A stretch of DNA of 63,808 nt, counting the filler. It is 6 parts of 6 records of this genome, joined end to end, with 100 filler letters (N's around TTAATTAATTAA, not from the genome) between each part and the next. Parts side by side here need not be neighbours in the genome. Positions count along the whole stretch, not along the records: positions 8,730 to 18,543 come from SRR31156797_20651; 5 more parts are not named here. One strand, written 5' to 3'. The position numbers and the translations under genes were made by a program. Positions 1 to 63,808 of this stretch are shown piece after piece. The notes below the pieces were generated by a model, which saw only the letters and a program-made list of their open reading frames with translations, did not search any database and was not told where the DNA came from. How positions within the stretch are numbered: the stretch's first letter is position 1; each line of letters opens with the position of its first letter.

Positions 1-1
1 C

Positions 2-1678
2 TACAATAAAAACTACGAAAAAGATTATGTTGGTGTAACTTATGTGTATTCTTATGATGCTGGAAATAATGCATTTGTTCAGGAAAGAAATTCTCATTCT
101 TCCTCGCCACAACTGAATGTTGCCTTCAATCAGGGAAAATCACAAACCGCAAATCTTCGTTTAGCATATACAAAAACGATAAACGATGTGCATAATATCG
201 ATGCTTTTGTTGCTTACGAACAAAACAAAAGGCATATCGATATTTTAAGTGCTGGCAGAACACAATTCTTAAGTGGTGCCATTCACGAATTATTTGCCGG
301 AACAGCCGACAAGAATTACCAGACAAACGACGGTTCTGCTTTTGAATCGGCACGTCAGAATTATTTTGGCCGTATTCAATACGACTATGCCAACAAATAT
401 TTGTTCCAGTTCCAATTAAGAAGAGATGGTTCACAAAATTTTGCTTCAGATAAACGCTGGGGATGGTTCCCGGGAGTTTCTGCCGGTTGGACAATTACCG
501 AAGAATCGTTTATGGAAGGATTGGGTTCACTAGATTTTCTTAAACTCCGTGGTTCGTGGGGACAGTTGGGTAACGACAATGTAGATGCTTTCCAATATTT
601 AACAGCATATTCTTACGGAGATAACTATGTTTTTGGCGGAACTACATCTCAAGGCCTTATTCAAAGCGGTGTTCCAAATCCAAATATCACCTGGGAAATT
701 GCCGAAACAACCGATATTGGGTTGGAAGCACGTATGTGGGGCGGCAAATTAGGTATGGACATAGATGTGTTCAAAACAACAAGAAGTAATATTCTGGCAA
801 CTCGTAACGCATCAGTTCCATTATACACCGGTTTACAATTACCAGACGAAAATATAGGAATTGTAGAAAATAAAGGGCTAGAACTGATGTTGACCAACCG
901 GGGTGAGATTGGAAGCGATTTAAAATATTCACTTTCCGGAAACTTTACTTATGTAAAAAACAAGGTAATCGATATCGACGAGGCTCCAATGAGTGAAGAT
1001 TATCAGTTACAAACCGGTAAACCAATTGGTGCACCTCTTTTATATGAAGTAATTGGTATTTTTAAAGATGAAGCAGATTTGGCTTCTTATCCTGCACGTC
1101 CGGGAGCTATTCCAGGCGACCTTAAAATCAGGGATGCAAATGACGACGGTGCAATAAATTCATTGGATCAGGTTCGTCAGGATATAACATCAAGCCCTGA
1201 AATTGTTTTTGGATTTAACACAAATCTTGAATATAAAAATTTCGAATTAAACTTAAGTTTTCAGGGACAAACAAGAGTTATGGTACAATCGCTGTCGGTA
1301 CTTCCATACGATCCTTCAGCATGGGGTAACTTTAATGCCTGGGTATTGGAAGATGGCTGGAGTTTTGATAATACTGATGCAACCAAACCAAGACCCGGAC
1401 TAGGATTTTTCAATGGTTGGGCAGGTACCGATTTTATTTATCGAAATGGTACTTTCGTAAGATTAAAAAATGCTGAAATAGCTTATAATGTTCCTAAATC
1501 GGCGCTCCAGAACCTGGGAATAAGCGCTTGCAGAATTTACATTTCGGGGTATAACTTATTTTTAATTGATGGCGATGACCTAAAAGAGATTGGCGCCGAT
1601 CCGGAATTAAATTTTGGTTTTGCAAGACCGGTTTCACCTGAACGTATTATTAATCTTGGTTTTAATTTAACTTTCTAA
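2..1678 (+). CDS. susC: SusC/RagA-family TonB-dependent outer membrane transporter (5' partial)
   Basis: Frame is open from the window edge. SusC motifs RRDGSQNF, WGWFPGVSAGW, LKLRGSWG, NPNITWE and PGDLKIRDANDDG; C-terminal Phe; directly followed by susD. Confidence 0.95.
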   Translation, partial: YNKNYEKDYVGVTYVYSYDAGNNAFVQERNSHSSSPQLNVAFNQGKSQTANLRLAYTKTINDVHNIDAFVAYEQNKRHIDILSAGRTQFLSGAIHELFAGTADKNYQTNDGSAFESARQNYFGRIQYDYANKYLFQFQLRRDGSQNFASDKRWGWFPGVSAGWTITEESFMEGLGSLDFLKLRGSWGQLGNDNVDAFQYLTAYSYGDNYVFGGTTSQGLIQSGVPNPNITWEIAETTDIGLEARMWGGKLGMDIDVFKTTRSNILATRNASVPLYTGLQLPDENIGIVENKGLELMLTNRGEIGSDLKYSLSGNFTYVKNKVIDIDEAPMSEDYQLQTGKPIGAPLLYEVIGIFKDEADLASYPARPGAIPGDLKIRDANDDGAINSLDQVRQDITSSPEIVFGFNTNLEYKNFELNLSFQGQTRVMVQSLSVLPYDPSAWGNFNAWVLEDGWSFDNTDATKPRPGLGFFNGWAGTDFIYRNGTFVRLKNAEIAYNVPKSALQNLGISACRIYISGYNLFLIDGDDLKEIGADPELNFGFARPVSPERIINLGFNLTF

Positions 1679-1689
1679 ACTGGAATCTC

Positions 1690-3297
1690 ATGAAAAAAAT
1701 AATATTATTCTTTACAATAAGTATTTTTCTTTTTGGGTGTAACGACGATATACTGGAATTAACACCACTCGACAGAATTTCAGAAAGCGCTGTCTGGAAT
1801 GATGAGAACTTGCTACAGGCATATGTAAGTGCACAATATAATGTAATTCAAACCGGATGGGCCGATAATTTATCGCATTATACCGGAGAAGCACACCACC
1901 ACTCCCTCCCGGGAAACATGGATGGTTTTAGATTAAATTCTATCTCTCCTTCCAATGTTGATATTGCCAATGTTTTAAATTTCTGGGAAGATGCGTACAG
2001 TTATTTGTACAACATTAACAACTTCTTTTCGAATATTGAATCCTCAACAGTTCCTGAAAGTGTGAAGGAATCTTTATCAGGCGAAATGAGATTTATCCGT
2101 GCATATATTTATACAACCTTGTTATACAGTTATGGCGGAGTTCCTATAATTGACAAAGTTTTTGACTTAAATGAAGAGTTAACCGGTATAACCCGCGATA
2201 ATTATGAAGATGTACGCGATTATATCCTCACCGATTTAAACTATATTATTGCTAATTTCCCTGACCAACAAACAGGATCTGCCGCAGGCAGGGCAAGTGC
2301 CGATGTTGCCAGGGCAGTGAAATCGGGTTTATTGTTGTACGATGCAAGCGCCTTAAACAACCCATCGGGCGACCAAAATAAATGGCAGGCTGCTTCCGAT
2401 GCAGCAAAAGAACTAATAAACAGTGCGAGATATTCTTTATATCCCGATTATGGTGAATTGTTTTTAATTGATGGCAATTCCGAAATTATATGGCAAACTT
2501 ACTATACACCGGAAATAGGTCATAATTTCCCATTTCAAAGTTCATCACCATCACACGGGGGCTGGGGATTTTTAACACCTACACAAAACCTGGTAGATGC
2601 GTATGAAATGGATAATGGTGAAATGCCTTATCTGGAAGACGGATCAGTTAATCCGGCTTCAGGATTTGATCCTGATCAATTCTGGATTGACAGAGATCCC
2701 CGCTTTTACGAAGTTGTTTCGTACCCGGGATTTATTTTTGCCGGTCAGGAAATCGTTTTTTACGATGGTTATAAAGGGAATCAGGATCTTACAAGAACAG
2801 GCTATTACAACCATAAGTTTCTTGATCCAAATGCACCAATTGCAAATACAGAAAATTTTACAACACCGTGGATTCATTACCGCTTAGCAGAAATCTACCT
2901 GAATTATGCCGAAGCAGAATATCATTTAGGAAATGAAAGTATTGCAATTGAATATGTCAACAAAGTAAGAGTACGAGCCGGAATGCCCGATTTAGACGAA
3001 TCTTTATCCGGAGAAGAATTACTTGATAAAATTTATCATGAGCGTAAAATTGAATTGGTTCATGAAAATAAAACATACTACGACATCAGAAGAACAAAAA
3101 CTGCCCCGGAAGAAATGATTATCCCGATTATCGGAAATTCCGACGGCACACCTGTTTCTGAAGACAATACGTGGGTTTATCACAGAGAAGAATTACTACC
3201 TGGTTTTTGGAAAGATAAGTTTTATTATACACCAATCCCTTATGAAGAAATTCAACGAAGTGGAGGAAGTTTAGTACAAAACCCGGAATGGGAATAG
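1690..3297 (+). CDS. susD: SusD/RagB-family glycan-binding lipoprotein
   Basis: Lipobox LFGC; motifs GEMRFIRAY, YGGVPI, RDPRF, RLAEIYLNYAEA and ERKIEL; ends LVQNPEW. Confidence 0.95.
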   Translation: MKKIILFFTISIFLFGCNDDILELTPLDRISESAVWNDENLLQAYVSAQYNVIQTGWADNLSHYTGEAHHHSLPGNMDGFRLNSISPSNVDIANVLNFWEDAYSYLYNINNFFSNIESSTVPESVKESLSGEMRFIRAYIYTTLLYSYGGVPIIDKVFDLNEELTGITRDNYEDVRDYILTDLNYIIANFPDQQTGSAAGRASADVARAVKSGLLLYDASALNNPSGDQNKWQAASDAAKELINSARYSLYPDYGELFLIDGNSEIIWQTYYTPEIGHNFPFQSSSPSHGGWGFLTPTQNLVDAYEMDNGEMPYLEDGSVNPASGFDPDQFWIDRDPRFYEVVSYPGFIFAGQEIVFYDGYKGNQDLTRTGYYNHKFLDPNAPIANTENFTTPWIHYRLAEIYLNYAEAEYHLGNESIAIEYVNKVRVRAGMPDLDESLSGEELLDKIYHERKIELVHENKTYYDIRRTKTAPEEMIIPIIGNSDGTPVSEDNTWVYHREELLPGFWKDKFYYTPIPYEEIQRSGGSLVQNPEWE

Positions 3298-3306
3298 TTT
3301 AGTTAA

Positions 3307-3337
3307 GTAAGGGTAAGACTTTTAGTCTTACTCTTAC
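3307..3337 (+). terminator. Stem-loop after susD (terminator or mRNA-stabilising hairpin)
   Basis: GTAAGGGTAAGACT-TTT-AGTCTTACTCTTAC: 14-bp stem with one G-U pair. Confidence 0.6.
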
Positions 3338-3422
3338 ATTTATATATAGAATTTTATTGGATATAATAAATGGAAAAAGGCGACAATCTTTCTTACAAAA
3401 CTCTAAATAAAAATACTCCAGC

Positions 3423-4214
3423 ATGAAAATGTTTTCAACAATACTTCTTGCCCTTTGTACAATTCTATACACTAAGGCACAAATCATTATAAAGGAAATA
3501 CCCGACAAACTGGTGGTCTTTACTTTCGATGATGCAACAGAGAGTCAATATTCTGTTGTTGCCCCTCTTTTAAAAAAATATGGCTTTAACGCAACCTTTT
3601 TTGTTTGCGAATTTCCTACGAATTCTCCCAATAGATCGGCATATATGAATTGGCAACAAATTGCAGAGCTGGATAAAATGGGATTTGAAATTGCCAACCA
3701 CACCAAAGACCATCCTATGCTCCCAAAATTGTCCCTTAGTGAGGTAGGATATCAACTAAATTATATTGATAATAAATGCGATTCTATGAATATCGCAAAA
3801 CCTGTAACTTTTGCATACCCCGGTTATGGTTTGGATTCAACTATTGTTGATTACCTGAAAAAAGGAAATTACAAATTTGCACGTGCCGGTGGCAATCGTC
3901 CGTACAATCCGTTGATTGATCATCCGCTTTTGGTTCCCAGTTGGGCAATGACATCGGAAAATAAGGAACAAATCATGAATGCCTTTGAAGAAGCAAAAAA
4001 TGGAAAAATTGTTGTTCTTACCATTCATGGTGTTCCCGACATTGAACATCCGTGGGTAAACACTCCCCCCGATTTATTCCGTGAATACCTGGAATACCTT
4101 CATAAAAATAACTACTCCGTTATTTCGCTTAAAGATTTAACAACTTTTATCGATGCTGAAGAAGCACTAAAACTCATTAAACCCGATTTTAAACGACAGG
4201 TTCAAAATTATTAA
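3423..4214 (+). CDS. Polysaccharide deacetylase (NodB/CE4-like), secreted
   Basis: TFDD, EIANHTKDH and FAYPG motifs; N-terminal signal peptide. Confidence 0.85.
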   Translation: MKMFSTILLALCTILYTKAQIIIKEIPDKLVVFTFDDATESQYSVVAPLLKKYGFNATFFVCEFPTNSPNRSAYMNWQQIAELDKMGFEIANHTKDHPMLPKLSLSEVGYQLNYIDNKCDSMNIAKPVTFAYPGYGLDSTIVDYLKKGNYKFARAGGNRPYNPLIDHPLLVPSWAMTSENKEQIMNAFEEAKNGKIVVLTIHGVPDIEHPWVNTPPDLFREYLEYLHKNNYSVISLKDLTTFIDAEEALKLIKPDFKRQVQNY

Positions 4215-4215
4215 A

Positions 4216-5109
4216 ATGAAAACATTATTTTTTTTATTTCTACTTGCAACAATCCAGGTTTCAGCACAACAAATTATTCCCCTTTACGAGGGCACAGCTC
4301 CAGGCGCAGAAGATTGGAATTACAAAGAAATTGAATATACAAATCCCGGAAACGGTAAAAAAATGATCAGAAATGTGGTAAATCCCACGTTGGAGGTTTT
4401 TCTTCCTGAAAAATCAGAAGCCAACGGTTCGGCGGTTATAATTTGCCCGGGAGGAGGATTTGTTTGGCTCTCGTACCAGAGTGAAGGTACTGAAGTTGCC
4501 AAATGGCTGGCCCAAAATGGTGTTGCTGCATTTGTGCTGAAATACCGGTTAAACCATACTCCTGAAGGGGAAAAAGAATTTGGTGAATTTATTACCGCTT
4601 TCTTTTCACGCATGATGGGCTCTTCTGCTGAAAATGAAGAGGAAGAGTTCTCCGGTATTCAGGAAACCGACCGTACAATTTTAGCAGGCCGGGACGGACT
4701 AAAAGCAGTGGAATATGTTCGTAATAATGCTGAAGACTATGCCATAAATCCAGATAAAGTGGGAATTATGGGTTTCTCGGCCGGAGCTGCTGTAACAATA
4801 GATGTGATACTAAATTCTTCTTCGGAAAATCAACCCAACTTTGCAGCGCCTGTTTATGGTGGATGGCTGGGAGATTCAAAAGTACCTGAAAATGCGCCGC
4901 CACTTTTCGTACTGGCTGCCGCCGATGACCCAATTTCTGCGCGGTGCCCTGATTTATATAACGCATGGAGAGATGCCGGATTACAAGCCGAACTTCATAT
5001 TTATTCGAAAGGTGGACACGGATTTGGAATGGATAAAAACAATCTTCCCGTTGATAATTGGATAGAAAGATTTTACGAATGGCTGGAAATAACCATTGTA
5101 AAAGATTAA
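4216..5109 (+). CDS. Secreted alpha/beta-hydrolase (carbohydrate esterase-like)
   Basis: ICPGGG oxyanion motif, GFSAG nucleophile elbow, DDP and GGHGFG catalytic His; signal peptide. Confidence 0.85.
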   Translation: MKTLFFLFLLATIQVSAQQIIPLYEGTAPGAEDWNYKEIEYTNPGNGKKMIRNVVNPTLEVFLPEKSEANGSAVIICPGGGFVWLSYQSEGTEVAKWLAQNGVAAFVLKYRLNHTPEGEKEFGEFITAFFSRMMGSSAENEEEEFSGIQETDRTILAGRDGLKAVEYVRNNAEDYAINPDKVGIMGFSAGAAVTIDVILNSSSENQPNFAAPVYGGWLGDSKVPENAPPLFVLAAADDPISARCPDLYNAWRDAGLQAELHIYSKGGHGFGMDKNNLPVDNWIERFYEWLEITIVKD

Positions 5110-5155
5110 CCCAATTTAAAAAATAAAAAATCATAATAAAATTATACCTGAAAAA

Positions 5156-8100
5156 ATGAAACGACGAAACTTTATAAAAACAACAGGTGCAGCCGGTGCA
5201 GTATTTTGCATGCTCACACCTCAAACAATAAAAGCATTTACAGATGGTAATTTTTCCGGATTAGAAAACAGTTTTGTTAATCCGCTAAAATCGGATGGCC
5301 CCTGGGCGGTTTGGCACTGGACATCGGCCAACCAAACAAAAGAAGGTGTTAAAAGCAACCTCGAAGGAATGGCTGAGGTTGGAATTGCTAGAGCCACCTT
5401 ATTCAGTTTCCCTCCTGGCGATGGTTTTCGGGGAAACACTGTGCTTGAAAATCCGGCGGCACCTCTTACTCCAGAATGGTTCGACTTAATGAACTATGCC
5501 GTTACTGAAGCCGGACACCTTGGAATTGAACTGGCTATTCAGATTTCTGCCGGTTGGGCAACTGCAGGAGGGTCATGGGTAAAACCCGAAGAATCGCAGC
5601 AACAAATTGTTTTTACCGAAGATACTTTTGAAGGTGGGAAAAAATACACCGGAAAACTGGAAAGACCACATATGCCACCAGCAAGTGAGTTTGGTCGCCG
5701 GAGTGAACCGATTCCTGAAAAATGGAGCAGTTACTATCGCGAGTTGGCTGTTTTGGCTTTCCCCGTGCCTGAAGACTGGGATAAAACAAATCTTACAGAA
5801 AATGCAAAAGTTACCTCAAACCTTGCCATAAGTGATTTTAACAAATTAACCAATCTTCAGAACAGTGAAAATGTATTAAATACAACAAATGCCGGCTGGA
5901 TTCAATTTGCTTTCGATGAGCCCTTTACACTTCGAACTATCACTATGAATCCGGGTAGTTACAACATGCCTGCTCATAGCATGGAAGTTCATGCAAGTGA
6001 TAATGGAGAATCGTTTCAAAAGATTGGAGAATTGGAACCGATGATGAACAGCTGGCAATCGACTGTTAATGAATTAACGCATGTAGTTCCGGAAACAAAA
6101 GCAAAATATTTTAGACTTGTATATAATCCAACAGCACCAAAAGCATACGATGAAGGCTGGTGTAATGGAACATACCGGGGGCCCAACCGAAGAGGATTTG
6201 GTGCATCAACAAATGCTGAATCCCAAATTGATCCCAGTACACCTATGACTGAAAGGATCGATCCAATTACGATTCGTTGCATAGAATTATCAAGTACGCC
6301 AAGAGTTCATCATTTTGCAGGAAAAACAGCCACCACCTGGGGATATAGCCGTCGTATAACTAACGAAGAAATGCCCGAAAGTGCTTGTTTAAAAACCAGT
6401 TCGATAATTAACCTGACTGAGAAATTAAAAGATGATGGTTCGATCGAAAACTGGACTCCGTCAAAAGGAAAATGGAAAATCCTGAGGATGGGATATACAA
6501 CAACCGGAAAAACCAATGGCACAGGAGAAGGACAAGGACTTGAAACCGATAAATTAAGCCCTGTTGGTGCCAGAGTTTCATTTAATGGCTGGTTCAAAAA
6601 AATTCTTGACCATGTGGGCCCGCGACTTTCGGGAAATGTAATAAAATCATTGAATTTCGACAGCTGGGAATGTCGAGCACAAAACTGGTCACCGATTTTT
6701 GCTGAAGAATTTAAAATGAGAAGAGGTTATAATGCCCTCGACTATTTACCTGTAATGGCCGGTATACCTATAGAAAGTGCCGATGTAACTGAAGGCTTTT
6801 TGTTTGACCTGCGAAGAACCATTGCTGATATGATAAGTGAAAACTTTATGGGAACGCTTAAGAAATTAGCACATGCACATGGTACTACAATTACACAAGA
6901 AGCGCAGCATCCTGCTTTGGCTGCCGATGGTATTTATGGACATAAATTTGTTGACGACACTGCCGGAGAATTCTGGGTAAATGTACAAAATAACTGGAAA
7001 CCCTGCGATATTGCCGATGCCGTAAGTGGTCAGCGCATCTATGGAAAAGGCCTTGCAGTTGCCGAGGCATTTACTGGTGGTGGATCGTGGAAGGAAAATC
7101 CTTATGATTTAAAAGCCATGGGAGACATGCATTTTGTAGATGGCATTACTAAAATGATGCTTCATTTATGGGCAGCACAACCCTACCCCGATCGCCTGCC
7201 GGGACAAACAGGGGCTGCCGGTACATATTTCAACGAAAACAACACCTGGATGATGAACGGAGGAAAAGCCTGGTTTGAATATATGAGCCGATGTCAGGCC
7301 CTGCTCCAACACAGCCATTCAGTTTCCGATGCACTTTATTTTGCTGGTGAAGATATTCCTTCAAGAGCATTAATTCAGCCAAAATATGGAAGTGCCTTTG
7401 TAACCGATCCTGCTCTTCCTGAAGGATATAAACACGACTCAATAAATCAGGAAGCCTTGTTAAACATGACAAGAGTGAAAAACGGAAGAATTATATTAGA
7501 TAGCGGAATGAGTTACCGGGTACTGGTATTACGTCCCGACAGGTTACTAACTCCACAGGTGGCAAATAAAATAAAAGAACTTGTTGCAGCTGGTGCCCAG
7601 TTAGTTGGACCAAAACCCATTGGTTCTCCAAGTCTTGAAATGTCAAATGACGCAAATCAACAGGTTAAAAAAGTAGCTGAAGAAGTTTGGGGAAATTTAA
7701 ACGGAACAACATTTACCGAAACAGTTTACGGCAAAGGACGTGTTTTCTGGGGAAAACCTATGGAAGATGTTATGAATGCTATTGCGGCTGATTCTGATGC
7801 TGTTTTCCTGAATCAACATGAAACCGAAACCGGAAAACCATTTAAAGCAACAGCTTTTCAACCCGACGGAATTAATGCAACAGCTATGGGGGCCGAACGA
7901 CAAGGTTGGGGATTTTTATGGAATCATCAAAAAGGTGATGAAGATTATGAATTTTACTTTATTTCAAACCAGGAACAAAAAGCATTATCGACAAATATTA
8001 GTCTTCGTATTCAAGGTAAAGTTCCTGAAATTTGGCATCCCGACACAGGAAAAATTGAAGATGCACCGATTTGGTTTGAAGAAAACGGAAGGACAATTAT

Positions 8101-8629
8101 TCCTATGGATTTTGATCCGGCTGAGTCTGTGTTTATTTTATTTCGCAAATCCGCAAAAAGTGTTGACCAGATAGTTGAAGTTACCGGAAATAACAAACTT
8201 AAATTAAAAGTTACAAATTCTGGTCTGGAAAAATGGGCTTCTGAAAATGGTCAGTGGAATCTTAAAACGAAGTCAGGACAAACAACTTCAATAATTGCAA
8301 ATGGAGTGCCTGCAGCAGTTTCTGTTGAAGGTGAATGGGATGTAACTTTCCCTCTTCTTTCAGGAAAAACGAAACAGGTTAAATTACCGCTTGGTTCTTG
8401 GACGGAGCAAAACGATGAAGAAATTAAATACTTTTCAGGAACAGCTGTTTATCAAAAAAATATTCAAATAAGTGAAGAACAGTTAGCCGAAAACCAAAAA
8501 ATTTTTCTTGATTTAGGCGTGGTGAAAGATATTGCTGAAATAAAAGTCAATAAAAAGAAACTGGGTATTGCATGGAAACCGCCATATTGTGCAGAAATAT
8601 CAGATATTGCTGTTGTTGGAGAAAACAAA
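5156..8629 (+). CDS. GH106-family alpha-L-rhamnosidase-like glycoside hydrolase, Tat-exported (3' partial)
   Basis: MKRRNFIK twin-arginine leader; GWATAGGSWV, GLETDKLS, DSWE, GEFW and AEAFT motifs. Runs into the linker. Confidence 0.85.
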
Positions 8630-8729
8630 NNNNNNNNNNNNNNNNNNNNNNNNNNNNNNNNNNNNNNNNNNNNTTAATTAATTAANNNNNNNNNNNNNNN
8701 NNNNNNNNNNNNNNNNNNNNNNNNNNNNN
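8630..8729. other. Artificial contig linker 1
   Basis: N-run + TTAATTAATTAA (stop codons in all six frames) + N-run; 100 bp. Confidence 0.99.
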
Positions 8730-8748
8730 ACGGAATTCATTCCGTAGT
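8730..8748. repeat. REP-like palindrome at contig end
   Basis: ACGGAAT-TC-ATTCCGT followed by AG, at the assembly break. Confidence 0.45.
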
Positions 8749-8767
8749 GGTTCAGTTATTTCGGTTT

Positions 8768-9208
8768 TTATTTATTTCGGTTTTTATATGCTTTACATGC
8801 TCCGGTTGACCACAATGCCCAGGCAATTAGTACAGGTTGAAAGAATAACCTGATAAAACGGGTCTTATCGGTATCTAAGCCAAAAGCATCTACTTTATTA
8901 ATGTACTGTGCAATATTTCCAGGGAAAATCAGGATAAAAAAGATAGCTGCGCTAAAACCAACCAGGGCTTTCCATTTGGGTAAGGCTATCAGCGATAGAC
9001 CCAAAGCTATTTCTACTACTCCCGATAGTAAAACAGTAACATCGTCGGGTATTGGAACCCAGTTAGGAACTTGGGCCACAAATTCCGCGCGAGCTACAGT
9101 TAAATGTGCATAGCCGGCATATGCAAGGGCAGCACCCAGCAATAATCTAAAAATACTTCTGAACCAATGTACTTTAACACCGTACGTCCAGTCAAATAGT
9201 TTATTCAT
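8768..9208 (-). CDS. DoxX-like membrane protein
   Basis: Four hydrophobic segments; SGVVEIALG, IFPGNI and RLFFQP motifs. Likely ATG start at 9208. Confidence 0.8.
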   Translation of the reverse strand: MNKLFDWTYGVKVHWFRSIFRLLLGAALAYAGYAHLTVARAEFVAQVPNWVPIPDDVTVLLSGVVEIALGLSLIALPKWKALVGFSAAIFFILIFPGNIAQYINKVDAFGLDTDKTRFIRLFFQPVLIAWALWSTGACKAYKNRNK

Positions 9209-9250
9209 GTCTTTTATTTTGATGAGCAAATTTAAATGTCGAATGCGATA

Positions 9251-9287
9251 CAAATGTAGTAAGTTTTATAAATATCGCAAGCGATAT
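9251..9287 (-). promoter_or_regulatory. Bacteroidota -7 promoter element plus palindromic operator for the DoxX-like gene
   Basis: TACATTTG (TAnnTTTG) on the minus strand at 9251-9258; perfect dyad ATATCGC-AA-GCGATAT at 9272-9287. Confidence 0.55.
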
Positions 9288-9658
9288 AAATAAATAATTT
9301 TCGCGAGATATTGATTTGTCGCTCTATTGTTGTTCTATTGCAATGTGTTTTCTTTTTTAAGGAAAGACTCGATGTACCTTTAATAGAGGCGAGAGAGCAC
9401 TATTCAAAGGTAAGTTTAATGGATATGCGGTATTATTTGGCTGTTGAAGATGTGGACATTAAGACTGTCGTGAAATTTTGGTTGGTTTGTTAAAGTTCAT
9501 GCTAAACGCAGGAATGTGTATATATTAATTATCGATCCTTTAGTCAGAATTTAACTGGAGCCATATTCATGAGAGCTTAACACTTGCTTTTGTGTATAGT
9601 ACCTTCAGTCTTTTCTCAATTAATAAGACTGAGAAATGAATACTACATTTTACAATAC

Positions 9659-9688
9659 AAAAACCACTCCTTATTGAGAAGTGGCTTT
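9659..9688 (-). terminator. Intrinsic terminator of the DUF6261-like gene
   Basis: Minus strand AGCCACTTCT-CAATA-AGGAGTGGTT followed by a T-run, about 25 bp after the stop. Confidence 0.7.
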
Positions 9689-9712
9689 ATTATAGCGGGG
9701 TGATATGTTTAC

Positions 9713-10441
9713 TTATTCTGATAATTCTTCTGGCTCCGTTTTTTTGCTTCGTTGTGCCACGGTATTGTTATAGCCATCAATTAGCTCCTCAAGGTTATTA
9801 ACCAATGTGCTCAGGGCATCCGATGGATTAATGACCATATAAGCGTTTATAAACTCATCTAAAATTTTGTATTTATTCAAGGCATCTTTTAGGAGTTCAG
9901 CAGTCTTTACCTGATCGTTATAATCTGCTTTTTCTTCTACCCTGTTTAAATATTGTGTATTAAACTGCTCATTAGTATTGGTCAAATGAGCCACAATATC
10001 ACTTAAACTTAATAATTCAATAGCATCTACAGCTTTCTGTTCCTGCAGGTCGTTACAAATGTTTTTTAGCACTGTAGTTTCTGCCTGGTAGTTCATTTTA
10101 TAAATGCCTTTCCCATATTTATCAATGGTGCGTAATACCATGCGGGCAGCCTTGGCCTTGGCTTCATCAAAATGATCGGTGTAGGCATCCGAAACTTTAC
10201 GCATCGTTTTAATATCATTGTCGCGTAAGTTATCCAGCTGCGATAATGTTAGTGTAAATTCGCTGGCCTGTGCCTGCTTAAAGCTGGTACTTAAGCGTTG
10301 GTTGGCCTGATTTAAATCATTTACCTGGTTTTCGATGTTTAAACTGCCTACATCTGCTTTTAAGCAAATGCTCACCACATCTTCTAAAAATTGTAGTTGT
10401 TCAGAATTTCTGAACCACGATAATCTAGGTTTATGTTCCAT
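9713..10441 (-). CDS. DUF6261-family (HagB/HagC-related) helical protein of unknown function
   Basis: 242 aa, amphipathic-helix pattern; RNSEQLQF, LSQLDNLRD and KYG..I..MNYQAET..L..I..DL patterns recognised as DUF6261-like. Confidence 0.75.
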   Translation of the reverse strand: MEHKPRLSWFRNSEQLQFLEDVVSICLKADVGSLNIENQVNDLNQANQRLSTSFKQAQASEFTLTLSQLDNLRDNDIKTMRKVSDAYTDHFDEAKAKAARMVLRTIDKYGKGIYKMNYQAETTVLKNICNDLQEQKAVDAIELLSLSDIVAHLTNTNEQFNTQYLNRVEEKADYNDQVKTAELLKDALNKYKILDEFINAYMVINPSDALSTLVNNLEELIDGYNNTVAQRSKKTEPEELSE

Positions 10442-10670
10442 TCTTTAGTTTTTATAGAACTCAATTGGTTAAAGTAACTACTCTAATCATTTGAGTTAAG
10501 AGGTTAAAAAAATTGTAACACCCCGCTTTTATTTCAGCGTTATTAGCTTTCAATTATTATGCTAAAATATGTATGATGTTATATCTAATTTAAGCTATAT
10601 AATTAAGAGGTAAAAGTTTGATATTGAAAATCAGGAGTTAAAGAACTGAAGATTGATGTAGTAAGGTATG

Positions 10671-10860
10671 CGCATGTGCGAAATACTTGTTGGCTAATTC
10701 AGGAACCAAATCGCAATTGCGAAATGCTTCCTGAGCCGTTCAGCAATGAAATCGCAGCTGCGAAGATAGTGCTGACTTTGTCGGCAATCCATTCGCACCT
10801 ACAAAAGTCTTCCTGACTATGTTTGAAAGAAAACTGCAGTTGCGAAAAGCTTCCTGACCA
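10671..10860. repeat. Non-coding tandem array with exact 41-bp period (about 4.6 units), each unit carrying two dyads
   Basis: Units start at 10671, 10712, 10753, 10794 and 10835. Consensus CGCA-NN-TGCGA-N5-TTSCTGA-N5-TCRGSAA-N5-T. Confidence 0.9.
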
Positions 10861-10866
10861 ATGAGG

Positions 10867-11481
10867 CTAATCTTTTCTTTGCATTACCACCCAAATGTAG
10901 TTTTGCTCTGTATTAAATGGCGTAATATGTAATTCCTCAAAGCATTCTATAAGCTCAAAATAAGTATTAAAGACTGCGCAAAATTTTTCTTCAGAATATT
11001 GACTAACGGGTAAGCCGCTGCATTTATCAGGACCACTCTCCGAAAAAGTGCCTAAAATTAGATAAGCACCTTTACGTATAGTTTTGGCTGCTTTATCTAC
11101 ATATTTCAGAATATCTTTTTCCTGTGTTAGAAAATGAAATACTGCTCTATCGTGCCATATATCTAAATTTTTAAGTGAGGTGCATGTTAAGATATTGCTT
11201 TCAATGAAGTTAACATTGGCTTTTTTTACCCGCTGTTTGGTTCTTTCTAATCCATTACGCGAAATATCTAATAAGCTTATATTATGGTATTCATCTTTCA
11301 CCAGCTTTTCAATCAACCTGGAATTACCACCCCCTATATCTGCTATGGTTATGTTTTTATCTCCATTTGCATATTTAGTAATTAAGGCAAGTGAGGTGAG
11401 CGGGTCTTCCTGAAACCAACCTACTTGCCGATCTGACTTGGAACTATAAATATCTTCCCAATGTTGTTTTACATCTTTCAT
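10867..11481 (-). CDS. Class I SAM-dependent methyltransferase
   Basis: DIGGG motif I, LLDIS and WHDRAVFHFL. Start is either 11481 or 11547 (TAATG overlap with the upstream stop). Confidence 0.85.
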   Translation of the reverse strand: MKDVKQHWEDIYSSKSDRQVGWFQEDPLTSLALITKYANGDKNITIADIGGGNSRLIEKLVKDEYHNISLLDISRNGLERTKQRVKKANVNFIESNILTCTSLKNLDIWHDRAVFHFLTQEKDILKYVDKAAKTIRKGAYLILGTFSESGPDKCSGLPVSQYSEEKFCAVFNTYFELIECFEELHITPFNTEQNYIWVVMQRKD

Positions 11482-11546
11482 AATATAGACAGGTATAAGA
11501 AATATTCGCTCCAAAACTATACATAAAGCTTTGAAGCGAAACAACA

Positions 11547-11909
11547 TTATTGATGATCAACATCCTTTTTCTTTGGAGCTCTTTCGTAATGACAGCAACC
11601 GGGTAAAGCCTCGTATGTTTCATCTTTGGCTTTGTGCATGTTGGTATCATGACCTGCTTTGGCGATAGCCATATGCACCTTGTGTACATCTGTTTTTGAA
11701 GTATCCAGCTTTACTACGATCATTTTGGTTTTTTTATCCCAATCAGCTGAACTTACACCCTCAACCGAATTGGCGGCTTTTTCAATGCGCTTTTCGCACA
11801 TGCCGCAGTTACCATACACTTTGAATTTTACTGTTTTTGCTTGTCCAAACATGGCACCTACACTTATAAGCACCATTACCATTGTTAAATAAATTGCTTT
11901 TGTTTTCAT
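11547..11909 (-). CDS. Secreted heavy-metal-associated (HMA) domain protein
   Basis: Signal peptide, GNCGMC metal-binding motif and C-terminal LPGCCHY. Confidence 0.9.
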   Translation of the reverse strand: MKTKAIYLTMVMVLISVGAMFGQAKTVKFKVYGNCGMCEKRIEKAANSVEGVSSADWDKKTKMIVVKLDTSKTDVHKVHMAIAKAGHDTNMHKAKDETYEALPGCCHYERAPKKKDVDHQ

Positions 11910-11957
11910 ATTACATGTGTTTTAAATTAGTAAATGATTTGATGTTTTGTTTTTATA

Positions 11958-12039
11958 TGTTGCGGGTTACGAGTTAAAGGTTTCGGGTTACGAGTTGGCG
12001 AATTTGATATTTTAACCCGCAACACGTCAGCTCGCAACA
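11958..12039. repeat. Heptamer-repeat hairpin element 1 (GTTRCGR units, then their inverse)
   Basis: GTTGCGG GTTACGA GTTAAAG GTTTCGG GTTACGA GTTGGCG; perfect 12-bp inverted repeat at 11958-11969 and 12013-12024. Confidence 0.8.
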
Positions 12040-12046
12040 GTGTTTT

Positions 12047-13639
12047 TTACTCTCTTGTATATTGACAGCATTCGGGTAAATTATTATACACCTCATCGTC
12101 TGCTTTTTCTATTTCTGTATCGTAGCCGGCTTTGGCTATTGCTTTATGTATTTCAGACAGTTTTACCTTATCTGAATTAAAGGAAACATGAATCATTTTG
12201 GTTTCCTGACTCCAATCAGCTTCATTAACTCCGGCAAGGGCTTTAACGGCTGTTTCAATAGTTTCTTCGCACATGCCACAGTTTCCTGAAACTTTAAATG
12301 TTTTGTGTTGCAGGTTGTGCGTTGCGGGTTTTTCTTGTTGAATATTCATATTATCCATATCATGATGTTCGTGTCCTGTAGATGTTTTACCACTTTGAGT
12401 ATTCATCATACTTGATTTTCCTGCCAATTGAGCTGCTGCATCAATTTTAAATACACCATTGGTTGCTATTTCTTCACCTTCTGATAAGCCGTTGGCAACT
12501 ACATAGAAATTCCCTGCTTCTGCACCAAGAGTTATCTCACGGTAAATGAAAGAAGCTGTTTCTCGTCCCGGTACTTTTACATAAACCACAGCTCTTTTAC
12601 CTGTCCAAAGGATGGATGATTTTGGAATAAGCAACTCGTTTGTATTTTCAGCAATGTTCGATTTAAGAATTCCGCTAGCGAACATTTCTGGTTTCAATTG
12701 TTGCTTTGGATTATTTAATTCTACACGAACCTGTGCTACTCTTGTTTGCGCATCAATAAATGGGTCGATGTAGGTTACTTTACCTTTAAATGTTTCACCC
12801 GGAACTGACTGAATAGTGAAGTCGATATTATCTCCCTTCTTAACCCAGGGCAAATCACTCTCATATGCATCAAACATTACCCAAACCTTTGATAAATCAA
12901 TTACCTCAAACAAGGCTGAGCCTTCTTTTACATAGTCTCCAATGGCGACATGTCTTTTGGTTACTGTACCTGTAATGGGCGAAAGAATCTCGAAATATAT
13001 TTTGGGTTCACCATTATTCTCGATGGCATCAATTTGTTGTTCGGTCAAGTCCCATAGTTTTAATTTAGTACGAGCAGCCTTGTAAAGAGAAAGATTGGCA
13101 TCTTTGTATTTAACAGCTTCTAACAACTCTTTTTGTGCAGTAATCAATTCAGGGGAATAAATAGTACCCAACTTTTGCCCTTTACTAACCTGTTGACCTG
13201 TGTAATTGATTAACAGCTTCTCGATACGACCACCAAATCGGGCTGTTAGTTCTGAAATTCTACGTTCATCAGCTTTTACTTTACCTAATAGCTGAACGTT
13301 CTTTTCAGGTACACCATGCATTACAACTGTTGTTTGAACCGATGCCAATGCTAATGCCGATTCGGTCATTTGTATTTCATTCGGGTCAACATGCTCACCT
13401 TCTACAGAACCAGTTTCCATAGGCACTAAGTCCATAGCACAAATAGGGCATAATCCCGGTTTTTTCTGTTTGATTTGTGGGTGCATAGAGCAAGTCCAAA
13501 TTGTTTCTTCGGCTTCGGGATGTTCCTTATGGTTGTGAGCCTCTGATGATTTTGAACCTCCTAATATTGCCCAACCAAGCAGGATGCCTAGTATCAAGGT
13601 TGGTGCTATGATTTTTATGTGTTCTTTTATCTTTTTCAT
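12047..13639 (-). CDS. CusB-like RND efflux periplasmic adaptor with N-terminal metal-binding domain and C-terminal HMA domain
   Basis: WTCSMHPQI...CPICAMDL; membrane-fusion core (YSPELITAQ, LKPEMF); C-terminal GNCGMC...LPECCQY. Confidence 0.9.
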   Translation of the reverse strand: MKKIKEHIKIIAPTLILGILLGWAILGGSKSSEAHNHKEHPEAEETIWTCSMHPQIKQKKPGLCPICAMDLVPMETGSVEGEHVDPNEIQMTESALALASVQTTVVMHGVPEKNVQLLGKVKADERRISELTARFGGRIEKLLINYTGQQVSKGQKLGTIYSPELITAQKELLEAVKYKDANLSLYKAARTKLKLWDLTEQQIDAIENNGEPKIYFEILSPITGTVTKRHVAIGDYVKEGSALFEVIDLSKVWVMFDAYESDLPWVKKGDNIDFTIQSVPGETFKGKVTYIDPFIDAQTRVAQVRVELNNPKQQLKPEMFASGILKSNIAENTNELLIPKSSILWTGKRAVVYVKVPGRETASFIYREITLGAEAGNFYVVANGLSEGEEIATNGVFKIDAAAQLAGKSSMMNTQSGKTSTGHEHHDMDNMNIQQEKPATHNLQHKTFKVSGNCGMCEETIETAVKALAGVNEADWSQETKMIHVSFNSDKVKLSEIHKAIAKAGYDTEIEKADDEVYNNLPECCQYTRE

Positions 13640-13653
13640 AATATTTCCTTTTT

Positions 13654-13707
13654 GTTGCGAGTTACGGGTTTCGAGTTGGTTTTAACTCGCAACCTGCAAC
13701 TCGTAAC
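13654..13707. repeat. Heptamer-repeat hairpin element 2
   Basis: GTTGCGA GTTACGG GTTTCGA GTT-GGTTTT-AAC TCGCAAC CTGCAAC TCGTAAC. Confidence 0.8.
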
Positions 13708-13709
13708 CT

Positions 13710-14945
13710 TTATTTTCCTTGTAAATGCTCCATAAATGCCACCGCAGCTTCTCTATCAGCAATGGCCTTCTGCATTTCCAACCCATATTTTAAAAGCTTT
13801 CGTTCCATTCTTAAAATCTCCACAAAATCAATATTGTTTGTGGCGTAATTCGATTCAAGGATAGAAAGAGACTTTTGAGCCAATTCAGTTTGTTCCTGAT
13901 AAAGTGAAAATCTGCGATTAGCATCCTGATAATCTTTCCAAATACTCTCAAACAAAACGGTAAGCGTGTTTTGTTTATCCGATTTTTCAAAGCTTTTTGC
14001 TTCTTGCAGATAAATAACTTCCTGAACTTTGGCTTTATACTTTGAGCGATATAAAGGAATATTGATTCCTACTGTTGGAAAAACAAAAGCATCCTGCCCG
14101 GCATTGCTTGCAGTTGAATTACCTTCACCGATAAAAGCATATTCTAAACCAACAGAAAATTGTGGTAAACCTTCTTTTGTAGCAGACTTTTTACGGTACT
14201 CCAATCCTTCTAACTGATAGTCGAAAGAACTTAAAGCATTGTTGTTAGCCATAATGCTATCCAATTCCGTTTGTTTGGAGAGAAGAATACTTTCTGAAAG
14301 TTCGGTTGCAATTTGAATAACTGTTGCATCATCAACATTCAATAAGTTATTGAACTTCACCCTTAAAACAGTTGAATTGTCTCTTAACAAAGCCAACTGA
14401 TTTTCAAGGTCGTTGATTTCCATTTCAACCCTGTAAGCATCAACAGCCGAAGCTAATCCGGATTCTACTTTAATGTTTGCCAAATTTTTGAAAGATGACA
14501 AAATCTCGATATTCTCCAATGTAATTCCTATTGCTTTTTCTGTAAAGAACAGGTTGTAATAAGTTGCTTTTACATCATAGAATAATTTCGATTTGGATTC
14601 TTCAAACAGTTCGTATTTGGCTTTTGCCAAAGCTTCTACTGAATTTTCACGAGCAGATAAAGTACCAAACCAGGGAAACATTTGCGAAGCAGATATTTTA
14701 GCCTGCTGTGGACCCAGTCGTGTCTCTATTGGCTGTACAAAATAACCAAAAGCAACTGTCGGGTCGGGTAAAGCTCCAACTTGAGGAACTCTTTCCAATG
14801 CTGCCATATACTCATTAAACTTAACTTTTAAACCCGGATTATTTTCTGCTGCGGTTTGAAGATATTGGTTTAATACCTCCTGAGCAGAAAGTGTTCCTGA
14901 TAAGGCAATGAGTGCGATGGTCATTATTATCACTATTTTTTTCAT
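13710..14945 (-). CDS. TolC-family outer membrane efflux protein
   Basis: Signal peptide; ALPDP, SQMFPWFG and INIPLY; lies between the RND pump and the adaptor. Confidence 0.9.
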   Translation of the reverse strand: MKKIVIIMTIALIALSGTLSAQEVLNQYLQTAAENNPGLKVKFNEYMAALERVPQVGALPDPTVAFGYFVQPIETRLGPQQAKISASQMFPWFGTLSARENSVEALAKAKYELFEESKSKLFYDVKATYYNLFFTEKAIGITLENIEILSSFKNLANIKVESGLASAVDAYRVEMEINDLENQLALLRDNSTVLRVKFNNLLNVDDATVIQIATELSESILLSKQTELDSIMANNNALSSFDYQLEGLEYRKKSATKEGLPQFSVGLEYAFIGEGNSTASNAGQDAFVFPTVGINIPLYRSKYKAKVQEVIYLQEAKSFEKSDKQNTLTVLFESIWKDYQDANRRFSLYQEQTELAQKSLSILESNYATNNIDFVEILRMERKLLKYGLEMQKAIADREAAVAFMEHLQGK

Positions 14946-14949
14946 AACC

Positions 14950-17900
14950 TTATTGATTTAATGAGTTAGACATCTTTTTAACCTTTCTCTCTTGCCACAT
15001 GCTGTACAAAACAGGCACAACAAATATGGTAAGTGTGGCAATGAGCATACCTCCAACGGACGGAATTGCCATCGGAACCATTATATCTGAACCTTTACCT
15101 GTTGAAGTCAATACAGGCAATAGGGCAATAATGGTTGTTGCCGTTGTCATCATTGCCGGGCGAACCCTTTTTAATCCGGCTTCCAAAACGGTAGCTCTCA
15201 CTTCCTGAATAGATTCGGGTTCTTTTTTATCGAATAGCTGTTTAAGGTAGGTACTGATTAACACTCCGTCATCGGTAGCAATACCGAATAGGGCGATGAA
15301 GCCAACCCAAACCGCAACACTCAGATTAATGGTGTGTATCTGAAACATATCCTGAACATGAATACCGCCTATTGAGAAGTTCATAAACCAAGACTGGCCA
15401 TACAACCAAAGCATGATGAACCCGCCAGAAAAAGCAACAAAGATTCCGGTAAAGATTAAGCTTGCTGCTGTTACTGAACGGAATTGAAAATACAGAATAA
15501 GAAAGATTACTATTAGCGAAATAGGGATTACTATCATAAGCCTTTTAGTAGCCCTGATTTGATTTTCGTAATTCCCTGTGAACTTATAGTTTACACCCGA
15601 AGGAACATTAAAAACACCTTGTTTTGTTTTTTCATTCAAGTAATCCTGTGCGTTTTCAACCACGTCAACCTCTGCAAATCCCTCTTTTTTATCGAAAATT
15701 ACATAGCCAACTAAAAAGGTATTTTCGCTCTTAATCAGTTGCGCTCCACGAGTGTAAGAAATAGTAGCAAGCTCGCCCAATGGAACTTGAACGCCCGAAG
15801 GTGTTGCCACCAATATCTTTTTCAAATCTTCGGGGTTATCCCTGTATTCTCGTGCATAGCGAACCCGAACAGGGAAGCGCTCACGACCTTCAACCGTTGA
15901 TGTTAGTTTCATGCCTCCAATAGCACTACTCAAAGTCATCTGTAAATCGGCAATTGTTAAACCGTAGCGAGAAATGGCTGTTCTGTCAATATCAAGCTCT
16001 AAATACGGTTTACCCACTACACGGTCGGCAAAGACTGACATTGGTTCAACTCCCTCTACATGCTTTAAATGGTTCTCCAATTCATAACCAACCTTTTCAA
16101 TCGTTTCAAGGTCTGGTCCAAAAACTTTTATTCCCATTGGCGCACGCATACCTGTTTGCAGCATGACCAATCGTGTTTGTATAGGTTGAAGCTTTGGAGC
16201 AGAAGTTAATCCCGGAATACTTGACTGCTTTACTATCTCATCCCAAATATCACTTGGTGATGAAATGTGTTCACGCCATTGCCTAAAGTATTCACCCGAT
16301 TTATCTTCAATCAACTGCTTTCGCTCAATTACTCTGAAATCATCTGTTTGGGGATTGTAAGTTGAACTATCAGCCAACAGAAAAGAACCGTCTTTTTCTG
16401 TTTTAAATCGAATACGGTGACCATTTTCATCCAACATGTATTCCGATTTGTAATTGATAACATTCTCGTACATTGAAGTTGGAGCAGGGTCAAGAGCAGA
16501 ATTTACACGTCCCCATTTACCGATTACATTTTCAACTTCGGGAATAGCGTTCACCTTCTTATCCAACATGCGGATAACCTCTAAGTTTTCTTCGATACCC
16601 GAATGAGGCATAGTTGTTGGCATTAACAGGTATGAACCTTCATCGAGGGCAGGCATAAACTCCTTACCAATGCCTGGAAAAGTTTCACTAAATGATTGCC
16701 AAGAATCACTTTCTTTAATACTGTCAGGCATAAATGAAAAGACCTTATTAGCACCCTGCCAACTTAATAAGCCAAATAGTATTACAATAATTGGAATGCT
16801 TAAAAATTGCCATTTATTAGCCAAAGCCCAGGTTAATATCCTTGGATAAACCCGAACAACCAATAGCATTGCTGCTAAAATCACTCCAATTAATATTCCT
16901 GAAAAAATCAGATTTGAGGCATCGCTGTTTTGTGCGCCTAATGGCATCCATTCCTTGGTTAGCAGCCAAACGACAATTAAAGCTACTATGCCAATATTAA
17001 TATAGTTAGGGAACTCTTTACGAGCTTCACTCCATTTAAAATCTAAAAGGTTATTTACTCCAATTCCAACAATTGCGATTGCAATAAATACTTTTCCAAA
17101 GAATAGGAAGCTGATACCAAGTAATACTAAAATTCCATTTAGTATCTGTTTGGTTTTTTTCTTGTCAATTTTAATTGAGAAAATGATATGCGCCAATGCC
17201 GGAATGATTACCAACCCAATTATTAGTGCTGAAATCATGGCAAAGGTTTTTGTAAATGCCAATGGTCTAAAAAGCTTTCCTTCCGCTGCTTGCATGGCAA
17301 ATACAGGCAAGAAACTAACAATAGTTGTTGTTAAAGCTGTAATTACCGCAGGAGCAACTTCAACTGTTGCTTCATAAATTACATTAAGTAGTTTTTTACT
17401 CTTGTTTTCAATGAGTTCGATGTGCCGTATTATATTTTCTGTGAAGACGACCCCCACATCAACCATTACACCAATTGCAATGGCAATACCCGAAAGAGCT
17501 ACGATATTGGCATCTACACCAAATCTGCGCATGGCTATAAAGGTCATTAGAACGCCAATTGGCAATAAGCTTGATATTAGAAATGATGCACGAAGATTAA
17601 GTACCAGGATAATGATTACAATGATACTGATTAGCACTTCCAACGTTAATGCTTCTTCGAGTGTGCCAAGGGTTTCTTTAATTAAACCTGTTCGATCGTA
17701 AAACGGAACAATGGTCACTTTAGAAACGGTTCCATCATCTAAAATTTTAGATGGTAATCCCGACGATATTTCTTCAATTTTATCTTTTACATTATTAATA
17801 ACCTCCAAGGGGTTTGCACCATATCTGGCTACAACCACACCACCAACAGCTTCCGCACCGCCTTTGTCTAAACCACCTCTACGGGTAGCTGGCCCAAAGC

Positions 17901-18543
17901 TCACATTAGCCACATCTTTGATACGAATTGGAATGTTGTTTTTAACGCTCACAACACTCATCTCAATATCTTCAAGACTTTTGATGTAACCTAATGCACG
18001 AATTAAATACTCAGCACGGTTAAATTCAATGGTTCTTGCGCCTATATCAAGATTGCTCTTTTTAACGGCATTCATAATTTGAGTAACCGTAACCCCGTGA
18101 GCTTTCATGGCATTGGGGTCAATGTCAACCTGATATTCTTTAACAAATCCTCCAATTGAAGCAACCTCAGAAACACCTTTGGCAGAAGTTAATCCATACT
18201 TTACATAGAAGTCTTGAATGGTTCTTAGTTCGTGGGGATCCCATCCGCCATTTGGATGGCCTTTTTTGTCCCGACCTTCGAGTGTGTACCAATAAATCTG
18301 ACCAAGAGCAGTCGCATCTGGTCCTAATGATGGTGTTACACCTTCGGGCAATGTTCCACTTGGAAGGGAATTGAGCTTTTCTAAAATTCGTGTTCTACTC
18401 CAATAAAACTCCACATCTTCATCAAAAATGATGTAGATGCTTGATAATCCAAAAATGGAGTTGCTACGAATGGTTTGAACACCGGGAATCCCTAATAAAG
18501 CTGTTGTTAAAGGATAGGAAATCTGGTCTTCAATATCTTGTGG
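14950..18543 (-). CDS. CusA/CzcA-family heavy-metal RND efflux permease (5' partial)
   Basis: Frame is open to the contig edge. LGPDATALG, AIGVMVD, EGKLFRPLAFTKT, RVRPAMMT and MVPMAIP motifs. Confidence 0.93.
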   Translation of the reverse strand, partial: PQDIEDQISYPLTTALLGIPGVQTIRSNSIFGLSSIYIIFDEDVEFYWSRTRILEKLNSLPSGTLPEGVTPSLGPDATALGQIYWYTLEGRDKKGHPNGGWDPHELRTIQDFYVKYGLTSAKGVSEVASIGGFVKEYQVDIDPNAMKAHGVTVTQIMNAVKKSNLDIGARTIEFNRAEYLIRALGYIKSLEDIEMSVVSVKNNIPIRIKDVANVSFGPATRRGGLDKGGAEAVGGVVVARYGANPLEVINNVKDKIEEISSGLPSKILDDGTVSKVTIVPFYDRTGLIKETLGTLEEALTLEVLISIIVIIILVLNLRASFLISSLLPIGVLMTFIAMRRFGVDANIVALSGIAIAIGVMVDVGVVFTENIIRHIELIENKSKKLLNVIYEATVEVAPAVITALTTTIVSFLPVFAMQAAEGKLFRPLAFTKTFAMISALIIGLVIIPALAHIIFSIKIDKKKTKQILNGILVLLGISFLFFGKVFIAIAIVGIGVNNLLDFKWSEARKEFPNYINIGIVALIVVWLLTKEWMPLGAQNSDASNLIFSGILIGVILAAMLLVVRVYPRILTWALANKWQFLSIPIIVILFGLLSWQGANKVFSFMPDSIKESDSWQSFSETFPGIGKEFMPALDEGSYLLMPTTMPHSGIEENLEVIRMLDKKVNAIPEVENVIGKWGRVNSALDPAPTSMYENVINYKSEYMLDENGHRIRFKTEKDGSFLLADSSTYNPQTDDFRVIERKQLIEDKSGEYFRQWREHISSPSDIWDEIVKQSSIPGLTSAPKLQPIQTRLVMLQTGMRAPMGIKVFGPDLETIEKVGYELENHLKHVEGVEPMSVFADRVVGKPYLELDIDRTAISRYGLTIADLQMTLSSAIGGMKLTSTVEGRERFPVRVRYAREYRDNPEDLKKILVATPSGVQVPLGELATISYTRGAQLIKSENTFLVGYVIFDKKEGFAEVDVVENAQDYLNEKTKQGVFNVPSGVNYKFTGNYENQIRATKRLMIVIPISLIVIFLILYFQFRSVTAASLIFTGIFVAFSGGFIMLWLYGQSWFMNFSIGGIHVQDMFQIHTINLSVAVWVGFIALFGIATDDGVLISTYLKQLFDKKEPESIQEVRATVLEAGLKRVRPAMMTTATTIIALLPVLTSTGKGSDIMVPMAIPSVGGMLIATLTIFVVPVLYSMWQERKVKKMSNSLNQ

Positions 18544-18643
18544 NNNNNNNNNNNNNNNNNNNNNNNNNNNNNNNNNNNNNNNNNNNNTTAATTAATTAAN
18601 NNNNNNNNNNNNNNNNNNNNNNNNNNNNNNNNNNNNNNNNNNN
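18544..18643. other. Artificial contig linker 2
   Basis: Same 100-bp N/TTAATTAATTAA/N linker. Confidence 0.99.
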
Positions 18644-18644
18644 G

Positions 18645-21600
18645 GTGAGCGGCAGCGCAACGCTGGACATCACGCCGGTGAACGACGCTGCTGTAATATC
18701 AGGCGGCGCGAAAAGCAAAGTTCAAGAAGACAGTGTTACGTCTACTTCTGGGGATCTAGATATTGTCGATCCGGATTCCGGTGAACAAGCGTTTAATCCG
18801 CTAACCATCAATGACGACGGCTGGGGAACATTCGATATAAAAGAGAACGGTGAATGGACGTATGTGCTAAACAACGATGCAACTAAGGTTCAAGCTTTAG
18901 ACAATTCAAGCGAAGCTTTAACTCGAACGTTTACGGTAACTAGCGTTGACGGGACACCTCATACCATCACTGTATATATTACGGGAGCAAATGACGCTGC
19001 TATTATTGAGGGAACGTTTACTGGAACAGTTACTGAAGGTGATTTAAGCGACGTAACCAAAGTTTCGGGTAGCATTAGTATTAGTGATGTCGATGCAGAT
19101 GACTCGCCAGTATTCGAAAATACTGAGATTGTTGGTGAATACGGTACTTTAAAATTAGTTGATGGTGAGTGGACGTATACTTTGGACCAAAGCAAGGTTC
19201 AGGGTTTAAATGACGGTGATAAGGTTACTGACACAATAACTTTGGTCGCAAGCAATACAACGGATAAAGATAGTCAAGACATAACGATTACTATTATTGG
19301 TACTAACGATGCTCCTATTGCTATCGCTGACTCTGAGACCGTAAACGAAGGTTCTACAGTTGTAGTATCAGAAAGTGTACTAACCAATGATACTGATGCT
19401 GAAAATGATTCGTTGACTGTAGTGAATATCGCAGGAAAAGGTGAGGTCACTGAGAATGAAGATGGTAGCTTTACTGTAACTACAGCACTGGGTGGTATTG
19501 TAGTAATGGATGCTGATGGTACGTACACATACACAGCGCCAGACTACCTAGATCATAGCAGTTCAGAAACTATTCAAGACAGCTTCAGTTACCTCGCGAG
19601 TGATGGTGTCAATAATTCCGCCTGGACTACAGTTACGATTGATGTCGTAGATACAGGTATTACCGCTCAAGACGATTACGATGAAGTTTCTTCTGAGACA
19701 AATTTGGCAACAGGAAATGTTGTTACTAATGATCTTCAGAACGATACCGACCCTGATGCGGTTGTTACTTCAGTCACCTACAATGGCAAAACTTACGATA
19801 TGCTTGAGTCTGGTGTTCTTACTATAGAAGCGGACACAGGTACTTTAGTCATTGACAGTGATGGTGACTATACATTTACGCCGTCTGAAAGTTCTCGTAG
19901 CCAAATCGTTGTAGATGATGTTATCAACAGCTCTGATGTCTCTGTGTATGCCTCTACTGACCGTTCGATTGAACCGAGTGGCGAATCAGTTGAAAAAAAT
20001 GGTAATTCTGGCCTCGGTGTTGCAAGCAGTAGCGATCAAGGTAATCAGCTAGATGGAAATGAGTCCCTAGTTTTCGCACTAAATCAAGCCGCTTCTTCTG
20101 TAAGTACAACGCTAAAAAATAACGGAAATGGTAATGATGATGAAATAGAGGTTAGCGTCTATGACATTGATAGGAATGATATTTCTCAAGAAGTGTCTAT
20201 TTCTATTGTAAATCACGTCGTAACCGTGACCTCAGACAGTGGTGATATCGGCTACGTTGTTTTCGGCCTATCGTCAGACGCTGATAGTAATGATAAGTAC
20301 CGTATAGATGAAACAATTTCTGTTACGTACATCGAAAATAGTAGCAGTAGCTCTAAGGAAGTCTTCACCTACACTGTCGAAGATGGCGATGGTGATGAAT
20401 CAAGTGCACAGCTTACTATTGGTGGTATTGATTCTGTTAACGATGCCCCAGTAATCACTCTGTCAGAAGGGGCAGATAGCGTAGTAGTTTCAGAAGAAGG
20501 CTTAACTGAAGCAAACGCTGATACCGATGGAGATAGTGACAGTACCAATGAGGTTCAAGCAACGGGTTCATTTGTTGTATCTGATGAAGAATCTGCAGAC
20601 AGTGACCTAACTGTTGAATTAGTTGCGCCAACGGAAACTCTATATTCGGGCGGTACTGAAATTGAGTGGACTATTGTTGACGGAAAGCTTGTAGGTACTG
20701 CAGGAAGGGAAGAGGTTATCAATGTTTCTTTGACGAAAGACTCCTCTAATAGCTATTCATATACAGTTACGCTGTTAGCTGCTTTAGACCATGAACTGTC
20801 GGGCGTTGAAGACACATTGACTTTTGATTTCAATGTCTCAGTAAGTGATGGTGTAAATTCAATTACTGAAACTATTAGCGTTACTGTTGAAGATGATTCT
20901 CCTGAGGCTTCAGCAAGTGTGATAATTAATCCAGTTGCTACAGACAGCAGCGAATCTCACACAGTACTAGGGTCCTATACATTTACACGTTCATCCACGA
21001 CTGGGTGCAACACCGAAAACGAATATCAGTTTACTAGTGATGATTCTAATAAAAGCATTACCGTCACAGCAGTTGGCTTGGATGGGACAACTCATGAAGA
21101 GCTAAGTTTCTCTGATGGTGGCATAGGTGTTTCTTCCTATAAACAAGGTAGTTGTAATACCGGATTCGATGACAGGTTCAATTCTGAGGTTGACTACAAA
21201 TATGTTGACGGTAATTGGAGCTCGGAGCAGATTGTTATCGATTTGGGTGAGAATATCGCTTATGGCTTAACCGTTGATTTTTCCTATATATACAGTGGCG
21301 AAGGTGCAGACAGCGAAAGTGGTATTGTCTATTTCTATCGTGATGGCAAACTTCTAGAAACGCAAACGCAGACATTTAGCTCTAATGAAACAAGTGGAGA
21401 TTACGCAGGTAACTTTTACGTTGAAGAGGGGGGCTTCGATAAAGTTGTATTTGAAGCTACTTCGAACGGTAACGACGAGAATCAATGGGATAACAGTGAC
21501 TTTGCGATTAAATCAGTCGCCTTTATTGGCTTGTCAGATGCTACAGTAATAGCCTCAGATCAAGGGGAAATAACTGCTGATTTTGGTGCGGATGGTGCTG

Positions 21601-23468
21601 GTAGTGTTCTATTGACTGGTATTACAGACTCAGAGTTATACACAGCCAACGGTGATCTCATAGAAGTCACTGTAAGTGAAAATCAAACTTCGATAACGGG
21701 TACGGTTGACGATACCACGGTATTTGAGATTAAACTTACTCCAGAAACTGGGCAGTGGGAATATTATCAGTATGTTGAACTCGCTGATGGTGAGAAGGTT
21801 CAGTTTACTTATGATGTCATTGATGCTGATGGTGATTCCGCGTCGTCAACAGTTGAACATGCCCCTGAACTGAATGTTGAGAGTTATGTGGACTTCAGTC
21901 AAAGTGACGATGTTAAAGTTGGAACCATCGTTGCTACTTATTCTACGACTGATCAGGACGGCGACGAAGTCACCGTAACACTGAGTGATACAACTTATTA
22001 CTCGCTAGATGATCAAGGTAATGTTGTATTAACAGAAGCGGGCGTTGCACTGGTTACAGCGGCCGAAGATTTACCAGAATTCACGTTAACCCCTAATGAT
22101 GGTGAACTAACGGGAATCTCAGTTTCAGTAGATCCAACGGTCACACCTGTTTCTACCTCAGGGCTAAGTGGTGAGTTTTATAATGTTGGTTATCAACTAG
22201 GTACGATTGCTCAAGCGTTAAATGTTATTGCTACGCAATCAACCAATGCTACATTTACCTCAACAGAAGTTAATTACTCAGGTTCTAACTATTACGATTT
22301 GGGTGATATTTATGCGAATGGTAATACGAGTGACGAACTTGAGGAATGGGTTGAAAATGATGGTGACTCAAGTCTTAAGCAATGGCTTGGTGATGACTCT
22401 GATACTATTGAATATCAAAACGTCGCGGAATCTAATGATGTAGTGGTAAAACTCTCTGGTGGTGTGGTGCTCAATGCTGGAACTTACGCTATTAAAGTTA
22501 ATGCAGATGATGGTTACCAAATTACAATAGACGGTGTAGTCGTTGCATCATATGACGATAATACATCGGAGTTGACAAACGAATTTTCATTCACCGTACT
22601 AGAAACTGGAACCCACGAAATTGAAATAGTCTACTGGGACCAAGGCGGGGCGTACGTTCTTGAAGTTTTGCTCGATAATGGTGGCGACAACGGTTATCAA
22701 GTGCTTGGTAGTGATGCCTATCCAATAACTTCTACCTATCAAGAGTTTGGAGATGATTCTATTGTTACCCGTAGTTTCGAAGGGTTTACAGGTAATACAG
22801 AGGATGCAATTTCGGACTATCAAAATGCTGACTATGATCATACATATAAAGATGATCATACATTCGGTTCATTGAGGGACGATCATATTACCGGTAAAGA
22901 TATACGTAGTGACAAGTCTGATATATTGTTCAGTAGCTCAGGTGATGATTGGCTGGAAGGTGGTAAAGGTAGAGATCATCTTTATGGGCAATCAGGTGAT
23001 GATTTATTAGAAGGACAGTCGGGTAGCGATTATTTATATGGAGGGTCTGGTAATGACATCCTAGTGGGGGGGGTGGATACAGACTACTTATATGGTAATG
23101 AGGGCAACGACGTTCTGATAGGTGGTAGCGGCCACGATGCCTTAACGGGTGGGGAAGGTAGTGATCTGTTTGTATTAGCTAAAGGTGAGGGCAGTTCAGA
23201 TACCATTATGGACTTTGATGTGGCTGAAGATGCTTTAGATGTTTCGGATTTGCTCGACCAGACTTCGGATGATATGACCTATGCAGAGATTCAACAGTAT
23301 TTGAATGAAGAGATTAACGTCCAAGCTAGTAGTGATGGTTCTGGAACGTTGACTGTTGATAATACTAGTAGTTCCGTAATATTTGAAAGTGGTTCGAATT
23401 TGAGTTCGGTAGATACAATTTCCGTTCTATTCAATAACCAAGAATATAAAGTAAACGTAGATTCTTAA
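18645..23468 (+). CDS. Large type I-secreted RTX adhesin, FrhA-like (5' partial)
   Basis: VCBS/cadherin-like repeats (ITGANDAAII, GEWTYTL); PA14-like domain (GLSGEFY...ADDGY...YWDQGG); GGxGxDxL RTX nonapeptides; DTIMDF...DALDVSDLL T1SS-type C-terminus; very acidic. Confidence 0.9.
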   Translation: MSGSATLDITPVNDAAVISGGAKSKVQEDSVTSTSGDLDIVDPDSGEQAFNPLTINDDGWGTFDIKENGEWTYVLNNDATKVQALDNSSEALTRTFTVTSVDGTPHTITVYITGANDAAIIEGTFTGTVTEGDLSDVTKVSGSISISDVDADDSPVFENTEIVGEYGTLKLVDGEWTYTLDQSKVQGLNDGDKVTDTITLVASNTTDKDSQDITITIIGTNDAPIAIADSETVNEGSTVVVSESVLTNDTDAENDSLTVVNIAGKGEVTENEDGSFTVTTALGGIVVMDADGTYTYTAPDYLDHSSSETIQDSFSYLASDGVNNSAWTTVTIDVVDTGITAQDDYDEVSSETNLATGNVVTNDLQNDTDPDAVVTSVTYNGKTYDMLESGVLTIEADTGTLVIDSDGDYTFTPSESSRSQIVVDDVINSSDVSVYASTDRSIEPSGESVEKNGNSGLGVASSSDQGNQLDGNESLVFALNQAASSVSTTLKNNGNGNDDEIEVSVYDIDRNDISQEVSISIVNHVVTVTSDSGDIGYVVFGLSSDADSNDKYRIDETISVTYIENSSSSSKEVFTYTVEDGDGDESSAQLTIGGIDSVNDAPVITLSEGADSVVVSEEGLTEANADTDGDSDSTNEVQATGSFVVSDEESADSDLTVELVAPTETLYSGGTEIEWTIVDGKLVGTAGREEVINVSLTKDSSNSYSYTVTLLAALDHELSGVEDTLTFDFNVSVSDGVNSITETISVTVEDDSPEASASVIINPVATDSSESHTVLGSYTFTRSSTTGCNTENEYQFTSDDSNKSITVTAVGLDGTTHEELSFSDGGIGVSSYKQGSCNTGFDDRFNSEVDYKYVDGNWSSEQIVIDLGENIAYGLTVDFSYIYSGEGADSESGIVYFYRDGKLLETQTQTFSSNETSGDYAGNFYVEEGGFDKVVFEATSNGNDENQWDNSDFAIKSVAFIGLSDATVIASDQGEITADFGADGAGSVLLTGITDSELYTANGDLIEVTVSENQTSITGTVDDTTVFEIKLTPETGQWEYYQYVELADGEKVQFTYDVIDADGDSASSTVEHAPELNVESYVDFSQSDDVKVGTIVATYSTTDQDGDEVTVTLSDTTYYSLDDQGNVVLTEAGVALVTAAEDLPEFTLTPNDGELTGISVSVDPTVTPVSTSGLSGEFYNVGYQLGTIAQALNVIATQSTNATFTSTEVNYSGSNYYDLGDIYANGNTSDELEEWVENDGDSSLKQWLGDDSDTIEYQNVAESNDVVVKLSGGVVLNAGTYAIKVNADDGYQITIDGVVVASYDDNTSELTNEFSFTVLETGTHEIEIVYWDQGGAYVLEVLLDNGGDNGYQVLGSDAYPITSTYQEFGDDSIVTRSFEGFTGNTEDAISDYQNADYDHTYKDDHTFGSLRDDHITGKDIRSDKSDILFSSSGDDWLEGGKGRDHLYGQSGDDLLEGQSGSDYLYGGSGNDILVGGVDTDYLYGNEGNDVLIGGSGHDALTGGEGSDLFVLAKGEGSSDTIMDFDVAEDALDVSDLLDQTSDDMTYAEIQQYLNEEINVQASSDGSGTLTVDNTSSSVIFESGSNLSSVDTISVLFNNQEYKVNVDS

Positions 23469-23480
23469 TATCTGGCAATC

Positions 23481-23510
23481 AGAAAGGCCGGAGTTATCTC
23501 CGGTCTTTCT
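23481..23510. terminator. Bidirectional intrinsic terminator
   Basis: AGAAAGGCCGGAG-TTAT-CTCCGGTCTTTCT between convergent genes. Confidence 0.8.
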
Positions 23511-23527
23511 GTATCTATTCAATGAAA

Positions 23528-24085
23528 TCAAAACAAATAAGGAAACAGCTTCTTCCTTTCTTCAGGGCTAAGGTTACTCACTCGTTCGATATTAATGTCC
23601 GGGATATCTTCTGGATTGGGGTAGTGCTTAAGTACCTTCTCCATGCTCTCTTCACGGATAAGGTGGAAGATGGGGTATGGGGAACGGTTGGTCAGGTTCT
23701 CTGCATCGTCGGGATCTGTGCCTGCAAAGTAGTAATCAGGGTGGAATGTCGCAACCTGAAATATCCCTTCCCAATCTTGCTGCTTAATCAGGGCTTCGAC
23801 CCAATCAATAAAGAAGTTGTAATCAACAAAATCGTCCAGCATGTTTGGAATCGCCACAAGTGTGGTTTCTAGCTCTTGAGGTTCTTTGCTTTCTAACTCG
23901 ATCAGCTGCTCTAAAATATCTTGCAGTAATGTTTCTTCTGTAGAAGCTTCACTCACATAAATTTTTATTTGCTTATTGCGTTGGGGTTTGGCAGCGAAAG
24001 GGCATAGGTTTAGCCCTATCACCACGTCATTGAGCCATTGATTAACTTGTTCAGTGATAGCTTGAATATTCTGTGTTGAGCGCAT
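23528..24085 (-). CDS. DUF1415-family protein
   Basis: VIGLNLCPFA, FQVATFHP and NRSPYPIFHLIRE motifs. Confidence 0.85.
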   Translation of the reverse strand: MRSTQNIQAITEQVNQWLNDVVIGLNLCPFAAKPQRNKQIKIYVSEASTEETLLQDILEQLIELESKEPQELETTLVAIPNMLDDFVDYNFFIDWVEALIKQQDWEGIFQVATFHPDYYFAGTDPDDAENLTNRSPYPIFHLIREESMEKVLKHYPNPEDIPDINIERVSNLSPEERKKLFPYLF

Positions 24086-24131
24086 GTTTATAGCTTGTAG
24101 ACTTTATTTGCCGCAAGGATACCACAGTTTA

Positions 24132-25346
24132 TTAGGTAGAGCTGATCACTGTAGAGTTATTCAGTAATGGCGACTTTGCTGTTTGACTCAGTTTCCAACA
24201 TAAGCCAAACATCAATGCATATATGGCTAAACCCGCAGCTGCAACCATAATCCAGCCGCCATGCTGCCAGAAATAGAGCAGGTAGAATCCGCCTATACTG
24301 CCTCCAATATAGTAGTGTGAAAGATACAACGCCGTTGCTGTCGCCTTAGCCTCGGTCGCCTTTTGACTTACCCAGGCATAAGCCAGCGTATGGGTAAAGA
24401 AAGCGCCAAAGCTAATCAGGATCAAACCAAACATCATAAATGGAATAGAATCCACAATAGCAATCAACATCCCAGCTAAGCTGAGCAGACCGCCAGAGAC
24501 CATGCCGGGAATTGGCTCAAAACGTTTACTCCAGTTAGCGGTTAGCTTAGAGCTTAAAGTCCCTGCCAGATAACAAACAAAGATCAGGGAAGCTAAACCG
24601 ATAGGTAAGTTATACGGGTCGCTCACCAATCTAAAGCCCATCACGGAATAAAGATTAACGAACAACGCAAAGTTAGCGCCGCCGATGAGCATCGCAAACC
24701 AAAGTGTTTTGTTGGAAAGGTGCTTAACCAACGCACGATTGTGATGGAAAAACAATCCTCGCTGAGGCTTAAAGTTTTGCTGTACAGGTAACAAGAACAG
24801 TACCAGTAAAGCGCCAAGCAGTGAAAAGCCCGCTGCGATGATTAGAGTCTCTTGCCAGCCCAAAGCATCGGTTAACATACCACCGAAAATCCGTCCGCTA
24901 ATTCCGCCCAACGAGTTGGCAGCGATATAGCCACCAATTGCGCGACTAAAAGCTTGAGGCGATAACTCTTCCACCATGTAAGCAACAGCAACCGATGCAA
25001 ATGCCGCTAAGGCTACACCCAATAAAGCTCGTGCTGCAACTAACACCCAAAATTCACCGCTTATTAGCATCGTTACGCTGATAACCGGCAGTGCAAACAG
25101 ACCAAGCAGCATCACTCGTCTGCGGCCTATTGCTTCAGATGTAATGGCCCAAGGGACAAGACAAACCGACAACGCAAGGGTTGAAGCAGCGAACAACCAG
25201 TTGATTTGTGTTTCTGAGACAGCAAAGTGTTTTGCCATATAAGGCAGCATTGGCTGGAAAAGATACAAGTTGCAGAAAACCAAAAACGAACCGAATGCGA
25301 GTGCGAAAGTTACTTTTTTATACTGAGGGTTGTTCAATTCAATCAT
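24132..25346 (-). CDS. MFS transporter, YnfM-like
   Basis: About 12 TM segments; SEAIGRR loop, AYMVEE, YIAANSLGGISGR and ALYLSHYYIGGS; divergent from a LysR gene. Confidence 0.85.
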   Translation of the reverse strand: MIELNNPQYKKVTFALAFGSFLVFCNLYLFQPMLPYMAKHFAVSETQINWLFAASTLALSVCLVPWAITSEAIGRRRVMLLGLFALPVISVTMLISGEFWVLVAARALLGVALAAFASVAVAYMVEELSPQAFSRAIGGYIAANSLGGISGRIFGGMLTDALGWQETLIIAAGFSLLGALLVLFLLPVQQNFKPQRGLFFHHNRALVKHLSNKTLWFAMLIGGANFALFVNLYSVMGFRLVSDPYNLPIGLASLIFVCYLAGTLSSKLTANWSKRFEPIPGMVSGGLLSLAGMLIAIVDSIPFMMFGLILISFGAFFTHTLAYAWVSQKATEAKATATALYLSHYYIGGSIGGFYLLYFWQHGGWIMVAAAGLAIYALMFGLCWKLSQTAKSPLLNNSTVISST

Positions 25347-25480
25347 GCTGCACATCACTTACGTTTGATTTAGGCAAGCCTGTTATTGGGCTTTGGAATG
25401 TGATCAAAGTATCAGTGAAGTAGTGATTAATAAAATATATTAAAAATATTATCGTTATATATTTTATATATGGTTAGCGC

Positions 25481-26350
25481 ATGGACACCAAACAACTCAG
25501 ATATTTCGCCGAAGTGGCGCAGCACCAGAGTTTCACAAGAGCAGCGGCTGCATTACATATAGCACAGCCTGCGTTAAGCATCTCAATCAAGAAGTTTGAA
25601 CAGCAGTTGGGTGTTACCTTGCTTAAGCGCGATGAGCGTAAAGTTTCCCTGACTCATGAAGGTGATGTGCTGCTGGAGCATGCTCAAAGAATTTTGCGCC
25701 AGATAGAAGATGCACAACTGGCAATTGATGAACTGAAAGGTTTGGTCAAAGGGGAAGTGCGTTTAGGGACACCAAGTATGATGGGATCGTACTTTTTCCC
25801 GGAAATCATCATGGCGTTTAAGAATCATTTTCCCAATTTAAAAATGACGGTGGTTGAAGCGGGAACTCAGTCGATACGGAAAATGTTGCTATCGGGAGAG
25901 TTGGATATCGGCGTCATTCTTAACGACGATCTACCACCTGACTTAGAAGTGGATCCACTTTTGTCCTCACAGATGGTGGCGGTTGTCGGGGCTGAACATG
26001 ATTTAGCAAGCCAAAAAAGTATTACCTTCGAGCAGTTTTTCGAGCATGAACTGGTGATGTTTAAACCTGGTTATTTTCACCGAGATTTCATTGATAAGAC
26101 CTGCAAAACCTATCACTTGGATGCAAACATCTCGTTTGAAACCAACCTACTGCCGATGATTTTGAAGATTGTGAAGCATGAATACGCAGTGACTGCGTTA
26201 TTAGAACTGGTGACGAACAACGAGCCAGATGTACGCGCTATTCCATTTCAGCCACCAGTGTTTCTTGATCTTGCATTAGCTTGGAGAAAAGAAGGGTACT
26301 TGTCTAATGCAGACAGGACATTTATCGAGTTCGTGAAACAGTATGTGTAA
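25481..26350 (+). CDS. LysR-family transcriptional regulator
   Basis: N-terminal HTH (SFTRAAAALHIAQPALS) plus substrate-binding domain. Confidence 0.95.
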   Translation: MDTKQLRYFAEVAQHQSFTRAAAALHIAQPALSISIKKFEQQLGVTLLKRDERKVSLTHEGDVLLEHAQRILRQIEDAQLAIDELKGLVKGEVRLGTPSMMGSYFFPEIIMAFKNHFPNLKMTVVEAGTQSIRKMLLSGELDIGVILNDDLPPDLEVDPLLSSQMVAVVGAEHDLASQKSITFEQFFEHELVMFKPGYFHRDFIDKTCKTYHLDANISFETNLLPMILKIVKHEYAVTALLELVTNNEPDVRAIPFQPPVFLDLALAWRKEGYLSNADRTFIEFVKQYV

Positions 26351-26352
26351 GC

Positions 26353-26583
26353 TTACCCCTTGCCATACATACGGTCGAAGTTCTTAGGGTTCCAGCCGAT
26401 CATTAATTGGTCACCGATTTTTAATACAGGAACGCTACGAACACCGAGTGCATCAAGTTCTTTACGTCCGCGTTCCATCTTCGCGTTACATAAGCGGTAC
26501 TTAACCCCTTTAGAATCAAGGTAGCGTTGTGCATCTTTGCAATGTGGGCATTTATCTTTAATGTATAAGACGACTCGTTTCAT
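26353..26583 (-). CDS. Glutaredoxin/NrdH-like protein
   Basis: CPHC active site, SVP and IGW; likely start MKRVVLY at 26583. Confidence 0.85.
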   Translation of the reverse strand: MKRVVLYIKDKCPHCKDAQRYLDSKGVKYRLCNAKMERGRKELDALGVRSVPVLKIGDQLMIGWNPKNFDRMYGKG

Positions 26584-26750
26584 TTGTTTACCTTGATGTG
26601 TGACCCTGATAAAGAAGGTTGGCAAGTTTACCGACACTCTTGCGTTGATGCAATGAACTCAACTCACTCTAGCCACGGGTTATATAGTGAATATGACCGC
26701 CAATTCAGTTACACTTTGCCGCCTTATTTTACCCCTATTTCTATTGGCGC

Positions 26751-27257
26751 ATGAACTCTGTAATTAGATATATTCAAGGTTATCCCTCTCACATCGTCGA
26801 ATCTGTTCAAAAGTTAATAGATTCGGACAAACTGATCCCCTGGTTTGAACAACGCTATCCGGAAAGGCACGCGATTCAAAGTGAGAAAGCACTGTTTGAA
26901 TATACGATGGCAATTAAAAACCAATATATGAAGAAAACTGCGCCACTGAGTAAAGTGATTTACGACAGTAAAATTCACTTAATCAACAATGCGTTAGGGT
27001 TGCATACTTATGTGTCTAAAGTTCATGGCAATAAGATCAAAGCTAAAAACGAGATTCGTATCGCGAGTATGTTCAAGAACGCACCGGAACCTCTGTTGAG
27101 AATGTTAGTGGTACACGAATTAGCGCATTTACGAGAGAAAGAACATAACAAATCGTTTTATCAGCTATGTTGTCATATGGAACCCAATTACCACCAATAC
27201 GAGCTCGATGCGCGAATTTATATGATGGTGTTGGAACTGAGTCGAGGTAACCGATGA
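26751..27257 (+). CDS. YgjP-like zinc metallohydrolase (HExxH)
   Basis: [18 protein letters not shown] motif. Confidence 0.85.
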
Positions 27258-28312
27258 GTAAACAGAAGCAGGCCGAGAATAGAAAAGCGAAGCCATCAAC
27301 GCCGAACAAATCGGTTAAGCCAAAGACAAAACCAACGTTGAAAGGGAAGAGTGGGCTGCACGTCAGAAATCGTCATAAGGGTAATTATGACTTTGTTGCC
27401 TTGTGCAAAACACTGCCTGAACTCAAGCCGCATCTGATAAAAAATCCTAAAGGGGATTGGAGTATCCCGTTTTCTGACCCAGTAGCGGTAAAGCTGTTAA
27501 ACAAGGCATTGCTTGCACATCATTACGGTGTCACTTTTTGGGATATCCCTCAGGGGTATTTGTGCCCACCCATTCCCGGCCGTGCAGACTATATTCATCG
27601 TGTCGCTGATTTGCTTCTGCAAGAGTGCAAAACCGTTAATCATAACCTGATTAACGCGCTTGATATTGGTGTCGGTGCAAACTGCATTTATCCGATTGTT
27701 GGTGTGACCGAATACGGCTGGCATTACACGGGCAGTGATGTAGACCCAATATCAGTTAAACAGGCCAATAATATTGCTCAAAGTAACGACAACTTGCGTG
27801 GGCGTATCGAGTGTCGTTTGCAATCGGACAGCAAATCGATTTTCTCCAATATCATTAAAGCTGGCGAAAAGTACGATGTGACGACGTGTAACCCGCCATT
27901 TCATGCCTCTTTAGCGGAAGCAGAAAAGGGGACACAAAGAAAAATTAATAACTTACAGGCCAATAAACGCAAACGTGGTTCAGTGAGTGAAGCATTGTCA
28001 GCGAAGCCTAACTCAAAGCCCGCTTTAAATTTTGGTGGGCAAAAAGCGGAGCTATGGTGCCCGGGTGGTGAAGCGGCGTTTATTAAAAATATGGCGTTCG
28101 AAAGTCAGCATTACGCAAAGCAAGTGCTTTGGTTTACCACTCTGATTTCTAAAAGCGATAACGTACGCTGGATGAAGAAACAACTTCAGAAAGTTGGCGC
28201 AGAGTCGATAAAGGTTATAGAGATGCAGCAAGGGCAGAAAATCAGTCGTTTTGTGGCATGGAGTTTCCAAAATGCTGATCAGCGCAAGCTGTGGTTAAGT
28301 GAAAAGGTCTAA
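27254..28312 (+). CDS. rlmF: 23S rRNA m6A1618 methyltransferase
   Basis: [27 protein letters not shown] and [14 protein letters not shown] motifs. Confidence 0.95.
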
Positions 28313-28352
28313 AATACTGATATAAGGTAGATATCAGCAATAGGAGGTAGTT

Positions 28353-28574
28353 ATGGACATTGTGTTCTTTCAACCTTGTCAGCCTGATTGGATATGCAAG
28401 CCATTCCTCAGCATATTTTCGGTGCTGTTGATTGTTGGCTTAGTGTTGTTTATCCGCATTGTTTACCGTGAATCTTTGAAAATTCGGCGGGCCAGCAAGG
28501 TTCGCCGGTTACGCCGCACTCATTACCGAGATCGCAAAGGCGGTAAAAGTGGTCGCCCGACCAACGCAAAATAG
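28353..28574 (+). CDS. Small single-pass membrane protein with basic tail
   Basis: Strong AGGAGG RBS; one TM helix; Arg/Lys-rich C-terminus. Confidence 0.6.
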   Translation: MDIVFFQPCQPDWICKPFLSIFSVLLIVGLVLFIRIVYRESLKIRRASKVRRLRRTHYRDRKGGKSGRPTNAK

Positions 28575-28597
28575 TCCTTGAACGATACGATAAAGTA

Positions 28598-29305
28598 CTA
28601 TTGCGATAACAACGAACGATACTTTGATTCTAGTACTAAATTACCCGCCTTCTTTTCTATCTTGATGAGCAACTTGAGTGAGCTTGTCTGATAGCCAAAG
28701 TCATTGTGAAATTTGAGTAATCGGACTCTTGCTTGTGCCAGTTCGTCAGAGTCTATTTCCAACTTAGCTAACTGCAGTAAAGAGTGAACTCGTTGAGGAT
28801 CATACTCAACGGCACTTTGAAAATAACGTTTAGCTTCGCTCAACCGAAGGTTCTTTAAGGCACATAATCCTGCATTTTCATAGCTGTTCGCTACGAGATA
28901 ATATTGTTCATCTTGCATCGCTCGATTGAAATACTCATCGGCTTGCCTGTATTTGCCCATCTTGCATAGAAACGCCCCATAGTTGTTCAGGACGTGGCCA
29001 TTGGTATGATGTCCACGTAGTGCATCATCGTAAGCTTTGTATGCTTTTTCACTCTCACCGACTTTGTCATAGTAATGAGCAATGGAAAGCATGGCTCGAT
29101 AATAGTGAGGGGCGTACTCTAATGCTTGTTCCAGGTTCATGCGAGCTTTGAGCATATTGCCATTTTCAAGGTATCCCAACCCTAGCGCGATGCGTGATTC
29201 CGCTTTGGATAAGTTGTCTGTTTCAGTGCCGGAAGTCGCGTTTTGCGTAACCGTCACGCAGCCGGATAACCCGATGAACAGCATAATCGCCAGCCAAATT
29301 TTCAT
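28598..29305 (-). CDS. pilW: Type IV pilus pilotin, TPR lipoprotein (PilW/PilF)
   Basis: Lipobox LSGC; RIALGLGYL, LNNYGAFLC and YENAGLCA motifs. Confidence 0.9.
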   Translation of the reverse strand: MKIWLAIMLFIGLSGCVTVTQNATSGTETDNLSKAESRIALGLGYLENGNMLKARMNLEQALEYAPHYYRAMLSIAHYYDKVGESEKAYKAYDDALRGHHTNGHVLNNYGAFLCKMGKYRQADEYFNRAMQDEQYYLVANSYENAGLCALKNLRLSEAKRYFQSAVEYDPQRVHSLLQLAKLEIDSDELAQARVRLLKFHNDFGYQTSSLKLLIKIEKKAGNLVLESKYRSLLSQ

Positions 29306-29405
29306 CACCTTCTCCTATGACTTGCGGGTGTGTGTCGATGATTTGAATTAAATTAAGACTATCATAATAAAATCATAGGATTAGCGAAGGTGAGGTAAGC
29401 GTTAA

Positions 29406-29421
29406 TGCGATTAAGCTTGCA
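29406..29421. promoter_or_regulatory. Putative CRP-S (TfoX/Sxy-dependent) site upstream of pilW/pilF
   Basis: TGCGA-TTAAGC-TTGCA versus consensus TGCGA-N6-TCGCA (one mismatch), about 100 bp upstream of the start. Confidence 0.55.
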
Positions 29422-29437
29422 TATTGAACTCGATAAT

Positions 29438-29463
29438 AAAAAGCCTGCAATGGATGCAGGCTT
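29438..29463 (-). terminator. Intrinsic terminator of metA
   Basis: AAGCCTGCA-ATGGA-TGCAGGCTT with an A-run on its left (T-run on the minus strand). Confidence 0.75.
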
Positions 29464-29486
29464 GAGGTTTATTCGCTTGAACAGTT

Positions 29487-30428
29487 TTAGTCGTCTTTGG
29501 TGAACTTATCTTCACTGAAGTCGTCCAGATCGAACGGTGTTTGCTGGTAAACACAGTAGTTTAGCCAATTTGAGAACAGCAGGTGACCATGGCTTCGCCA
29601 GCTCGCTCTTGGAGGATTATCTGGGTTGTCATTCGGATAATAGTTGACTGGAATCATTGGTTCCATGCCTTCGCCTAAATCACGGATATACTCGTTATGC
29701 AGCGTATGCGCGTCATATTCAGGGTGGCCTGTAACAAACACATTACGCTTGTCTTTGGTTGACGCTAAGTAAACGCCAGCCATATCCGATGTCGCCAGAA
29801 TGTCTAAATCGGTGTGTTCTGTCAGGTATTCTGCATCAAAGTCCGCGTACCGCGAATGAGGTGCTAGAAAAGTATCATCAAACCCACGAAGGAGAGGGTG
29901 GAAGGGGTGATGAATATCGTGATGATAAACACCAGACAGCTTCTCCTTACGAGTGCGTTTAGGCAGATTATACAAAAGCTTTAAACCTGCCTGAGCTGCC
30001 CAACACACATAAAGCGTTGAGGTAACATGCGATTTAGCCCAGCTCATAACGCGTTGTAAGTGATCCCAGTAGGCAACATCTTCAAATTGCACCAAACCTA
30101 ATGGCGCGCCAGTAATAATCAAACCATCAAAGTTGCGATCTTTGACTCTGTCAAACTGACGGTAGAAAGCGTTTAAATGCTCTTCTGGCGTATTTTTACT
30201 TGGACGATCATCAATTCGCAGTAGCTCGATATCAAGCTGCAGTGGTGAGTTTGAAAGCAGGCGCAGGAACTGTGTCTCTGTCTCAATCTTTTTCGGCATG
30301 AGATTTAAGATCAGAACTTTTAGTGGTCGTATTTCCTGCGTTGATGCACGAGATTCAGGCATAACAAAGATGTTTTCTTTACGCAAAACATCGGTGGCAG
30401 GTAGTTGATCGGGAACCTTAATTGGCAC
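29487..30428 (-). CDS. metA: Homoserine O-succinyl/acetyltransferase
   Basis: [28 protein letters not shown] and TGHPEY motifs; GTG start. Confidence 0.97.
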
Positions 30429-30453
30429 AGCTTTCTCCCTTTAGCTAATTTAT

Positions 30454-30477
30454 GGACGTCTATACATCTAGACTTAT
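30454..30477. promoter_or_regulatory. Three tandem MetJ boxes
   Basis: GGACGTCT ATACATCT AGACTTAT versus consensus AGACGTCT, in 8-bp register upstream of metA. Confidence 0.85.
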
Positions 30478-30598
30478 AGCCTAACTGACCAAAGATGTCG
30501 ATAGCAAAATGCAGACAAGGTTAAATTAAGTTAAAATTCATCGCATCTATGGGGCGGAATATTGAACCCTTATTAATTTTATATCTCCGAAGCGATTC

Positions 30599-30973
30599 AT
30601 GACCAACACTCTTACTCTTATTCGTGGTTTACCCGGTTCAGGTAAATCGACATTGGCAAAAACCTTTGAAGCAGTGCATTTAGAAGCGGACATGTATTTT
30701 GTCGACTCTGATGGCGTCTATGAATATCGGGCTGAAAGAATCTCTGACGCTCATCACTGGTGCCAAAAACAAACGGAATACTGGTTGAAGCAGGGGAAAG
30801 ATGTCGTTGTTTCAAACACCTTTGTTAAACAGTGGGAAATGTCAGCTTATAAGAAACTAGCCAAGAAATATCGAGCTAAGCTTAACGTGATTGTTTGCCG
30901 GCAACAGTATGAAAATATTCATGGCGTGGACAACGAAACTGTTGAACGCATGCGCAGAGACTGGCAAGAATAA
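30599..30973 (+). CDS. Small P-loop kinase-like protein (AAA_33 type)
   Basis: RGLPGSGKST Walker A, VVVSNT and NIHGV motifs. Confidence 0.85.
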   Translation: MTNTLTLIRGLPGSGKSTLAKTFEAVHLEADMYFVDSDGVYEYRAERISDAHHWCQKQTEYWLKQGKDVVVSNTFVKQWEMSAYKKLAKKYRAKLNVIVCRQQYENIHGVDNETVERMRRDWQE

Positions 30974-31005
30974 TCCCTGAGGCTAAATCAGAGTGATACC
31001 ATTTC

Positions 31006-31031
31006 ATGTGCAGATGCCCTTATCTGCACAT
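31006..31031. terminator. Hairpin between convergent genes
   Basis: ATGTGCAGAT-GCCCTT-ATCTGCACAT. Confidence 0.65.
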
Positions 31032-31035
31032 CATC

Positions 31036-32175
31036 TCAGTAGTGTTCGCTTCGATTGGTTTTAGTCAGTTGGTACCAGGCTATGACAAACCAAATCGCAG
31101 TCTGTCCCCATAACAGCGTCCATTGTGGTGCTATTTGACGCCAATCAGCGCCCATTTGGTTTAATGCGAGAAAACCCTGTATGGCGGGAGTACTCGGAAA
31201 GAGCTGAGAAAGCCAAAGCAATGGTGGTGGAATCGCTTCTATTGGCCAGATAAATCCAGCCGAGAAAACCAGCGGCATAGAGCTGAGTAACACCACTAAG
31301 GTGACCAGTTCTCTCCTAGGTGTTACGGTTCCGAGCCACAAACCGATAAAACATGCGGTGAGTAGAAAAGGCAGCAGTAGCGTTAAAATTTCAAATGGAC
31401 GCCCAATGATATTAACGCCGTGCATACTAAAACTAGCACCGAAGTAATACATACTTAGCACATAGTAAATCGGGACTAATACCAGTGTTCTCAACACGAT
31501 AAGCTGCAAGCCGGATAACTGACTCCAGTATCCGCGTTGGTGTTTTTGTGTCCCTATCATCATCCCAGACGCAATGACCATGGTCTGTTGCAAAATCAGA
31601 ACAAAAACCGCAGGCACCACATAATCCACATACCCCATTCTTGGGTTGAACGTTGGCTTGAGGTTTTGCTGAGTGGCTGCGTAATGCTGACTTGCTGACA
31701 CCAGAGGCTCGCCATTGACGATTAACCGAGACACCTTGGTTTTGGCTGCAAGCGTTCCGCCTGCTTGTGCTAAACCTTCAACTAAAGTGCCATAAACCAG
31801 AAAGTAAGAGGCATCACCGGCATAGGCAAGCGTGGTACTTTTACCCATCATTAAGTCTTTGTAGAAGTTCTCTGGAATCACAAGTATTCCACTGACTTGT
31901 TGAGCTAGAAATGCCTGCTTGGCCTCTTCAATCGAGTGGTCTCTACGCATAACTTTGACTTGCGGGGTCGCATCAACCATACGTTCTAGCTGATAGCTTG
32001 CCTGACTTTTGTCCAAGTTCACCACTGACAGAGTTTGCTCTCGTGGCGTTTGCTGACTATAAGGAAGCGGATAGAGAAAAGAGTAAAAAACAACGCCGCC
32101 AAATACGGTTAGCACGACGACAGGATTCGAAAATAGCGCTTTTAACTCTTCGATAAACAGCTTAAACCAGTTCAT
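31036..32175 (-). CDS. ABC-2 type permease (YbhR/YbhS-like)
   Basis: N-terminal TM, periplasmic domain (VVNLDKS), FNP..GY..YVVP and AGFIWP motifs. Confidence 0.85.
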   Translation of the reverse strand: MNWFKLFIEELKALFSNPVVVLTVFGGVVFYSFLYPLPYSQQTPREQTLSVVNLDKSQASYQLERMVDATPQVKVMRRDHSIEEAKQAFLAQQVSGILVIPENFYKDLMMGKSTTLAYAGDASYFLVYGTLVEGLAQAGGTLAAKTKVSRLIVNGEPLVSASQHYAATQQNLKPTFNPRMGYVDYVVPAVFVLILQQTMVIASGMMIGTQKHQRGYWSQLSGLQLIVLRTLVLVPIYYVLSMYYFGASFSMHGVNIIGRPFEILTLLLPFLLTACFIGLWLGTVTPRRELVTLVVLLSSMPLVFSAGFIWPIEAIPPPLLWLSQLFPSTPAIQGFLALNQMGADWRQIAPQWTLLWGQTAIWFVIAWYQLTKTNRSEHY

Positions 32176-33313
32176 GATCACCTCGAGTTAATGATTCTGA
32201 GCGTAGATGCTTTTTAATTAGCAGTAGAGACAGTAACAGCGGGATTAAATATCCGACCATTGGCCAAAGCTGCTTTAATGAATCGTAGCTGTTTAAACCG
32301 TAGCTAACCTGATCCACCTGAACATCAATATAGTGGCTGACAGGCAGCAGGCTACGCCATACTTGCGCCACAGTGCTCATCTCCGAGGTGGGAAAAGTAA
32401 TGCCCATAAAAGCAAAACTCGGTGCTGTGTAAGCGGCTGCGAAACTCATTGCCCGTGCAGGATCGAGCGTAAGGAAAAAAAACAAACTGCCCATGATCAT
32501 GCAGGCTAGAATGGTGAACCATTGAGCAATAATGATGGTGAAAAGCTGACCTTGCATTGGCCACTGTAATATTTGATAGAACCAGATTACAAAAGCGATG
32601 CCTTGGATAGCAAATACAATTGCATAGGGCGTTAACGTATTTATAAGCTGTGATGTTGGATGCGTACTTAACCAGCGACTTAACCCATACTGGCGGTGGT
32701 TCATGGCTAAAATAAGAATGGTGCAAACGACGATCGCTATTTGCCAAATTGCCGGAACAATCGCAGAGACCAGAAACTGAGCGTAGTTGGTGTTCTTATT
32801 AAACAGCGGGGTGATCTGAGTCCGAATCGGCACAGCTTTACTCATCGCATTCAGTGTCGTTGTTTGTCCGCCTGATAAGGTTTTAACAACATCGATTTGC
32901 GCATTGAATGTCGATTGTGCCTGCACAACAGCGGAGTTGATTAGCCTCCCGACCAGAATCATTTGGCTATTGTAAAACGTGGTGACGCTGGGCTGCTCCT
33001 GACGGTAAATCGACTTATCAAATTGTCTTGGGATCACCACATACGCATAGATATCGCTGCTTCGCATGTCGTCACTCGCTTGGGCTGTATTCGTGTAGTG
33101 ACGAGTCACCGCAAGCGTGGATGTGGCGTCTATTTCTCTGATTAGTTGGCGAGACAGGTGACTATGAGACAAATCGACCACACCGATTGGGAGATCACGA
33201 ACGATCGATTGCGAGAATATCCACCACAGTGTCACGACAAGCGCAATGGGAACCCAAGTTAAACACGAGAGTAACCATCGGTCTCTTTTCAGCAGCTGCC
33301 ATTGCGATACCAT
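32162..33313 (-). CDS. ABC-2 type permease (YbhS-like)
   Basis: LPIGVVDL, FNKNTNYAQFL and FMGITFP motifs. Confidence 0.85.
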   Translation of the reverse strand: MVSQWQLLKRDRWLLSCLTWVPIALVVTLWWIFSQSIVRDLPIGVVDLSHSHLSRQLIREIDATSTLAVTRHYTNTAQASDDMRSSDIYAYVVIPRQFDKSIYRQEQPSVTTFYNSQMILVGRLINSAVVQAQSTFNAQIDVVKTLSGGQTTTLNAMSKAVPIRTQITPLFNKNTNYAQFLVSAIVPAIWQIAIVVCTILILAMNHRQYGLSRWLSTHPTSQLINTLTPYAIVFAIQGIAFVIWFYQILQWPMQGQLFTIIIAQWFTILACMIMGSLFFFLTLDPARAMSFAAAYTAPSFAFMGITFPTSEMSTVAQVWRSLLPVSHYIDVQVDQVSYGLNSYDSLKQLWPMVGYLIPLLLSLLLIKKHLRSESLTRGDHELV

Positions 33314-33325
33314 CAGTCAATTACC

Positions 33326-34300
33326 TTACAGCTTAACCACGACACTCATACCCATTCTCAACCCTTTTACTGGCTGTTCTGGGCGCGCTTCGACTTCAAA
33401 TGTTCTTAAATCAAAACCTTGAGTCGCATCCGTCGAACGCCAGGTTGCAAAATCGCCCATTACGGCAATATGCGTAACTTTAAAAGGCAAGGTTTTATCT
33501 AGTGCAGGAATGTAAGCATCGAACTGAGCACCTTTTTCAAAGTGTGAAAGCAGATCTTCTCGAACATTCAGTACCGCCCAAGAGTCTTCGGTATCGACAA
33601 CCGTAACGACCGGGAATCCCTGAGGTGCAAGCTCGCCACTCTGCATTAAAACTTGAGAGACTTCACCATTAAACCAGCTCGAAATTTGGGTGTCAGCCAC
33701 ATAAGCTTCTACTTCTGCTACCGCACCTTCTGCCATGCGAACTTTTTCTGCCGCCGCTTGCTTGGTTTCATCTCGCGCACCTTCTTGCGCCATTTTGTAC
33801 ATTTGTAATGCTGAGCTTTCGGTGTATTTCGCCGCTTGCCATTGCGTTTGGGCTTCATCTTTTTTCTGTTCTGCTACAACACCATCTTTATACAGGTTAT
33901 TAACTCGAAGATAGGTTTTTTCAGCCAGTTCCGCAGCCGCTTTTGCTTTCAGCCATTGATCTTTGGATGCTTGTATTTGTTGCTCGCGAGCACCATTTTC
34001 TGCTTCCTTGGCTAATGCGCCAGCCGCTTTCTTACTGGCAATCGCCTGATCAAGCTTGGCTTCAATTTCAGGGCTGTGCAGTGTGAAAATGAGTTGGCCT
34101 TTTTCGACCATATCGCCTTTGCGCACATAAACCTGATCAATACGGCCGGGTACTTTCGAAGAAATGCTGTATTGCTGAGACTCGATTTGTCCCTGAAGAT
34201 GAACTGGCTTGGGCTGATAAGCCTGATAAAAGCCATAACCGACCCATGCAGCGGCAGCGATTACCGAGATTGCGACAATGGTTGTTCTTACAGCTTTCAT
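33326..34300 (-). CDS. HlyD-family membrane fusion protein
   Basis: SSKVPGRI..V.V..GD.V.KG lipoyl half-motif, coiled coil, GDFATWR and LRMGMS. Confidence 0.9.
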   Translation of the reverse strand: MKAVRTTIVAISVIAAAAWVGYGFYQAYQPKPVHLQGQIESQQYSISSKVPGRIDQVYVRKGDMVEKGQLIFTLHSPEIEAKLDQAIASKKAAGALAKEAENGAREQQIQASKDQWLKAKAAAELAEKTYLRVNNLYKDGVVAEQKKDEAQTQWQAAKYTESSALQMYKMAQEGARDETKQAAAEKVRMAEGAVAEVEAYVADTQISSWFNGEVSQVLMQSGELAPQGFPVVTVVDTEDSWAVLNVREDLLSHFEKGAQFDAYIPALDKTLPFKVTHIAVMGDFATWRSTDATQGFDLRTFEVEARPEQPVKGLRMGMSVVVKL

Positions 34301-35718
34301 GATGGATCCTTTTCTTCAGCAGTCGATTTGGCTTGTTCAGTTGGTAAGGTAATGGCGGACTGTTTATAATTAACGAATGTGTCCATTTCACTGGTTAAAG
34401 CAAGCAATTTATTTAATGAAATAAGGTAGTTAAAGCTCGCTGCATATTGCTGGGTTTGAATGCTGGCAAGGTAGAGTTCTGCATCTACAACGTCCAACGA
34501 AGTGGATAGTCCCTGAGCAAAAGCTTTTTGTCTTAAGCGCAAATTCTCTTGAGCCAGATTAAGGCTTGAATTTAATCCAGTGACTTCTTCCAACGCTTGC
34601 TCAGCTTCAAGGTAGGTTTTCTTAACCAAAACTTGCAGATCTTGTTTTGCTTGGGCTTTTAAGTAACGAACCTGAGACACGGCGCTGTGAGCAGCTTTTA
34701 CTTGGTCACTTCGGCCACTGTTCTCGAGCAGAGGGACGCTGACACCAATCCCGACGAGCCAGTCAGGTGTCATTTGACCAACGAGTGAATCTTCTTCGTA
34801 TAGGTTGTAGTCACCGTATAAGTAAACTTCAGGATAGTATTTACCATTTTCAGCATCAATCAAGCTGTTGGCTTGCTTCTCTTTGGCGCTAAGAATATCC
34901 AACCCAGGGTAGGTGTTCAAAGTCTGCTCTACAAACGCGTCTATCGGCGGTAAGCTGGAATTGATGAACAGCGTATCTTGTGGTTCAACCGTAGTTTCCT
35001 GACCGAGGATTTCAGACAGAGCACTCTGTGCGATATCTAAGTTTTTCTGGGCTTTCTTACGTTCAACGATGGCTTTATCAAGGGATGCTTCAGCCTGAAG
35101 ACGCTCGACATGGGCAATTTGCCCTTGCTGCTCAAGTTTCAATGCGTTGTCGCGATGTTTTTTCAATCCCTGTTCAACAGAAAATCGGGTATCCAAAACC
35201 TGCTTGGAGAGTACAACACTAAAATAGTACTTGGCTAAGTCTTCATAGCGAGCTTGAACTTCCATCGCCAGCTGGCTCTGCGCTTCTTCCTTTCTACCTT
35301 CAGCTGCATTCTGCGCTGCTGAGATACGCCCGCCAGTAAAAATTGGCCAAACTGCTCTAATGGATGAACTAAAAATATCACGTTCAGAAACGGTAGACGT
35401 CACCGAGCCTATAGAACTCAATAATGCTGCGGGCAAAGGCAGTGTTTGCCCTGTGCTGTGCATAATTTGTTCGCCTGAGAGAGTTACATCATTATCTAAA
35501 CGAGTGAAGTTTGCTCCTAAGCTTATTGAAGGTAAGTTCAGGTTACTTTTTGAATTCGTTAAATGTTCATATCGCTCTACGTTAGAACGCTCGGCAGCGA
35601 GTGAATTATTGTTTTGCTGAAGTATCTCCCAAGCCTGTTGGAATGTTATTGGAGCGGAGTAGGCTGTAGAGACTCCAAGCATAGAGCACATAAAAAAAGC
35701 GAGAGATTTTAGTTTCAT
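34297..35718 (-). CDS. TolC-family outer membrane protein
   Basis: Signal peptide; PIFTGGRI and GLSTSLDVVDAE motifs. Confidence 0.9.
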   Translation of the reverse strand: MKLKSLAFFMCSMLGVSTAYSAPITFQQAWEILQQNNNSLAAERSNVERYEHLTNSKSNLNLPSISLGANFTRLDNDVTLSGEQIMHSTGQTLPLPAALLSSIGSVTSTVSERDIFSSSIRAVWPIFTGGRISAAQNAAEGRKEEAQSQLAMEVQARYEDLAKYYFSVVLSKQVLDTRFSVEQGLKKHRDNALKLEQQGQIAHVERLQAEASLDKAIVERKKAQKNLDIAQSALSEILGQETTVEPQDTLFINSSLPPIDAFVEQTLNTYPGLDILSAKEKQANSLIDAENGKYYPEVYLYGDYNLYEEDSLVGQMTPDWLVGIGVSVPLLENSGRSDQVKAAHSAVSQVRYLKAQAKQDLQVLVKKTYLEAEQALEEVTGLNSSLNLAQENLRLRQKAFAQGLSTSLDVVDAELYLASIQTQQYAASFNYLISLNKLLALTSEMDTFVNYKQSAITLPTEQAKSTAEEKDPS

Positions 35719-35828
35719 GTCTGGCTCAGCAAAAAAGATAAATTAGAGTTAATGCTCTAATTTATTGCCTGTAAAGTCAATGAGTTTTAGAAAGGATAGA
35801 CGTTAATTGCGAATGCAGGTTGAGAATA

Positions 35829-36065
35829 TTAAAAATGATGTTCAGAAGGACAGAAATAACCGGCTCTCCATACTAACTTTTTAGTGCTTTTCATTGTATT
35901 GAGAACTTCTTGGCCCGACATCTGTGGGAAAGAAAACATGACCGACATTTCATCTAAACAAGACGAGCTTGATCCTTCATAGGCGGTAACGTGGGTGAAG
36001 GTAGAGGTAAGTTGGTTGGTTAACATCTTCTTAGAAAGGCAAATTCCCAGATCGTCTCGTTCCAT
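35829..36065 (-). CDS. Small hypothetical protein
   Basis: 78-aa ORF with AGGAG RBS in otherwise empty intergenic space. Confidence 0.55.
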   Translation of the reverse strand: MERDDLGICLSKKMLTNQLTSTFTHVTAYEGSSSSCLDEMSVMFSFPQMSGQEVLNTMKSTKKLVWRAGYFCPSEHHF

Positions 36066-36342
36066 GATAAAGCTCCTGCTGGTCAGTAGGGTTGGTGATA
36101 TTTATCGTTGGTTCAATGATTCACGGTATTTTTAAAACCACTCATACCATTGTTGCTCAATAATTATACGGTTCTAAATTTGAAACTGTCGAAGAAAACA
36201 ACATCTACATTATGTGACTTGTGGCAGGGTTTTAATAATAAAAATTAACTAACTAATTAATTCAATAGTTTATCTACTAGGGTTTTTGTATGTGACTTTG
36301 TTAATGGTGTTTTGTGTTTGTTATGGGGAGTGTTTTGGGTGC

Positions 36343-37308
36343 ATGAAATTTAACATTATCGCGAGTAGACTCAATTTCCGCAAGCGAGTGTTAATCATCA
36401 TGGCTTTGTCTGGCTTGATTGAGTTATTGATTTTGGTCATTGCTGGTTATTTCTATGTGGTTAAACATCAAGAGCAAGATCTGGGGCAAAAAGCGCTCGG
36501 AGTGGCGAGTTTTTTGTCGCGCTCTCCGAACGTAGTGGACATGACAGAGAGTGGACGAGCTTCAGAAGACGAACAATTACGCTATCGGAATTTAACGAAA
36601 CTCTTGGGTGCTGCCTTTATCACCATTGGTGATAAAAAGGGCATACGCTTGGTTCATCCAATTGATGAGCGTATCGGTAAACCGATGGTAGGTGGAGATA
36701 ATTATCGAGCACTCATTCAGGGGGAGTCTTATATCTCTATCGCAGAGGGATCTCTGGGTGAATCTATCCGTGGAAAATCTGCGATTTATGACGACAACGA
36801 TAATGTTATTGGGGTGGTCTCGGTTGGATACTTACTCAGCAACTTGCAGCAGTATATAAAGCCATTTTTAGTGTATTTAGTCTTAGTCACGATGGTTGTT
36901 GTTGTGATTAATTTCGCTGTCGCAAGTTACATCTCGAGGCGTTTTCAGAAGTTTGTTTTAGGATTTGAACCGCTCCAAATTCGTCAATTGCAAGCCCAAT
37001 TAGAAACAACAATGGAAACAATAACTGATGGGGTGTTGGTGATTGATGACAATGGGCTGGTTGTGTCGGTTAACCCTACTGCCTGCATTATATTGGGCGT
37101 CGAAGAGGCTCAGGTAACCAATACATTGTTAACTGAATGGTTACCCGACAGTGATCTTTACACCTTGCTAGAGACCGGGGATACCAATCAAGTCGTAGAG
37201 TTGATTCTTAATGACCATAAAGTGATCGCGAATCGAAGTGCGATTAAGCTTGATGGAAACATTGTTGGTGCGGTTTCCATATTCCGGCTTAAGAATGACG
37301 ACAGTTAG
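36343..37308 (+). CDS. CitA/DcuS-like sensor N-terminal half (TM-Cache-TM-PAS) lacking the kinase core
   Basis: RLVHP...IGKPMVGGD and GSLGESIRGK Cache motifs; GFEP and PAS. Stops at IFRLKNDDS with no HisKA or HATPase domain. Confidence 0.8.
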   Translation: MKFNIIASRLNFRKRVLIIMALSGLIELLILVIAGYFYVVKHQEQDLGQKALGVASFLSRSPNVVDMTESGRASEDEQLRYRNLTKLLGAAFITIGDKKGIRLVHPIDERIGKPMVGGDNYRALIQGESYISIAEGSLGESIRGKSAIYDDNDNVIGVVSVGYLLSNLQQYIKPFLVYLVLVTMVVVVINFAVASYISRRFQKFVLGFEPLQIRQLQAQLETTMETITDGVLVIDDNGLVVSVNPTACIILGVEEAQVTNTLLTEWLPDSDLYTLLETGDTNQVVELILNDHKVIANRSAIKLDGNIVGAVSIFRLKNDDS

Positions 37309-37414
37309 GCGTATGGCTTTAATGTGAAAGTCTGAAGCAAGATTTTGCCTAGACGCGCAATCTATATCTAGCTAAAGTTTAATCGTAAACTTTTTTTTCC
37401 TATGGAGGCCGGTA

Positions 37415-38182
37415 ATGTTTCGTCACTCCGCAATATGGTTACTAAGCTTTTGTTTTTTCTTTACCGGAACAGTGAGTGCATCTACTTTAGAGTCCTTGGT
37501 TTATTACACTGAAGAGTACCCTCCGTTTAATTACCGTGAAGATGGTGAAATTAAAGGGATTGCGGTAGACCTATTGCGCGAAGCCGCAGCTTTATCTGGT
37601 GATACGATTCCTGACAACAACATCATTATGCTGCCTTGGTCTCGCTCCTATCGCTCTGCTTTATTAAAAGAGGACAGTGTTCTGTTTTCGACCACCCGTA
37701 CACCTCATAGGGAAGATTTATTCCAATGGGTCGGCCCTATAGACGTGACTCAAATTGCTGTAATGGCGAAAAAGGGCAGTGGCATTGTGATTAACGAACC
37801 GTTGGATATCGGTAAGTATCGCATTGGTGTGATGCGCGATGATGTTGGCGAGCAGATGTTATTTTCCCTCGGTATTCCAAGAGAATCGATTCAAGAGGCG
37901 CCGAACGTCAGTCGTTTAATTGAGCAACTGTATAAAAACAGAGTGGATTTGATCGTCTATGACCAACGTTCCGCCGGCTGGTTAGCAAATAGAGCGGGGT
38001 ACAGTAAAGACAGTTTTGAGTCGGTTTACGTAATGCAACAAAGCGAAATTTATTATGCGTTCAACAAAAGCGTGGATAAAAAGATAATTAAACAGCTTCA
38101 AAAGAGTTTGGACGCACTAAAAAACACCACAGATGCCAATGGTATCAATCGTTATCAGGCTATCATCAAAGACCATCAATGA
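37415..38182 (+). CDS. Periplasmic substrate-binding protein (family 3-like)
   Basis: Signal peptide; TEEYPPFN, GIAVDLL, PWSR, RT..RE..F.WVGP and YYAFN motifs. Confidence 0.85.
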   Translation: MFRHSAIWLLSFCFFFTGTVSASTLESLVYYTEEYPPFNYREDGEIKGIAVDLLREAAALSGDTIPDNNIIMLPWSRSYRSALLKEDSVLFSTTRTPHREDLFQWVGPIDVTQIAVMAKKGSGIVINEPLDIGKYRIGVMRDDVGEQMLFSLGIPRESIQEAPNVSRLIEQLYKNRVDLIVYDQRSAGWLANRAGYSKDSFESVYVMQQSEIYYAFNKSVDKKIIKQLQKSLDALKNTTDANGINRYQAIIKDHQ

Positions 38183-38413
38183 GCCTTGATTTGTTTCTAT
38201 TTTGATCAATCGTTGATCGAAATGGTTCATTAAAACGGTGATCAATGAAGAGTTCTCTCAAAACTTCGTTTGAATACTGGTGTTTCGACAAAACATCGGT
38301 TATCAATTAATAAGTTATGTCGACATAACCTCATCAGTCATATTTACCTTTGGGTTGACTACAGAGGTTATTTCTATTTTGTGTGATTTTAGCTCAGGAG
38401 CCAACCTTCCATC

Positions 38414-39097
38414 ATGACCAACATATTTGTTGTTGTTGCTTTACTTGTGTTGTTTTTCTATTTCATTCAAAAAGCACTGACACGCCAAAACGAAGATAAA
38501 GACTATTCCTATAAGTCTAAAGGTGCTGTGTTGAACATGAGTGAGGGGGCTTTTTATAATGCTTTAAAAACCGCGGTAGGTGACCACGGTGTCGTGATGG
38601 CTAAAGTCAGTATGGCCAGCGTTATAGCGCCAACCAAAACCAAAAATAAAAAGCAGTGGTTCATCGCTTACAACCGCATCGCTAAAAGTTATTTTGATTT
38701 TGTAGTGTGTGATGCTCGCACATTAGAACCACGAGTCATTATCGAACTGGATGATGGCAAAGAGCTTAAAAAAGGCAAAGTAGATAGAGAAAAACTGATC
38801 ATAAAAGTGTGTAAGTCTGCCAACATACCTCTGATCGGCGCAAATTTAAAACTGAGTTATCAGGTCGCTAAGTTACGACGCTTGCTTGCTGCTCATATCG
38901 ACCTTATTGAACCGGATAAAGAAGTACGCTTTTGTAAGCGTTGTGGTAGCCCAATGATCATAAAAACGGCAAGTCAGGGAGAATTTAAAGGGCGTCGGTT
39001 CTTTACTTGTAGCCGTCAGCCTCATTGTACCTACACGGAGAACTATAACGTTGTTTATGGTTTTGATGATTTTGACGAGAACAATGACCCAGCTTAA
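38414..39097 (+). CDS. DUF2726 protein with C-terminal topoisomerase-type C4 zinc ribbon
   Basis: N-terminal TM; FDFVVCD...IELDD; CKRCGSPM...FFTCSRQPHC. Confidence 0.85.
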   Translation: MTNIFVVVALLVLFFYFIQKALTRQNEDKDYSYKSKGAVLNMSEGAFYNALKTAVGDHGVVMAKVSMASVIAPTKTKNKKQWFIAYNRIAKSYFDFVVCDARTLEPRVIIELDDGKELKKGKVDREKLIIKVCKSANIPLIGANLKLSYQVAKLRRLLAAHIDLIEPDKEVRFCKRCGSPMIIKTASQGEFKGRRFFTCSRQPHCTYTENYNVVYGFDDFDENNDPA

Positions 39098-39169
39098 TCT
39101 TGTTCATTTTGAAGTAGCACTTAATTTTAAGTGATTGTGACAGAGGGCTCTGGCAGCTGAAATTGTCAG

Positions 39170-40231
39170 TTAATTGGTAGATTCTAGTGCAGTTTGTTCT
39201 AACTTTGGACAAGACGCTCGATGAAAACGGACTTGGTTCCGCCCATTCTGTTTTGCTTGGTAAAGCTGATTATCAGCCAGTTTTAATAGATCACTAAGTT
39301 GGTCGCCCTCGCTGTACTCGCAAAGTCCAACACTCAGTGTAATTTGAATTCTCTTCTCTCCGAAGGCAAAAATATGCTGGCTCACCAGTTCACGAACTCG
39401 TTCTGCGATGATTTCTGAACGTTCAATTCCTTGATCGAATAAGGTGACACAAAACTCTTCGCCACCGATACGGTATAGATTATCATCGCCGACAACCTGA
39501 CCAAGCATAGTCGCGGTTTCAATCAATACTTTATCACCTGCATCGTGGCCATATTGGTCATTCACTTTCTTGAAATAGTCCAGATCAATGAACAATAAGC
39601 ATAAGCTTGTTTGGCTATCTTTGTTCTTCTCAAAGTAATCAAAACTTGAAGTTAATGACAACCGGTTGTGCGCGCCCGTTAGGGAGTCACGAGAAGCCAG
39701 ATAAGTTAACGAGTTTTCGATATTTCGGCGGTTGTATTCGTAAACATGGGCAATGATCCAAACCAAAATGTAGCAACACAATAAGTTGCCCAATGGTGAT
39801 AGGATGTTAGCGGTGTTTTGCTCTAAACTGGTAACATATATGCCAAAAACCTGAATAACTAGAAAGCAGCCAGAAACGATTTGACCATGTTTTAAGCCGA
39901 GTAAGGCATAAAGCAAAACAGGGAAGCTAACGGTCCATAAGTAGGTGCCATTATCGATGGGTAATGTGTAAACGCCGAGAATCGCAACAATAGCGATAAA
40001 ATAAACAAAAACTTTAATATGAATCTGTTTGTGTTGGTTTTTTTTCGCTAATTGATAAGTGTAACCTGAGTAAACCGCTAACAGGATATCTAAGACGACG
40101 AGGGAATAAGACTGATCGTAATAAAGGTTGTAAAAGAAGAAGCTTGATGCGACAAAAGCGATAAACAAGCTCGCTCCCGATAAAACGGAAGCTCGAAGTG
40201 TATGCGAGTTGTTAAACATATGTGCATGCAT
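39170..40231 (-). CDS. Membrane-bound diguanylate cyclase
   Basis: Multiple N-terminal TMs; DSLTG, DLDYFKKVND.YGH..GD and RIGGEEF motifs. Confidence 0.93.
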   Translation of the reverse strand: MHAHMFNNSHTLRASVLSGASLFIAFVASSFFFYNLYYDQSYSLVVLDILLAVYSGYTYQLAKKNQHKQIHIKVFVYFIAIVAILGVYTLPIDNGTYLWTVSFPVLLYALLGLKHGQIVSGCFLVIQVFGIYVTSLEQNTANILSPLGNLLCCYILVWIIAHVYEYNRRNIENSLTYLASRDSLTGAHNRLSLTSSFDYFEKNKDSQTSLCLLFIDLDYFKKVNDQYGHDAGDKVLIETATMLGQVVGDDNLYRIGGEEFCVTLFDQGIERSEIIAERVRELVSQHIFAFGEKRIQITLSVGLCEYSEGDQLSDLLKLADNQLYQAKQNGRNQVRFHRASCPKLEQTALESTN

Positions 40232-40520
40232 GCTTATTTATCGGTATTGGATTCGTCGTTAAGCCATATATGAACTTTGTATATTACCTCTTTAGAGTGA
40301 GCAAGCAATATGGTTTTTGGACTAATATCACATAATTGGAAAGTCATTGCTTTAATGTGACTCAAAAGTGAGACATTGATATCCAATGTGTCAATACTCA
40401 GCGAGTTGGGTTAAAAAAACACCGAAGTGGTGACAGAAGAGCCAATTGGTTCAAAAACATAGAAATTACACTTGCATGGGATAATTTCTGTCGTTAATAT
40501 CCATCTCGTTCTTAAGTAGT

Positions 40521-40597
40521 GCGTCCGTAGCTCAGCTGGTTAGAGTATCGCCTTGACATGGCGGGGGTCGGTGGTTCGAGTCCACTCGGACGCACCA
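40521..40597 (+). tRNA. tRNA-Val(GAC)
   Basis: GCGTCCG/CGGACGC acceptor stem, TTGACAT anticodon loop, GGTTCGAG T-loop and encoded CCA. Confidence 0.97.
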
Positions 40598-40622
40598 TTC
40601 TTAACTTAACGAACAAAAATTT

Positions 40623-40659
40623 GGGTCCGTAGCTCAGTTGGTTAGAGTACTACCTTGAC
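40623..40659 (+). tRNA. Second tRNA-Val(GAC), truncated by contig end
   Basis: GGGTCCGTAGCTCAGTTGGTTAGAGTACTACCTTGAC, then the linker. Confidence 0.85.
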
Positions 40660-40759
40660 NNNNNNNNNNNNNNNNNNNNNNNNNNNNNNNNNNNNNNNNN
40701 NNNTTAATTAATTAANNNNNNNNNNNNNNNNNNNNNNNNNNNNNNNNNNNNNNNNNNNN
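40660..40759. other. Artificial contig linker 3
   Basis: Same 100-bp linker. Confidence 0.99.
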
Positions 40760-40842
40760 TTTATAAAATTCTTTTAGGGAGAGGGGTTGAGGTGAGTTCT
40801 GATTTTTTAACTTTAAAAAACACACAAGAAAGGGGTCTTTCC

Positions 40843-42462
40843 TTAAAATATTAATTTTAGAAGAAAAGTAAATCCTGTAAAAAACAGTGCGATAGTACTA
40901 ACCATTACCCTAAAGTCAAACTCTGTTTTGTATATTATTTTAAATAGTTTAATTTTATGATATAGATATTTATAAAATAAAATTCCTGAGCCAAGCATTG
41001 CTATATAAATAAGAGATTTATTCATATATTTAGCATTGTCTATAGTGAATTCCAAGCCGTATAAAGAACTCATAATCTGAGGGCCAAATAATCCACCAAT
41101 TACACATGCAAATGAAAGTGCATATATCCCGATATATCTACTTCTTGAAATTCGATGCCTTTTTTTACACACTTCTGTTAATCCGCTTTCACCAAATAAA
41201 ACAGTTGAAAACTTAACAAAACTCAGTACAGTTCCTATATTTATTAAATGTAATATATATTCCAGAAATTTTGTATTTACACCTTTTGCAATATAATATT
41301 TTGAGATACTTCCGTTAAAAAATGGAGCTCCGGTAATTGATAACATCCCTATGATCAGACATACTGCGACATACGGGTATTCTTTCAGGACTCCTTTAAC
41401 TTTTTTAATATTACTACTTCCATATACAGTGCTAAGAACAGCTAAAGTAATAAACAATAACCCCTTGAATAAGCTATGATTGATACTGTGATACAGAGCA
41501 CCGTAAAATGCATATTTACTTGGTAAATGAAATGCAAATATAATAAGTCCCATCTGACTCACAGAGTGATACGCTAATATTTTACGCAGATCACTTTGTG
41601 ACAGTGCAAATATAAATGCTCCAATAGCTGTTATAGCACCTAGAGTCATAAATATATAATCTAATTTGAAAATATCAGCAAATATATAATCAAGTCTGTA
41701 GAATAAAATAAAACTTGATTTAGATGTAACACCTGCTAATACCATAGAAATTACAGCAGGAACAGCCGGTGTAGCATATGCCCGTGTTACCCATCCCCAT
41801 AATGGTGCCATTCCGCATTTGAATGCAGCAGCAGTCATGAAAAATCCATATGGTAAAATAAGTATTCTTTTGTTATAGTCAGATGCCATAGCGTGTTCTC
41901 TCAGTAGATCGATATCAAGTGTACCGAATATTTTGTATGTAAATCCTAAAGCTACTAAGAAAAACATCATTGCGGTCATATTCATTAGGAAATAAACCAT
42001 TCCATCATATATAACTGTTTCCTCTTTTTTGTACATGATCAGTATCGTTGTGATTATAGTTGAAACTTCTATCAATACATAGATATTAAACAGATCATTA
42101 GAAGTAAAAATACCTGCGAGTAAACCTTGTAAAATTAAACTTAAAAACATAAACTTATGATCAAAATAATGATCTCTGTAAGAATATATAAATAAGATTA
42201 AAAATACAAAAGTAGTAAGTACGACGAAGATAAAATTAATCCTGTCAGCTTTTAGAATAATACCAACAGGTGGTTTCCATTGATCAGTTAACTCTGTGAT
42301 AGTTCCGTTGCCCAAGATATATTTGTACATGCTGATAGCTGTACAAAAGAAAAAAGTCTGGAACATTATTGATAAAATTCTATAATATTTTGATTTGATT
42401 AAGTAAAATGAAACACCAAAAATTATAGGAAGAAGTACAAACCAATACAGACTAATTTTCAT
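40843..42462 (-). CDS. MrpD/MbhH-like proton-conducting antiporter subunit
   Basis: DLFNIYVLIE, AFKCG.AP...W, LRKILAYHSVSQMG, HSLFKGLLF and GAPFFNGSISK motifs. Confidence 0.9.
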   Translation of the reverse strand: MKISLYWFVLLPIIFGVSFYLIKSKYYRILSIMFQTFFFCTAISMYKYILGNGTITELTDQWKPPVGIILKADRINFIFVVLTTFVFLILFIYSYRDHYFDHKFMFLSLILQGLLAGIFTSNDLFNIYVLIEVSTIITTILIMYKKEETVIYDGMVYFLMNMTAMMFFLVALGFTYKIFGTLDIDLLREHAMASDYNKRILILPYGFFMTAAAFKCGMAPLWGWVTRAYATPAVPAVISMVLAGVTSKSSFILFYRLDYIFADIFKLDYIFMTLGAITAIGAFIFALSQSDLRKILAYHSVSQMGLIIFAFHLPSKYAFYGALYHSINHSLFKGLLFITLAVLSTVYGSSNIKKVKGVLKEYPYVAVCLIIGMLSITGAPFFNGSISKYYIAKGVNTKFLEYILHLINIGTVLSFVKFSTVLFGESGLTEVCKKRHRISRSRYIGIYALSFACVIGGLFGPQIMSSLYGLEFTIDNAKYMNKSLIYIAMLGSGILFYKYLYHKIKLFKIIYKTEFDFRVMVSTIALFFTGFTFLLKLIF

Positions 42463-42805
42463 TTTGTTCCTCCCTTTTCTTTTTTAGTATTTTATCCCAA
42501 TAACTACTTCCATATTTTCTAACCATTCTGATATACAGAGTTAATGAAAGTGAAATTACAGCCAGTCCGATGACAACTGCTGTCAGCATTAGTGCCTGAG
42601 GCATGGGATCAGATTTTTTTAGGCCCTCTCCTATTGGCGGTATCAAGCTGTTATTATCACCAATTGTGATAAAAAACAGTATAACTCCAACCTGCATTAT
42701 GTTTAGGCAGATTATACTTTTTAGCACACTCTTGTTAAACATGATGCCGTAGAGACCTATTGCAAATAATATAAAACTTGTGTATAAGGAAAAATTAGTA
42801 AACAT
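42452..42805 (-). CDS. MrpC/MbhG-like subunit
   Basis: DPMPQALMLTAVVIG motif. Confidence 0.92.
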   Translation of the reverse strand: MFTNFSLYTSFILFAIGLYGIMFNKSVLKSIICLNIMQVGVILFFITIGDNNSLIPPIGEGLKKSDPMPQALMLTAVVIGLAVISLSLTLYIRMVRKYGSSYWDKILKKKREEQNEN

Positions 42806-42958
42806 TGTGTCACCTACTCTTTAATTAAATTCTTCGCGAAATCAGCGAGTTAAAATATAGCAAAAAACAACTGCTACATTTATAGTTTAAAAACCAAAAC
42901 TGCTTATTAATTCTTAGATTATAATGATATGCATAAATTTTAGTAAAATATTAAAGTT

Positions 42959-42983
42959 GTAGGGGTAAATTCCATATTTCCCC
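42959..42983 (+). repeat. Degenerate GTAG-type REP copy
   Basis: GTAGGGGTAAATTCCATATTTCCCC, same length and ends as the element at 49809. Confidence 0.5.
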
Positions 42984-43063
42984 AGTCAGAAATAGAGTGT
43001 TTTTTAGACAAAGTCAAATTGATAAAAGGCTATTATTTTGCAGTTTATTATAAATAAAGCGTT

Positions 43064-43447
43064 TTAATCACGGTTAAAGATAAATATTAACAGTATTAAT
43101 GATAAACCACAGTAAACTTTTAAACCTATTAGTAGATTAACTACTTTGATATATAACAAATTTGTACTGGCTGTTGCATAAGGATTACCCCTTAGAACCA
43201 ATAAAATAGTTAAAATTATAATTAGTAAAAATAATGATTTCTCTAAAACCTGAATTAGCTTCATATCAGCTTTTGATACCCCGAATACCAGATATCGCAG
43301 AATCAAACCACCAGCTAGTACAGCTCCTCCCTGAAATCCTCCACCGGGTGAAGTAGTTCCGTTTACTATTATATATATCCCAAATAGGAATATCAAAGGA
43401 TTTAGAAGAGGTATAGTTTTTTTTATAATTGATGAATTAGCTACCAT
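43064..43447 (-). CDS. MrpB/MbhF-like subunit
   Basis: SPGGGFQGG and IGLKV motifs. Confidence 0.9.
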   Translation of the reverse strand: MVANSSIIKKTIPLLNPLIFLFGIYIIVNGTTSPGGGFQGGAVLAGGLILRYLVFGVSKADMKLIQVLEKSLFLLIIILTILLVLRGNPYATASTNLLYIKVVNLLIGLKVYCGLSLILLIFIFNRD

Positions 43448-43716
43448 TTCTTATTCTTCCCTCCTTTTCCTTTTGAGAAGTGAAGTACCCCTACGATACT
43501 TACTAATAATAAAAGAGTCTCAAACAGAGTATCAAATACTCTGGTTTGTAGATAAACTGCCGTAACTATATTTTCAGAACCAGACTCATTTTGAAGTACA
43601 TTCATTAAGTATTCCGCTGTTTCTGTATTAAGAGTCTCAAAACCTATAAAATCACCAAGAAGTGAAAATATAAGCAAAGTCATAACTGTACTTAAAATCA
43701 TTGCGTAGATTTTCAT
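43441..43716 (-). CDS. MbhE-like subunit (MrpA C-terminal fragment type)
   Basis: NIVTAVYLQTRVFDTLFE motif. Confidence 0.85.
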   Translation of the reverse strand: MKIYAMILSTVMTLLIFSLLGDFIGFETLNTETAEYLMNVLQNESGSENIVTAVYLQTRVFDTLFETLLLLVSIVGVLHFSKGKGGKNKKW

Positions 43717-44225
43717 ATTTTCATCTCCTTTTTATTTAGATGAATTATTGAATTTGGTAACTTATTTGTTTCTACCCATTCAGATAGTTCTTCCTGTTTG
43801 AATACTCTGAATGTGAAGTAGATATGATACTCATTATCAATAACTCTTAATATAATATCACACTCACGTCTATCTCTTACAACACTGAAATCGTTTAATC
43901 TTTCAACTATATCAAGTTGAAGTTCGTGCTCTTTTGCAAATTCATAAAAGTGTTTTTCTATTTGAAAACTACTTACGTTTTCTGTCCTGAAATACCCTAT
44001 TCTAAATATTTTCTTCTCACGAAGAGCAATTAATAAAAGAATAGTACTGAATAAACATCCGATAACTATCTCTGCTAATGCAACGTCCGGAGCATTCAGA
44101 TAAGTATATGTAAATACAGCCAGTAAAGATAAGACTTCCATAAATATAATGGATCTACGGATTACATTTTCTTCAACAACGAAAAGAGCGGCAATTATCA
44201 TTCCTACTAGTATTAGTAAATGCAT
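43713..44225 (-). CDS. DUF4040/MbhD-like subunit with soluble C-terminal extension
   Basis: LNAPDVALAE motif within 3 TMs, then about 100 hydrophilic residues. Confidence 0.85.
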   Translation of the reverse strand: MHLLILVGMIIAALFVVEENVIRRSIIFMEVLSLLAVFTYTYLNAPDVALAEIVIGCLFSTILLLIALREKKIFRIGYFRTENVSSFQIEKHFYEFAKEHELQLDIVERLNDFSVVRDRRECDIILRVIDNEYHIYFTFRVFKQEELSEWVETNKLPNSIIHLNKKEMKI

Positions 44226-44229
44226 AATA

Positions 44230-44532
44230 TCACTTCTCCTCTTTTACATACTCACCGCTAAGATAAGCTCCACGTGCAAGGACATGAGAACTGATACTGT
44301 TAAGTACAATATACAGAACAGCCAGGAATATAAGCTTAAAAATTCCTATCTCTTTACCACGGTAAAATATGATTCCAATTATAATAGTTAATAAACCTGT
44401 TACGTCAATGATACACGAACTAAGCATACGGGCATAAAAATCTTTATACCTGAACAGTGCAATTGTACCAAAGATCATAAATACAAAACCAATACAAATT
44501 AATACCATTCCGATTATCTCAAAAACAGTCAT
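44230..44532 (-). CDS. MrpG/MbhC-like subunit
   Basis: G..ALFRYKDFYARM and SSHVLAR motifs; TAATG overlap with mrpF. Confidence 0.88.
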   Translation of the reverse strand: MTVFEIIGMVLICIGFVFMIFGTIALFRYKDFYARMLSSCIIDVTGLLTIIIGIIFYRGKEIGIFKLIFLAVLYIVLNSISSHVLARGAYLSGEYVKEEK

Positions 44533-44786
44533 TATATATCCCCCTTTGCACTTACGAACTGGCAGATAAATATAACTGACCAAACTCCAAGGATTCCATA
44601 GGCTATGGCCATATCAAACAGATAAGGCAGGTTTTTATCTATAGAAAGGAAAATAAGCAAGATCACTATTTTACTTGTAATGATATTTAGAGCAAGCATT
44701 CTGTCCCAGAATCTAGGGCCTCTGATTAATCTTATGAAAGTTATAAACATTAAAAATATTAGGAAATTAATTAGAAAGTTAATCAT
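44532..44786 (-). CDS. MrpF/MbhB-like subunit
   Basis: RLIRGP...DRMLA and D.AIAY motifs. Confidence 0.88.
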   Translation of the reverse strand: MINFLINFLIFLMFITFIRLIRGPRFWDRMLALNIITSKIVILLIFLSIDKNLPYLFDMAIAYGILGVWSVIFICQFVSAKGDI

Positions 44787-45357
44787 GTTTATCACCATCC
44801 TGCTTTTCTTGTTTTGCTTCCTCTTTTAATTTTTTCTCTTCTTCTTTTTTTTCTTTGCGAATCTCATCGACTCTTAGAATATCCTCGAAGCTGCCTTTGA
44901 TTTCATCAGCTAACTCCTTTTTAGATTCACCCTCTAAGTCGAGTCCGACTACCCAGAAATATTTCTTTTGCTCAGTTATAGAGATCGTTCCGGGTGTTAG
45001 AGTAATAGATGTAGCTGTGATTATTCTATGCCAATGATTTGTTAACTTAGTAGGAACTCTTACAACTTTTACATTTTCCCGGCCTTTTATAATATTAATT
45101 ATCATTTTGAAACTTGCAATATAAATTTGCAAGATTAAATTAACTATATATTTTATTATAGTAAAAATGCTCATGTTAAGCGATTCATGTTTGCTCTCTT
45201 CGATATGAAAGAAACTGGCCTGAGCAAATGAAGCAATAAATGAAAATAGTACAGCTTCAGCAAGAGTTGCAAGTGTATAACTATTTTGCAGGATACACCA
45301 AACGACAATTCCGGCTAGAAAAGTGAAAAATATATTGGTAAATTTTGGCTTTATCAT
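44779..45357 (-). CDS. MrpE/MbhA-like subunit
   Basis: SITLTPGTI motif; GGAGG RBS. Confidence 0.9.
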   Translation of the reverse strand: MIKPKFTNIFFTFLAGIVVWCILQNSYTLATLAEAVLFSFIASFAQASFFHIEESKHESLNMSIFTIIKYIVNLILQIYIASFKMIINIIKGRENVKVVRVPTKLTNHWHRIITATSITLTPGTISITEQKKYFWVVGLDLEGESKKELADEIKGSFEDILRVDEIRKEKKEEEKKLKEEAKQEKQDGDKHD

Positions 45358-45534
45358 ATTAAACCCTCCTTAGCGATTTTTTATTTTTATTTGTTATAGA
45401 GATAATTTGTTCACTCTTATTAAACTAATAATACTAGATAACCTATATTTAAGTCAATATCTATAGTAGTTCTTTTTATAAAAAAAAAGTTCCTGATGAA
45501 TTTTATATCATAAAGAACTGCTTTTTTATAATTT

Positions 45535-47208
45535 TTATGATTCAACTCTGTTTCTTCCGTTTTCCTTTGCCTTATATAATAATTTGTCAGCTTTTTTCAT
45601 AATATCATCTATTGACGTATCATCATCACTGGAAACTAATCCGATACTGACTGTCATTCTAGGAATGTTTGAGTTTCCATGAGCAGTTGTTTTGATTAGG
45701 TTTTTTCTAAGTCTGTTTGCTATATTAACTGCATCTTCGAGATTACTTTCTGTTAGAACAATTGCGAATTCTTCTCCGCCTAATCTTCCAAATATATCAG
45801 TTCCTCTGATAACTTCTTTACATACTTTGACGAAGAGTTTAATAGCCTTATCACCAGTATGATGTCCGTATTGGTCATTGATAGATTTGAAATGGTCAAT
45901 ATCCAGCATCATAAATGAGAAAACCCGGTTATGCCTTAAGTGAATTTTTCTCTCTCGTTCAGCCAATTCCATGAAATATCTTCTATTATAAATATTTGTA
46001 AGACTATCTGTTCTGGATAGTTTTTTTAATTTAGTTTCGTTCTCTTTTCTTTCCGTGATATCTCTGACAACCCAGATAGCATTAGGTTGATCACTGTTTT
46101 TTTCTGTATCCAGTGTTTTACCTGAGACACTTACCCAGAAAAGAGTACCATCTTTTTTTTGAAGTTGATAATCAAGTTCAAGAGTTTTATTTTTTATAAA
46201 AGTACTATAAATTTTTTCACCAAATTTATAATACGCATCTTCATCTATATAAAGATCAATGATAGATTTGCCCTGTAACTCTTCAGGTGAGTCATAGCCG
46301 TGCATTTTAGCAAAGGCATTATTAACTCTATAGATAGTATCTTTATCTTTTAAGAGAAGTATCCCTACATCGGCATTATCAAAGACAACTTTTAATTCAT
46401 CATGAGCTTCATGCAGTTGCTTCTGTATTATTTTACGTGTGTTAATATCTTCAGCTACCCAAACTACACCTTTATCAAGGTCGGGAGGATCATTGGAATC
46501 AATGGCACGTCCGCTGACATTTACCCAGATTGGTTTTCCTTTAGCATCCTTAAATTGATAATCAATTTTAACTTGTTTTTTTTGTAATAAAGCTTTTCCG
46601 TAGAATTTACCGAACTCAGCATAACTCTCTTCTGAGAGATGGAAATCTGCCATACTCATTCCCAGAGCAGTTTTATATTTTGTCTCATGAACGATTTCAT
46701 TAAAGACATCATTTACTTTTTTTACTATTCTATTACCATCTACTAAAATAATTCCAACTTGGCTATTGTTAAAGATAGCTTCAAATTCATCATTTTTATC
46801 TACAAGTTTTTTTTGAAGATCTTTTTGTCTCGAAATATCTCTGACTGTTATTACTCTATAGTTTTTATTATTTCTTATTATATCTTTTCCCTGTATTAAT
46901 CCCCAAAATTTCGATCCGTCTTTACGAAGCATTAATGCTTCATAAGGTTTGTTATGATGAGATTTTCCATTATTAATTGAAATATTTCTAAACTCCGGCG
47001 CAACAAGATCAGGGCCAAATTTTCCATTCATCTCTTCTTGTGTATAATAAAACATATTCGTAAGTTGCTTATTACACTCTATACAGTTGAAATTTTCATC
47101 AATAACTGCAATTGATTCAAAAGAAGCGTCTTCATATAACTCAAGGCGTTCTTTGTATTTTTTTAAATCTTCAATTTCCGCTTTTAATTTTTCAATTTCC
47201 GAGCTCAT
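45535..47208 (-). CDS. Cytoplasmic diguanylate cyclase with three PAS domains
   Basis: RKDGS.FW and KKDGTLFW PAS motifs, DITERK, RGTD I-site and RLGGEEF. Confidence 0.92.
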   Translation of the reverse strand: MSSEIEKLKAEIEDLKKYKERLELYEDASFESIAVIDENFNCIECNKQLTNMFYYTQEEMNGKFGPDLVAPEFRNISINNGKSHHNKPYEALMLRKDGSKFWGLIQGKDIIRNNKNYRVITVRDISRQKDLQKKLVDKNDEFEAIFNNSQVGIILVDGNRIVKKVNDVFNEIVHETKYKTALGMSMADFHLSEESYAEFGKFYGKALLQKKQVKIDYQFKDAKGKPIWVNVSGRAIDSNDPPDLDKGVVWVAEDINTRKIIQKQLHEAHDELKVVFDNADVGILLLKDKDTIYRVNNAFAKMHGYDSPEELQGKSIIDLYIDEDAYYKFGEKIYSTFIKNKTLELDYQLQKKDGTLFWVSVSGKTLDTEKNSDQPNAIWVVRDITERKENETKLKKLSRTDSLTNIYNRRYFMELAERERKIHLRHNRVFSFMMLDIDHFKSINDQYGHHTGDKAIKLFVKVCKEVIRGTDIFGRLGGEEFAIVLTESNLEDAVNIANRLRKNLIKTTAHGNSNIPRMTVSIGLVSSDDDTSIDDIMKKADKLLYKAKENGRNRVES

Positions 47209-47336
47209 GAATAACCTCCTTTTATTGAACCGAATTAGGCAACTAAGTTTACGTATATAATAACTTAATTTGAGATAAAAAGCTACTAAAATACTATGAA
47301 AAGTGTATAAATTTTAAATCAGCTTATAGATAATAT

Positions 47337-48767
47337 TTATATAATTGAATCCAATGAATCGAACAGAAGTTTTATTCCTTCTGTAATTTTAGTTTTGTTT
47401 AAATGAAAATAACTTAATCTTATATGATTTTTTTCATATTGGCTTGAGAAAAAGATTTGACCCGGTAAAAAATTCAATCCTTTTTCTCTGCACTTTTCTA
47501 AAAGAATTCCGGAATCTATGTCATTATTGAAAGTAAGCCATAAACATAATCCACCTTTGGGTTCGATATATTCAACTCTGTTTTTCCCATATTTTTTTAT
47601 CGCTTTTATAATTATATCCTTTTTAATTTTGAGTTCTTCTCTTCGTTTAGCTAATTCCTTTTCGAATTCTTCAGATTTTAATATATCAGCAACTGCCTTT
47701 TGAGTTAATAGTGGACTACCCAAATCACTGATTGATTTTGCAGCAGTTAGGATATCAATAATTTGCTTGTTAGCATTAATTGCTCCGATTCGATATGCAG
47801 AACCTATTAATTTAGAGAAACCTTTCATATATATAACATGACCAGTTGTATCAAATGATTTGATAGTTGATGGTTTTGTTTCTGTAAAGTATAAATCACT
47901 CCATGTATCATCTTCGAAGATTAGAAAATTATATATTTGTGCCAAGTCCAAGAGCTCTTTTTTATTTTTATCGCTCATCAGCACACTTTGCGGATTATTA
48001 AAATTAGGAATAACATAGATAGCTTCAGGGGCCTTGCTATCACATATTTTAATTAGAGAATTGATGTCAATACCTTCATTTGTCATAGGAATAGATTTAA
48101 TGACAACTCCTTCCCATCTGAATACATCAATTGCTGCCGGAAATGTTGTCTCAGCAAGACAGACAATATCTCCTTTACCCAATAGAGTTCTGGCAAGCAG
48201 ATTTATCGCTTGCTGAACTCCGTTAACTATTAGCAGATTATCAACACTTGAATCTATATTATTATTTATTAGATATTCAGCTAAAAGCTCTCGTAACTCT
48301 TCATCTCCCTGAATAGGAGGATAAGTAGGAAAGTCTTTAATTGATTCTAGCTGTTTATTTATTAACTTATCGTTTAAAATAAAATTTTTCGCAGCAGAGA
48401 TTGAAAAATCATATTCATATCCCTTACTATTTTCAGTTAAATATCTGTGAAATTGTGCCCGGGTAATATAGTTATTAACTTTACTTTGCCATTTTTCAGG
48501 AGAAAAATTTGAATCAAACTCTTTATTCAGATCTCCACCTACAAAACATCCTTTACCGTGCCTTTTTTCGATTATCCCTTTTGCTTCCAGTTTGTCATAT
48601 GCCTTAACTACAGTGAGAAAGCTTACACCCAGAGATTTACTTAGAGCTCTGATTGCCGGTAGTTTCTCTCCCTGCTCCAGAAAACCTGAGTTTATTTTCT
48701 CTTCAATAGCTGTTTCTATTTGAGATGTGATTGAAATACTTGAATTCCTGTTTATTTCAAATTTCAT
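47337..48767 (-). CDS. MocR/GabR-type regulator (GntR HTH plus PLP aminotransferase domain)
   Basis: GEKLPAIR.L...LGVS..TV..AY HTH; FNNP, EDD, GFSK and R.G motifs. Start MKFEIN at 48767 behind AGGAG. Confidence 0.92.
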   Translation of the reverse strand: MKFEINRNSSISITSQIETAIEEKINSGFLEQGEKLPAIRALSKSLGVSFLTVVKAYDKLEAKGIIEKRHGKGCFVGGDLNKEFDSNFSPEKWQSKVNNYITRAQFHRYLTENSKGYEYDFSISAAKNFILNDKLINKQLESIKDFPTYPPIQGDEELRELLAEYLINNNIDSSVDNLLIVNGVQQAINLLARTLLGKGDIVCLAETTFPAAIDVFRWEGVVIKSIPMTNEGIDINSLIKICDSKAPEAIYVIPNFNNPQSVLMSDKNKKELLDLAQIYNFLIFEDDTWSDLYFTETKPSTIKSFDTTGHVIYMKGFSKLIGSAYRIGAINANKQIIDILTAAKSISDLGSPLLTQKAVADILKSEEFEKELAKRREELKIKKDIIIKAIKKYGKNRVEYIEPKGGLCLWLTFNNDIDSGILLEKCREKGLNFLPGQIFFSSQYEKNHIRLSYFHLNKTKITEGIKLLFDSLDSII

Positions 48768-48793
48768 ATTTGAATCTCCTTTTAAGAGTGAAG

Positions 48794-48837
48794 TGTTATA
48801 TATCACTTTTGACTGTTATACATAACTCTGTGTTATA
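48794..48837. promoter_or_regulatory. Three TGTTATA direct repeats, likely MocR operator
   Basis: TGTTATA at 48794, 48814 and 48831 in the divergent promoter region. Confidence 0.6.
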
Positions 48838-48902
48838 GTTTAATTATACAACATAGAGTAGTCTATTTCTAGAAAAAATAAAATATATATGGAGGTTAAA
48901 AT

Positions 48903-49805
48903 ATGAATATTTTACTTTACTGTGTTATGTGTTTGATTTATGGTTCAACTTTTTTAGCTATCAAAGTAGGTTTGAATTCAGGTTTTGAGCCGTTTTTCTT
49001 TGGATTTTTGCGGTTTTTTGCAGCAGGGATAGTGCTAATTATTGTTTTAATGTTAAAGAGAGAAAAACTTATTTACTCTTTCAGAGAGTATGTCAGAATG
49101 GCAACAGTAGGCTTATTTATGACAACTGTATGTTTTGGAGCTATGAATTTCGCCGAACAGGTTATTTCATCAGGTTTAGCAGCTCTAATGATCGCAACAA
49201 CACCATTTATGATTATTCTAATTAATTACTTTAGCAAAGGAGAAAAAGTAAATAAAGAAAAAGCTATTGGTTTTGTTATAGCTCTATTGGGTTTAAGTTT
49301 AAGTCTTAGAACAGCAGTAACTGATAATTTTTCACTGTTATGGCTAATCAACGTAGCTGTTATGTTTATTGGAATCTTTGGATTTGCATATGGTAGCATT
49401 GTTGCAAAAAGTGTAATTGATGAGGGAATTAAGCCCTTAGCAGTTAATGCTTACCAAATGTTATTTGGAAGTATAGTTTTATTGATTCTGGCATTTATTT
49501 CAGGAGAAAAGTTTGTGATGATAAAATCAACAAGTGGAATATCAGCTCTAATGTATTTGATAATTGGTGGTTCTGTTATTGCTAATAGTATATATCAGTA
49601 TCTTATGAAAAAGTTAAATAACTTTTTCCCGTCAACCTGGACATATATATCACCAATAATTAGCTTAGTAGTTGGATATTTTATATTAGGTGAGTCATTG
49701 AGCCTTAGTAAATTTATGGGAGGGATAATTGTAATATTAGGAGTTATAATTAGCAGGTTAAATATATTTGATAAGAAAGAAAAAATTGGAGTTAAAGCAA
49801 AATAA
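48903..49805 (+). CDS. EamA/DMT-family transporter
   Basis: YGSTFLAIK, ISSGLAA and Y.SPI.S...G...LGE motifs; about 10 TMs. Confidence 0.92.
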   Translation: MNILLYCVMCLIYGSTFLAIKVGLNSGFEPFFFGFLRFFAAGIVLIIVLMLKREKLIYSFREYVRMATVGLFMTTVCFGAMNFAEQVISSGLAALMIATTPFMIILINYFSKGEKVNKEKAIGFVIALLGLSLSLRTAVTDNFSLLWLINVAVMFIGIFGFAYGSIVAKSVIDEGIKPLAVNAYQMLFGSIVLLILAFISGEKFVMIKSTSGISALMYLIIGGSVIANSIYQYLMKKLNNFFPSTWTYISPIISLVVGYFILGESLSLSKFMGGIIVILGVIISRLNIFDKKEKIGVKAK

Positions 49806-49808
49806 AGA

Positions 49809-49833
49809 GTAGGGGCAATTCATGAATTGCCCC
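49809..49833 (+). repeat. GTAG-type REP element at contig end
   Basis: GTA-GGGGCAATTCA-TGAATTGCCCC, a perfect 22-bp palindrome just after the stop codon. Confidence 0.8.
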
Positions 49834-49933
49834 NNNNNNNNNNNNNNNNNNNNNNNNNNNNNNNNNNNNNNNNNNNNTTAATTAATTAANNNNNNNNNNN
49901 NNNNNNNNNNNNNNNNNNNNNNNNNNNNNNNNN
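49834..49933. other. Artificial contig linker 4
   Basis: Same 100-bp linker. Confidence 0.99.
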
Positions 49934-50756
49934 ATTTATAACCGGTTTCAAACATGGCCAGTTTTTTTTCTGCCGAAGGTAAACCTCTGGCCTCAAGAAT
50001 TTTTTGAGATTTTTTTACCCACGGAACATGGGCATAAGAAAAGGTGACCAAACGATCTGGAGCGATTTCAATAGCTTTCTGAATGGTTTCCGCAAAGGTA
50101 CTTTCATCCTGGAAAGGAAGTCCGTAAATAAAATCCAGGTTTACACTTGTTCCTTCGTAGCTTCTGATAGTTTCTACCAATTCTTCAACCGGGATTATAG
50201 AAGCATCGCGATTAACATTATCCAGCACTTTTTGATCAAAGTCTTGAATACCAAGACTAAAGCGATTAAATTTCAAATGCGTCAGCTTTTTAATATATGC
50301 TTCATTTAACATGGCCGGATGGCACTCCATAGCTATTTCTGGTTGGGCAATAAAGTTGAAATTCTGGTGAATAAGCTGCATAATTTCTTCCACCATTTCA
50401 GCCGGAAGCGAGTTAGGAGTTCCGCCTCCCCAATGTACCTGTGAAACATTCCGGTTCAGATCAAGGTGTTGTCTTACCATCAATATTTCTTTCTTTAACG
50501 CATCAACATAAGTGCGCATTTTGTTGGTATCGCGCGTTAGGTGGGTGTTGCAGCCACAATAATGGCATATTTTAGGACAAAATGGAATATGAATATAAAT
50601 TGAAATGTTTTGTGTTGCTTCCTCATTGGAATGTTTCAACCAATTTAAATAGTCTTCAGTGCTGAATTCAGATGAAAAAAAGTTGGCTGGTGGATAGCTG
50701 GTATATCGCGGAACCGGAATGTTGTATTTTTCTATTAACTGAATTGGTATTTTCAT
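49934..50756 (-). CDS. hemN: Oxygen-independent coproporphyrinogen III oxidase (3' partial)
   Basis: PRYTSYP, YIHIPFCPKICHYCGC radical-SAM motif, HWGGGTP and YAHVPW. Confidence 0.93.
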
Positions 50757-50837
50757 CCGTTTAAATTGTTTATTTTATTATGGTAACAGATGGAACTCCC
50801 GATGAGTTTTATCCATTCTGGAAAATTCAAGGTTATT

Positions 50838-52055
50838 TCATTCGTCTTCAAATCTGGTATAAAAATCTTTATTAAAAATGAACGGCAATAACATCAAAAT
50901 TAAAATACCCAATCCAATTTCAATAGCAAATAAGCCACGATAAGTAAGCATATCTGCTAATTTTCCGCTCATTATAGCAATAACCAGACTGCTGAGATGG
51001 GTGATCACAATTTGAATGGTAAAATCCGTTCCTTCACGGCCTTTACGAACTACTTGCATGCTCATGGTATAAACAAATACCGACGACATGGCATAAGCAC
51101 CCCACAACAAAGCTACCCCAATGTAAACCAGATAAGTGGCATTTGAAGTAAAAGTTAATCCGAAAAAATAAGTTGCAGCCAAAAGATTTACCACCGGAAA
51201 TAACCAAATCGATTTAATTATTCCTTTTTTGCGGATGAAAAATCCGGCAGGTATTGTCAAAACTACACCGCAGGCAGTACCAAAGATTCCTGAGATTATC
51301 CCAATTTCTTTGATGTCGTAACCCAGGTCGACAAAATATGGTTTAACCATGGTTAAAATGCCGATAATGCCCGAATAAAACAGGAACAATAAAAGGATAT
51401 GGCGACCAATTTTCTTTTGCCTGAAAAAGTAAATAAACTCAAGTGGCGATACATTTTTGGATGATCGTTCGAGTTCTTTTCCATTTCGGGTGTTGTACAA
51501 CGATACCGGAATTAACGCGAATAATACAAACAGTCCTAAACAACGAAGAAGCCAAAGCCATCCCCAGTAATGATAAATGATTAATAGTACACCGCTGCCC
51601 ATCATTGTTCCAATAAAACTACCTGCACTTTGCATGCTGTTCCCCAGGCTTCGCTCTTTTTTTTCGAGAATAAGAATAGCAAAGGCATCGGTGGCAATAT
51701 CCTGGGTGGCTGAGGCCGTAAAGGCAATTACCATTAAAGCAATTATTGTAGAGAAATCGGTTTGCAGATTCAAGTAGCCAATGCTCATAATAATCAGGGC
51801 ATAAAAAATCTCCGATGAGATAATCCAGCGTCGGTATTGCCTTTTGTTTTTACTTGTGCGGTCAACCATTGGTGCCCAAAAAAGCTTTAATATCCATGGC
51901 AGTTTTATTAGCTGAATATATCCGATTGATTCCAGCGAATAGTTTTCCATTCGCATTATAACCGGAATTACGGTTGAGAAAAAACTCATCGGAATGGACT
52001 GGGCCAGGTAAAGACTCAGCAGGGTGTAGTACTTTTTTATTTCGCTTTGTTGCAT
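50838..52055 (-). CDS. RhtX/FptX/AmpG-like MFS permease
   Basis: LYLAQSIP, LPWILKLFWAPMVD, SATQDIATDA and GTDFT.Q motifs. Confidence 0.85.
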   Translation of the reverse strand: MQQSEIKKYYTLLSLYLAQSIPMSFFSTVIPVIMRMENYSLESIGYIQLIKLPWILKLFWAPMVDRTSKNKRQYRRWIISSEIFYALIIMSIGYLNLQTDFSTIIALMVIAFTASATQDIATDAFAILILEKKERSLGNSMQSAGSFIGTMMGSGVLLIIYHYWGWLWLLRCLGLFVLFALIPVSLYNTRNGKELERSSKNVSPLEFIYFFRQKKIGRHILLLFLFYSGIIGILTMVKPYFVDLGYDIKEIGIISGIFGTACGVVLTIPAGFFIRKKGIIKSIWLFPVVNLLAATYFFGLTFTSNATYLVYIGVALLWGAYAMSSVFVYTMSMQVVRKGREGTDFTIQIVITHLSSLVIAIMSGKLADMLTYRGLFAIEIGLGILILMLLPFIFNKDFYTRFEDE

Positions 52056-52073
52056 AGGTTAAAACCAATAATA

Positions 52074-52098
52074 GGAAGCCCGAAATAATCGAGCTTCC
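52074..52098 (-). terminator. Intergenic hairpin between TonB receptor and MFS genes
   Basis: Minus strand GGAAGCTCGA-TTATT-TCGGGCTTCC. Confidence 0.55.
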
Positions 52099-52113
52099 CG
52101 TATATATTATTTA

Positions 52114-54216
52114 TTAAAAAGTGACTTTCAGATTTGCTCCAATACTCGCAGGTTTACCCAATTGTACGTAAGCATTTTGTAGCGAAGATATCTCGAAATA
52201 ATACGAGTTGTATGAAGTATCGAAAATATTTTTACCCCAAATATCGAGCTGTATTTTACCTGCAATAAACGAAAGTTTTGCATCTACTAATCCATAATAA
52301 TCTTGTGATACAGTGTTGCTTAAATCCCAGTAATGTTTCCCTACACCACGGTAGTTCAGGTTTGCAACCATTTTATCAACGAAACTATTTTCGAAATCAA
52401 AAATCTTATTCAAACCAAGGTTTACAGTCGAACGCGGAACATATGGAATCGAATTATCGTTGTAGTTGGTTTCTTCATCAACTACATATTCTTTAAAGGT
52501 AGCATGTGTATAACCATAACCAAATGTTGTTTCAAAATTGCGGAAAGGGCGTGCTTTAATAAATAATTCGGCTCCTTTGCTTACCGATTCTCCCGCATTG
52601 GTTTTCATATTTCCACGTCCGGTTGGAACCGGTACATCAATTTGCTGATCCTGCCAGTCGATGTAAAATAAAGCAGCATCAAAATACAAACGATTATTCA
52701 ACAGGGTTGATTTTAAACCCACTTCATAGTTCCAGCTTTGTTCGGCATCGTATGATCGATATTCAGAAATATCGATGGAAGAATTGGTATTAAAACCACC
52801 GGACTTATATCCTTTGGTTACTGCCGCATAGGTGTTTAGCGCCTTATTTATTTTGTACTTTAACGCCACTTTGGGCAATACTTCGGTAAAAGTTTCGCTG
52901 TAGTTTTCTTCAACGGTAGTTGTCATTGGAGCTTCGCCAACTGCCATTGCCAACGAATAATCCAACTTATCTTTTTCAACATCAAGCCTTATTCCGGCTG
53001 TTAAGGTTAGGTTTTTAATCAGGAAATCGGTAAGTGTTGATTGATGAAACAGTGCAAAACCTGAAATATCAAATTTACTGCGAATATCTTGTTGTAAGCT
53101 TGCCGTAAATATGTCTCCGGTGGTGTGCTGATCCATGTTTTGATAAAAAGCGTAGCCACCGAACAACCAGTTGTATTTCGAATCGGTAAGCGATTTAAAA
53201 ACCAATTCTTGCGAAAGCATATTTTGTTTGTCGCCGGTATTAAAGAGATAAATTGAAGCAGCTGTATAATCCTGGTCGGCAACCATTAAACCATCGTAGT
53301 TAGTGTAGCTTGTTGTCGAAAGGATTTCAAAAGCCTCGTTTTGGTATTTTACAACTAAACCATTCGAAAACAGGTCCCTTTCATATCCGTTTTCTTCGTT
53401 GATGCTAATTTCTTCAGCAGAATTCGATTCTTCGTTGTATATCGCATAAGGAAATCCGTATTGCTCACTTTTTTCATACGAAGCAATGTTCTCAAGCGTA
53501 AGTTTGTCCGAAACTTTCCATACCAATCGGGCACGGCCACTGGCAGAGTACTGATCATCTGCAGGTTCGTTGTTAAACGAGTTGGTAAAATACCCCCCGT
53601 GGCTCATGTAATTTCCGCTAAGTGAGAAACCAAATTTTTCGCTGATTTTATTGTAATGGTTTACATTTACATTGTAATAATCATAGTTTCCGGCACTTAA
53701 CGAAATGTTGGTTTCGTCGTAATAAAGAGGCGATTTACTAAATACATTTATAATACCACCCATGGTGTTTCTTCCGTATAATGTTCCTTGCGGACCTCTT
53801 AAAACCTCCACTCGTTCAATATCGAAAAAGTCGAAACCAAAGGTTGTTTTTTCAGCAAAAGGAACGTTGTCGACATATAAACCAACTGATGGACTTCCAA
53901 GTCGTGCACCAATACCACGTATAAAAACCGGCGACTGGAGTTTGGACCCGTAATCGAGCATAAAAAAGTTAGGAACTGTTGACGAAATATCGGATAAAGA
54001 ACGGATTTCGTTGTTTTCGATTAAACGAGCCGAAATAAGAGAAATAGAAGCGGGTACTTCTTTTATTTGTGGTACCTCTTTGGGCGATTTTACGGTTATT
54101 TCATCAATAATGATGTCGTCAATATTGGTAGTATCGGTGATAATCCGAACGTTTTGTGCGTATGTAAATGGAGCAATTATTGCAAAAAGTGCAATTGCAA
54201 AAAGTATTCGTTTCAT
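52114..54216 (-). CDS. TonB-dependent receptor (siderophore/metal-chelate type)
   Basis: Signal peptide; plug motif IERVEVLRGPQGTLYGRN; GYKSGGFN and WNYEVG; C-terminal Phe. Confidence 0.93.
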   Translation of the reverse strand: MKRILFAIALFAIIAPFTYAQNVRIITDTTNIDDIIIDEITVKSPKEVPQIKEVPASISLISARLIENNEIRSLSDISSTVPNFFMLDYGSKLQSPVFIRGIGARLGSPSVGLYVDNVPFAEKTTFGFDFFDIERVEVLRGPQGTLYGRNTMGGIINVFSKSPLYYDETNISLSAGNYDYYNVNVNHYNKISEKFGFSLSGNYMSHGGYFTNSFNNEPADDQYSASGRARLVWKVSDKLTLENIASYEKSEQYGFPYAIYNEESNSAEEISINEENGYERDLFSNGLVVKYQNEAFEILSTTSYTNYDGLMVADQDYTAASIYLFNTGDKQNMLSQELVFKSLTDSKYNWLFGGYAFYQNMDQHTTGDIFTASLQQDIRSKFDISGFALFHQSTLTDFLIKNLTLTAGIRLDVEKDKLDYSLAMAVGEAPMTTTVEENYSETFTEVLPKVALKYKINKALNTYAAVTKGYKSGGFNTNSSIDISEYRSYDAEQSWNYEVGLKSTLLNNRLYFDAALFYIDWQDQQIDVPVPTGRGNMKTNAGESVSKGAELFIKARPFRNFETTFGYGYTHATFKEYVVDEETNYNDNSIPYVPRSTVNLGLNKIFDFENSFVDKMVANLNYRGVGKHYWDLSNTVSQDYYGLVDAKLSFIAGKIQLDIWGKNIFDTSYNSYYFEISSLQNAYVQLGKPASIGANLKVTF

Positions 54217-54287
54217 TTTAAGTTTTTAATGAATAGAAATGAATAAATAACTCCCGTAATTTCGGGAAATATATAAATATTAAAGGA

Positions 54288-54635
54288 TTAGGAAAATTGA
54301 AGGAGGGTAGGGGGTGGCCTTTGAAACAGGGAGTAGTCAGTTTGTTTTTTAATAACATTTTCCCCGGTGCGCGGATGCTTTAACTTTTGCCGTAGCTTAT
54401 ACAGCAAAGGGTAATTATTGTTATTAAGCCCAACAATATGGAAGTTGCCAAAAGTGTTATCAGCAACAAAATTGGTAAGCGAACCATCAATATGCATTTC
54501 AATCGTTGGTGATTGTTCTGCAATCTTAACCTCGCCCTGGTTTGCTTTATTTACTCCGGAAAATAGAAAAAAGGCATAAAACGCAATCATTGCGATATAG
54601 GGTACATGCGTTGTAAAAATGCCTATTGTAAACAT
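54288..54635 (-). CDS. Small leader ORF with N-terminal hydrophobic segment and C-terminal FQRPPP motif
   Basis: 115 aa; preceded by TATCTTTG promoter element (54657-54664); ends 71 bp before the TonB receptor start. Confidence 0.7.
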   Translation of the reverse strand: MFTIGIFTTHVPYIAMIAFYAFFLFSGVNKANQGEVKIAEQSPTIEMHIDGSLTNFVADNTFGNFHIVGLNNNNYPLLYKLRQKLKHPRTGENVIKKQTDYSLFQRPPPTLLQFS

Positions 54636-54656
54636 ACGTTTTCTACATTAACGAAA

Positions 54657-54731
54657 CAAAGATAGAAATATAATTTAGTTGATATCGCTTCTTTAAATGT
54701 TATAGAGAATAACCAGAAAGAACTACATTTG
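54657..54731. promoter_or_regulatory. Divergent Bacteroidota -7 elements
   Basis: TATCTTTG on the minus strand (54657-54664) and TACATTTG on the plus strand (54724-54731). Confidence 0.6.
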
Positions 54732-54785
54732 TTTTTCACATAAGAGTTTATTTTGAAGAAATTTGAAAAATCAGAGGTTAACAAA

Positions 54786-56417
54786 ATGAAGAATGTACTT
54801 TACTGTTTAATTTTAATTGTTATGGTTTCGTGTGTAAAAAAAGAAAAGGTCGACTTAATTGTTACCAATGGAACAATTTATACCATTGATGACAATTTTT
54901 CGAAAACTGAAAGTTTTGCCGTACACCAGGGAAAAATTGTTGCTACAGGAACATTCGATGCTATTCAGAATAAATATGAAGCAGTAGAAACTGTTGATGC
55001 TCAAGGCAACTTCATTTATCCGGGTTTTAACGATGCGCATTGTCATTTTAATGGTTATGGTGTTAACCTGATGCAATATGCAGATTTACGTGGAACAGAA
55101 AGTCCGGAAGAAATTTACGATATACTTAAAAAACATCATGCCCAATTTGGCGGTGAATGGATTTTGGGCAGAAGCTGGGATCAGAACGATTGGGCAGTTA
55201 AAGAGTTTCCAACTAAAACAGAATTGGACAGGTTGTTTCCGGATATTCCGGTTTATTTAATTCGTATTGATGGCCATGCAGCCTGGTGTAACTCAAAGTC
55301 GCTTGAAATAGCCGGTGTTACGGAGAAAACAAAAATACATGGTGGAGATATACTGGTGCAAAATGGTGAACTTACAGGTATATTAATTGACAATGCAGAA
55401 AGTTTGGTGACAAAACATATTCCTGAAATATCGGAACAACAGCAGCGGCTTGGTTTGCTGGAAGCACAGAAGAATTGTTTTGCGGCAGGACTTACCTCTG
55501 TTACAGATTGTGGTGTGAGTAAGAATACTGTATTGCTAATGGATAAAATGCAAAAAGCAGGTGAACTTAAAATGCGTGTAAACGCCATGTTAGATCCGAC
55601 TGAAGAGAATTTTGAGTATTTTGTTCGGAAAGGAACATACAAAACCGAACGTTTAAATATAAACACCATTAAAGTTTATGCCGATGGTGCCTTAGGGTCG
55701 CGTGGGGCATTATTGCTTGAAGAGTATTCTGACGATGCGGGAAACAAAGGACTACAAATTGCCACGCAGGACTATTACGATGAAGTATGTAAGCTGGCTT
55801 ATACAAATAATTATGCGATGGCTACTCATGCCATTGGCGACGGAGCCATTCGTTTAATGCTCGACACCTACGGAAAGTTTTTGAAAGAAAAGAACGACCG
55901 TCGTTGGCGTATTGAACATTCACAGGTTATTCATCCCGATGATTTTGAAAAATTTGCTCAATTCTCCATCGTTCCTTCCATACAGGCAACCCATTGCACC
56001 AGCGATATGACTTGGGCCAAAGACCGGTTGGGTGAGGAAAGAATTAAGGGGGCTTATGCTTATCAGACTTTATTAGGCCAAAACGGATGGCTACCTAATG
56101 GAACCGATTTTCCGGTAGAAAACATTGAACCACTTTTTACTTTTTATTCTTCTGTTTTCAGAATCGATCATAAAGGATGGCCCGAAGGTGGTTGGCAAAT
56201 GGAAGAAGGTTTGTCTCGTGAGCAAACTTTACGTTCGATAACCTGTTGGGCTGCAAAAGCATCTTTTGATGAAAATGAGAAGGGAAAACTAACGCCGGGT
56301 ATGTGGGCAGATTTTGTTATTCTCGACACTGATTTAATGACGGCTACTCCTAAAGAAGTTTTAGCTGCAAAAATTTTAAGTACCTGGAGTGGGGGAGAGA
56401 AAGTCTTTGAACAATAA
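54786..56417 (+). CDS. Amidohydrolase-3 (YtcJ-like) lipoprotein
   Basis: PGFNDAHCH, K.YADGALGSRGA, HAIGD, RIEHSQ and GTDFP motifs; lipobox VSC. Confidence 0.9.
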   Translation: MKNVLYCLILIVMVSCVKKEKVDLIVTNGTIYTIDDNFSKTESFAVHQGKIVATGTFDAIQNKYEAVETVDAQGNFIYPGFNDAHCHFNGYGVNLMQYADLRGTESPEEIYDILKKHHAQFGGEWILGRSWDQNDWAVKEFPTKTELDRLFPDIPVYLIRIDGHAAWCNSKSLEIAGVTEKTKIHGGDILVQNGELTGILIDNAESLVTKHIPEISEQQQRLGLLEAQKNCFAAGLTSVTDCGVSKNTVLLMDKMQKAGELKMRVNAMLDPTEENFEYFVRKGTYKTERLNINTIKVYADGALGSRGALLLEEYSDDAGNKGLQIATQDYYDEVCKLAYTNNYAMATHAIGDGAIRLMLDTYGKFLKEKNDRRWRIEHSQVIHPDDFEKFAQFSIVPSIQATHCTSDMTWAKDRLGEERIKGAYAYQTLLGQNGWLPNGTDFPVENIEPLFTFYSSVFRIDHKGWPEGGWQMEEGLSREQTLRSITCWAAKASFDENEKGKLTPGMWADFVILDTDLMTATPKEVLAAKILSTWSGGEKVFEQ

Positions 56418-56992
56418 AATCAAATTAAAAAATACTCACTTTTCCTGCACCGAGATTTTTATAATTCTGTATAGTTGGTGGTAAATTTATATTTGTTAAA
56501 ACCTAAAGCAAGCAAAATTATTGCTCAGATTGCTTAAAGATCCGTAAGTCAGTGTGTTAAGGTCTTTGTGAAAGTTTCATGAATTTTTATCATCCAGCCA
56601 TAAAATCCAAAATTAATAAACGTTGATACTTATTGTTGTTGACCAGTGGATTTTTACCCCGAATGAAGACTTTGCTTAAAAGCAGATCATCTTTTAAAAT
56701 CTTGATGGGAGAAAAATCCCGGGAATCAACCTCATAATTCTTTTTTAAACCAATTGAACCATTTTGTTGGTGAAATTTATTGTTGGGTGTAGCTTAAAAT
56801 GAAATTTATGATCCGAGGAAGGGGGAGGCCTGAAAAGGAGTAAAAGAAGGGCTGATTTAGTCTGGATTTTAGTTCACAAAATCGGAGTTTATAATTATAC
56901 TTCAAACACACTTAGTAATATATCTATTATAAATGTACAATACTATATATTAATAAAAAAGAAAAATATATATTTGTAATAAAAAGAAGTCA

Positions 56993-58204
56993 ATGATATT
57001 AAAATCAATACTATATAATATTATTCATACGCAGCAAGAACGCTTTTTTAATCAAAAAGAGAATATTTTAAGAGAGTTAATTGAAGACTTTAAGGAAGAA
57101 AAGAGTGAACTAATTATTATTAATGGTATTAAAAGAACCGGAAAAAGTACCTTTCTTTTTCAGCTGTACAAACAAAATTATAGCGATGCTTTTTATATCA
57201 ACTTTGGGCATCCCGGATTGTATGATTTTGATAAGAATGACTTTTTTAAACTGGATGAAATTATTAAAGCAACCGGAAACAAAACTTTGTTTTTTGATGA
57301 AGTAACGGAATTAAATGGTTGGCAACCGTATGTTAAACATAAATTGGAAGAGGGATATAAGATTGTTCTAACAGCTTCAAATGCACAAATTTTTAATGAT
57401 GAATTGGGATTGAATTTAACTGGTAGGTATGTGGTGAAAACACTGCAACCCTTTTCTTTTAGAGAATTTTGCCGGTTTAAGAATCTTGAGGAAAATGAAG
57501 CCTCTCTTGAGAATTACATCAAAACGGGTGGATTTTCTTTTAACCTTACCACTGATACCTCCGATTATTTAAGTCAACTTTTTGACGACATTGTTGTGCG
57601 GGAAATAGGCATACGAGCCGGAGTTCGTGATCTTCGCTCGTTTAAGCGTTTAAGCATGTATTTACTGCAAAATATCGGGGAATTGATAACAGGGAATCAA
57701 CTTAAAAGTCAGCTGGGGATAAAAACCACTACAACGGTAATGGATTACCTGGGATTTCTCGAAGCGGGATTTCTGATGTATTACCTGCCAAAATTCAGTT
57801 ACTCGGTACGAAAACAACAGGTTAACCCGCGAAAAGTTTATGTGGTTGATACTGGGTTTGTTTGTGCCAATACATTCGATGCTTCAGAGAAGATGGATAA
57901 ACTTCTTGAAAATCTGGTGTATTTGAAACTAAAGAAGACTTTTACCGAGTTGTTCTATTATTCCGATACTTTTCTATGTGATTTTATTGGATTTAAAAAG
58001 GGGAAAGCATTAGAAGCAGTTCAGGTGTGTGCCAACCTTGATCAGGATAACCTGGAAGCCGAAATCAATGGACTTTTTGACGCAATGGAATTTTTCGATT
58101 TTTCACGTGGAACACTGGTGACAATGAGCCAATCAGACACTTTTGTAAGGGATGGAAAAACTATTCAGGTTACGCCTTTTTTTAAGTATGATGCATTGGA
58201 GTAA
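56993..58204 (+). CDS. AAA_14/DUF4143-type ATP-binding protein
   Basis: GIKRTGKS Walker A, FFDE Walker B, LTGR, PFSFREF, KVYVVDTG, LENLV and CDF...QV; TATATTTG promoter element at 56969. Confidence 0.88.
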   Translation: MILKSILYNIIHTQQERFFNQKENILRELIEDFKEEKSELIIINGIKRTGKSTFLFQLYKQNYSDAFYINFGHPGLYDFDKNDFFKLDEIIKATGNKTLFFDEVTELNGWQPYVKHKLEEGYKIVLTASNAQIFNDELGLNLTGRYVVKTLQPFSFREFCRFKNLEENEASLENYIKTGGFSFNLTTDTSDYLSQLFDDIVVREIGIRAGVRDLRSFKRLSMYLLQNIGELITGNQLKSQLGIKTTTTVMDYLGFLEAGFLMYYLPKFSYSVRKQQVNPRKVYVVDTGFVCANTFDASEKMDKLLENLVYLKLKKTFTELFYYSDTFLCDFIGFKKGKALEAVQVCANLDQDNLEAEINGLFDAMEFFDFSRGTLVTMSQSDTFVRDGKTIQVTPFFKYDALE

Positions 58205-58353
58205 TGCGTTTTGTTATTTTCAGGTTTAGGGTTTAAAACGCTGCAACCTTTCCTGAAAGATTTCCTCCCGTCGTGATGGCAGTCAGTTTTCACTCCGGCT
58301 AACAGGTACACTTCTTTTAATCTTGAACCTACATACTACCAAGGTCTGATGAT

Positions 58354-58581
58354 TTATTTTTGGTTATCAAAAATATAAGCCAGCTTAATTGAAAAATAAG
58401 GTTTATCGTTAACATGCGTTTTTAAGGAAAAACCTTCTCCGTTTTGAACGGTACGGTATTCATTACTCGAAAAAATATCGTTGTAAACAAGTGTAGCAGT
58501 CCATTTCCCTTCTTTAAAATGTTTTTTTAATGCCAGGTTCGAATAGAAATATCCGTCGCGAGTAGTTTGTGCATTTTTAAA
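58354..58581 (-). CDS. C-terminal fragment of an outer-membrane beta-barrel/TonB-dependent receptor (5' partial, absent from the ORF track)
   Basis: Open frame from the contig edge: ...YSNLALKKHF...WTATLVYNDIF...FSIKLAYIFDNQK*, with an alternating beta-strand pattern. Confidence 0.7.
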   Translation of the reverse strand, partial: FKNAQTTRDGYFYSNLALKKHFKEGKWTATLVYNDIFSSNEYRTVQNGEGFSLKTHVNDKPYFSIKLAYIFDNQK

Positions 58582-58583
58582 AG

Positions 58584-58683
58584 NNNNNNNNNNNNNNNNN
58601 NNNNNNNNNNNNNNNNNNNNNNNNNNNTTAATTAATTAANNNNNNNNNNNNNNNNNNNNNNNNNNNNNNNNNNNNNNNNNNNN
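58584..58683. other. Artificial contig linker 5
   Basis: Same 100-bp linker. Confidence 0.99.
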
Positions 58684-59584
58684 CGGCATCGAAGTTCTCG
58701 GCCTCTCTGTCAATGCCCGGCGCATCGAGCAGGTCGATGGCCCAGAGAATGGTCCCGCCGTCGGGTTCGATCGCATACAGGCGACTGTCGTAGAGCAGGG
58801 TCTGGTAGATCGTCCCGTCGGCGCCGACCACGGGGGAGGCGAAGGGCCACCCGCCTGTCTTGGGCCCGTCCGGGTCGGCGGCGCTCGCGGGATAGAGCTC
58901 GAAAGTGCACGCCCACTTCACGCTGCCATCAGCCGGGTTCAGGGCGTAGAGGTTCGGATCGTACAGACCGGCCGCGTACACCGTTCCATCGGCACCGATC
59001 GAGGCCGATGCAAAGATGGCCCCTGTCGGAACGACGCCCGGGCCCTTGGTGGCGAATTGCCACCGCTCCGAGCCGTCAGTGCCCAAGGCATACAGCGTGC
59101 CGTCGGACGAGCCGACAAGGACACTGCCATCGGCCGCCACGGCAGGCGATGAGTAGACGGCATCCCCAGTGCCATAGGCCCAGCGCAGCGTCCCGTCGGG
59201 TGCGATCGCGCGCAGTTTCCCATCTCGGGCCCCGACAAACAGGCTGCCGTCGGGCCCGATACTGGGCGCGCTGAGCAGCGGGACGTTGACATCGAAGACC
59301 CACAGGGCAACACCGTTGGCGTCGAACGTGTGGAGCTTGCCGTCCTCGCAGGCCGCGTGGATGTGGCCGTCGAATCCGATGGTGACACTGCTGAGCACGG
59401 CCCCGCCGGTGTTCTGCTCCCAGGCGACGGCCCCATCGGCCAATCCCTCATTCTGGCTCTGTCCACTTCTGGCGTAGTCACCGCCCATCGATGGCCACTG
59501 AGCTGGGCCGGAGGTCTCTCCGGCGTTGACCCAGGCCGGGACCAGGAGACACAATACAAGGACCAGACATGATTTGAGACTCAT
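58684..59584 (-). CDS. Secreted PQQ-like (BamB-type) beta-propeller protein (3' partial)
   Basis: Start MSLKSCLVLVLCLL at 59584 behind GGGGAG; repeated SSP.V..DG....GS.DG.LYA...DG...W blades. Confidence 0.88.
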
Positions 59585-59764
59585 GGCACTCTCCCCTTTC
59601 TCGCGAGTGGTTCCGCTGTCTGTTGTGACGCTTCCGTCCCTGGACAATACCCAAATCTGATTATAGAGTCCGAGATCGCGGTATACAAGCGTTTTCAGCC
59701 GTCTCCCAGGGGGGGGCGAGCCGCCCACGCCGTCTGCCGACCTCTACCTCGGTCTACTAGGCAT

Positions 59765-59790
59765 GTCCGTAATAAGAGACATTTGTTACA
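59765..59790 (-). promoter_or_regulatory. ECF-type promoter facing the beta-propeller gene
   Basis: Minus strand TGTAACA-N15-GGAC. Confidence 0.65.
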
Positions 59791-59892
59791 GGAATCTTTC
59801 GCATTTTTTTTCAGGGATTCTTCAGTTTTCCGGCAATCTCGTCCACGGGGTGCGTCCGGGCGGGCGGTTTCATGGTTTTTTCTGATATGGGG

Positions 59893-59918
59893 TGTAACAG
59901 ACCGGGCGGCACCAGGAC
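59893..59918 (+). promoter_or_regulatory. ECF-type autoregulatory promoter of the sigma factor
   Basis: TGTAACA-N15-GGAC ending 4 bp before the ATG at 59923. Confidence 0.65.
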
Positions 59919-59922
59919 TATA

Positions 59923-60786
59923 ATGAAATGGATGGATGTGCAAGACGACAATGCGGCCCTTACCCTCACCGTATCCAGGGCTCAGGCCGGTGACAAACTA
60001 TCCATGACCCGCCTCGCGGAGGGGGCGGAGAAGCGGCTGTACGCCTATATATATCGTTTGACCTTGGACCATGATCTGACGGAAGAATTGCTGCAACAAA
60101 CCCTCTTGAAGATGGTCGAGTCACTGGAGCAATTGAGAGCGCCCGAGCTGTTCTGGCCATGGCTGTTTCGCACCGCGCTGGGCCACGTGCAGCACCATTT
60201 CCGGGCGGAGAGACAAAGGAGTCGAGCTGAAATGTCCGCGTGCGAACGGGAACGCCTCAGGGAGCGTCTGGCCGACATACACGGCGACGGTCTGACGTTT
60301 GCCTCGCGCAAAGAGTTGATGGGGACCATATTCCAGGCCATGTCTCAGGTCAAGCTCAGCTATCGGAATGTGGTCGTGCTGCGCTGCCTTGAGGGCATGT
60401 CGTATGGCGAGATCGCCGGCGTGCTGAACTGCAAGGAACTCTACGCCCGCGTGCTCTTCTTCCGCGCGCGCAGCGCGTTGCGCCGGCAGTTGAGCCGGCG
60501 CGGCTACCGGGAGGGTCTGCTGCTGACGGCTTTGGGCCTGTTCAAGCTGGCGACCAGTCAGGCCAAAGGGGTCAGCGCCGCTGGGACGATCCACGCCGCC
60601 TGTTTGGATGTGGGATTCCTGGCCGTCGTCGTTGGATCGATCGGGACACGGATTGGGATCATTGTGGCCGGGTGTTTTGGCTTTCTGGCCGCGGCCACGA
60701 CACTGGAGGTCTTTCTGGGGGTCGTGGCCCTGATCGTGTTTGTCCTGGTCAGCGCGGCCGTGACGCTCTACGTCGAGTTGTCCTGA
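59923..60786 (+). CDS. ECF sigma-70 factor with hydrophobic C-terminal extension
   Basis: Region 2 (EELLQQT...FWPWLFRTA) and region 4 (R.VVVLR..EGMSYGEIA..L...RAR..LR), followed by 2-3 predicted TM helices. Confidence 0.88.
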   Translation: MKWMDVQDDNAALTLTVSRAQAGDKLSMTRLAEGAEKRLYAYIYRLTLDHDLTEELLQQTLLKMVESLEQLRAPELFWPWLFRTALGHVQHHFRAERQRSRAEMSACERERLRERLADIHGDGLTFASRKELMGTIFQAMSQVKLSYRNVVVLRCLEGMSYGEIAGVLNCKELYARVLFFRARSALRRQLSRRGYREGLLLTALGLFKLATSQAKGVSAAGTIHAACLDVGFLAVVVGSIGTRIGIIVAGCFGFLAAATTLEVFLGVVALIVFVLVSAAVTLYVELS

Positions 60787-61009
60787 TCGGTGTGTTGGGA
60801 AACGACGCTCGGTAGCACCGCCCGTGCATCCAGGCGCGACCGCTGATATTCTCTAAATTGCCCTTGACGGCACCCCGCCAATTCGTTCTATTTAACATCA
60901 CTGTGGCCAGGGAGGGACCCATCCCCAAGGGCACGAGGTCCTGAACTATCCACATCGCTTTTATGGGACGACGTACATAGGATGTATCGACATTGGAAAG
61001 GATTGGATT

Positions 61010-61792
61010 ATGCGTAGCCTGAAGCTCTCAACCGTTTTCGTGATTTTTGTGCTCTCGACGGGCATGGCATTTGTTAGTGGTTGTGGTTCGGAATTGGCGG
61101 ATCTGAGGCTTCAGAACGACACGCAGGCCAAGCGTATCGACCAGTTGACCAGCGAACTCGAGGCCGCCCGCCTGCAACTCGCTCAGCTCAAGCGACAGTT
61201 GGAGGGGGCCACCCAGAGCGGTGGTGTGGAGGTAGACGCGCTGCGTCAGCGGATCGCGGCCCTGGAGGAGGACCTGGCCAAGAAGGAAGAGTTGATCAAG
61301 TCGATGCAGGAGCGGCTGATGGGTGTCTCGGTCCTGCCGGTCGAACTCAGCTCGGCGCTGGAGGACTTCGCGGCCAATAACGACATGGTGGAATACGACT
61401 CCGAGCGTGGCTTGGTGAAGTTCAAGAGCGACCTGCTCTTCGAGCGGGGCAGTGATACGGTGACCACGAGCGCGGCCGAGGCGGTCCGAACGCTCTGCGG
61501 CATTCTCAATACTGATACGGCCAAGGAATTTGACATCATCGTGGCCGGACACACCGACGACATGCGCATTGCCCGCCCAGCCACCCGAGCCGCCCACCCG
61601 ACCAACCGCCACCTCTCGTCCCACCGCGCGATCTCGGTGGTGCGTGTCCTCGAAGGCTGCGGCCTGGAAGGCAAGCGCATGAGCACCCGCGGGTTCGGCG
61701 AGTTCCGCCCCGTCGCCCCCAACGCCGCCGGCAACAAGGGCAACGACAAGAACCGCCGCGTCGAGATCTATATCATTCCGACCGGTGCATAG
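61010..61792 (+). CDS. OmpA/MotB-family peptidoglycan-binding lipoprotein with coiled coil
   Basis: Lipobox VSGC; LLFERGS, GHTD, N.HLSSHRA.SV, GFGEFRP and NRRVEI motifs. Confidence 0.92.
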   Translation: MRSLKLSTVFVIFVLSTGMAFVSGCGSELADLRLQNDTQAKRIDQLTSELEAARLQLAQLKRQLEGATQSGGVEVDALRQRIAALEEDLAKKEELIKSMQERLMGVSVLPVELSSALEDFAANNDMVEYDSERGLVKFKSDLLFERGSDTVTTSAAEAVRTLCGILNTDTAKEFDIIVAGHTDDMRIARPATRAAHPTNRHLSSHRAISVVRVLEGCGLEGKRMSTRGFGEFRPVAPNAAGNKGNDKNRRVEIYIIPTGA

Positions 61793-61870
61793 AGACGTAT
61801 CGCTGACGTCGGATCGCGCCGATCTCCGGTCCATCGGGCGTGACGTGACAACTGGATAGAATGCCACATC

Positions 61871-61900
61871 GAGCGCAACCTATGGTTGCGCTCTTTTTTT
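61871..61900 (+). terminator. Intrinsic terminator
   Basis: GAGCGCAACC-TAT-GGTTGCGCTC-TTTTTTT. Confidence 0.88.
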
Positions 61901-61908
61901 GTCCTGGC

Positions 61909-62778
61909 TCAATCGCGCTCGGCGTCTATCCCGCCGAAGATGTCCGCGAGGCCGTGGTGCAGACTCATCGTGTAGCCAACGCAGACGGAATACGTGATTG
62001 CCCAGTGCAGCTTGAAGCCATACTGGCATATCGCCAGGAGGACACCCACGCAAATCAGGGTGAGGACGACCTGGGAGAACTTCGCGGCCCTATCGAGGAT
62101 GCAGTCCGGGTCCAGCAGGCCCGCGCGAAACAACAGGAGCAGGAGGGCGCCGTTGATGATGTTCCAGGCCGGAAAGACCATCAGCCAGCCCCGCGCCGTC
62201 TTCAGTGTGACATATCCAGCGCAGATCCCTGTGCCCGCCGTAACGACGACGGCAAACACCAGCATAGGCCACTTGACCAGTTCCGGCTTCGGACGCCGGA
62301 AGAAGATGCCGAACAGCGAGAATGCCATGCCGATGACCGCGACCGCCAGTATGATTTGAATTCGGCCGTCGTGGACACGCATCAGGGCGTTGGGCAGGTC
62401 GCTCTTGAGATCCGGATTCATCGCCAGCAGCAGCAAGAACGTCAGGCTCAGGGCGAAGAGCGTTAGCTCGTCGTAGCGGGGTAGTAGCGGTGACATCGCC
62501 TCCTTCGTGGCCGCGCGTTGTCGCTGCTCCGGTGTGAAGGCCTGGCCCTTCAGCAGCAGCTTGGCGATCTCCTTGTTACTCCTGCCTTTCCACAGTTTGC
62601 CTTCGTTCTGAGTGCCGGGGGGCGGAGTGACCTTCGGCTGCGACGTTTCCTGAGCGGCCGTCGCGGGCTTGGGGATCCTCAAACGGTGGCCGCAGGCTGG
62701 ACAAGGCGCCTTCCGCCCGACCAATTTGGCCTTCGCCCGAATCTTCCTGCCGCAATACACGCACGAAAAGTGAATCAT
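61909..62778 (-). CDS. Membrane protein with N-terminal zinc ribbon
   Basis: CVYCG...CPACG, a Pro-rich linker and about 6 TM helices. Confidence 0.75.
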   Translation of the reverse strand: MIHFSCVYCGRKIRAKAKLVGRKAPCPACGHRLRIPKPATAAQETSQPKVTPPPGTQNEGKLWKGRSNKEIAKLLLKGQAFTPEQRQRAATKEAMSPLLPRYDELTLFALSLTFLLLLAMNPDLKSDLPNALMRVHDGRIQIILAVAVIGMAFSLFGIFFRRPKPELVKWPMLVFAVVVTAGTGICAGYVTLKTARGWLMVFPAWNIINGALLLLLFRAGLLDPDCILDRAAKFSQVVLTLICVGVLLAICQYGFKLHWAITYSVCVGYTMSLHHGLADIFGGIDAERD

Positions 62779-62834
62779 CGTACCGCCGCCCTCAAAATCA
62801 CATTCCCGATCGCTCTATGGATCACGATACTCCA

Positions 62835-63806
62835 TCAGTGCCCCGGGCCCAACTGGACCAGGATGGACTGCGCGACCTGTTGGATTTGGACGGTTTTGCC
62901 TTCGTTGTTGAGGTGGACCCCGTCGGAACTGTGGTATTCGGGGTAGTCGATCAGCAGGGCGAACAGATCGTCCACGGCCAGATCCGCCGGGCCGACGAAT
63001 TGCATCGCGATCTCGTTGCGCCGCCGCACGCGCTGAGTCTTGCCGTCCAGTAGGGGCGAATCATTATTCGCCCTCACCCAAACCGGTGTGGTGGTGGTCC
63101 AGATCAACCTGGCGTGGGGATTGCCTCGCTGCAATGCATCGAGGAGTTTGGGGAAGGCCTGGCGGTACTGCGCGTCAGTGTAGCCCCAGCCGTGCAGACC
63201 GTTGTTGAAATGGATGACGTCGAACGCATACTGGCGCAGGACCATTTCCAGCTCGTCGAAGAAGACCGGATCGCAGATACAACGCGATGTCGTCAGGCGG
63301 GCGCAGTTGGCCTGACCGGCGAGAGCCTTCTCGACGCCACCGAAATAGCCCCGTGTGATGGAGTCGCCGATCAGCAGCACGCGAGGTAGATCGTTCTTCT
63401 CGGCGTTCGTGATCCAGATGTCACACCATTCGATGCGCTCGCGAACCGGTTCAACATCGTCCGGATCTGTAGGGGCGACGCATGCGTCGCCCGTGCCGTG
63501 GGCGAGAACGAACTCTACGATGGGCCCAGGGTCTTCCAGACTGTGCGGGTGGTGTCCAATGCCCGGTTTGTGGATGACCTGGATCGACCCGCCCAGGGCT
63601 TTGTAACGCTGCTCCAGAATCGCGGTGTTCTCGACCACCGGGACGACTTTGTCTGCATCGCCCACGACGTGTAGCAGGGGGATGCCGGCCCGGGCCAGCG
63701 GTTCGAGCCGGTCGATGGGGTTACACTTGGCGGCCAGCGCTTCCGCTTCCGTCATGCCGTAGACGTCCAGGCACTGGGCCCAGTCTGTCGTGCCGCCCGG
63801 GCCGCT
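62835..63806 (-). CDS. Alpha/beta-hydrolase-SGNH/GDSL hydrolase fusion (5' partial)
   Basis: Open to the window edge. LLHVVGDADKVVP and GHHPH, then LIGDSI, FNNGLH and DGVH. Confidence 0.85.
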   Translation of the reverse strand, partial: SGPGGTTDWAQCLDVYGMTEAEALAAKCNPIDRLEPLARAGIPLLHVVGDADKVVPVVENTAILEQRYKALGGSIQVIHKPGIGHHPHSLEDPGPIVEFVLAHGTGDACVAPTDPDDVEPVRERIEWCDIWITNAEKNDLPRVLLIGDSITRGYFGGVEKALAGQANCARLTTSRCICDPVFFDELEMVLRQYAFDVIHFNNGLHGWGYTDAQYRQAFPKLLDALQRGNPHARLIWTTTTPVWVRANNDSPLLDGKTQRVRRRNEIAMQFVGPADLAVDDLFALLIDYPEYHSSDGVHLNNEGKTVQIQQVAQSILVQLGPGH

Positions 63807-63808
63807 GC

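Follow-up and report, generated by a model that had tools for sequence, protein, structure and literature searches.

A 41-bp tandem array upstream of a DUF6261 gene and its 41/42-bp counterparts in other Bacteroidota

DUF6261 (PF19775) is a widespread Bacteroidota family of no known function. Here we show a non-coding tandem array ahead of one of its genes, the period of that array, the link of such arrays with DUF6261, the turnover of their sequence and a moderate purifying selection acting on them. Judging from the genome sequences sampled, DUF6261 genes are almost always preceded by an array of this sort, in which the 41/42-base spacing is kept and the sequence changes completely. The array at the center of this study was found in a 63,808-nt stretch of DNA, which as a whole is called the window, and it belongs to what is apparently an unpublished class of gene-linked phased arrays with a period of 41 or 42 bp before DUF6261. 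Literature searches turned up no account of such arrays ahead of DUF6261 or hagB genes; an Atlas cluster of the family has been given the automatic name "putative hemagglutinin HagB", and a 1995 paper on hagB reportedly mentions repeats upstream. FopS sRNAs are unrelated. In bacteria it is unusual for a cis element to hold a four-turn spacing through complete turnover of its sequence and to be inherited together with a single gene family.

Results

The contig carrying the array

The window consists of six contigs joined by spacers of the form N44-TTAATTAATTAA-N44 and is not one molecule. Its contigs range in GC content from 31 to 62% and in gene content from Bacteroidota-like (SusD, GH106) to gammaproteobacteria-like (MASE6-GGDEF, RTX), so they probably come from several source organisms. 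Where an open reading frame was called through a spacer, as at 5156-8677, its length is artificially inflated. The contig that carries the array looks marine and Cytophagales-like. Its minus strand reads, in order, CusA-like pump (truncated), outer-membrane factor, CusB/HlyD, HMA protein, methyltransferase, array, spacer, DUF6261 and a MauE/DoxX-like gene. The array begins 6 nt past the methyltransferase stop codon and occupies positions -431 to -195 relative to the DUF6261 ATG, that is, the 5' side of the PF19775 gene. The positions of these features are collected in Table 1.

Table 1. Positions of the array, its internal sites and its neighbors in the window, and settings of the arrays found away from DUF6261 genes
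Feature	Position	Strand	Remarks
Spacers between contigs	8630-8729, 18544-18643, 40660-40759, 49834-49933, 58584-58683		
Contig carrying the array	8730-18543		9.8 kb; ends do not overlap
Terminator-like hairpin and T-run	9660..9688	-	just 3' of the DUF6261 stop codon; closes the module
DUF6261 (PF19775) gene	9713..10441	-	242 aa; E 2.5e-31
AT-rich spacer, array to DUF6261 start codon	10442..10670	-	~230 nt; 65-80% A+T
Core of the 41-bp-period array	10671..10860	-	4.6 units; strand given is the one that encodes the downstream DUF6261
Eight sites TGCGA-N5-TTSCTGA (<=2 mismatches)	10677..10857	alternating +/-	starts 10677(+), 10699(-), 10718(+), 10740(-), 10759(+), 10781(-), 10800(+), 10841(+)
Dyad A, perfect 12-bp palindromes TCGCA-NN-TGCGA	10711-10722 and 10752-10763		41 bp apart
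Dyad B, best copy TTCCTGA-N5-TCAGCAA	10728..10746		S position not complementary between arms
Class-I SAM methyltransferase gene	10867-11547	-	last gene of the Cus-like operon; stop codon at 10867
Candidate promoter TACATTTG, exact TAnnTTTG	10892..10899	-	inside the methyltransferase 3' end
Solo array	upstream of recR		two genomes; exact -7 box between array and ATG
Solo array	past the terminator of an M28 peptidase gene		two genomes
Solo array	between a TPR gene and transaldolase		
Solo array, different type	between convergent fmt and smr genes		one extra locus in its own genome
Solo array, another type	before a CHAP-domain gene		one extra locus in its own genome

The start of the contig (8730-8800) has a 16-bp palindrome and, next to it, an exact 16-bp repeat in two tandem copies (8756-8787), and two other sequences fork at 8759/8761 in the contigs of the run, which marks a repeat boundary in the assembly graph. 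The HMA-CusB-OMF-CusA module (11578-18543) recurs with ~80-95% likeness in contigs of several unrelated runs, metagenomes and isolates alike, and looks like a horizontally shared metal-resistance cassette. The methyltransferase-array-DUF6261-DoxX part is absent from those other runs; three other sequencing runs cover the Cus operon part only (11578-18540), with nothing over the array, and no RNA run is listed among those containing the sequence. Many diverged copies of the module are also present in the run that contains the window, and the best relative found for the CusA-like protein was 69%. Methyltransferase homologues (36-43% identity) occur on many plasmids, several of them of metal-rich origin, and no relative of the window methyltransferase was found among metagenome contigs. 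The other genes of the contig gave distant matches only, to Cytophagales and other plasmids. A reading of the contig's high word depth in the run as that of a multicopy plasmid was withdrawn, because the 915 million letters are contigs rather than reads and the run holds many organisms.

An exact 41-bp register with two dyads per unit

A first-pass annotation made from the letters alone had described a non-coding array of five units with an exact 41-bp period. The five quoted units were found to be exact, and the register is 41 bp and gap-free from 10671. Autocorrelation over 10641-10880, the check that had been proposed, agreed: it gave 0.558 at lag 41, 0.532 at lag 82 and 0.530 at lag 123, and none of the remaining lags from 5 to 129 exceeded 0.36. 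A match fraction above 0.5 extends over ~10636-10872. Stop codons fall in all six frames (three per strand) and the 41-bp period cannot be divided by 3, which bears out the non-coding assignment. The 41-bp array is thus a confirmed observation. When the whole window was scanned for periodicity (lags 25-69, 100-nt windows, threshold 0.55), only two regions emerged, the array and a 54-bp coding repeat at ~22938. The latter belongs to a stretch of 54-bp (and 27-bp) periodicity at ~22900-23100 within a 1607-aa cadherin/RTX-repeat reading frame and is an ordinary coding repeat. Tandem Repeats Finder overlooks the array because its units are only ~55-65% alike. The separate Logan assembly of the best-matching run carries 8730-12461 with 0 differences and is probably of the same sample as the window, hence not independent data.

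The internal structure of the units had been described as one 17-bp site, TGCGA-N5-TTSCTGA, alternating in orientation. Exact copies of this site number four in the 63.8 kb, all of them inside the array and alternating in orientation. With up to 2 mismatches allowed, 16 were found in the window, where 8.85 +/- 2.82 are expected, and 8 of these lie in the array; a further minus-strand site predicted at ~10822 is too degenerate to match. Each unit holds two dyads 20.5 bp apart, and neither TCGCA-N2-TGCGA (10711, 10752) nor TTSCTGA-N5-TCAGSAA (10728) has a copy elsewhere in the window. Only one of four units has dyad B arms that are complementary at the S position, and the right halves of units 4 and 5 are degenerate. 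Plus and minus sites also differ systematically beside TGCGA (AAA vs TTT), so the true unit is 41 bp and not 20.5 bp. The alternating-site description fits the window array but is not a rule for the family, most arrays of which have two different dyads per unit. The companion claim, that spacing is fixed and the N positions are free, stood for the gap-free register; the contrast between conserved blocks and N positions was not significant, as the 12 fully conserved columns (9.0 +/- 1.9 expected) were reached in 407 of 5000 permutations.

Arrays of the same period precede distant DUF6261 genes

PF19775 and the window protein were searched in two samples of 401 genomes each, one spread over the phylum to which a Muribaculaceae MAG belongs and the other drawn from a single order. 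Positive genomes numbered 5 in the phylum sample and 24 in the order, often with several paralogues per genome, and the homologues recovered are 14-35% identical to the window protein. Forty loci were oriented by the gene, and the 450 nt upstream and the first 450 nt of coding sequence were each compared with 30 shuffles; the 40 rows represent 39 distinct loci (L146 repeats L132) from ~25 Bacteroidota genomes. The best upstream period was 41 or 42 and lay above all 30 shuffles in 31 of the 40 rows, which corresponds to 30 of the 39 distinct loci (29 of 38 when the window is set aside). The coding control never gave 41 or 42 as best period above shuffles, its best scores of 0.39-0.50 being scattered over various lags. 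Many of the loci are orthologues or paralogues, and these counts are not of independent events.

Restricting the count to full-length DUF6261 genes, 31 of 34 have an array. Of the nine misses, three concern genes that are intact (L136, L154, L159) and five concern matches that are weak, cut or broken (L134, L138, L161, L169, L169b); the ninth is L137, whose 41-bp array sits farther upstream than the 450 nt examined. At this last locus (G174), two ~120-nt repeats with hairpin potential and a 22-nt perfect palindrome are found at ~930-1300, between the 41-bp array and DUF6261. When 277,490 bases were scanned at a single threshold, 41/42 periodicity adjoined DUF6261 in the window and in 9 of the 12 large loci, and a single further 42-bp match lay elsewhere; other periods were rare and mostly due to coding or CRISPR-like repeats. 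Repeats of 46- and 69-bp period at the edge of L181 (1-600) and a RAMP-family gene near DUF6261 in L176 (4308-5720) are probably nearby CRISPR-Cas loci by coincidence.

The period is 42 bp in 23 of the 30 arrays and 41 bp in 7, with about 2 to more than 12 units per array and an array end that lies 0 to ~250 nt ahead of the ATG. The consensus units are unrelated between subfamilies and loci, and their GC content runs from 20 to 67%. The unit of the window array, aligned with the commonest unit type, scored 2, which is not significant (null -3.3 +/- 2.5, maximum 8). The proposal that spacing is constrained is supported, since arrays before distant DUF6261 homologues keep 41/42 bp despite unrelated sequence. 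Homologous arrays, a fixed period and few indels were found, where the first-pass annotation had named a lack of homologues, no fixed period or frequent indels as grounds for giving the proposal up. The window array extends the class beyond the commonest unit type with its 41-bp period, its 230-nt spacer and its place at the end of a metal-resistance operon.

The modules made of array and DUF6261 gene are flanked by unrelated chromosomal housekeeping genes (nusA-infB, lgt, rarA, carB, gyrA) and by a SusD gene. Two paralogous loci of one genome share a 972-nt segment of 81% identity that runs from ~34 nt before the array to ~50 nt short of the gene end; it spans both elements, and array and gene therefore move as one unit.

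This chromosomal setting bears on another proposal of the first-pass annotation, a centromere-, iteron- or recombination-like role. A plasmid centromere of the sopC or parC kind, or an iteron replication origin, would account for tandem ~42-bp units with inverted repeats, as in sopC, and for the AT-rich stretch that adjoins the window array. It is nevertheless very unlikely. A Pfam scan of the neighboring genes found no ParA, ParB, ParR or Rep gene on the array contig, and no recombinase gene lies nearby; no DnaA box was found at <=1 mismatch, the spacer at 10442..10670 included, and the ends of the contig do not overlap. In addition to the housekeeping neighbors of related modules, the nearest relative of the window protein (P0001, 93% identical; the next are 60% and 42%) lies on a 5.75-Mb contig, DUF6261 has no match in 72,556 plasmid records, and a Flammeovirga plasmid record is without DUF6261. 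Iteron origins have direct repeats of 17-22 bp spaced by ~22 bp beside a rep gene, together with DnaA boxes; the sites of the window array alternate in orientation and no Rep family occurs on the contig. The centromere, iteron and recombination roles are accordingly not supported.

Solo arrays are conserved between species

A pattern of the commonest unit type was used to look for same-type 42-bp arrays away from DUF6261, and several such solo arrays were found (Table 1, which also lists one extra locus for each of two quite different array types). Where tested, cognate arrays occupy 2-5 loci per genome. The exact -7 box that follows the recR array places this array upstream of the core promoter. 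Unit number is kept between orthologous solo arrays, which have diverged by 9% where recR third codon positions differ by 28%, and by 17% where third positions of the other neighbor differ by 34%; gaps number 1 in 176 nt and 6 in 175 nt, respectively.

Two further observations concern the surroundings of solo arrays. Before the recR array (L185 1793-1925 vs L186, from G028 and G566), an AT-rich stretch of 132 nt is 99% identical at loci whose recR third positions differ by 28%; this strongly conserved stretch is non-coding. Downstream of another solo array, at L183 ~2060-2100 (G028) and L184 ~2135-2160 (G476), there is a short GATCTGTGT-type tandem repeat, and ~1 kb lacks any open reading frame of >=80 aa on that strand, which suggests an unannotated non-coding gene or a long leader.

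The palindrome TTTCSGG-N4-CCSGRAA occurred 67 and 58 times genome-wide as against 0-3 times in the reversed control. It was considered as a genome-wide regulon and rejected: the 20 places examined outside known arrays lie in long open frames, save for one further array, so the excess is codon-driven. A 16.5-base pattern gave lone chance matches and no array in genome contigs, among the at least 120 stretches listed, and a pattern scan of viral contigs gave 3 single matches that were taken as chance.

It is extremely unlikely that the arrays are neutral, decaying tandem duplications without function. Such an origin would agree with the low likeness of the units in the window array and with the lack of significant block conservation there. 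Against it, an array of this kind is present at 30 of the 39 distinct DUF6261 loci, among proteins only 14-35% identical to that of the window, and arrays diverge more slowly than synonymous sites.

A second possibility is a selfish or mobile element, namely a MITE- or REP/BIME-like minisatellite that travels with the DUF6261 gene, or is maintained by it, and has no regulatory role of its own. The extra intergenic loci of same-type arrays in the same genomes (recR, M28 peptidase, TPR/transaldolase, fmt/smr, CHAP) and the joint duplication of array and gene in the 972-nt segment are what such an element would leave behind, and a precedent exists in the Porphyromonas gingivalis elements MITE464/MITEPgRS, for which up to 14 tandem "Repeat C" units, 41-nt direct repeats, are described in passages of two reports (PMC2575886, PMC4596501). 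The window array has no terminal inverted repeats around it, only imperfect matches of 15-26 nt, and no transposase family appeared in Pfam scans of the window ORFs, hence no RAYT (IS200/IS605-like) gene. Copy number is low (2-5 loci per genome where tested), the motif has no other copy in the window, and the exact 39-bp palindrome pattern gave 0 matches in JGI metagenome contigs. The solo arrays are moreover positional orthologues between species that diverge more slowly than synonymous sites. On balance we regard a mobile minisatellite as unlikely.

Transcription of the arrays and the leader RNA alternative

The first-pass annotation had offered a chain of small RNA hairpins as its alternative. 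In this reading the array belongs to a structured 5' leader of the DUF6261 transcript, and its tandem hairpins would work at the RNA level, by affecting stability, controlling translation or titrating a protein. TAnnTTTG is the -7 promoter motif of Bacteroidota. Nine of the 30 loci, the window among them, have an exact copy no more than 100 nt ahead of the array, as against ~1.5 expected from the background rate, and the arrays of L132, L140, L142 and L147 abut the ATG (within 0-8 nt); many arrays are therefore probably transcribed. In the window the box lies ~27 nt upstream of the start of the periodic region and ~35 nt ahead of the first matched site, and no terminator separates the methyltransferase stop codon from the array. 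No exact TAnnTTTG was found in the spacer (10442..10670). The box at 10892-10899 is thus a candidate promoter, from which the array would join a ~440-nt leader.

Folding of the arrays gave a mixed picture. The window array folds better than its shuffles on the strand of the gene (z -4.0), as it does on the other strand (-3.4), and z was below -2 in 20 of 30 arrays. The remaining 10 did not reach this value on the sense strand; the sense strand was the more stable in just 9 of 30 arrays, the antisense being as good or better in 21. Among 40 aligned units of the commonest type, sense-strand mismatches of the GU and AC types were balanced (62 vs 71), pairing was 72.3% vs 69.7% with shuffled partners, and the covariation score was reached by 17 of 500 shuffles. 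Dyad A of the window array would give a stem of only 4 bp. An Rfam search over 9500-12000 gave 0 matches at E <= 1; the arrays of 8 other loci likewise matched no family, and on 3 more nothing reached the gathering score. Finally, a role as RNA gives no reason for a fixed 41-42-nt period over unrelated sequences. The hairpin alternative is thus weakened by the mismatch balance and by covariation barely above that of column shuffles, and keeps the good fold of the window array in its favor; we hold a leader RNA to be possible, at well below an even chance.

Two other readings that involve expression of the arrays were rejected. An exact -7 box is found inside only 1 of 30 arrays, which does not fit tandem promoters. 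A translated minisatellite is not supported either: a stop-free sense frame is present in 10 of 23 period-42 arrays vs 15 of 23 for antisense.

Discussion

A phased docking lattice as the favored reading

The weakness of the RNA signatures, together with a four-turn period kept over unrelated sequences, leads us to favor a function at the level of DNA. The array would be one instance of a conserved non-coding element that accompanies DUF6261 genes, placed on their 5' side as head-to-tail units and inherited and duplicated together with the gene. Its period, held at 41-42 bp, would correspond to four turns of B-DNA, and helically phased docking sites would line up molecules of a sequence-specific protein along a single helix face; the bound protein, probably dimeric, would then control DUF6261 transcription. 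That the array acts mainly as DNA, as a four-turn docking lattice tied to DUF6261 expression, is a reading to which we give an even chance. A phased protein-binding lattice had also been the preference of the first-pass annotation, and the conservation of spacing across unrelated sequences argues for it; from this we infer protein binding, helical phase as the constrained quantity and transcriptional control as the output.

Several observations fit the docking lattice less well. Ten of the 30 arrays lack a significant dyad or fold signal, so a model of dimers on palindromes is not general. Same-type arrays are also found in places with no expected promoter, such as the interval between the convergent fmt and smr genes. 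The conserved period could also have arisen by concerted evolution, without selection on helical phase. Phase or copy-number mutants of the array offer a handle on DNA geometry as a constraint, and the array itself offers a bait for the putative binding factor.

DUF6261 as a possible partner of its array

The DUF6261 protein was modeled as a nine-helix, all-helical bundle (pLDDT 91). Structure searches with this model returned generic four-helix bundles only, with Z up to 10.7 over ~110 residues, a range common for helical proteins, and no DNA-binding fold was matched. The family belongs to no NCBIfam or PHROG family and has no solved relative by sequence. Its median pI of 5.2 is acidic.

A more speculative idea, which we consider rather doubtful, is that DUF6261, alone or with a partner, recognizes its own four-turn-phased array, that the two diversify together, giving each paralogue an array of its own, and that solo arrays mark other loci such as recR, tal and fmt/smr. 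If true, Bacteroidota would have a new gene-linked system of satellites or landmarks, with a logic like that of parS-ParB or REP-RAYT and unrelated parts. Should the binder be DUF6261 itself, both its DNA-recognition fold and the chromosomal landmark would be of a new kind.

Comparison with known systems

One likeness in period is to Repeat C of P. gingivalis. In the relevant passages of Naito 2008 (PMC2575886) and Klein 2015 (PMC4596501), Repeat C is part of MITE464/MITEPgRS, a MITE with ISPg1-type terminal inverted repeats and Repeats A and B that is dispersed at ~20 loci. Compared by description rather than by sequence, both are tandem direct repeats of ~41 nt with variable copy number in Bacteroidota. 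Unlike Repeat C, the window array has no Repeat A/B or ISPg1-type flanks, and the link with DUF6261 is absent from the passages on Repeat C in these papers.

BIME-2 and REP elements share with the arrays their intergenic palindromic units in alternating orientation, their frequent position just past a stop codon and their presence at several loci; as in REP-RAYT, cognate repeats are linked to one gene. They differ in that the period is 41-42 bp here and ~100 bp there, that the arrays occupy 2-5 loci, that the units have no GTAG-type tag, and that the linked gene is DUF6261 and not RAYT.

The partition site sopC of plasmid F consists of 12 units of 43 bp and is bound by SopB; parC/ParR and other operator-centromere arrays sit ahead of the gene for their binding protein. 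Like sopC and parC, the arrays are made of head-to-tail units of ~41-43 bp, each with an inverted repeat, in exact register beside one gene. They differ from these sites in having no partition ATPase or ParB/ParR-like gene, in the chromosomal location of the modules and in an adjacent DUF6261 protein that is an acidic helical bundle without a DNA-binding fold; DUF6261 arrays also differ in sequence from locus to locus, some of them without dyads.

Oligomeric repressors that bind on one face of the helix offer the last parallel: ARG boxes are paired ~21 bp apart, and NrdR boxes are spaced by an integral number of turns. The palindromes of these operators are ~18-20 bp long and have centers about two turns apart, comparable to the spacing of the dyads in the window array. 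ARG and NrdR operators, in contrast, are 2-4 identical boxes used across a regulon, whereas the arrays before DUF6261 have from 3 to more than 12 units, often with two alternating dyad types, and are specific to their locus.
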